Source: Amoebidium appalachense
Taxonomy: Eukaryota; Protista; Ichthyosporea
Reading direction: 5' to 3'
Length of the DNA: 64,000 nucleotides
NCBI GenBank assembly: GCA_963693365.1
Contig: CAVNZM010000002.1
Coordinates: 7,594,454-7,658,453 of the forward strand
A model generated the notes under the pieces. It searched no databases. It was not told the DNA's origin and worked only from the letters and a program-made list of their open reading frames with translations. Below, in pieces: positions 1-64,000 of the stretch. The position numbers and the translations under genes are program-made. Position 1 is the first letter of the stretch. Every line of letters begins with the position of its first letter.

Positions 1-116
1 ACATATCATTTACACAGTCGTGCTGAATCATAAAGCGCACAACTGTACGTGTCTGTTGAAGAGCTTATGTATACATGTACTATATAATCAAGGTTAAGGG
101 CAACGTTCACTGTCAA

Positions 117-190
117 TCCTGGGATAGAAGAGTTCACTCTCTTGCGCTCACAGTTACTTCCTGGGATAGAAGAGTTCACTCCTTCGCGCT
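117..190 (+). repeat. 42-bp tandem duplication (2 copies) upstream of kinase ATG
   Basis: TCCTGGGATAGAAGAGTTCACTC occurs at 117 and 159; copy 1 runs into CTCACAG, copy 2 into TTTTGCAG (201). Confidence 0.9.
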
Positions 191-235
191 ATCTTTTGCA
201 GGTGATGACATTATACGAATTACACTCACAGCAAG

Positions 236-1279
236 ATGCTGTTTGAAATGGTGCAAGCAAATTTCCTGAGCCTACGCTTGACAGCTGGGGTGGTTATCAA
301 ACAATACGAAATTCTTTCTTCCAAGCCCCTAGGTAATGGTGCATATGCAGCTGTATACCACGCAAAACACAGGAAAAGTGGTGTGAACGTAGCGTTGAAA
401 TGCATCCCGCATTCGAACCCCGACCCTCTCTCGTCGGTAGAGACAGAGGTTGAAGCGCTTACGCGCACCAGAGGCCACCCAAACGTCGTCAGTCTATATG
501 ATGTCTTTCAAGATGACAGCTTTACCTATCTAGTTCTCGAGCACTGTTCTAACGGGACACTACACGATTTCCTTCAAAAGAACGGACCAGTACCGGAGGA
601 CATGGCGAAAAAATGGTTTGCTCAGCTCGTGCGTGCTGTTTCATTCTGTCAGGATCGTGGTGTCATCAACCAGGATTTGAAAAACGAAAACGTTCTTTTT
701 GACTCGAACATGAACGTCAAGATAGTCGACTTTGGCCTTTGTGTGTTGACAGACGGGGACGCATCTCGAGCGGTTACGACACGGGCGGGGGGATCGCCTG
801 TCTTTGCTGCTCCAGAGGTTTATGGCGCTAGTTTGAATGGAATTTCCTTCCGTCCTGCCTTGGCCGAGTCATGGGCTCTTGGTGTTATTTTGCATTCCAT
901 TCTTACAGGAGCACTCCCATTTCCTGTCAGGCATTACCAGCGCATGTGGATGCGATATCAACCGCCCACCTCCTTGTCGACCTCCTGCCAGGATTTGCTA
1001 CAGTACATGTTGAAACACACGCCGTCAGTACGTCTCCCCGTGAAAAGAATACAAGAGCATGTTTGGTTACGTGAGCAAACGGACGATGGTTGTGCTTCAT
1101 GTTCAGATGATGAAGTTGCAAACTTGGATGTTGATGTGTGTTATAATTATGAGCCAAGAGCGTCGCTGGTAAGGTTAGCAGGTTTGAATGATGGAGTGGA
1201 CATGGGGCATCGATGTACTTGTGATGACAGTGTGGGTAAAGGTGGAAAGGTGATGGTTGAGGTCGGGCATAACTGTTAG
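236..1279 (+). CDS. Intronless Ser/Thr protein kinase, CAMK group (AMPK/MARK/TSSK-like), atypical catalytic loop, 347 aa
   Basis: GNGAYAAV Gly loop, VALK, helix-C Glu, HPNVVSLYDVF, INQDLKNENVL (HRD replaced by NQD), DFG, GSPVFAAPE, ESWALGVIL; in-frame TGA at 206-208 supports ATG 236. Confidence 0.92.
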   Translation: MLFEMVQANFLSLRLTAGVVIKQYEILSSKPLGNGAYAAVYHAKHRKSGVNVALKCIPHSNPDPLSSVETEVEALTRTRGHPNVVSLYDVFQDDSFTYLVLEHCSNGTLHDFLQKNGPVPEDMAKKWFAQLVRAVSFCQDRGVINQDLKNENVLFDSNMNVKIVDFGLCVLTDGDASRAVTTRAGGSPVFAAPEVYGASLNGISFRPALAESWALGVILHSILTGALPFPVRHYQRMWMRYQPPTSLSTSCQDLLQYMLKHTPSVRLPVKRIQEHVWLREQTDDGCASCSDDEVANLDVDVCYNYEPRASLVRLAGLNDGVDMGHRCTCDDSVGKGGKVMVEVGHNC

Positions 1280-2768
1280 ACACGCGCTGCAGTTGAAGTT
1301 TGTTGCCCAACGGGTGTGGGTTCGAAAGAATTGTAGAACAAGCAATCACTATCAATCTCTTTGGGCTGTATTTCTTGTTATTGTATTTTGTTGTAGTAGT
1401 CAATCGAAAACCGAGATGTAGAACTTGACTCTTTTTAGGAGCTGGAAAGGTGCACCACAAGGTTATTTTGATCTTGAGGTGTCCCGAGACTGCGAGACCT
1501 TTTTTTTTAGTTAACTGTCACTGCTTGTTCTGTTAAATTTTTTTTGTATAAGAGTTTGTAGACTTATACAGTGTTAATAGCATACAGTGTTAGTATAAAT
1601 ATGTGTATAGGACGCCCAGTTTCGAAGATTTGGCCTGTTCTTTGTGGGATCATCTCTACCCAATTGCGTGAATCATACATATCCTTGTCGTATAGTGAAC
1701 GAGAGAAGAACAGAAGCCTTGATATTCGTGTATTTAGTCTATGCATATGAGACTTGCAGATATTCTGAACACGAGACCTGCGCTGAGCGCAGTCATTGTT
1801 GCTGTCCGGAAGGACCTTGCTGCCTGCCCTCCTTCCCCCCCCCCCCCCCCCCCCCCCGGCCCGTCCGCTCCGCTCCTCAAAACACACGTACACACACAAG
1901 ACGACCACCACCACCACCAAAACATCACGCACGCGCTCGCGCACACACACACCGTGACATACATAGCCATATGTGTACACAAAAAAAAACCACCCACCCG
2001 GCCCATAACAAACCTTCTGTGGCCGAATAGTATGTAGCCCCGATACGGGTATAGCTATGTAACTGATTATTATGGATGATTTATTTGAAAACCGTTGCGC
2101 GCGTTTGTAGACAAGATGTGCGGGCCCTTAGAACCATAGTAACACTCCCCCGGAAACAAATCGATAATCGATAAAAACAGCAAGGAGAGACTGCAGGTAC
2201 GTTTATTCACCTCTGAAAGCAGGAGCCTGTGCTTCATAAATCGTCCCAGCAACTGCACAAATATTCTCCAGAAATAGACCAGCACACGAATTTCATAAAT
2301 ATTGTCCTACGGGGAGCTCTAGAGATCAAGATAACAGACCACCCTCGTTACCGCCACACATGATACATTTATTTCTAATGTCGAAGAAGAGATCTAGAGC
2401 TCTGGAAATCCCCCCCCCACCTTCTTCCAGTCCTTCTTCCGGGCCCGCGGGAAAAAAAAAAAAGAAAAAAAAGAAAAAAAGGAAAGAGAGAGAGAGAGGG
2501 CAAAAAAAAAAAAAAAAAAAACTTTGAGCAAGTGGGCTGCGATCCAGCACAGACAACCCAACATCTATATATGTTCGCGCGTATAACACTTCGGTAACAA
2601 ATATTCCAGATCCTATAATGATTTCATCAGGCTCATATATGCTTAGGTTCTACAGTTGTGCACACATGTGCGTGCACGGGCTTCGAGGACGGTGTGCAAT
2701 ACATATCATAATCAGGATACCTAGGGTGATAAAGGCCCCTATTTTAGTGGATCACCCCCCCCCCCCCC

Positions 2769-2799
<31 letters not shown>

Positions 2800-2871
2800 C
2801 AAGCACCATCACAAATCAACTGAACACGTCCTTTGACACCCACACCCACACCCACACCCCCATCCCCCATC

Positions 2872-2902
<31 letters not shown>

Positions 2903-2924
2903 ACACGCACACGCACACGCACAC

Positions 2925-2978
<54 letters not shown>

Positions 2979-3076
2979 AAAAGACGATAAAAAAAATAAA
3001 CCCAAAGGGCAAAAAAAAAAAAAAAAAAAAAAAAGGCGTGTTCGCCTAAACTACACACATTCTACACATGCTGTGT

Positions 3077-8558
<5,482 letters not shown>

Positions 8559-8839
8559 GTTTTCGATTGTGGATTGATGTGCGTCTACGTATTAACGCAA
8601 CTCTAAATTGCGGTCCTAAGCAATTCACAAATGGAATGCCAAGTGGCAACAGCAGGAGGTGTTACTAGAGTGCTTATTTATTCCGTGTTACGTGTGCTTT
8701 CTAACTGTTCCTTATCCTTAATCCAGAAAGCCAAAAAGTTGTGGTGTAGTGAGTTGCGCCTGATGAAAACCCTCAAATAAGCTATATACTTCTGCTTAAT
8801 TTCGGATGCCAAAAAAAAAAAAAAAAGAAAAAGGTATAT

Positions 8840-9400
8840 AACAAACGGCGGCTTGAATAACTACCTAAATAATGTAAACCAAATCCCTCTCTGACACCAC
8901 TCTATTGTAAATTGCAGCCACAACAATTGCAAGTCTGCCCAGCCTTTTCAGTACGTGCAACGGTTGAAGTTACGGCTATCTCCTTCGATTCGAAATCACG
9001 CACTTGTACCCACTTGTCAAAGAATGGTGCACTAGTCTGTTAAAAGTGACGTCATTCTGCCTCGAACGGAACGGGCCGTGGCTTGAAATCTACTGAACGG
9101 ACGTACATAAAGATGTACACGCCTCTTTCCATCTAACTAATGCATTGAGCTGGATTTTTCAATTGCTTATATCTTGGCTTTTTGAAATCGTAAGATTGTA
9201 AGATATCAAAGGCATGGCCAATATTAGCGTTACAGAGAGCGTGGGAGTGTGAACACTAATTACTAATGATGGATCCGGGGTGGTGTTCTAGAATATACAA
9301 TGCACGGGTTTGCTGCATTTAGTCTAATCTCGGTGACGTTGACGAATCATTCGATTCCGAATATATATATAAACGATTTAGTGGGTTCCACCAACGGCGT
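8840..9400 (-). promoter_or_regulatory. Putative UBE2C promoter with clustered Myb/MSA (AACGG), CHR-like, CRE and CCAAT motifs
   Basis: AACGG at 8844, 8959, 9065, 9070, 9096, 9393; CTTGAA 8852, 9082; TTCGAA 8989; TTTGAA 9181; TGACGTCA 9047; CCAAT 9218; 290-840 bp upstream of ATG. Confidence 0.55.
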
Positions 9401-9436
9401 TGTGGGCCCAAACTCGGTCGAATATTAATCAATTTG

Positions 9437-11617
<2,181 letters not shown>

Positions 11618-12539
11618 AGAGTGTGTCCTTATCATAATTTACACTTTCACAGTGCGTATTCCGGAAATAAGGGGGGGAACGGGGGAGGCCTCCCAATATA
11701 GAGTGTACTGATAGTCTTACATCAGATACCCTTACTTGTGCCATGGGGAGGAGGGGACGGGGGGAGCGGGGGAGAGGAGGGAATATTTAAAGGTTTTGAG
11801 GGGCTGGTTCAGGGGGAAGGGGGGGGTAATATTGGGGGTTTGGGTGTTAAATGAAGGGGATGCATGCCAGTTAACGTTAACCGTGGTCACTGGTAAGTAA
11901 CACATGTGTAGCTATGTCGGAAGAACACTCTCTTGAGAGAACTTGGCAATGCGAACGGTTGAATCAAGGCTTCCCGGTAGTGAGCGCGAAACAATATATT
12001 CAGGGCCGTGGCCGCCGGATCCATAAAGGGGGTTTACGCACAATTTTGGTCCATAATTTTTTTTTTCTTTTCTTTTGACTCGGTTTTATTGATCCGTTGA
12101 CGAAGGCAACGTGCAGCCACAGGCTACATAACCACCAATAGAACTGAAAAAGCCAAACTTTAAGCTACGAAATAAAAATAAAGCGACAAGTGACAAAGGA
12201 CACCAGGCTGCGGGCAAAACCTTAAGTGTACGTGTATGCGTGAAACTAGTTTGCTCCAACTAGTCATATGCATCGATGTTGACCAGACCACACTCCGCAA
12301 GAAGACATCATTACTGCTGCTTCCCAACAGGCCCCCCTCAAAACCTACCGAGGCACAGCAAGCAAGTCAGCCTCTAAAAGAGCAATGCAGACCAAATCTG
12401 AGCTAAAAAACAATCCCAACGGGCCCGGCCCCTAGATAACCCGGAGAAACTGCATCTAGCTCTCTGATAAGGTGGGCTAGTTGTGGCAGGACACACAGAA
12501 AAACACAATTACAGAATGCATGCAAGCAAACCCGGTCAT

Positions 12540-13130
12540 TGCCATACGACTGGAGGCTAAGGACTGGCAGTCACTTGGAAAGGTCCCCGACGACCATGTA
12601 GCCGCCCCTCCACTCACGCAGCGCAGAAGTAGCTGAAGAAGTTGCAGCAGCCCACCGCCAATAGGTCGCGTAGAAGCGTAGACAGCGTGTAGAAGTTACC
12701 ATAGGTTGCAGTGGACCACCAGGCGTTGAAGAAACCACTTCTCAAGCGAGAAACTCCGCGAAAGGGAGATGCCCCCACACTCTCACAGCAATAGGAATAC
12801 ACCAGGCAACACCACACACACGCTGCAGTCACGTTCCCCTGAGTGGGACTCCCTCCCACCACAAAAAGAAGAAACGAAAGCCTTTATATACCTGCCATGG
12901 TGAAGAATCGGGAAAAGAAGTTGACGTGACAGCTAAGAGATCGAAGTGAAAAAGGTTCTTCAACACATGCATGCTGCACAGTGTGTCTGTGCACATAATG
13001 TGCCGTACTACCTACGGCCCATGCATGTTGGTCACCCATAATTTTTTTTCTTTTGACTGGATTTAATCGACGGAAAGATATGCAAGTATGCGCGGCATAC
13101 TGAGAAGACAATAAAAACTTCACGAGTTAT
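12540..13130 (-). pseudogene. Decayed sterol O-acyltransferase (SOAT/ACAT, MBOAT family) relic
   Basis: Collinear motifs across shifting frames: EEPFSLR (~12958), LPGVFLLL (~12809), PFAEFL (~12762), FFNAWWSTATYGNFY (~12721), YMVVGDLSK*LPVL (~12567); compare recalled SOAT1 QEPFSAR, LPGVLIL, AFAEML, FYKDWWNSTSYSNYY, YALAVCLSFFYPVL. Frameshifts, stops, deletions; catalytic His absent. Confidence 0.6.
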
Positions 13131-13979
13131 CCAGTAACAAGTGCATACTGAGATACCTGAACACTGTGTGAAAATCATATAAATACTCAATGTGACGACC
13201 AACAGAATTCAAAAAAAGTCTAAAGTGTTCACATTGCCAGCTAGTGTAGCAGACACCCGTAGGGAAAGAGGTAAAACGCGACATAAAAACTCACACCTAT
13301 CAATTGCAACATGCTTGCGATTAAAAAGTTCAGCACAAAAATGGCACCAGCGGCGATGAAAACAAGAATTACAACGCCACTGCACAACTTCCCAGGCAAT
13401 ATCAACATCAGAGCACCATACAGACTTATCTACTAGGGTGGTATCCATACGTACAGCAGGAGAAATGTACATGTATCCTGCCAAAGCTCCCAAAAAGCGA
13501 TAATGATCAGTACGGTGTTGCCTAAGGAACATAACACATGCCGACTGAGTTTTACCTTTGATTTCTCTATCCGAACGAGAAAGAAACTCATACTGCGTAT
13601 GGTAATAACGCGAAAAGGCAGAAAAAACAGGAAGAGAAAAGAAAGAGGGAGTGAGATAGCGAGAGGAAGAACCAGGTTGAAAGAGGGTAGGCTGAGGACA
13701 TTCAGAAGTAGCGTTGGTGAATCGGGGGGGAAGAGGGATGGAGGGAGGGGGGAAAGAAAGCATAAAGAGGGTGACCATCAGGTATCCTAACTAAATGAAA
13801 ACAAAAACGAAGAGACAATTCCTCCATACGACAAACAGCAGACGACAATCCACACATACTGGTTAATTGGGAGGCACTTTATACTAAACACGCGTAACTA
13901 CGACCTGTTTATTAGATGTATTGATTGGCTTGAGAAACACATCACTACAAAATTCTAGCGCATTGCGCGCGCGCGCACG

Positions 13980-14062
<83 letters not shown>

Positions 14063-14191
14063 CCAGCTGATACCGAGTGTCCCAGGGGAGCCCGGGCCCT
14101 TAAAAAAAAAAAAAAAAAAAAAAAAAACCGGGGAACCCCAACTAATTGATTTCTCTTTGTAGTCTTTTCTTTAGTCTTATGGTGTCTCGTA

Positions 14192-14279
14192 GAGAAAGTA
14201 ACTTACCTGATTTATAGTCATCCCCCGACATCTATGAGAAAGTAACTTACCTGATTTATAGTCATCACCCGACATCTAT
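14192..14279. repeat. 44-bp tandem duplication containing a consensus minus-strand donor (CAG|GTAAGT)
   Basis: GAGAAAGTAACTTACCTGATTTATAGTCATC(C/A)CCCGACATCTAT twice, one mismatch. Confidence 0.92.
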
Positions 14280-14432
14280 GTACGTGATCATGATATACCG
14301 CTGAGGGGATATTCCGAGCAAAAACCCCCCCATACCTGAGACTGGTTTCTCTTTGCCTCGAGTAAACAGCGTAAACCCCCCTAGTCCTTCTCCTTCCCTG
14401 GACCTATCAGTCCCGAGGCTCCGACTCTGAGA

Positions 14433-14480
14433 CCCAAACTCTCGGTCACGTGACCTGACCTCTAAGTGACCGAGTTTGGG
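14433..14480. promoter_or_regulatory. Inverted repeat overlapping a GGTCACGTGACC E-box palindrome upstream of USP22
   Basis: CCCAAACT(CT)CGGTCAC ... GTGACCGAGTTTGGG; reverse CCAAT at ~14544; ~650 bp upstream of the USP22 ATG. Confidence 0.45.
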
Positions 14481-15118
14481 AATGATTATGTAAACCAGCC
14501 TTACGTAAGGCTAATCAGTCTTCTCAATTTGTGTAGGATGTTGATTGGCTAAAACGGCATCACGTTTTTCTCACAATGATTAGTGCAGAAGGCATCGATG
14601 ACGCAAAACGCATCAACTTGCGCAACCTTTGCACAAATTCGTCATGAGCCTCAGTCCCCAACTAGTACTCTGTCCGCTCATCATCGAGCTTTGAAACTGG
14701 CAAAAGTGTTCACCGGTCTAACGTTGCGGCGGTGTGTTCGAACATGTGATTAGGTGGTGCGTATGCAAAGTAGTTGCCAGCATAAAAACTCGGTCGTTTG
14801 TGAAAAATCTAATAGAAAAGCAAGATTTTTTCCGTTCTCTCTCTCCCTTTTTTTGTTTCGCTGTTCCTGGCCGGCACAGAGGCAAACAGACAACCTCAAC
14901 CAGATAGGATCATAACTTATCTCAGCAGCTGATCTAGATAGATGTGCAAGGAGCAACTGGTTCTTAAAATTGCTGATATTTTCACAGATCTTAAGTCAGT
15001 GTATACGTTTATACATCTCATTTCACCTTTCCCGTCCAGCCACGGCATTAAAGGCTTTCGTCTCGCCCTTTTTAGTACCTTGGTCGTTTAGCCAGTGGTG
15101 GCACCCGCGCGTTTCATC

Positions 15119-28643
<13,525 letters not shown>

Positions 28644-28791
28644 GAAAATCTACCTCCGGGGAGCACACATACACAGGCACACGCACACAGGCACACGCAC
28701 ACTTGCACGCACACTCACGCACACATTTTGACACACACACACATATAGGCACACATGCTTGTCCACACACATGTGCACACACAGACGCACG

Positions 28792-28835
<44 letters not shown>

Positions 28836-28855
28836 CTTTTGCACACACATGCAAA

Positions 28856-28934
<79 letters not shown>

Positions 28935-29045
28935 GAAGAGAGAAAAGAAAGGAAGAGAGGAAGGAGTGCTGATAAGGCCCAGCCATCTCCATGACTCTAG
29001 ACTCTCAAGCTCACACAGACACAAGCCCACATGCGCGCACACACA

Positions 29046-29147
<102 letters not shown>

Positions 29148-29629
29148 ACACACACCCCTTATACACATGGGCGCGCACACATCCACTTGTGTTTAATCTA
29201 TTTTAAACCCGTAATCAGAGCCAGTTTACCTTTTGGTTCAGGACAATAGACCAAATTAAATTTCTCGGAGCTGTACAGTAACCATGTATGTAATGTAGAA
29301 ATTACATAAATGTCGACATGATGTGTATTTTGGCTATAGTTACCACATGATTTGACCATTGCGCTGTGTGATAAGGTCAACTCTATATCTCTTACCTTTT
29401 GGTGTTTAAATGTATACGTATACATGGGGTGAATCGTTGTATGATGCAGTTAATAAACGGCCCAGCCAATAGGCCACCAGCAAAAACGTCACCAGGCAGT
29501 TTGCAGCATTAAAAACATATGGTATGAATGTGTCTGCGGCAACTCGGGAGTCAGGGCCAAATACATAAGAACAATCATTGAACACTGACCGCTGAACATA
29601 GCTCAGCTGAGTTTGCTGACTCTGAATAT

Positions 29630-30360
<731 letters not shown>

Positions 30361-32291
30361 ACACACACCCAGCATGATGGCAGATGTTTCCTAGGTAATC
30401 AAAATGAGCTAGTTTCGAACGGGCCATCTCCAGCAGGTTGCTTACTAAAAAGAAGCGCGACAGGTGTAAACAGTCATGACGACGCGGCGTGGTTCAACTG
30501 TATGTATGTATGTGCACCTAATTAGTCAGAGGCCCTCACAAGTACCAAGTATTGTCAGAAGCTGGTGCTAAAATTAGCTGGTGTCACAGCCTACGTACAG
30601 GTACGGTGCACACAGTCGTGCACAGGCTGACAGGGTAGACACATACATGTACAGGCTGATGCATCTCGGAGTCATTTAGTAGTACTACTACAGCTGAGTG
30701 TCACGGTATCATTGGATTTTAGTACATAGCATGCGATGCATATTATGTATCAGTAGGCCTGCCGGTCCACCGGACACCAGATGATATATTGTATATCGAT
30801 GCTGTGAGCCTGGCTGTCAGGGGACGACACCACGTGTTTCAGCACGCCATGATATCAGGGTCGAATATTCGAGGAAATCCTGGAATTCGATGCTGTTGGC
30901 ACGCACGTGTGCATGCGCAGTGCAGTAGTGTGCAACTGTGCAGTGCACACGCCGCGACACGATTTCTCTTCCAGGCTGTGAAATGTTCATGTTCGCTACA
31001 GTGATCAAAGCGTCGGAAATACCCCTAATGTCTCGCTTAAATCAAAAAAATATCCTACAGCGGAACTGGTTAGGGCAAATTTGGAAAGAATAAGCCATTT
31101 GAGCGGCCGGTGCCCCTACTAATGACTGCTGTACTGACACTGGAGCAAGGGGCTAAGCAAAACTTCATTTTCATACCCTGTTCGAGAGTGCATTTTGAAT
31201 CAAAATGCATTTTGCATACCGCACATACATTCCTGCATGACAATCTTAAAAATTGATGATCAGCCGCTATTGATGCCACCAGGTGAGAAACACATAACAA
31301 ACAGGGTTGTTAAAGCCAGTTTTACCTGTTTGCACTTCTATTGAGTCGGTAAAAAGTCTACTTTTATATCTAACACACAAAATTAACACTTCACTTTTTC
31401 TGTGAAATCAGTTGGAATTTAGCTTGTAAGTTGACAGCGGTCCGTGATCCGACATTCCATTATAAGCGGGGAATGTGCTATTTATATTATATCGATGAAA
31501 CACAGTTATATATGTACTATCAGTGGGCAAGGCGGTAACATTCACTATATTTGGCACTCTTGGAAAAAAAATACACTTCTAGTTAAAATTAGAAGAATCA
31601 CCTGCATAATTATAGGCTTTTTGGGCTGACGCATACGTATATACAGCATAGCATACACATGCCGGTCTGCATGCATATGTACAGATGTCTCAGCTGAGGT
31701 AGATGCCGTTGCACGTGGCGTGTGCGCAGTGCGCACACGGTAGCTCACGCAAGTACCAAGTATACTACAATAGTCAGTGCGTGCTACGAAGTTCGGACCT
31801 ACTCTTAGGCTACAAATAGTCGTGATAGCAGTGTATGTATGCCCCCGTGTACTATATATGTACCCAGTGTAGCTGCTTCGTGCTAAAAGACTGCCTGCCA
31901 ATGCACATCGATACCAGAACTGCCGTTACTATATCAAATCAATCACGATGCCATTTGTCTCGCGACTGTCATGATCACCAAAACAATAAGAAAGAAAGAA
32001 TAATACTTACTTGAACCACCTCTTGCAAATGCATCACAATCCCTGTTAGCTATAATGTGCTGCACATAGGTAGACGAAAGATTTGTATCCAGCGCTGGGT
32101 GACCTCAGTATACGTAGGTATACGTGTAGTTTGACCGTAACCATCATGATGTAATACTAGTAGGTCAGAGGACAGGTCACTGGGCAGGTGGCACTATTAT
32201 GACAAAAGACTTAACTTTGATTACTACTGAAGTTTGATAATTTGTTCTATCATACTGGTAATGCCAAGTGCACCGTCACGGTGAATTGAAA

Positions 32292-32576
32292 ATGGAAAAC
32301 ACCATCGACATTTGCACGGGCTGCCGCTCTCTAATAGGAACAGAATGTGTGACCTACGCCGTCCAAATGGGTGCCGTTTACTATGTGGTCAGGGGTATTC
32401 TACTGCTTGCTGCCGTGTGCCTGCTAGTGTATGGCATGTACAAACTGTGCTTGTTACTGCGACACACACAAGTGTCTGCTGCCCACAATCTGAATTACAC
32501 TTGTAGCACTGCAAGGTAGGTGGACGGTGTTCCCCCTTTTTTTTTAAGTTTTTATAATGAACAAATTGTGGCACGG

Positions 32577-32669
<93 letters not shown>

Positions 32670-33255
32670 CGCACACGCACACACACAAGAACTTCATCGT
32701 GACCATAATAGCAGATCACAAAAACTCTCAACTTGCAGGAAGATGAGACCAATCTAAAAGGGAGAAAATAAAATAAAAGGAAAGAGGACTGGGCTTCGCT
32801 GCAGGGGTGAGGGCCCGGATATTGAGAAATAAGTGGGAAAAACAAAAAGGTTGCAGAAATTAAACCGGATAGGGAGAAAGAGAGGACAAAAGAAAAGGCC
32901 CTCACACATCATATGACACCACAAATTCAGCCCCAAGAAATGTGCTCGACACCATGTGCACTTGCATAACTCCAAGTACCTCAAGCCATGCAGAAACACT
33001 GAGCCAACTTGCACCCTCACCGTCTCCCTATAGCTAAGAAGTTATTGATATTAACCGTTGCAAGCAATAATATTTATATTCTATGCCTGCACCAGCGGGG
33101 CCCACACCATGTTTGTGGTGCCCACCATCAGCCTGAGGCCAATCAAACATTTCCTCCCCTCCCCTCCTCCCCCTTCCACGCACGCCCCCCCCCCCCCCCC
33201 CCCCCCCCCCCTTCCCCCCTCCAGAAAAAATATAATGATACAGGGAAATGAAATT

Positions 33256-33289
<34 letters not shown>

Positions 33290-34570
33290 TGGGGGGGGAT
33301 GAAAAAGAAAACCACTCTTCTCTGCTTAAGTTCACATGGTCGGATCTCGATCTTACGTCACCGTGCATGCAGAAGGGGGCCACGGTATGTGTGTGTGTGT
33401 ACGTGTGTGGTGGTTTTGGTGGGGGGGGTCGGAAGGGGGGGGGGGGAGGGGGGTGGGGAGGGAGGGGGGAGGAAAAGGAGGGAGAGGGGGGGAGGGGGGG
33501 GGGGGCGGGGAGGGGGGGGTTCTTGTCTAACCCGTGTGCCCAGCACCCACAGATACCATATTTTCGCAGGCTATTTTTCAGCCTTTGGGACTCTCGTCAC
33601 CGTGGTGGCAGTTTTAGATCTCGAGAGCATACGGGGTTTTTGACCCCCCCACAGTGGGTAATTTTCAATTCGTGTGGACACAGTGCACTCGGGTCGGCAG
33701 TTGCACTTGTCGGAGCGAATATTCATGAAATTTCATGCTTGGCACGACAAAAACCCTTTGCAAATTGGGTGCGAACCGTCTATCTTGCATGTATACCACC
33801 GCTCTGGATATCTACTTTGGTACACATCATAGGGGGGTTTATATCGCCTTCGGTGGACGTCTACACACGAATATTCAGGTATATTTGAGTGCTACTGGTC
33901 AACTTCATCATATGTGGGGGTTCAACAGTCTCCCTATACCACATTTTCCGATACTTCAGGGAGAAGCAAAGACAAACAGCCGCAAGAGAAGTACCCCCCG
34001 CCTCAGAGGAATTTGGAGCTTCGCGCGATATGCAAGCCGCCATAGGAGAAAGCAATATGAATTCGAAACCCCAATGTCCCAGCTCTCAACACAAACCCAA
34101 TTATCCTGTTGCGGGGTGAGTGAAAACAACCTTCCTCTCACAAGTACCCAATTACAAAGCGTCCCTGCAAATTTCCAGGCTCGTCTTTCGAACAACCGCT
34201 CCGCAAAATCAGGATATTGTTGATTTTGGCGGCGGTTGGATATTCGGTGGTTTATTTGATTACGGATGCAAATGTAGTGATGGCTCTTGTAAATTTTCAT
34301 GAACCCTATACACAGTGCGACCCACTCCCTCGCCTGCCTCGGTTCATCATTGGCAGCTTTGTCATGCAGGGGTGGAAACTGCTTGGATTTCTTCTGTTCT
34401 TTTATTATTTTGATATATCCGCTGAAAATTCGGCTTCGGGGATCCATAGGAGTGCGTGCGAAACACGCCGAAGAACGAAAAAGTACACACCCGACCTGTC
34501 AAATATAAATCAATATTGTAGCATAGCCGGTGAAAGTGTAGAGCAGAACACATGTACACGAGTTCAGTGA
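32292..34570 (+). pseudogene. Disrupted seven-transmembrane (GPCR-like) receptor gene
   Basis: Exons ~32292-32515, 33065-33110, 33553-34570 give seven hydrophobic segments with a long loop between TM5 and TM6 and a polar tail, but need frameshifts at ~32493, ~33640 and ~34117-34180 and read-through of TGA 33886-33888. Confidence 0.65.
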
Positions 34571-36410
34571 AACCGTATTTATATGTCCGTTGTCCAACCA
34601 GATTTTCGATGAAAATTCGCCTGAAGGCAACATAACGGTGCAACGTACATATTCCAAATAGCCCCGGTGGCCCTGAGAAATCCATTCAGTGTGATGAAGC
34701 GTACATACGATTTGGAGAACTTAGAGATAACACAAAAGCACTATAGAAAAAAGCAAGGGGGAGTATTTTCTGATGGATGTATCGACTGATAAGGGATTGT
34801 CTAGTATCATGTATATCAATGCGAGTGTAATAGGTTGCCAGTATTTTCTAGCATGCAATATGTGACCAGCTGCACATGTGTCAGGAGATCTAGATTTTCA
34901 AAGTTGGCGACATTATTGAAGCAATAACTGTAATGCATTGTATGAAGTTGTAAAACAAAAATAGCCATGCTTGATTATTCCGCAGCTGCAGGGGCAGTGT
35001 TATGTCATGATAATCATTATTGTTATCTGGCGGGAAAGAGGGGCGGCGAGGAAGGGGGAAGAGCACACTGACACATGTCGCCCATCCCCCCCCCCCCCCC
35101 CCCTCCCCCCCCACCTTTCTTTTCCTCTCCCCCCCCCCCCCCCCCCCCCCCCTTCACCCCTCCCCCCTCCCAACTCCCCCTTCCCCCCCCCCCCCCCCTC
35201 CCCCCTCCCCCCTCCCCCTTCCCCCCCCCCCCCCCCCCAGCCCCCTGAGGCTCCTGAGGGCGCTTCGGGTTCGGCTGTTATCCGCTCAATTAATGTCCCC
35301 CCTCCCCCCCTCCGGCCCGCCAAATATCGAGCGTAGGTCGACCAGCACGTCCGGGGTATCGATTCCGGTCCAGCAACTTAAACATATGATTGATGACTAT
35401 CGCTAGGAGAGAAATGTGTTGCACTCAGATGTGTACACCAGCCCACTCAGCTGATTATACTGAGGAAACGGGTTTATATATGATCGGCCCAACATGTGTC
35501 ACGAATGCAGATGCGGCAACATTGCAACACTGAGGCCTGCACACAGTACATCTGAACGTGCACAAGCACTGCACTTAGTAACCACATGGACACAGTCATG
35601 CGCGCAGTAATCACGTGGGCACAGGCAAATGCATGGCGATTGCACACAAGTATACCCTAGCTGCTAGTCATGACGAAGTCAAAGTATTTCGTAATCTCCC
35701 CCCCCCCCCCCCCCCCCCCCCACCCACCCACCCACTCAACAAAGTACAAGCCTAAACGGGACTCAATACATATTTAGAGTACGCCAAGGTGGTGTGTGCA
35801 TGCCTACACACGACCATGGGTGCTGGCGGGTCGTGCGCACAGTAGACGTCATAAAAACGATTAACACATCGACTAGGTGGACACGGACAAAACACACTTT
35901 CGAGCCTGCACGCACACGCACACACACAGGCATGACACTCAGGCCACACACAGAGGCAAGACACATACACATTTGCACACACACACACACGCCGGGCCAT
36001 ATGCGAACGCATGCCAAGTAGTGCACACACTTACACAATTCACAACACACAGTCGGGGTCAACGGTTGCAATCATGACTGTTTTTTGATTATAATGATCA
36101 CGCACCACAAAAGGGTTAAGGCAAACTACGACAGGCACAGCCTGTTACAAACTAAACAGTGGTAGGTGTTAAAGGCATATCGCTTGAAATTCTGCTAAGA
36201 TACTAATAACGAGGCACCCACACCATCGCGATTTGTTTTGGCGTATAGTGATGAAGCCAAGTTCATCGCTACATCATACATCCCATATAAACCCCCCATA
36301 TTTCCCTAAATCACCAGAATCTTCGATATCTGTCATGCACACAGTAGTTATCAGCTTGCCTACCTTTAGTACATGCTAGCTAGAGCAAACTCTACCCCTC
36401 ACACATGTTC

Positions 36411-36504
36411 ACAGTGGTACCTCTTGCGCATGTGCACACAGTGATTGGTACCTCTTGCACTTGTGCGCACAGCGAAGGGCCTCTTGCACATGTGCACACA
36501 GCGA
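36411..36504. repeat. ~30-bp tandem repeat x3 just downstream of the CDK stop codon
   Basis: CCTCTTGC.C.TGTGC.CACAG.GA repeated three times. Confidence 0.85.
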
Positions 36505-36514
36505 ACCGTGGGGT

Positions 36515-37438
36515 TTATGCGCCAACCTGTGCGCGAATGTCGTCAAAGTACGGGTGTTCGAGTGCCCCTCTGGCCGTGATGCGGAACGCAGGGTCTAGAA
36601 CAAGCATTTTCTGCAAAAGAAAGAAAAATTAGTAAACAAACGAGTATTTTCTTTCAGAGTAAGAAAAATGAGTAATAGATATCAACAGGTGTGGTGCAAG
36701 GAAGATCCTAATAGAAAGACGAAGCTACGGATCAAAAACTGTGAGCACAACTACAATAGTGCCACATGTGAAAGATTTCGCTGCCGAAGTTTGTCTTGTG
36801 TGTGCGCACATTCACCACGTGGCACAAATCTATGGTGACTGTATGTGGTGTGTCCATATGAAGGTGTATGCAAGAGAGCTGTGTCCATGTGGTGACCGTG
36901 TATGGGAAAGAGTCCAAAAACGAAACAAAATAACAGTGCCTTGCACAAAAAGAACGGCCCTTGAGGAGGAGAGCTGGGTGTGGGTGGGTGTATGTATGTG
37001 TGTGTGTGGTGGTGGTGGTGGTGGGTGGGTGGGTGGGGGGGGGGGGGGGGGGGGGGGGGGGGCATACGGCAAGCAGGTCGTATCCTGCCGGGCAGAGGTT
37101 AGATACGATGGTGTTGAGGGGCTTGGGACGGTTCTGGGGGAACGAAGGGTTGAAGTCCGGCAGCTCAGACACACCGGGCCATGTCTCCTCGTTGGGGGTT
37201 CCGAGCACCCTGCAGCCACACAAAATGTGAGATGGATGTGTGTGTGTGTGTGTTGGAAAAAAAAGAGGGGTGGTGGTGGTGGTGGTTGTGGTTGGGGGGG
37301 GGGGGGATTCACTTCAGAAAGTATGATATGCAAGTTCACCGACAGGCAATCCTATGCACACATTTCGCAACCAACACACAGAGTATACGACATAATCCTG
37401 ATCCCATCCCCGGGGAGGAGGAGGAGGAGGAGGGAGGA

Positions 37439-37485
<47 letters not shown>

Positions 37486-37781
37486 AAAGGGCACGCACGC
37501 TAGAACAAGCACGATAGCACGCAACACGGGCACGCGCAAGCCCATGATCAGGGGCAGAAGGAAGAATGGCCGAGGCCTATCATGACCATTTGGCCGTAGC
37601 CGACAGGTTGCAGATATCCCCCGTTTTCTTTTCAGTGCACCATGCACGCACTCGATTCTAAATCACACCTTATGTTTGGCCAAGGTTGGCTTCCTGGATA
37701 TCGGTGGAGATTCCCCCCCCCCCCCACCACCACCCTCACCCTCACCCCCCGTTTCTTTCTTCTATCTATCGAGGGTTGTTG

Positions 37782-37837
<56 letters not shown>

Positions 37838-38002
37838 GGGGGGGGGGGTGGGGGGGGGGGGGGGGGGGGGGGGGAGGGGGGATGCATACTTGAAGACCCT
37901 GAAGAGCTGGTCGATCTCGGAGTCACCGGGGAAGAGGGGGCGGCGGTTAGCAAGCTCGGCAAAGATGCAGCCCACACTCCAGATGTCAACGGGCGTGGAG
38001 TA

Positions 38003-38052
<50 letters not shown>

Positions 38053-38619
38053 AGGAATAGAGGATATAAGGTTGGCAGACGGAAAGAGCGAGGGAGAGAG
38101 AGAGAGGGAAGGGGGAAAGAGGGTGTGTGTGTGTGTTTTTTTTTTTTGGGGGGGGGGGAGATTAGGTTGTGTTCTGTAGTACGAGGTACACATTTCCGAT
38201 GGGCAAAACACCAACAACTTTTTTCTTTGGTGTTAAGTATGTTCTTTTCCCTTTTTCGTTTTCATCTAAGGGGACGAGGGGGGGGGGGGGGGGGGGGGGG
38301 GGGGACTTGACTGCATGGGTTTCGTAGCCTACACAGCTATACTGCCTAACCTATTTCCTACCACATACCCCCACCCTTATGTTTTATTTCCCAAGCAGAA
38401 CAGGCAAACAGTTAAACGGACGGAACTGTGGTTTGGTGGTTACAAGAGGCACAGAGGACGTCTGGCGGATTCTGGTAAAATAATGAAGGATGCGGAAAGG
38501 AAAGCCACAAATTGTTTGTGTTTGTAGGTGTAGGTGTGTAGGTGTGTAAGTGTGTGTGTGTGTTCTCTTCCTTTCTTTCCTTTTCCTTTTCCTTTTCCTT
38601 TTCCTTTTCTTCTTCTTCT

Positions 38620-38652
<33 letters not shown>

Positions 38653-38783
38653 GTGGTGGTGGGGGGGGGGGGGGGGGGGGAGGGAGGGGGGCAGGTTGTA
38701 TTGTGATTACAAAGGATGCAAAAGGTGTAAGATGCGCCGTGCGTGAGCTCTGACAGAAAGAGAGGGTGGGTGTGGGATCCCCG

Positions 38784-38818
<35 letters not shown>

Positions 38819-38882
38819 TTCAAATCCAGCACTCACTTCTTGCCACCCAGAAGAATCTCCGGCGCGCGATACCACAAGGTCA

Positions 38883-38922
<40 letters not shown>

Positions 38923-39137
38923 GCGTTACCAAACTCGTAAGCAAATAAAAAACACGAGAGGAAAGCGAACCGAGAAGGGAGCAAAAGCCGAAAGACTGAT
39001 ATTGGGACAGTAAAGTAAAATGCTACAGAAATCAGCTGTAGGATAGAAATAAGAGCACAGTGCCAAGCAACAAACGGGGAGGAAAGGGGGGAAAGGGAGG
39101 GAGGGAGGGAGAAAGGGAGGGAGGTGGTGGTGGTGGT

Positions 39138-39168
<31 letters not shown>

Positions 39169-39309
39169 GGAAGGGGTTGTTGTTGAGGAGACGCTTTCCA
39201 CATGTGGTGGAGGTGGCGTGGTGGGGGTGTGATACCATCACTGGTAGGGCGAGGTGGCCGGTGTGCGAGAGCGTGTGTGTGCATGTGTGATTTGAATGTG
39301 TGTGTGTGT

Positions 39310-39345
<36 letters not shown>

Positions 39346-39455
39346 GCACCTCGTGGGTGTACTGTGGCAGGGGAATGCCAAAGGCTCTTGCCAGGCCGAA
39401 ATCGGCAAGCTTCAGGTTGCCCTCTCTGCGCAAATAGGTGTCAGTACATGCTCCC

Positions 39456-39504
<49 letters not shown>

Positions 39505-39929
39505 GGTGGGTGGGTGGGTGGGGGGGGGGGGGGGGGAATGATAGGGATAGATGAAGAAATGTCCCGGGGAGTGATCGCATGCCGGAAGAGGTATACGTGT
39601 GTGTGTGTGTGTGTGTGTGCATGGCGGGAGGGGGGCGGGGGGTCTGCTGCTGCTGACAGCATGGTGGATTGGGCGAGACTTTTGAAAGTCACATAAGACA
39701 GCACACAAATCAAAAACACCGTGGGTGGATAAGGCGCGACAGGAGAGCGGGGAAGGGGGCTCTCCATAGGGGGATGTGTTTATGGGTTTGCAATGTAATA
39801 GGGTGCATTTAATACATCCACGACGGGCAGGACAGGAAAAGTTGCTGCACAAAGAGCATTGCACAAGGATTATGCATCATCGTCATTATTGATGGTGGTG
39901 GTGGTGGTGGTGGTGGTGGTGGTGGTGGT

Positions 39930-39966
<37 letters not shown>

Positions 39967-40104
39967 GTAACCGGCATTAAATTTCACGAATGCCCAAACT
40001 CGAGAAACATAGATGTGCCGCATAGACACATACAACACACAGAAACATGACACAAAAGTGTACCGCACAGACCACATAGGTGCCCAATAGCATGAATAAT
40101 CCGG

Positions 40105-40146
<42 letters not shown>

Positions 40147-42354
40147 TATATATTGTACTTATCGAGGAGCAGGTTCTGAGGCTTAAGGTCACGGTGCAGC
40201 ATACGGCGGGAATGGCAGAAGTGCAGCCCCTGAAGCAGCTGCCACATGAAGCTCTAGAACGCACACACTTGTGTAAGTGTGTATGGTCTCTGACGTAATG
40301 GCCCTCCCCACCAAGCCAAGACATATACAAAGTCGAAATAAAACAAAAGAAGAAAGACAGAAAGGAGGAATCGAAAAAGACTGCCCCGCCTTCCCCCCCT
40401 TTTCCTACCCCTGTATTTCACACACACAACCCTCATCGACAGCACACACCCTGGACACCTACACACGTCCTATGTATCGGCATTTGTTTCGCAGACACCG
40501 GCACCTTTCTGCCTTACGCATTTTTCATCTCCGTATCTCCACGTCCAGCTTTGTATGCTCCCTTGCCCGAGTCCTAGATATCTGATTCCATTCCCTACAC
40601 ACATTTGCCTACCCTGCCTCTCATATACGCTACCATGCCGATCTATCCGTCCAAACTGATTGGTTTTCTTGTCGACGGAAGACGTGTGTGTGTTGGGGGG
40701 GGGGAGGGGGGTAGGTAGGTAGGCATGTGCATGTGTGGTGTGGCTGTCTAGTTGTGTGTCATTTTCACCTCGGGCCCCTTTGTGTCCGCCACCCTACACG
40801 GCCCACTATCCCACTGTCAGACACCAGCACACCTATGCCCACACCCACCCACCTACCCACACACATACGCACACCGACCCAAATACCCACATCCCCACTC
40901 GCACCAACCCACCCACACCCATCCACACACACACCTACCCCCCCCCCCCCACCCCCCACCCACACCAACCCACAAACCTTGACATGTGCGGGGGTGAAGC
41001 CGCTGGGGGGTGCGGTGTCGATGTACTTCTTGAGGTCCTGGTCCAGGTACTCAAACACGAGCAGCAGCCGTGCATTCTCGCACACAACGTCCAGAAGCCT
41101 GCACACATGCGCACGTACCACTTGTGAGTGTCTACTCACTGCAGGGAATTCTTTCGACTTTCGATACAGCAAAGGGTGCCTTGAAATTCAAAAAGATGGG
41201 GGTAGAGGAGGGAGGGGGGAGTAAGCGAAGATGGGGCGGGGCGTGGGGGAGGGGGAAGGGGGGAGGGAGGAAGAGGTGGCAGGGGTAGGTCTTGCTGGCC
41301 AAAGTTAATGACAGGCCATGCTCACCCAGCCCCGTTTTCACCTTCAAAAGACAAAAGAACATTAATGCTTAGAGGTGACTGTGTAAACACGGACAGGTTT
41401 CAACCAGCTACAGAAACAGCAAGCAGGGCAGAGTAGGGCACGTGTGGGGTGGCAGTGGCACCGATGTGCAAGGGCACCTGCTCGTGCACACGACAGGAAG
41501 GAGTGGAAAACAAGCGGGCCTGGGACTATTTTGGTGGCTCGCTTTTGAGGAGGGGCAAAGCCGCTTGCATGAGAGGATGGCAGGGTAATTCAGGGGAAAG
41601 GTACCTTTTCCTCGCAACTAATGTTCTAGGCTACTACTCCTTTGCAAGATGCATGGAGTCCGCAAACCCCCTCCCCCCCCTTTCCCCCCACACACATACC
41701 CAACCCAGAACCCCCAACTCCCACCCCACCCACCATTGCCGAAAAACGAGAATTCACGTACTTCACAATGTTTTGATGCTGAAGCTCCATCAGAGCAGAC
41801 ACCTCACGGATGGCAGTGGAGGGAACACCCTCATCGTCTCCTTCGAGTTTAATCTTCTTAAGAGCAACCGTCTCACCTGTAACCAGCACATAGGTGTTGA
41901 GAAGATAATCGGAAAAACGCGTACACGTTGTGAGAGACAGTTATCGAAAAGTGTAACGAAGATTCGCTCCCTCACAAAGCTGTTCGTTTGCAAAAGTAAA
42001 ACCGATAAGACTGGGCTTCATGGCCGAAGATTTAACCCTATCAATCTTTTGGTATGTGTAAAAACGTATCATGTTCTACAAATACTATTGTTGTCTCTGC
42101 TGGCCACAACCTACAAGTGCTTGACCACCCCCCAAAAAACTAAGTCTGTTGCTGTTCGGAGGATCACTATAAGTTCCCTTATCTCCTACCCCCTCCTCCC
42201 CCCGCCTCCACTACCCAAAAAACTAGAAGTGTATATCGTGCAAGATTTCTCTAGAAGGGATAACATGAATCTTACCTGTCTCTTTGTTCTTGGCCTTGTA
42301 GACGACACCATAAGTGCCCGACCCCACCTTCTCGAGCTTCCGGTACTTGTCCAT
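36515..42354 (-). CDS. CDK1: PSTAIRE cyclin-dependent kinase (CDK1/CDK2/cdc2 clade), 295 aa, 9 coding exons
   Basis: Exons 42354-42276, 41876-41762, 41098-40978, 40253-40159, 39425-39350, 38886-38837, 38003-37890, 37209-37068, 36610-36515; total 888 nt. [59 protein letters not shown]. One acceptor reads CG (38005-38004). CDK1 versus CDK2 not separable by eye. Confidence 0.93.
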
Positions 42355-42949
42355 TTTGAAACCTGTGTTTAGTGCAGAAATTGCATCAGAAAAACAGAAA
42401 TTAAAAACTGCTGTACTATGGCCGTGTGCTTTCGCCCCTTTAAAGCTTGAAATCAGACCTATGCTAGGTTGTGGGCGTCCCCGGAAAGCTAGCATAACTT
42501 TCTCTGCGTGCCTCCTCTCGTTGCACTGAAATAAACACCAGAGCCTCAAGTAGGCTATTAGTGTTGCCTTCTTCCACAAACTGCATTTACGTAGGCCTAC
42601 AATTAATCCAAACAAGGGTCTTTACAAAATGAATGTTGTGCTCAAGTTTTCCCTCTTATATCCCGCGTTTCCTGGGGCAGCTAACTCAACCCAAGTATGA
42701 AAGGCGCAGTTCTAGACATCTCACTTCGAGTTTTCAAAGATCTACAAGCAATAGCAGGAAAAAAAGGATCGGGGTATCACACCTGCGGTAGAAAGAAAGA
42801 AAATGTGTTAGTAAATAAAAAACTTGAAGTCACGACTATTCCATGTAACATTGGTAAAAAATTGATCACTCGGAAAACGTTATCGCTTCAACAGCACGAC
42901 TTCTGTGTCTTTTGTCCGAGTCGGGGCCCGGGTCCGGGGGACGGCTCCG

Positions 42950-43165
42950 GGCTTGTCTTGAAAATGCGCGCCAAAAAATTAAATGCACAGATCGAAATCC
43001 CGCCAAATGACCACCAAGCGAAATGATTGGGTAAGATCGCTTTCTTCGGCTCTAGATCAATCAGACAGCTTTTTTATTTTTGAGCGAGGAGTGTAAATAT
43101 TAGCAGCTGACAAAGCCGTTCCCAGGTAACGGTCGCGTTGTGTCTGAGAACAGATTTCGAAGGAA
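42950..43165 (-). promoter_or_regulatory. Putative CDK promoter with E2F, Myb, CHR-like and CCAAT motifs
   Basis: CTTGAA 42957; GCGCGCCAAAA 42966-42976 and TCCCGCCAAA 42998-43007 (E2F-type); ATTGG 43026; CCGTT 43116; TAACGG 43127; TTCGAA 43156. A possible 5'UTR intron (42782-42363) would place these near the TSS. Confidence 0.55.
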
Positions 43166-43352
43166 ATATTGAAAGAAACATGAACGACGAAACAATAGAG
43201 CAGTCGGTTTCTCTATGGTGATGCAGCAGTATACTTACTACCTAATTAGTGTGCGTTCGCACAGGAAGGGCGGTCACCCTCTTCAGGTTAGCATTGTGAC
43301 TTGTACCGTGAGATGGGAGAGGCGGGAGGCCGGGGGGAGGAGCGGAGGGGAG

Positions 43353-43409
<57 letters not shown>

Positions 43410-44584
43410 GGAGAAGAAGAGAGTGGAAAGATATGATCGCTTCCAGTGTATTTTGTGGAAACTTTCGCAGTGAACGACCGACTTAACGTCTTTAGGTTGA
43501 TCAGCTGCAAACAGGAACAAGTTAAAAAGTGTAAGACATAATATTCTGGAAAGAGGTGGTTCAAGAAAAAGCTGTTACTATGCACTGTTCCATTCGTCAA
43601 CTTTTTCAGGACGCATCTTTCTGAGTCACCTCCTGATAATTTTATGACTACCTCTGCTCCCCACCCCCACCGTCCCTCCTGCTTGAATGCTTGATTACCT
43701 CCATGCAGCACCCTCCCCCTACCATCCCATTCCCCCATCCATCGTTTTCGAAGTCGCAGCCCGGTTAATGAGTAGCTCATAATTTACGCCCCTCCCGCCT
43801 TTCTCCCCCCCTCCCCCTCCCCCTCCCCCCTTTTTCCACACCCACACCCACACCCACACACCCACCCCTTAGTGCATAAATACACACAACCCCTCTTCCA
43901 TTTAGTTATTCAATAACCTGGAAGGGGGATGGCCTGGGAAAAAATTTGGGATCTGGCTTTGTCCGATTGGGTTTAGGTACCAGTGTATAATTTACTAAAC
44001 GAGACCTCCGTGTCCAGCACAAGTGGAGAGTACAAAAATCTATCAGCACATCTCAAGCACAATACAACAGGCACCACTTGCGTTCAATACAACTATGGAA
44101 AGCGCAATTCACGATCTAAAGGCACGTCTCGTGCATCTTCAGATACTTGCTGGGAAGGTGGTTTAGCCAAAGTATTTATCTACCAAATATCTGTTATATC
44201 CCCTGTAGGACAGCACTTCAAGAAAGCGTCTACACGGTGTTGGCATGGTTCAGATTACTCTGTTAGTTTCTCCCCTCTCCAACCCGGCCCACACACACCC
44301 TACTCTTTCCGGGGAAGGAAAAAAGGAAAAAAGAAAACAACAAAAAAAAAAGCTCGAGCCCTTTCATCAAAATGTTATCTAAGGTAAATCTATATACTAT
44401 ATACACCTCAATCAGAAAAGGTTTCTCTGAGCCTCTTTATCAAGTATCAGTAACTTTGAAAAACATGCACCATGCAGATGTGCATGGCAACCCCAAACTC
44501 AGATAATTATCTACAAACCTTGAAGAATCCTGACCAGGGGCTCCGTTCGATTCCTTCTCGAATTATCAACCACACGAGTCAAAC

Positions 44585-46068
44585 TCAGTTCAGCGCCTCG
44601 CACATTGCCGTGATTTCAACGTTAAACTCCGTAAACCACTTAGCCTTGCACCCGTTGCAATAGTCATCCACACATCTCTTTTGGCCCGGCACCTTGCACT
44701 TTGAGATGGAGCAGGGTGCAATGTTGCCGCACTTTGCCGGGTTGGCCACGCAGATTTGCGCCGCAGACGGGAGGTCGCAGTTGTAGTTACCCTCAACACA
44801 CTGGCACTGTTTTTGTTTTTTGTTTTTTTGTTTGTTTTTGGTGAGGGGGAAAGGAGGGGGGGGGGGGGGGAGGGAGGGAGGGGAGAGGGGGGGGGGGGAT
44901 GGTTAGAATGCAGAGCACTGTATGGAAGCACAATTACGCATTGAGAACACGGTGCAGGACACCGTTGCAAACCCTTCGAAATGCTCCCCCCCCCCCCCCT
45001 CCCTTTCCCCCTCAACCCCTTCAATGTCCCCCTCCCCTCCCCTCCCCCCCCCCCCCCCCCCCCCCGGAGCCCTCCGCCCACACACACAGACACAGACACA
45101 CACACACACATCCCGGCAACCCCTCACCCCTTTTTTCTACTGATTCGGTCGGTTCTATTAACTTTTTCGTACTTTTGCTTGCCACCACCACCGCGACGTC
45201 CCCAACCCTCCTAAACCACCACCCCTTTGCACCCCCTGGAAGCCCTGCTTTTCCTCCCCAATGCCCCCCTCCCCCTCCCCCCTTCCCCCCGTCCCCCGTC
45301 CGCTCTCCGCACCTCCCTTTTCCCTCCCAACTCAGCCCTAACCAAATTCTTCGCCACCCACACCCATGCCCACTTACCACTTTCTGGTAACCAGCGTCAA
45401 ACCCCGTCCAGCCACTTGCCACCCACAGTCCACTAGTGGTGTAGCACCCGCAGAAGCTCAGTGAATTTTCTCCGTTCATGGCCTTAAGCAGTTTTTTCTC
45501 TGGACGGGGAACAGCGCGGCCCATGTAGAAGAACCCACACGAGTTAAGGTGGAAGACACCCTTCGGGTCATCTCCCTTTTTTCCTAATGCGGTAGTAATC
45601 AGGTCTCCCTGCTTGAGCAATGGGAGACCGCACTTGTCGGCATCCATCGGCACAACAACCTTCGCATCGCTTCCCTGTTTTTTTTTTCAGGAATAATATT
45701 AGTTTTTTGTTTTGCCAACGGTTGTTTGTGTTAAAGAGAGAAAGAGTAGGCCATCAGGGCGGGGAGGGGGGGGGGGGGAGGGAGGGGGAGGAGGGGGGAG
45801 GGGGCGGGTAAAGAGAGAGAGAGGGAGGAAGGGGAGAAAGAGTTCGCGCGTTTTCGTGTGTGCGTGTAATTGTGTGTGTGTGTGTGTGCCTGTGCGTGTG
45901 TGTGCCTGTGCGTGTGTGTATGTGCGCCTGTGTGTGTGTGTGTGTGTGTGTGTGTGCCTGTGTTTGTGTATGTGTGTGCCTCAGGCTGTGTGTGTGTCTG
46001 CCTGTGCCTGTGCGTACGTGAGTGTGTTTGTGTTAGTGTGTGTGTGTGTCTCGCTCTCTCTGTATGTA

Positions 46069-46116
<48 letters not shown>

Positions 46117-47860
46117 AGTGTGCGTGTGTGCTTGTGTGCGTGGATGCAGCCTGCATCTGTGGTGTACGCGTACGGATGCGTGGTTGTGAGTGTCAAGAGT
46201 TAGGGGAAGGGGAAAGGAGAGCCCGGATGTACGGGTGTGTTTATGGGAAAACCATGACTGGTGACGGGGAAGCAAAGGAATCAGATAACGAAGTGGAACA
46301 AGCAGGGGGATAGTCAGCGTATGTGTCAAAGAGGCAGGCGGGGGAGGGGCGGGGGGCGGGGGGTGGGGGTGGGAGGGGGGGGGGGGGGGGGGAGGGGGCA
46401 GGGTTGAAAAGGGGGATGGGGGGAGGGGGGGGGCAGGGTTGAAAGGGGGAGATGGGGGGGGAGGGGGGTAGTGTACTGGGACTTGCGGCTCGGGAAGATA
46501 CATTAGGAGGGCTGCGTCATCGTGCCTTCTATTAAACTTCTGAGTATTAACGGTTTCGTTTTTTCTCCTTTTTTCTTCCTCTTGTTTTTTTTCCCTCTTG
46601 TTCCATTATCACATTTACCGAGTCACGTTGATTTTTGTGCTACCCAAATCCCGTAGGCAGGGAACAAGGCTCTAAAGCTTCACTGAAGCACATAAGTCGA
46701 TAGAGACCTGGCATTGAGACCCTCGATGATAGAATATCAGTTCCCTTTGCCCTACAAGGCCACGCCAATCATGGTGATCCACCCTTGCAAAAAATCACTC
46801 AAGGCTTGTTGAGACCGTAGTTTGAATCACTAGCAGTCACCGGAGGGGGGGAGGGGAGGGGGGGGGGGGGGAGGGGGGGGGGGGCTGGGTAACCACCTCT
46901 GCCAGGCCCTTAAAGGAACGTTTGACCCGGATCTTGTATTGCAGTTCCCGCCTAAGTGAGACGATTTCGTGTTAGAAATGCATCTTGCGGTGCACAGTGA
47001 CAGGAGGCGGCAAAAGCACGTCTTGGGTGTGTACTAGCTATAGTTGTGAAGTTAGGGTTTGCACACCCATGCCCACCATATTTCTCCTGAGCTCTTGCCC
47101 CACTTCAGCAAACACACAATTTCAACACACACACAAGCTGTAGCAATCCTAGCAGGCATGCAAGTGCACACAGTACAAGCACATGATATCGCCTCAACAC
47201 CTGCACAAGACCCCCCCCCCCCCCCCCTCTCTCCCCCCCTCCCCTCCCCCCGCCTCTCCCCTCTCGGCCCCACTAGCCCCCCGGCCCCAATAGAAAGAAT
47301 GAATCGGATAACAAGTAAGGAACAGGTGCCTGAAGCAAGAATTTGGGCGGGGAGGCAGGGCGGGGAGGGTATGGGTGTGTGTTGTGTGGGAGAGGGAGGG
47401 TGGGAGGGCCGGGGGGGGGGGGGGGGGGGGGGGGGGAGGGGGGGGAGGGAGGACGAAGGTGCGGTAGTAGATTGCATGCTTTTCTGTTCCGAATCATGGT
47501 TTCCTTTCCCTCTTTGCATCCCATATTCTCCAGTGCACTTAGTGAATGCAAGTGTGTGTTCCTCTACATACATAAGACTTCGTTCTCCAGTGCATGGAAG
47601 ATAAGAGAGTGTGTGTAGATCATGGGGAGGTTTACGATTCCCGCTCAAGTTTTCGCATGTATGCATGCCACCTAATGAATGTGCGTGTGTGTATGTAATG
47701 TAGAATGGTGTATTTGAATGCAAACGACACACTCGCAGCAGGCAGGCGCGGAACGGTGGTTTTGAATGTGTGTGTGTGTGTGTGTGTTTGTGCGTGCGTG
47801 CGAGCGTGCATGTGCGTGCGTGTGTGCGTGCGTGTGCGTGTGGGTGTGTGCACGGTGTGT

Positions 47861-47906
<46 letters not shown>

Positions 47907-48064
47907 GTGTGTGTATGTGTGTGTGTTTGTGCGTTTGCACGCGTGTGTGTGTGTGTGTTTCACACGGTGTGTGTGGGCCATGTATGTACGTACGTATACG
48001 CGCGTGTGTGTGCATGTGTGTACGTATGTGTGTGACGCTGTGTGTGTGTATGTGTTTATGCCTT

Positions 48065-48096
<32 letters not shown>

Positions 48097-48120
48097 TTGT
48101 GCGTGTGCGTGTCACGGTGT

Positions 48121-48156
<36 letters not shown>

Positions 48157-48273
48157 ATCGTGTGTCTATGTCATGTTGCCTGTCTGTGTACACATGTATG
48201 TGTTTGTGTTGCACGTGTACGTTGTGTGTGTGTGAATGTGTGTGTGCTGGTGTGTTTGTGTATGAGTGTGTGA

Positions 48274-48366
<93 letters not shown>

Positions 48367-48972
48367 GTGCGTGTGTGTGTGTATCTGAAAGCGACCGTGT
48401 ATGTGCATTTGTGCCCATGTGCAGACTGGCACCTGGACACTGGCACATGTGCACTGATGACCATACATAGCGTGCACGCGTAGTGCATGGTGTGTTGGTG
48501 CTTGAATACATATTAACCGGATTCAGAGGCGTGCGACAGTTACAACATCCATGGCCCCTACCATGGTATATGTATGGTTTGTCCATGCTTGTGTGTGTGT
48601 GAGTATGTGTTTTGTTCCTGCAAACGTCCAGACCTTGAAATGCCCCGTTTGCCTCCACGGTACACCCCACCCCAGCTAGCAGCCCCGTCATTCACATGTC
48701 ATGTGTGCGAGTCAGTAACCATTGTCATCATACTCACAAACACACAAGCAAAAGCATACACATTAGGCAGAACACACACATGAACCAACACCCATACACA
48801 TATTCCACGCAGCCACCTACTTTGCCCAGTCGTGTGCCACGGAAACCACCCGTGCCTCGACCACGTCCGCGGCGTTCTTCAGCTGGCCGCATGTTGTTTG
48901 TTTTTGGCACGTGCAGGCAGCCAGAGCGCCTGCCACGGCACACAGAACAACAACAAGCTCTTTAAGAAACAT
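44585..48972 (-). CDS. Secreted TIMP/NTR-domain protein with two C-terminal cysteine-rich modules, 241 aa, 4 exons
   Basis: Exons 48972-48821, 46951-46897, 45674-45378, 44806-44585; GT-AG, phases 2/0/0, total 726 nt. Signal peptide [19 protein letters not shown], then CTCQKQTTC...ADVVEARVV...[11 protein letters not shown]...DKCGL...FHLNSCGF...FCGC...[10 protein letters not shown]...PCSISKC...[14 protein letters not shown]. Confidence 0.85.
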
Positions 48973-49573
48973 TTTCTGGTGAGGAAGGAAGAGATTGTGT
49001 GTGTGTGTGTGTGGTGAGTATGAAAACTGGCTTGTTTCAACAACTTGACAGAGTCGCCGAGCGACGACGCCGACCCTGACGCCAACCAGACTACCCTTCT
49101 GCCCCAGTGCCCCGGCGGCCGCCCCCCTCGGATTATCGATTGTTGATTGGTTCCAAAATGCAAGCCTTCAGGTCCAAAATTCCAAGTGTGATGGATGGCT
49201 ATTTCTACAGATAAAGGGGGACAAAGGAAACATATATATATATTATCTTACTTTGATCGGATAAAAATAGGTAAGCCCTACTATAAGCATTTTTCTTATT
49301 CTGCAAATGTAAAGCTTCACGTGACGTGACCATTATGAAAACAAGCAATGATCTCGATTGGGCCACATATAGTCTTAGCCAATCAGAGGTAGCTTTGATT
49401 TAGGTAATCCAATCGCGCTGCGGGTTCTTTAGAGGAGGGCAAAAGGATTGATGATCCCCAGCCGGTGAGTCAGCTAGCGCTGAGGCACGAGCGGCGCAGC
49501 TGCCTCTCTCTCTCTCTCTGCCCCTTACACACACACACGCACACACGCACGCACGCACGCACGCACACACGCA

Positions 49574-49621
<48 letters not shown>

Positions 49622-50645
49622 TATGTACACTGTGACATTTCTATTTTTTATTTTTATTTAATATTTTTTCCCCTTTTGTACATGTATATGTTCCCGGCGA
49701 GGTGCCCCACGGGGCCCTCATGGCCATGGGGAACTACCGTCTTCCACCCAGCACCGACAGTACTCTAGCTAGGGACAACTAAGCTAACACACCCGTAACA
49801 ATCCTAACTATTTGCAAACGCTTAGCCCAGGTTATTCATATGTAAAATGTGACGGCACTCACACCTCAGGCAAAAAAAAAAAAAGATCTCTCTCCTGATC
49901 ATGAACTCTCTCTCTCGCGATGAACTTTTGATAAGTTTACAAGTCCGTGCAACTTGGATCCTGGCAAGGGCTAGCCTAGGCCTGTTGATCTTTTTATCTT
50001 TGCTGAGCCCCCAGTAGTGTGTAAAATGAAACCATACAGCAGGAATTTCAAAAGAAAGCACTACGAACAAGGGGTGGGGTTTGAGGGGTGCACGTGGGTG
50101 GGGATGGGTCGAGCTGGGATATCGATACATGTACATCGCCTCGACTTGAACCTCCTAGGGCCTATAAATTTCACCACCATCTGTGCTTTCTATTTACATG
50201 TGTTTGGTCATACATACCTATTTACATTATATAATTATAATCACGCATTCATGTATATTAGTGGCATGTGGTGATGATCCCACAGAACACACTCGGTCAG
50301 ATCTGGTGGAATGCAGAAAGCCTCATTCGGGCCTCTAAGCACGAGAAACACCGAAACTCATCCGGTATTTAACAAATGCATTCCGCAATAATTTCAGTTT
50401 GCGCATCACCCTCTCTGGTTGGACCCCAAATGTCCCATGTCAGATATGCAGTGTGACTGCGTGCACGAACTACATGGTCACGTGAGGAATATTTATAAAT
50501 CCTCAATAGGCCTAGGTCCAAGAAAAAAGGAAGAAAAAACGTAAATACAAAACAAATCGTCAAAAAAGCGAAGCAGGATAATATCTACATTTCGCTACAT
50601 GAATCCCTCCCCCCCCCCCCCCCCCCCCCCCCCCACCTTTTTTTT

Positions 50646-50707
<62 letters not shown>

Positions 50708-50863
50708 TGCACGCACACACACGCGTCGACAGTAATTACAGGAATAGAGGAGACAGGGGATTGCAAAGAGGTACACATTAAGTGGTATAGCAGGAGGAGA
50801 AAATAGAATACGAGGGGAAAAAGAATAAAGAACCCCAACAGTGACACAACTGACGCTACAAAG

Positions 50864-51465
50864 TTACTGTACGCCAAATATGGGCTCATGAATCCCCCTC
50901 GAATTTCCGGGAAGTTTCACCACAAAGACCCCCCCAGAAGTAGGCATTTTCAGTAATTGGTCGGCAATCATGCGCTTTCTCGTGGTGGTTATAAATAGCA
51001 AGTCCATGTTCTCTCCACCAATCGCAACGCAAGTAGGATTGGGCACTGGTAGCTTCACCGTCCAATCAGCCTCTCCCGTTTGTGGGTCATGCCGTTGCAC
51101 CTTCCAACCCCCGAACACGGTCGTCCAAATGCCTCCTTGCGAGTCTACCGTTGAGCCGTCGGGAAACCCCAGGTTGTCCGCACCGAAATCTCGCAACAGT
51201 TTTGGGTTTTTAGGTACTCCCGTTGCTGTTTCATACTCGTACGCTAATAATTTCCGATCTGGTGAATCGCAGAAATACATTGTGCATCCGTCAGGGCTAA
51301 AGCATATGCTATTAGTTACCCGCACTCGGAGATCGCCGAATAGTGGTTGGCCGGTGAAATCTTTGTCCAGTCGAAAAACACGTGCAAGTTTACCGGACTC
51401 AGTATCGTCTGCATTGCGTGGATGGTAGCCACCGAATATGAACCTGCACGTGTACATGTACATGT

Positions 51466-51558
<93 letters not shown>

Positions 51559-51882
51559 CATGCACGCACGCATCTGTGTCTTGTGCTTCGGTGGGCGCAA
51601 TAGGTGCGGAGTTTGAAGGAGGTACCCAGAGAAGAGAGTGGGGGAGGGGGGGGGGAGGGGGGGGGACACATTGGTTGGTTGGTGAGTATGCTGGTTAGAC
51701 ATGTCATCACATGCACTACAGAATATATAGGGGGAGGGGGTGGGGATGGGGAGAGAGGGGGGAAGAGAGAGAGACAGGGAGAGATCAGGTGTAGGTGCAG
51801 GGAGGGAGGAGAGATTATGAGAAAAAACACGTCCCCCCATTGTGTGCCCCCTAGGCCCCCGCATTACCCTCCCTTTTCTTCT

Positions 51883-51915
<33 letters not shown>

Positions 51916-51940
51916 TTACCACTCCTCCCCCCTCCCCCTT

Positions 51941-51995
<55 letters not shown>

Positions 51996-52199
51996 AAACC
52001 AAGACCTGGCTAATGTGCCATCATAAACAAATTGATTACAGATCAATTTACACAACACGGGTCAACACCAATTGGCATATATTGTTCCTGCCATTGCCCC
52101 CCTCCCCCCCCACCCTTCCCCTCTCCTTCAGTCCACCCACCACCACCTTACACACCACCCACCCATTTTCCCCAGCCACACGTGCTCACATGAACCCCC

Positions 52200-52254
<55 letters not shown>

Positions 52255-52573
52255 ACCTGCCCCCTGCCACCACCAGAGAACAAAACCACACCAGGAAAAA
52301 ACAAAACAAAACCAGAGGTGAAGCAGGGAAAAATTCCAAGACAACCAAAACGGGTAAGCCTGGGAAACCCGAACCAGCAAATACAAAAACCACGCACCTT
52401 CCCTGCCTGTCACACCTCCCGTCGTTTAGCCTCACCCCCTCTGGCCTATCGGGATAATCCCACACCCTCCGCATGGGCCCAACCCCCCACTCGAAAATGT
52501 CCACCCCTGACTCTACGGCCACGAGGAAATGCTTGGGGTCCTGCGTGTGTGTGTGTGACAGTGTGTGTTTTTC

Positions 52574-52605
<32 letters not shown>

Positions 52606-52620
52606 GGGGGGAGGGGGGGG

Positions 52621-52704
<84 letters not shown>

Positions 52705-52939
52705 CGCGCGCACGCGTGTGTGAGGTGTGCCCGTGGGGATGTGTGTGTGAGTGATGGGATGAGCCAAAGTTCCGTTCACAGCACCAGTTAGGAATGCGTT
52801 CAACCACAACACAGTGGCAGTTTTTTCTTTTTCTATTTCTTCCCCCCCCCCCCCCCTCCCCCTTCCCTCTTCCCTCCCCCCCCCCCTCCCCCCGACCCAG
52901 TTTTTCATTGGTCTCTCTCTCTCTCTCTCTCAATCTGTC

Positions 52940-53010
<71 letters not shown>

Positions 53011-53258
53011 GCACCTTGAGGCCATGGAAGTGCCAGTACGGATACGATTTTTTTTTTTTTTTTTTCTTTTGCTGGGGGGGGGGGGGGGGGGGGTTTGAAT
53101 GCGGAACACGGTACGAAGTACGCATACACGAAGGACACATGCAAAGGCAAACATTCAAAGGCAAACAATCAAGTATGCAACATAGCCATGCGCACAGGGG
53201 GGGGGGGGAAGGGGGGCAACATGTGTATCATGTGTGTGTATCATGTGTGTGTGTTTGT

Positions 53259-53289
<31 letters not shown>

Positions 53290-53703
53290 GGGGAGGAGGT
53301 GGTGGAGGGTTCGCCAACATGAGTGTGTGTGCACATATGCGCGCACATGTGTGATGTGTGTGGGTGCATGTGTACGCATGGCTATGTGTTGTGTGTGCGT
53401 GTGCGTGTGTTAATTATGCGTGTACGCGTGTGTTTGTGTGTGTGTGACAAGTGGGTTGGGGAGGGGGAAGGGGGGGGGGGGGGGGGGGGGGGGGAAGGAA
53501 GGGGGGGGCAGGAAGTGAGAGCGGCAGAAGGGAAACGAGGCGCATCCATGTCCACACATGGCCATCATGGAAAAAAGAAAGAGGATCCAACCGAGTTGAG
53601 CAGGTTATAAATATGGCAGTGGCCCGTGTAGGTGGTAGAATGACGAAGATTTTGTGTTAGTAGCTCTACAGAATGCAAAGACCAAGATATTAACAGATTC
53701 TAA

Positions 53704-53789
<86 letters not shown>

Positions 53790-54325
53790 GTTGGGGCGGG
53801 GGTGGGGTGGGTGTGTGTGGGGGGGGGGGGGGGGAGGGGGGGGGGGGGGGGGAGGCGAGAGATGGTAAAAAAAGCTGCGGCATCGTGACGTTCGCAATAT
53901 TCTTTCCTCAGATTGCTGTTCTTGCTTCTACTGTTTCTACTTCTGCTATCACAACAGTTCTCATCTTTATTCTTTCCTAAGTTTGCTGGGAAATTACCTA
54001 TTAATCTTATGACGCAATTATAATTCTGCCAGGTTATGAATAATTAGATGTTAGGTGCTATTAAAGATCTTCCTTCGTAGAGGGAGCAATGGAGTTATTC
54101 CTCTCTTCTCTCCTATACTCTTAATCGACGTTATCGTCAGGATATAAGATGAAAATTAAAATCATTGGGGACCTCCTAGAGAAGGCAGGGGTGTGTGAGG
54201 CATTGAGGCAGAACCTGCGTTCAGCCCCCATCTGTTGGTAGGATGGGACGTAAAAGGCGCAGAGAAGTGGAGGGGGAGGGGAGGGTGTGTGTGTGAAGAG
54301 TGAGGGGGCGAGGGGGTCGCGACAG

Positions 54326-54369
<44 letters not shown>

Positions 54370-55036
54370 AGGGAGAGAGAGAGGTGGGGGTAGGGAGAGG
54401 GAGATAGTGTGTGTGTGTGTGCGCGCGCGTGTGTACGTGCGTGTGTGTGTGTGTGTGTGGGAGAGAGGTAGAAAGACGGGGGGGAAAGGGGGGGAGGGAG
54501 GGAGGAAGAGAGACATGGGAGCCGCATGGGAGGGTGGGGGCAGGGGGGGAGGATGGTAATAAGTAGGCAGGGTGTGTGCGCTGATGTGGTGTATGTTTGT
54601 GTGTGTCAGTATGTGTATATGTGTGTCATGATGTGTTTGTTATGTGATTGCGCGGGTGTACGTGTGATCGGGTCTGTGCGGCGTGCGTGTGTGCGAGCGC
54701 GAGCCCGCGGATCTGTTTAGGTGCTTGTGGGTACGTTTGTGTGTGCGCTGTGTTTGTGTGTGTGTGGGATGGGGGGAGTGGGGGGAGGGGGGTGGGGGGG
54801 CTGTTTAAGGACAGGGGGAGAGAATCTACCTCCATAAGTGCCAATGAACATGGTTTTTCCTCCAGGACCATTGACTCCACATCTTCACCTGTTTCCCTAC
54901 ATCTGTGGATCTTGTAACCATCTATGTCCACCCAATAGAGGAAGCCTGTTCTGCTATCCCACAGATTGCTTTCTCCTAGTACGTCCATGCTGTCCACTAG
55001 CAAAGATGCTTCAATCTCTTTGTTTATTTTCGCCAT
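50864..55036 (-). CDS. SMP-30/gluconolactonase/LRE (regucalcin-family) sugar lactonase, 309 aa, 3 exons
   Basis: Exons 55036-54830, 52540-52398, 51443-50864; total 930 nt. LGESNLWD, LYWVDI, RLNDGRCDRQGRF, TNSICFSPDG, FPDGSTVDSQGGIW, LPVPNPTCVAIGG, LFITT; metal-ligand E/N/N/D positions retained. Confidence 0.93.
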
Positions 55037-56200
55037 GGTGCGAGGTTGTAGCCTATGATGTTGTCCAACGTCGTCCAAATAAGTGTGAACATGGGACCAT
55101 TGGGATGATGGCAAGAAAGATAAAAAAAAACACGACTCGATCCGTGGACTCTCGAGCTCCTTCAACTGAAAATTTCTGTGGTGTACAGTAAAATTTGTAA
55201 CTGAGTAAATCCGTCAGTGTTATCTGATTGGGTTAGAGAGCATCACCGAAGAAAGTGAATGACGTCACGAAGTCAACAGCGGTGTGTTTGTCCGAGACGG
55301 ATAGTTGACGATATGTGTATGTATACCATATATTACATAACATTGTTCAAGTGTTATTTTTCTTTTAGTTTTTTATCTTGGAAAAAAAAAACTAAAATGT
55401 CATATGTATGTACAAGAGAAAAAGCTTTTGGTGAGCCTACATATATGCTGGCAGATCCGGACTGCATAGCACAACTGTGACGTCATGATCGCGGTTTTTT
55501 TTTTCGCCGCGGAAGGCCTGTCTCGGCTACGCGCACGTACGGTTTTAATACGGTGCCGTGAAAACACACATGCGCATAGTGCAATTGTGTCACTGCAACG
55601 GCTTAAATACATGAATATTTACTGTGTTTACTCCTTAGAATTCTTATACACGAAGAGTATGTGCAAGTACAGCATGCATTTCTGTTGCCTCAAAAGGCCT
55701 ACCTGCCTACATCAACTCTTTGCATGAGCCTCCGGGACGGTTACCACGGCGATCTATGTTTTGCATACTATGTTCGGGTTAGCCAATAGCATTACGCATG
55801 TTTTCCGGATTTTACCCATGTCAGCCAATCATAACCGCAGATCTTAGGTGACCTTTCATTTGATTCGCGCGCTCTGCCCGCCCCTCGACTCTATCTGTGT
55901 ATCACGTTGTTCACGCACACAAGTTTTGTTGTTTTGGAAAACACTTGAAAACGTTTGATTCTTTTACCTACTTAGGACATGTTATTTTACACATCGTTGG
56001 GTTGACAGGAGCGACACACCTTCTACCACCTTTTTTTTTTCGCCCGCCCCTTTTCACCTTCGCAGCAGCATTGGCCGGGTGGTTCGTGTGGTGGTTGGCT
56101 CGAACAAGGTTCAATTTTTCGTTTTCTTGAATCAGGGGCAGTTAGCTTCATTTTTTTCCTCAATAGCAACACAGAGTTGGGGCGGTAACTGGATGATACG
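55037..56200. promoter_or_regulatory. Microsatellite-free head-to-head intergenic region (putative bidirectional promoter)
   Basis: Lies between divergent ATGs at 55036 and 56201; TGACGTCA at 55260 and 55478; CCAAT boxes at ~55227 (reverse), ~55782, ~55825. Confidence 0.55.

Positions 56201-64000
<7,800 letters not shown>

What the first reader, a model, noticed from the sequence alone, without database searches (positions are those of the whole stretch)
44585..48972. Secreted TIMP-like metalloproteinase inhibitor with a novel C-terminal architecture
Seen: a clean 4-exon gene; signal peptide then CTC; mature cysteines at 1, 3, 9, 65, 96, 125, 127, with [19 protein letters not shown] and FHLNSC. 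Known: TIMP-1 starts CTC, has N-domain cysteines at 1, 3, 13, 70, 99, 124, and chelates the metzincin zinc through the free Cys1 amine; an extra N-terminal Ala abolishes inhibition. The TIMP C-domain is replaced by a VWC/pacifastin-like segment ([10 protein letters not shown]) and a [13 protein letters not shown] module resembling repeats in invertebrate extracellular proteins. Inference: a pre-metazoan protease/inhibitor system or a host-directed inhibitor. Cleavage at ALAA|C versus ALA|AC decides activity.
Basis: partly seen in the sequence, partly recalled or inferred. Interest (0 to 1): 0.8.

Follow-up and report, generated by a model that had tools for sequence, protein, structure and literature searches.

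The report
Ichthyosporean TIMP with pacifastin-like tail
A single-celled relative of animals transcribes a four-exon gene for a likely secreted protein whose front half is a distant relative of animal TIMP metalloprotease inhibitors and whose tail is a degenerate pacifastin-like module plus an unassigned cysteine-rich module; it likely blocks zinc proteases, but this is untested, and TIMPs outside animals were already known.

Summary
The gene is real. Four minus-strand exons give 241 aa, and intron-free contigs from public runs support all three junctions. The host is an ichthyosporean: the neighbouring UXS1 groups with Creolimax, Ichthyophonus, Abeoforma and Pirum (SH-aLRT 98). Mature residues 1-96 match a prokaryotic TIMP-like profile (27.3 bits; 0 of 1000 shuffles reach it). 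That family hits human TIMP-2 (E 6e-11), and one member models onto the TIMP fold. Cys1, 3, 65 and 96 take the conserved positions. Residues 127-159 match pacifastin-like repeats but lack Cys2, Asn and Cys6, one whole disulfide pair, so they are probably not a working serine-protease inhibitor. The last 8-Cys module stays unassigned. Best reading (0.55): a secreted metzincin inhibitor using the Cys1 zinc wedge. No activity or target was shown, the spliced protein itself was not folded, and the signal cleavage site is ambiguous. A TIMP in the ichthyosporean Sphaeroforma arctica and in bacteria was reported in 2012, as a single-domain protein. This scan has also found bacterial TIMP-like genes before on other DNA. 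What is new is the multidomain architecture. Vertical descent versus gene transfer is unresolved.

The parts
48821..48972 (-). Exon 1: start codon, hydrophobic leader (residues 1-18 or 1-19) and mature residues 1-31 with Cys1-Thr2-Cys3 and Cys9
   Evidence: the loose end of spliced contigs matches its 3' end; hhalign to the prokaryotic family, probability 58%, E 1e-4
48916..48972 (-). Predicted signal peptide; cleavage after Ala19 frees Cys1 (Leu at -3), cleavage after Ala18 (A-L-A) leaves one extra Ala
   Evidence: Kyte-Doolittle 15-residue maximum 2.79 here, 1.05 elsewhere; no SignalP available
46897..46951 (-). Exon 2 (55 nt): strand carrying the QYKI...FKG motif
45378..45674 (-). Exon 3: rest of the TIMP-like N-domain (Cys65, Cys96, Cys125) and first half of the pacifastin-like module (from Cys127, codon 45446-45444)
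44585..44806 (-). Exon 4: second half of the pacifastin-like module (Cys150, 152, 159), the 8-Cys module and the stop codon
44600..44752 (-). Unassigned 8-cysteine module (mature Cys168 to Cys218)
   Evidence: No Pfam, PDB or database match; single-sequence model pLDDT 40; Atlas lead 0.76
   Evidence: X1 and X2 contigs; length estimate
57560..63998 (+). Neighbouring multi-exon UXS1 gene, used only as a marker of host lineage

Best explanation
The gene is spliced into a transcript for a 241-aa protein that is likely secreted and likely inhibits extracellular zinc metalloproteases (metzincins) the way TIMPs do. Shown: the gene structure, the splicing, and sequence homology of mature residues 1-96 to the TIMP/NTR N-domain with all four core cysteines in register. 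Inferred from the family: an OB-fold barrel with disulfides Cys1-Cys65 and Cys3-Cys96, plus Cys9-Cys125 as the counterpart of TIMP's third bond, one helical turn earlier. Also inferred: after removal of the leader, the free amine and carbonyl of Cys1 would chelate the catalytic zinc and Thr2 would fill S1'. If the leader is cut one residue early, the extra Ala would shift selectivity away from MMP-type and towards ADAM-type enzymes. The TIMP C-domain is replaced by a pacifastin-derived module that keeps the C1-C4 and C3-C5 pairs but has lost C2-C6, so it likely serves as a spacer or binding arm, followed by an 8-Cys module that likely tethers the protein or adds a second binding site. The target could be the organism's own astacin-like proteases or those of a host or neighbouring microbes; the data cannot choose.
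For: A profile of 80 motif-selected prokaryotic TIMP-like sequences scores the spliced N-domain at 27.3 bits over positions 1-96. 0 of 1000 shuffles reach that score in each of three designs (full shuffle, first 24 residues held, cysteines held). Residues 25-127, outside the selecting motif, score 17.5 bits on their own, again 0 of 1000. The same family (46 sequences) hits TIMP-2 at E 5.7e-11, TIMP-3 at 2.6e-6 and TIMP-1 at 5e-3, and 15 of 46 members hit Pfam TIMP at E<=0.01. One member models at pLDDT 93; its 16 best Foldseek hits are TIMPs, TM 0.72-0.81. Independently of my motif, exon 3 alone returns NTR (0.79) and TIMP (0.78) clusters first in the Atlas, at lead level only. Cys1-Thr2-Cys3 is the TIMP zinc-binding motif (PMC9409782 passages; PMC3003256 introduction). 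Cysteine counts are even in each module (6, 4, 8). Candidate astacins are reported from one ichthyosporean (PMC9848320 passages).
Against: No activity data, and no target gene in the 64 kb window; no genome to search. The A-X-A rule favours the cut that leaves an extra Ala: before Cys1 the window protein has Leu at -3, seen in only 3 of 70 prokaryotic family N-termini against Ala in 49 (a bacterial set, so only a hint). The family Asp after helix A is replaced. The fold was modelled only for a bacterial proxy. Single exons give no Pfam TIMP or NTR hit and no true homologue in the large protein collections. The domain is a very long branch, at most 27% identical to the set. NtA, PCOLCE-NTR and complement C345C share the fold, and from recalled knowledge are not metzincin inhibitors.
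Confidence: 0.55

Rival explanations
1. A non-inhibitory NTR/NtA-like binding scaffold of the cell wall or adhesive matrix: the basic TIMP-fold domain binds protein or polysaccharide, and the cysteine-rich modules cross-link or space it.
For: NtA, PCOLCE-NTR and complement NTR domains are next after TIMPs in the proxy fold search; NTR is the top Atlas cluster; the N-domain has pI 9.3; ancestral-type pacifastins often sit in multidomain matrix proteins (PMC13388995, section 10); the leader may leave an extra Ala.
Against: Cys-Thr-Cys sits directly behind the leader and all four TIMP core cysteines are kept; TIMPs outrank other NTR domains for the family in both sequence and fold searches.
Confidence: 0.27
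2. A bifunctional inhibitor, or mainly a serine-protease inhibitor, in which the C-terminal modules supply canonical loops.
For: Residues 127-159 align with pacifastin-like repeats (score 85; 0 of 5000 shuffles, also with the search-pattern residues held), and those repeats hit Pfam Pacifastin_I at E 1.3e-5, below the gathering score.
Against: Cys2, the invariant Asn and Cys6 are missing, which removes the C2-C6 bond that anchors the reactive loop (PMC2689174 passages; PMC13388995 section 6). The equivalent P1-P1' would be Leu-Pro. The 8-Cys module is unassigned.
Confidence: 0.12
3. A chance assembly of exon-like pieces, or a contaminant sequence.
For: No homologue found for single exons.
Against: Intron-free contigs from two studies match with 0 mismatches; GC3 0.645 equals that of UXS1 exons, 0.64; profile matches far exceed shuffles.
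Confidence: 0.01

Closest known systems
Animal TIMP-1 to -4, N-terminal inhibitory domain (Pfam PF00965)
   Same: Leader followed by Cys-X-Cys; core cysteines in register; homologous barrel strands (by eye through the shared profile, the QY.I...FKG and H...C stretches recur in TIMP-2)
   Different: Third N-terminal cysteine at 9 rather than 13; family Asp replaced; no TIMP C-domain; no direct Pfam hit on single exons; activity unknown
Prokaryotic single-domain TIMP-like proteins (unnamed family; noted in PMC3516229 citing Brew and Nagase 2010)
   Same: Profile match over 96 residues; 11 of 47 non-redundant members also carry a cysteine at 9-11
   Different: At most 27% identity, long branch, not grouped with the Cys9-11 members; three spliceosomal introns; different C-terminal modules
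TIMP-domain proteins of Sphaeroforma arctica and Ectocarpus siliculosus (PMC3516229)
   Same: TIMP domain in a non-animal eukaryote, one of them an ichthyosporean
   Different: Described as single-domain; their sequences were not retrieved here, so orthology was not tested
Ancestral-type pacifastin-like domains (PF05375; PMC13388995)
   Same: Long glycine- and aromatic-rich stretch after Cys1, C3-x-C4, Gly in the C4-C5 loop, embedded in a multidomain protein
   Different: Cys2, Asn and Cys6 absent; no TIMP or netrin partner domain is mentioned in that paper's text or its 2 readable supplements

Membership tests
TIMP/NTR N-domain | Cys-X-Cys at the start of the mature chain | tested here: inconclusive
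   CTC follows a hydrophobic leader, but two cleavage sites are possible and one leaves an extra Ala
TIMP/NTR N-domain | Two further conserved cysteines that pair with Cys1 and Cys3 | tested here: met
   Cys65 and Cys96 align to the family's conserved cysteines; the bonds themselves are inferred
TIMP/NTR N-domain | Sequence homology to the domain | tested here: met
   Transitive: window to prokaryotic profile 27.3 bits, 0 of 1000 shuffles; family to TIMP-2 E 5.7e-11. Pfam on single exons was negative; the spliced protein could not be scanned against Pfam
TIMP/NTR N-domain | OB-fold barrel | tested here: inconclusive
   Shown for a bacterial family member only; the spliced protein was not folded
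Animal two-domain TIMP | Cys13 paired with Cys124 | tested here: not met
   Cysteines at 9 and 125 instead; an equivalent bond is inferred
Animal two-domain TIMP | TIMP C-terminal domain with three disulfides | tested here: not met
   Replaced by a pacifastin-like and an 8-Cys module
TIMP (functional) | Inhibits metzincins by zinc chelation through Cys1 | not testable with these tools
   Needs an enzyme assay
Pacifastin (PF05375) | Six cysteines with C2-N-x-C3 and bonds 1-4, 2-6, 3-5 | tested here: not met
   Four of six cysteines; C2, Asn and C6 absent. A homologue, not a member
Pacifastin (PF05375) | Canonical reactive loop between Cys5 and Cys6 | tested here: not met
   Cys6 absent; Pro at the P1' position
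VWC | Ten-cysteine VWC pattern or Pfam match | tested here: not met
   No Pfam match on exon 3 or exon 4 taken singly; the ten-cysteine pattern is recalled

The most novel reading that the evidence does not exclude
An active, secreted TIMP-mechanism metalloprotease inhibitor in a unicellular holozoan, inherited from the common ancestor with animals and given its own C-terminal modules independently. Extracellular protease-inhibitor control of the TIMP type would then predate animals, or be turned against an animal host's metzincins, with signal-peptide cleavage setting MMP versus ADAM/astacin selectivity.
Probability: 0.3. Interest if true: 0.72.

Novelty: new variant of a known kind. Interest (0 to 1): 0.47.

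Why it matters
Both TIMP-evolution papers read here treat the family as metazoan; searching their text found no mention of unicellular or choanoflagellate members. The only non-animal eukaryotic TIMPs I found in print are two single-domain proteins named in passing. This gene is an expressed, RNA-verified ichthyosporean TIMP homologue with an intact Cys-Thr-Cys tip and a different C-terminal half. It is a ready test case for whether the TIMP mechanism works outside animals and for how TIMP C-domains were acquired. It also extends pacifastin-like modules to Ichthyosporea and shows loss of exactly one disulfide pair. It is not a new kind of system.

Tried and rejected
No whole genome is held, so no search for metzincins or paralogues. 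Pfam on single exons: no TIMP, NTR, VWC or pacifastin hit. Homologue searches with exon 3 (proteins of 175-2000 aa; 58 candidates, none at E<=0.1) and exon 4 (129-2000 aa; no candidate) were empty; near and shorter lengths were not searched. The exhaustive search with exon 3 gave 3 hits, all tandem-repeat artefacts. PDB sequence searches with single exons gave chance hits only. Related-locus scans with single exons gave nothing or short chance matches. Pfam TIMP over prokaryotic genome samples: 0 of 3, 0 of 401, and 21 of 401 weak matches of which the 11 read were chance. Searches for the 8-Cys module in viral contigs, plasmids, phages and Pseudomonadota gave only chance matches. The viral pacifastin-like repeats found no further relatives. 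The single-sequence model of exon 4 had pLDDT 40 and was not used. The tree of the N-domain with 46 prokaryotic rows is uninformative: long branch, no animal rows. hhalign of the family with exon 3 alone was not significant (probability 1%). No animal or Sphaeroforma TIMP sequence could be obtained, so vertical descent versus transfer was not tested. No complex prediction was run. Contig depth (X1 2462, X2 135, X3 9) cannot rank expression. Brew and Nagase 2010 is not held and the supplement of PMC3516229, which lists the non-animal TIMPs, could not be read; both may bear on novelty. Literature searches for TIMP with Ichthyosporea, Holozoa or Sphaeroforma showed no paper on this architecture; most hits were seen as listings only.

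Full report
Observation. The region holds a minus-strand gene of four exons (48972-48821, 46951-46897, 45674-45378, 44806-44585) separated by GT-AG introns full of GT and poly-G/C tracts. Five public runs were listed and four laid on 44200-47500. A 1012-nt contig of X1 and a 1399-nt contig of X2 (one sample) cover exons 4, 3 and 2 in succession with 0 mismatches and continue for 195 and 207 nt, beginning with the last 30 nt of exon 1. The 8 letters left unlaid at junction 3/4 equal in number the 8 exon bases the tool skipped next to a repeat. A contig of X3, another study, bridges junction 3/4. X4 shows only repeat matches. The gene and its splicing are therefore shown.

Host. The window also carries a kinase, a ubiquitin-conjugating enzyme, a zf-UBP protease, a CDK, a regucalcin-like gene and UXS1. 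The best named hits of a UXS1 exon are EukProt entries labelled CFRG, Ihof and Awhi, which I read from recalled codes as Creolimax, Ichthyophonus and Abeoforma. In a quick ML tree of 36 rows that I picked from the 120 hits listed, the window's UXS1 groups with these and Pirum (Pgem) at SH-aLRT 98, apart from animals, choanoflagellates and Capsaspora (one gene, no bootstrap, one unreliable fragment row). The host is an ichthyosporean. GC3 of the finding (0.645) matches UXS1 exons (0.64), so the gene looks native.

N-terminal domain. Single exons found no TIMP in Pfam, PDB or the large collections, as expected when a divergent domain is cut in three. Their profile aligns to mature residues 1-96 at 27.3 bits, with Cys1, 3, 65 and 96 on the conserved cysteines. 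None of 1000 shuffles reached this in three designs, and residues 25-127, which lie outside the selecting motif, still score 17.5 bits against a decoy maximum of 6.9. A 46-sequence alignment of the family (47 non-redundant rows less one truncated) hits TIMP-2, -3 and -1 as its only PDB matches under E 0.01, and 15 of 46 members hit Pfam TIMP. One member folds at pLDDT 93 onto TIMPs, followed by PCOLCE-NTR, complement C345C and agrin NtA. Independently, the Atlas ranks NTR and TIMP clusters first for exon 3, at lead-level scores. Homology is well supported but transitive, and the fold was modelled only for a proxy. Deviations: the family Asp is replaced by Ala, and the third cysteine is at 9, as in 11 of 47 prokaryotic members, not at 13. 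The tree does not place the domain.

Leader. The leader is the only strongly hydrophobic stretch. A cut after Ala19 frees Cys1 but has Leu at -3; a cut after Ala18 fits A-X-A and leaves one Ala. In 70 distinct prokaryotic family N-termini, -3 is Ala in 49, Val in 11 and Leu in 3. The ambiguity is real. In TIMP-3 an extra Ala weakens MMP inhibition but keeps inhibition of ADAM17 and ADAMTS-4/5 (PMC3003256, abstract and introduction), so it need not abolish activity.

C-terminal half. A pattern scan of viral contigs gave 6 stretches; two hold the same cysteine-rich protein with two repeats that hit Pfam Pacifastin_I at E 1.3e-5, under the gathering score. Mature residues 127-159 of the window protein align with these repeats (scores 85 and 63); 0 of 5000 shuffles reached either, including shuffles that hold the pattern residues fixed. 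Pacifastin bonds are 1-4, 2-6 and 3-5 (PMC2689174 passages). The window module has C1, C3, C4 and C5 and lacks C2, the invariant Asn and C6 (PMC13388995 section 6). One whole disulfide pair is gone, and with it the clamp of the reactive loop. The long Gly/aromatic segment resembles the 'ancestral' class of PMC13388995 (abstract, first part of Results, sections 6 and 10 read), whose text and two readable supplements mention neither TIMP nor Ichthyosporea. The last module (Cys168-Cys218, 8 cysteines) stays unassigned. My recollection of similar repeats in invertebrate proteins comes from no call.

Mechanism. Most likely (0.55) the protein is secreted and uses the Cys1 amine and carbonyl on a TIMP-type wedge to block a metzincin, with the tail as a spacer or tether. 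Secretion, disulfides, fold of this sequence, activity and target are all inferred. Candidate astacins have been reported in one ichthyosporean but were not found in Sphaeroforma arctica (PMC9848320 passages), so an endogenous target class may exist. None lies in this window. Rivals are a non-inhibitory matrix or wall scaffold (0.27) and a serine-protease or bifunctional inhibitor (0.12).

Comparison and novelty. Leclere and Rentzsch 2012 (PMC3516229 passages) report the domain outside animals only as single-domain TIMPs in Sphaeroforma arctica, Ectocarpus siliculosus and various bacteria, and absent from choanoflagellates. Cnidarians already show single- and two-domain TIMPs (PMC4860685 passages). 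Earlier notes of this scan describe the bacterial family repeatedly (18 findings) and none in a protist. The protein works like a TIMP by inference and belongs to the TIMP/NTR N-domain family by homology, but it fails the two-domain TIMP and pacifastin membership tests. The combination of TIMP N-domain, degenerate pacifastin module and 8-Cys module was not found in the papers searched. Verdict: a new variant of a known kind, interest 0.47.

Noticed in passing
window 242-1249 (+): Intronless protein kinase ORF in an intron-rich genome, with lower GC3 (0.47) and NQD in place of the usual HRD catalytic-loop motif (motif recalled); possible retrogene or atypical kinase.
   Followed up: partly
window 45675-45700 and 44807-44830 (-): The acceptors of introns 2 and 3 are preceded by A-rich runs instead of polypyrimidine tracts, yet are used in the spliced contigs.
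   Followed up: partly
window 44680, run X1: A low-depth contig matches part of exon 4 and then leaves into 255 unrelated letters that are not in the window: a chimeric cDNA, a paralogue or a rare isoform.
   Followed up: partly
L170 (same protein in L153, L156, L169): Contigs of 183 and 372 kb in the viral collection encode a 998-aa leader-bearing cysteine-rich protein with two pacifastin-like repeats; the 2026 pacifastin survey does not mention viruses.
   Followed up: partly
L030, L039, L042, L043, L062, L063, L069, L086, L127, L139, L140: A subset of prokaryotic TIMP-like proteins carries an extra cysteine at position 9-11; most of them cluster loosely in the tree.
   Followed up: partly
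window 50867-55081 (-): SMP-30/gluconolactonase gene with a large last exon and GC3 0.50; origin not examined.
   Followed up: no
window 4874-5017 (-), 17728-22699 (+), 37868-42621 (-): Housekeeping neighbours: ubiquitin-conjugating enzyme, zf-UBP ubiquitin protease and a PSTAIRE-type CDK; no functional link to the finding.
   Followed up: partly
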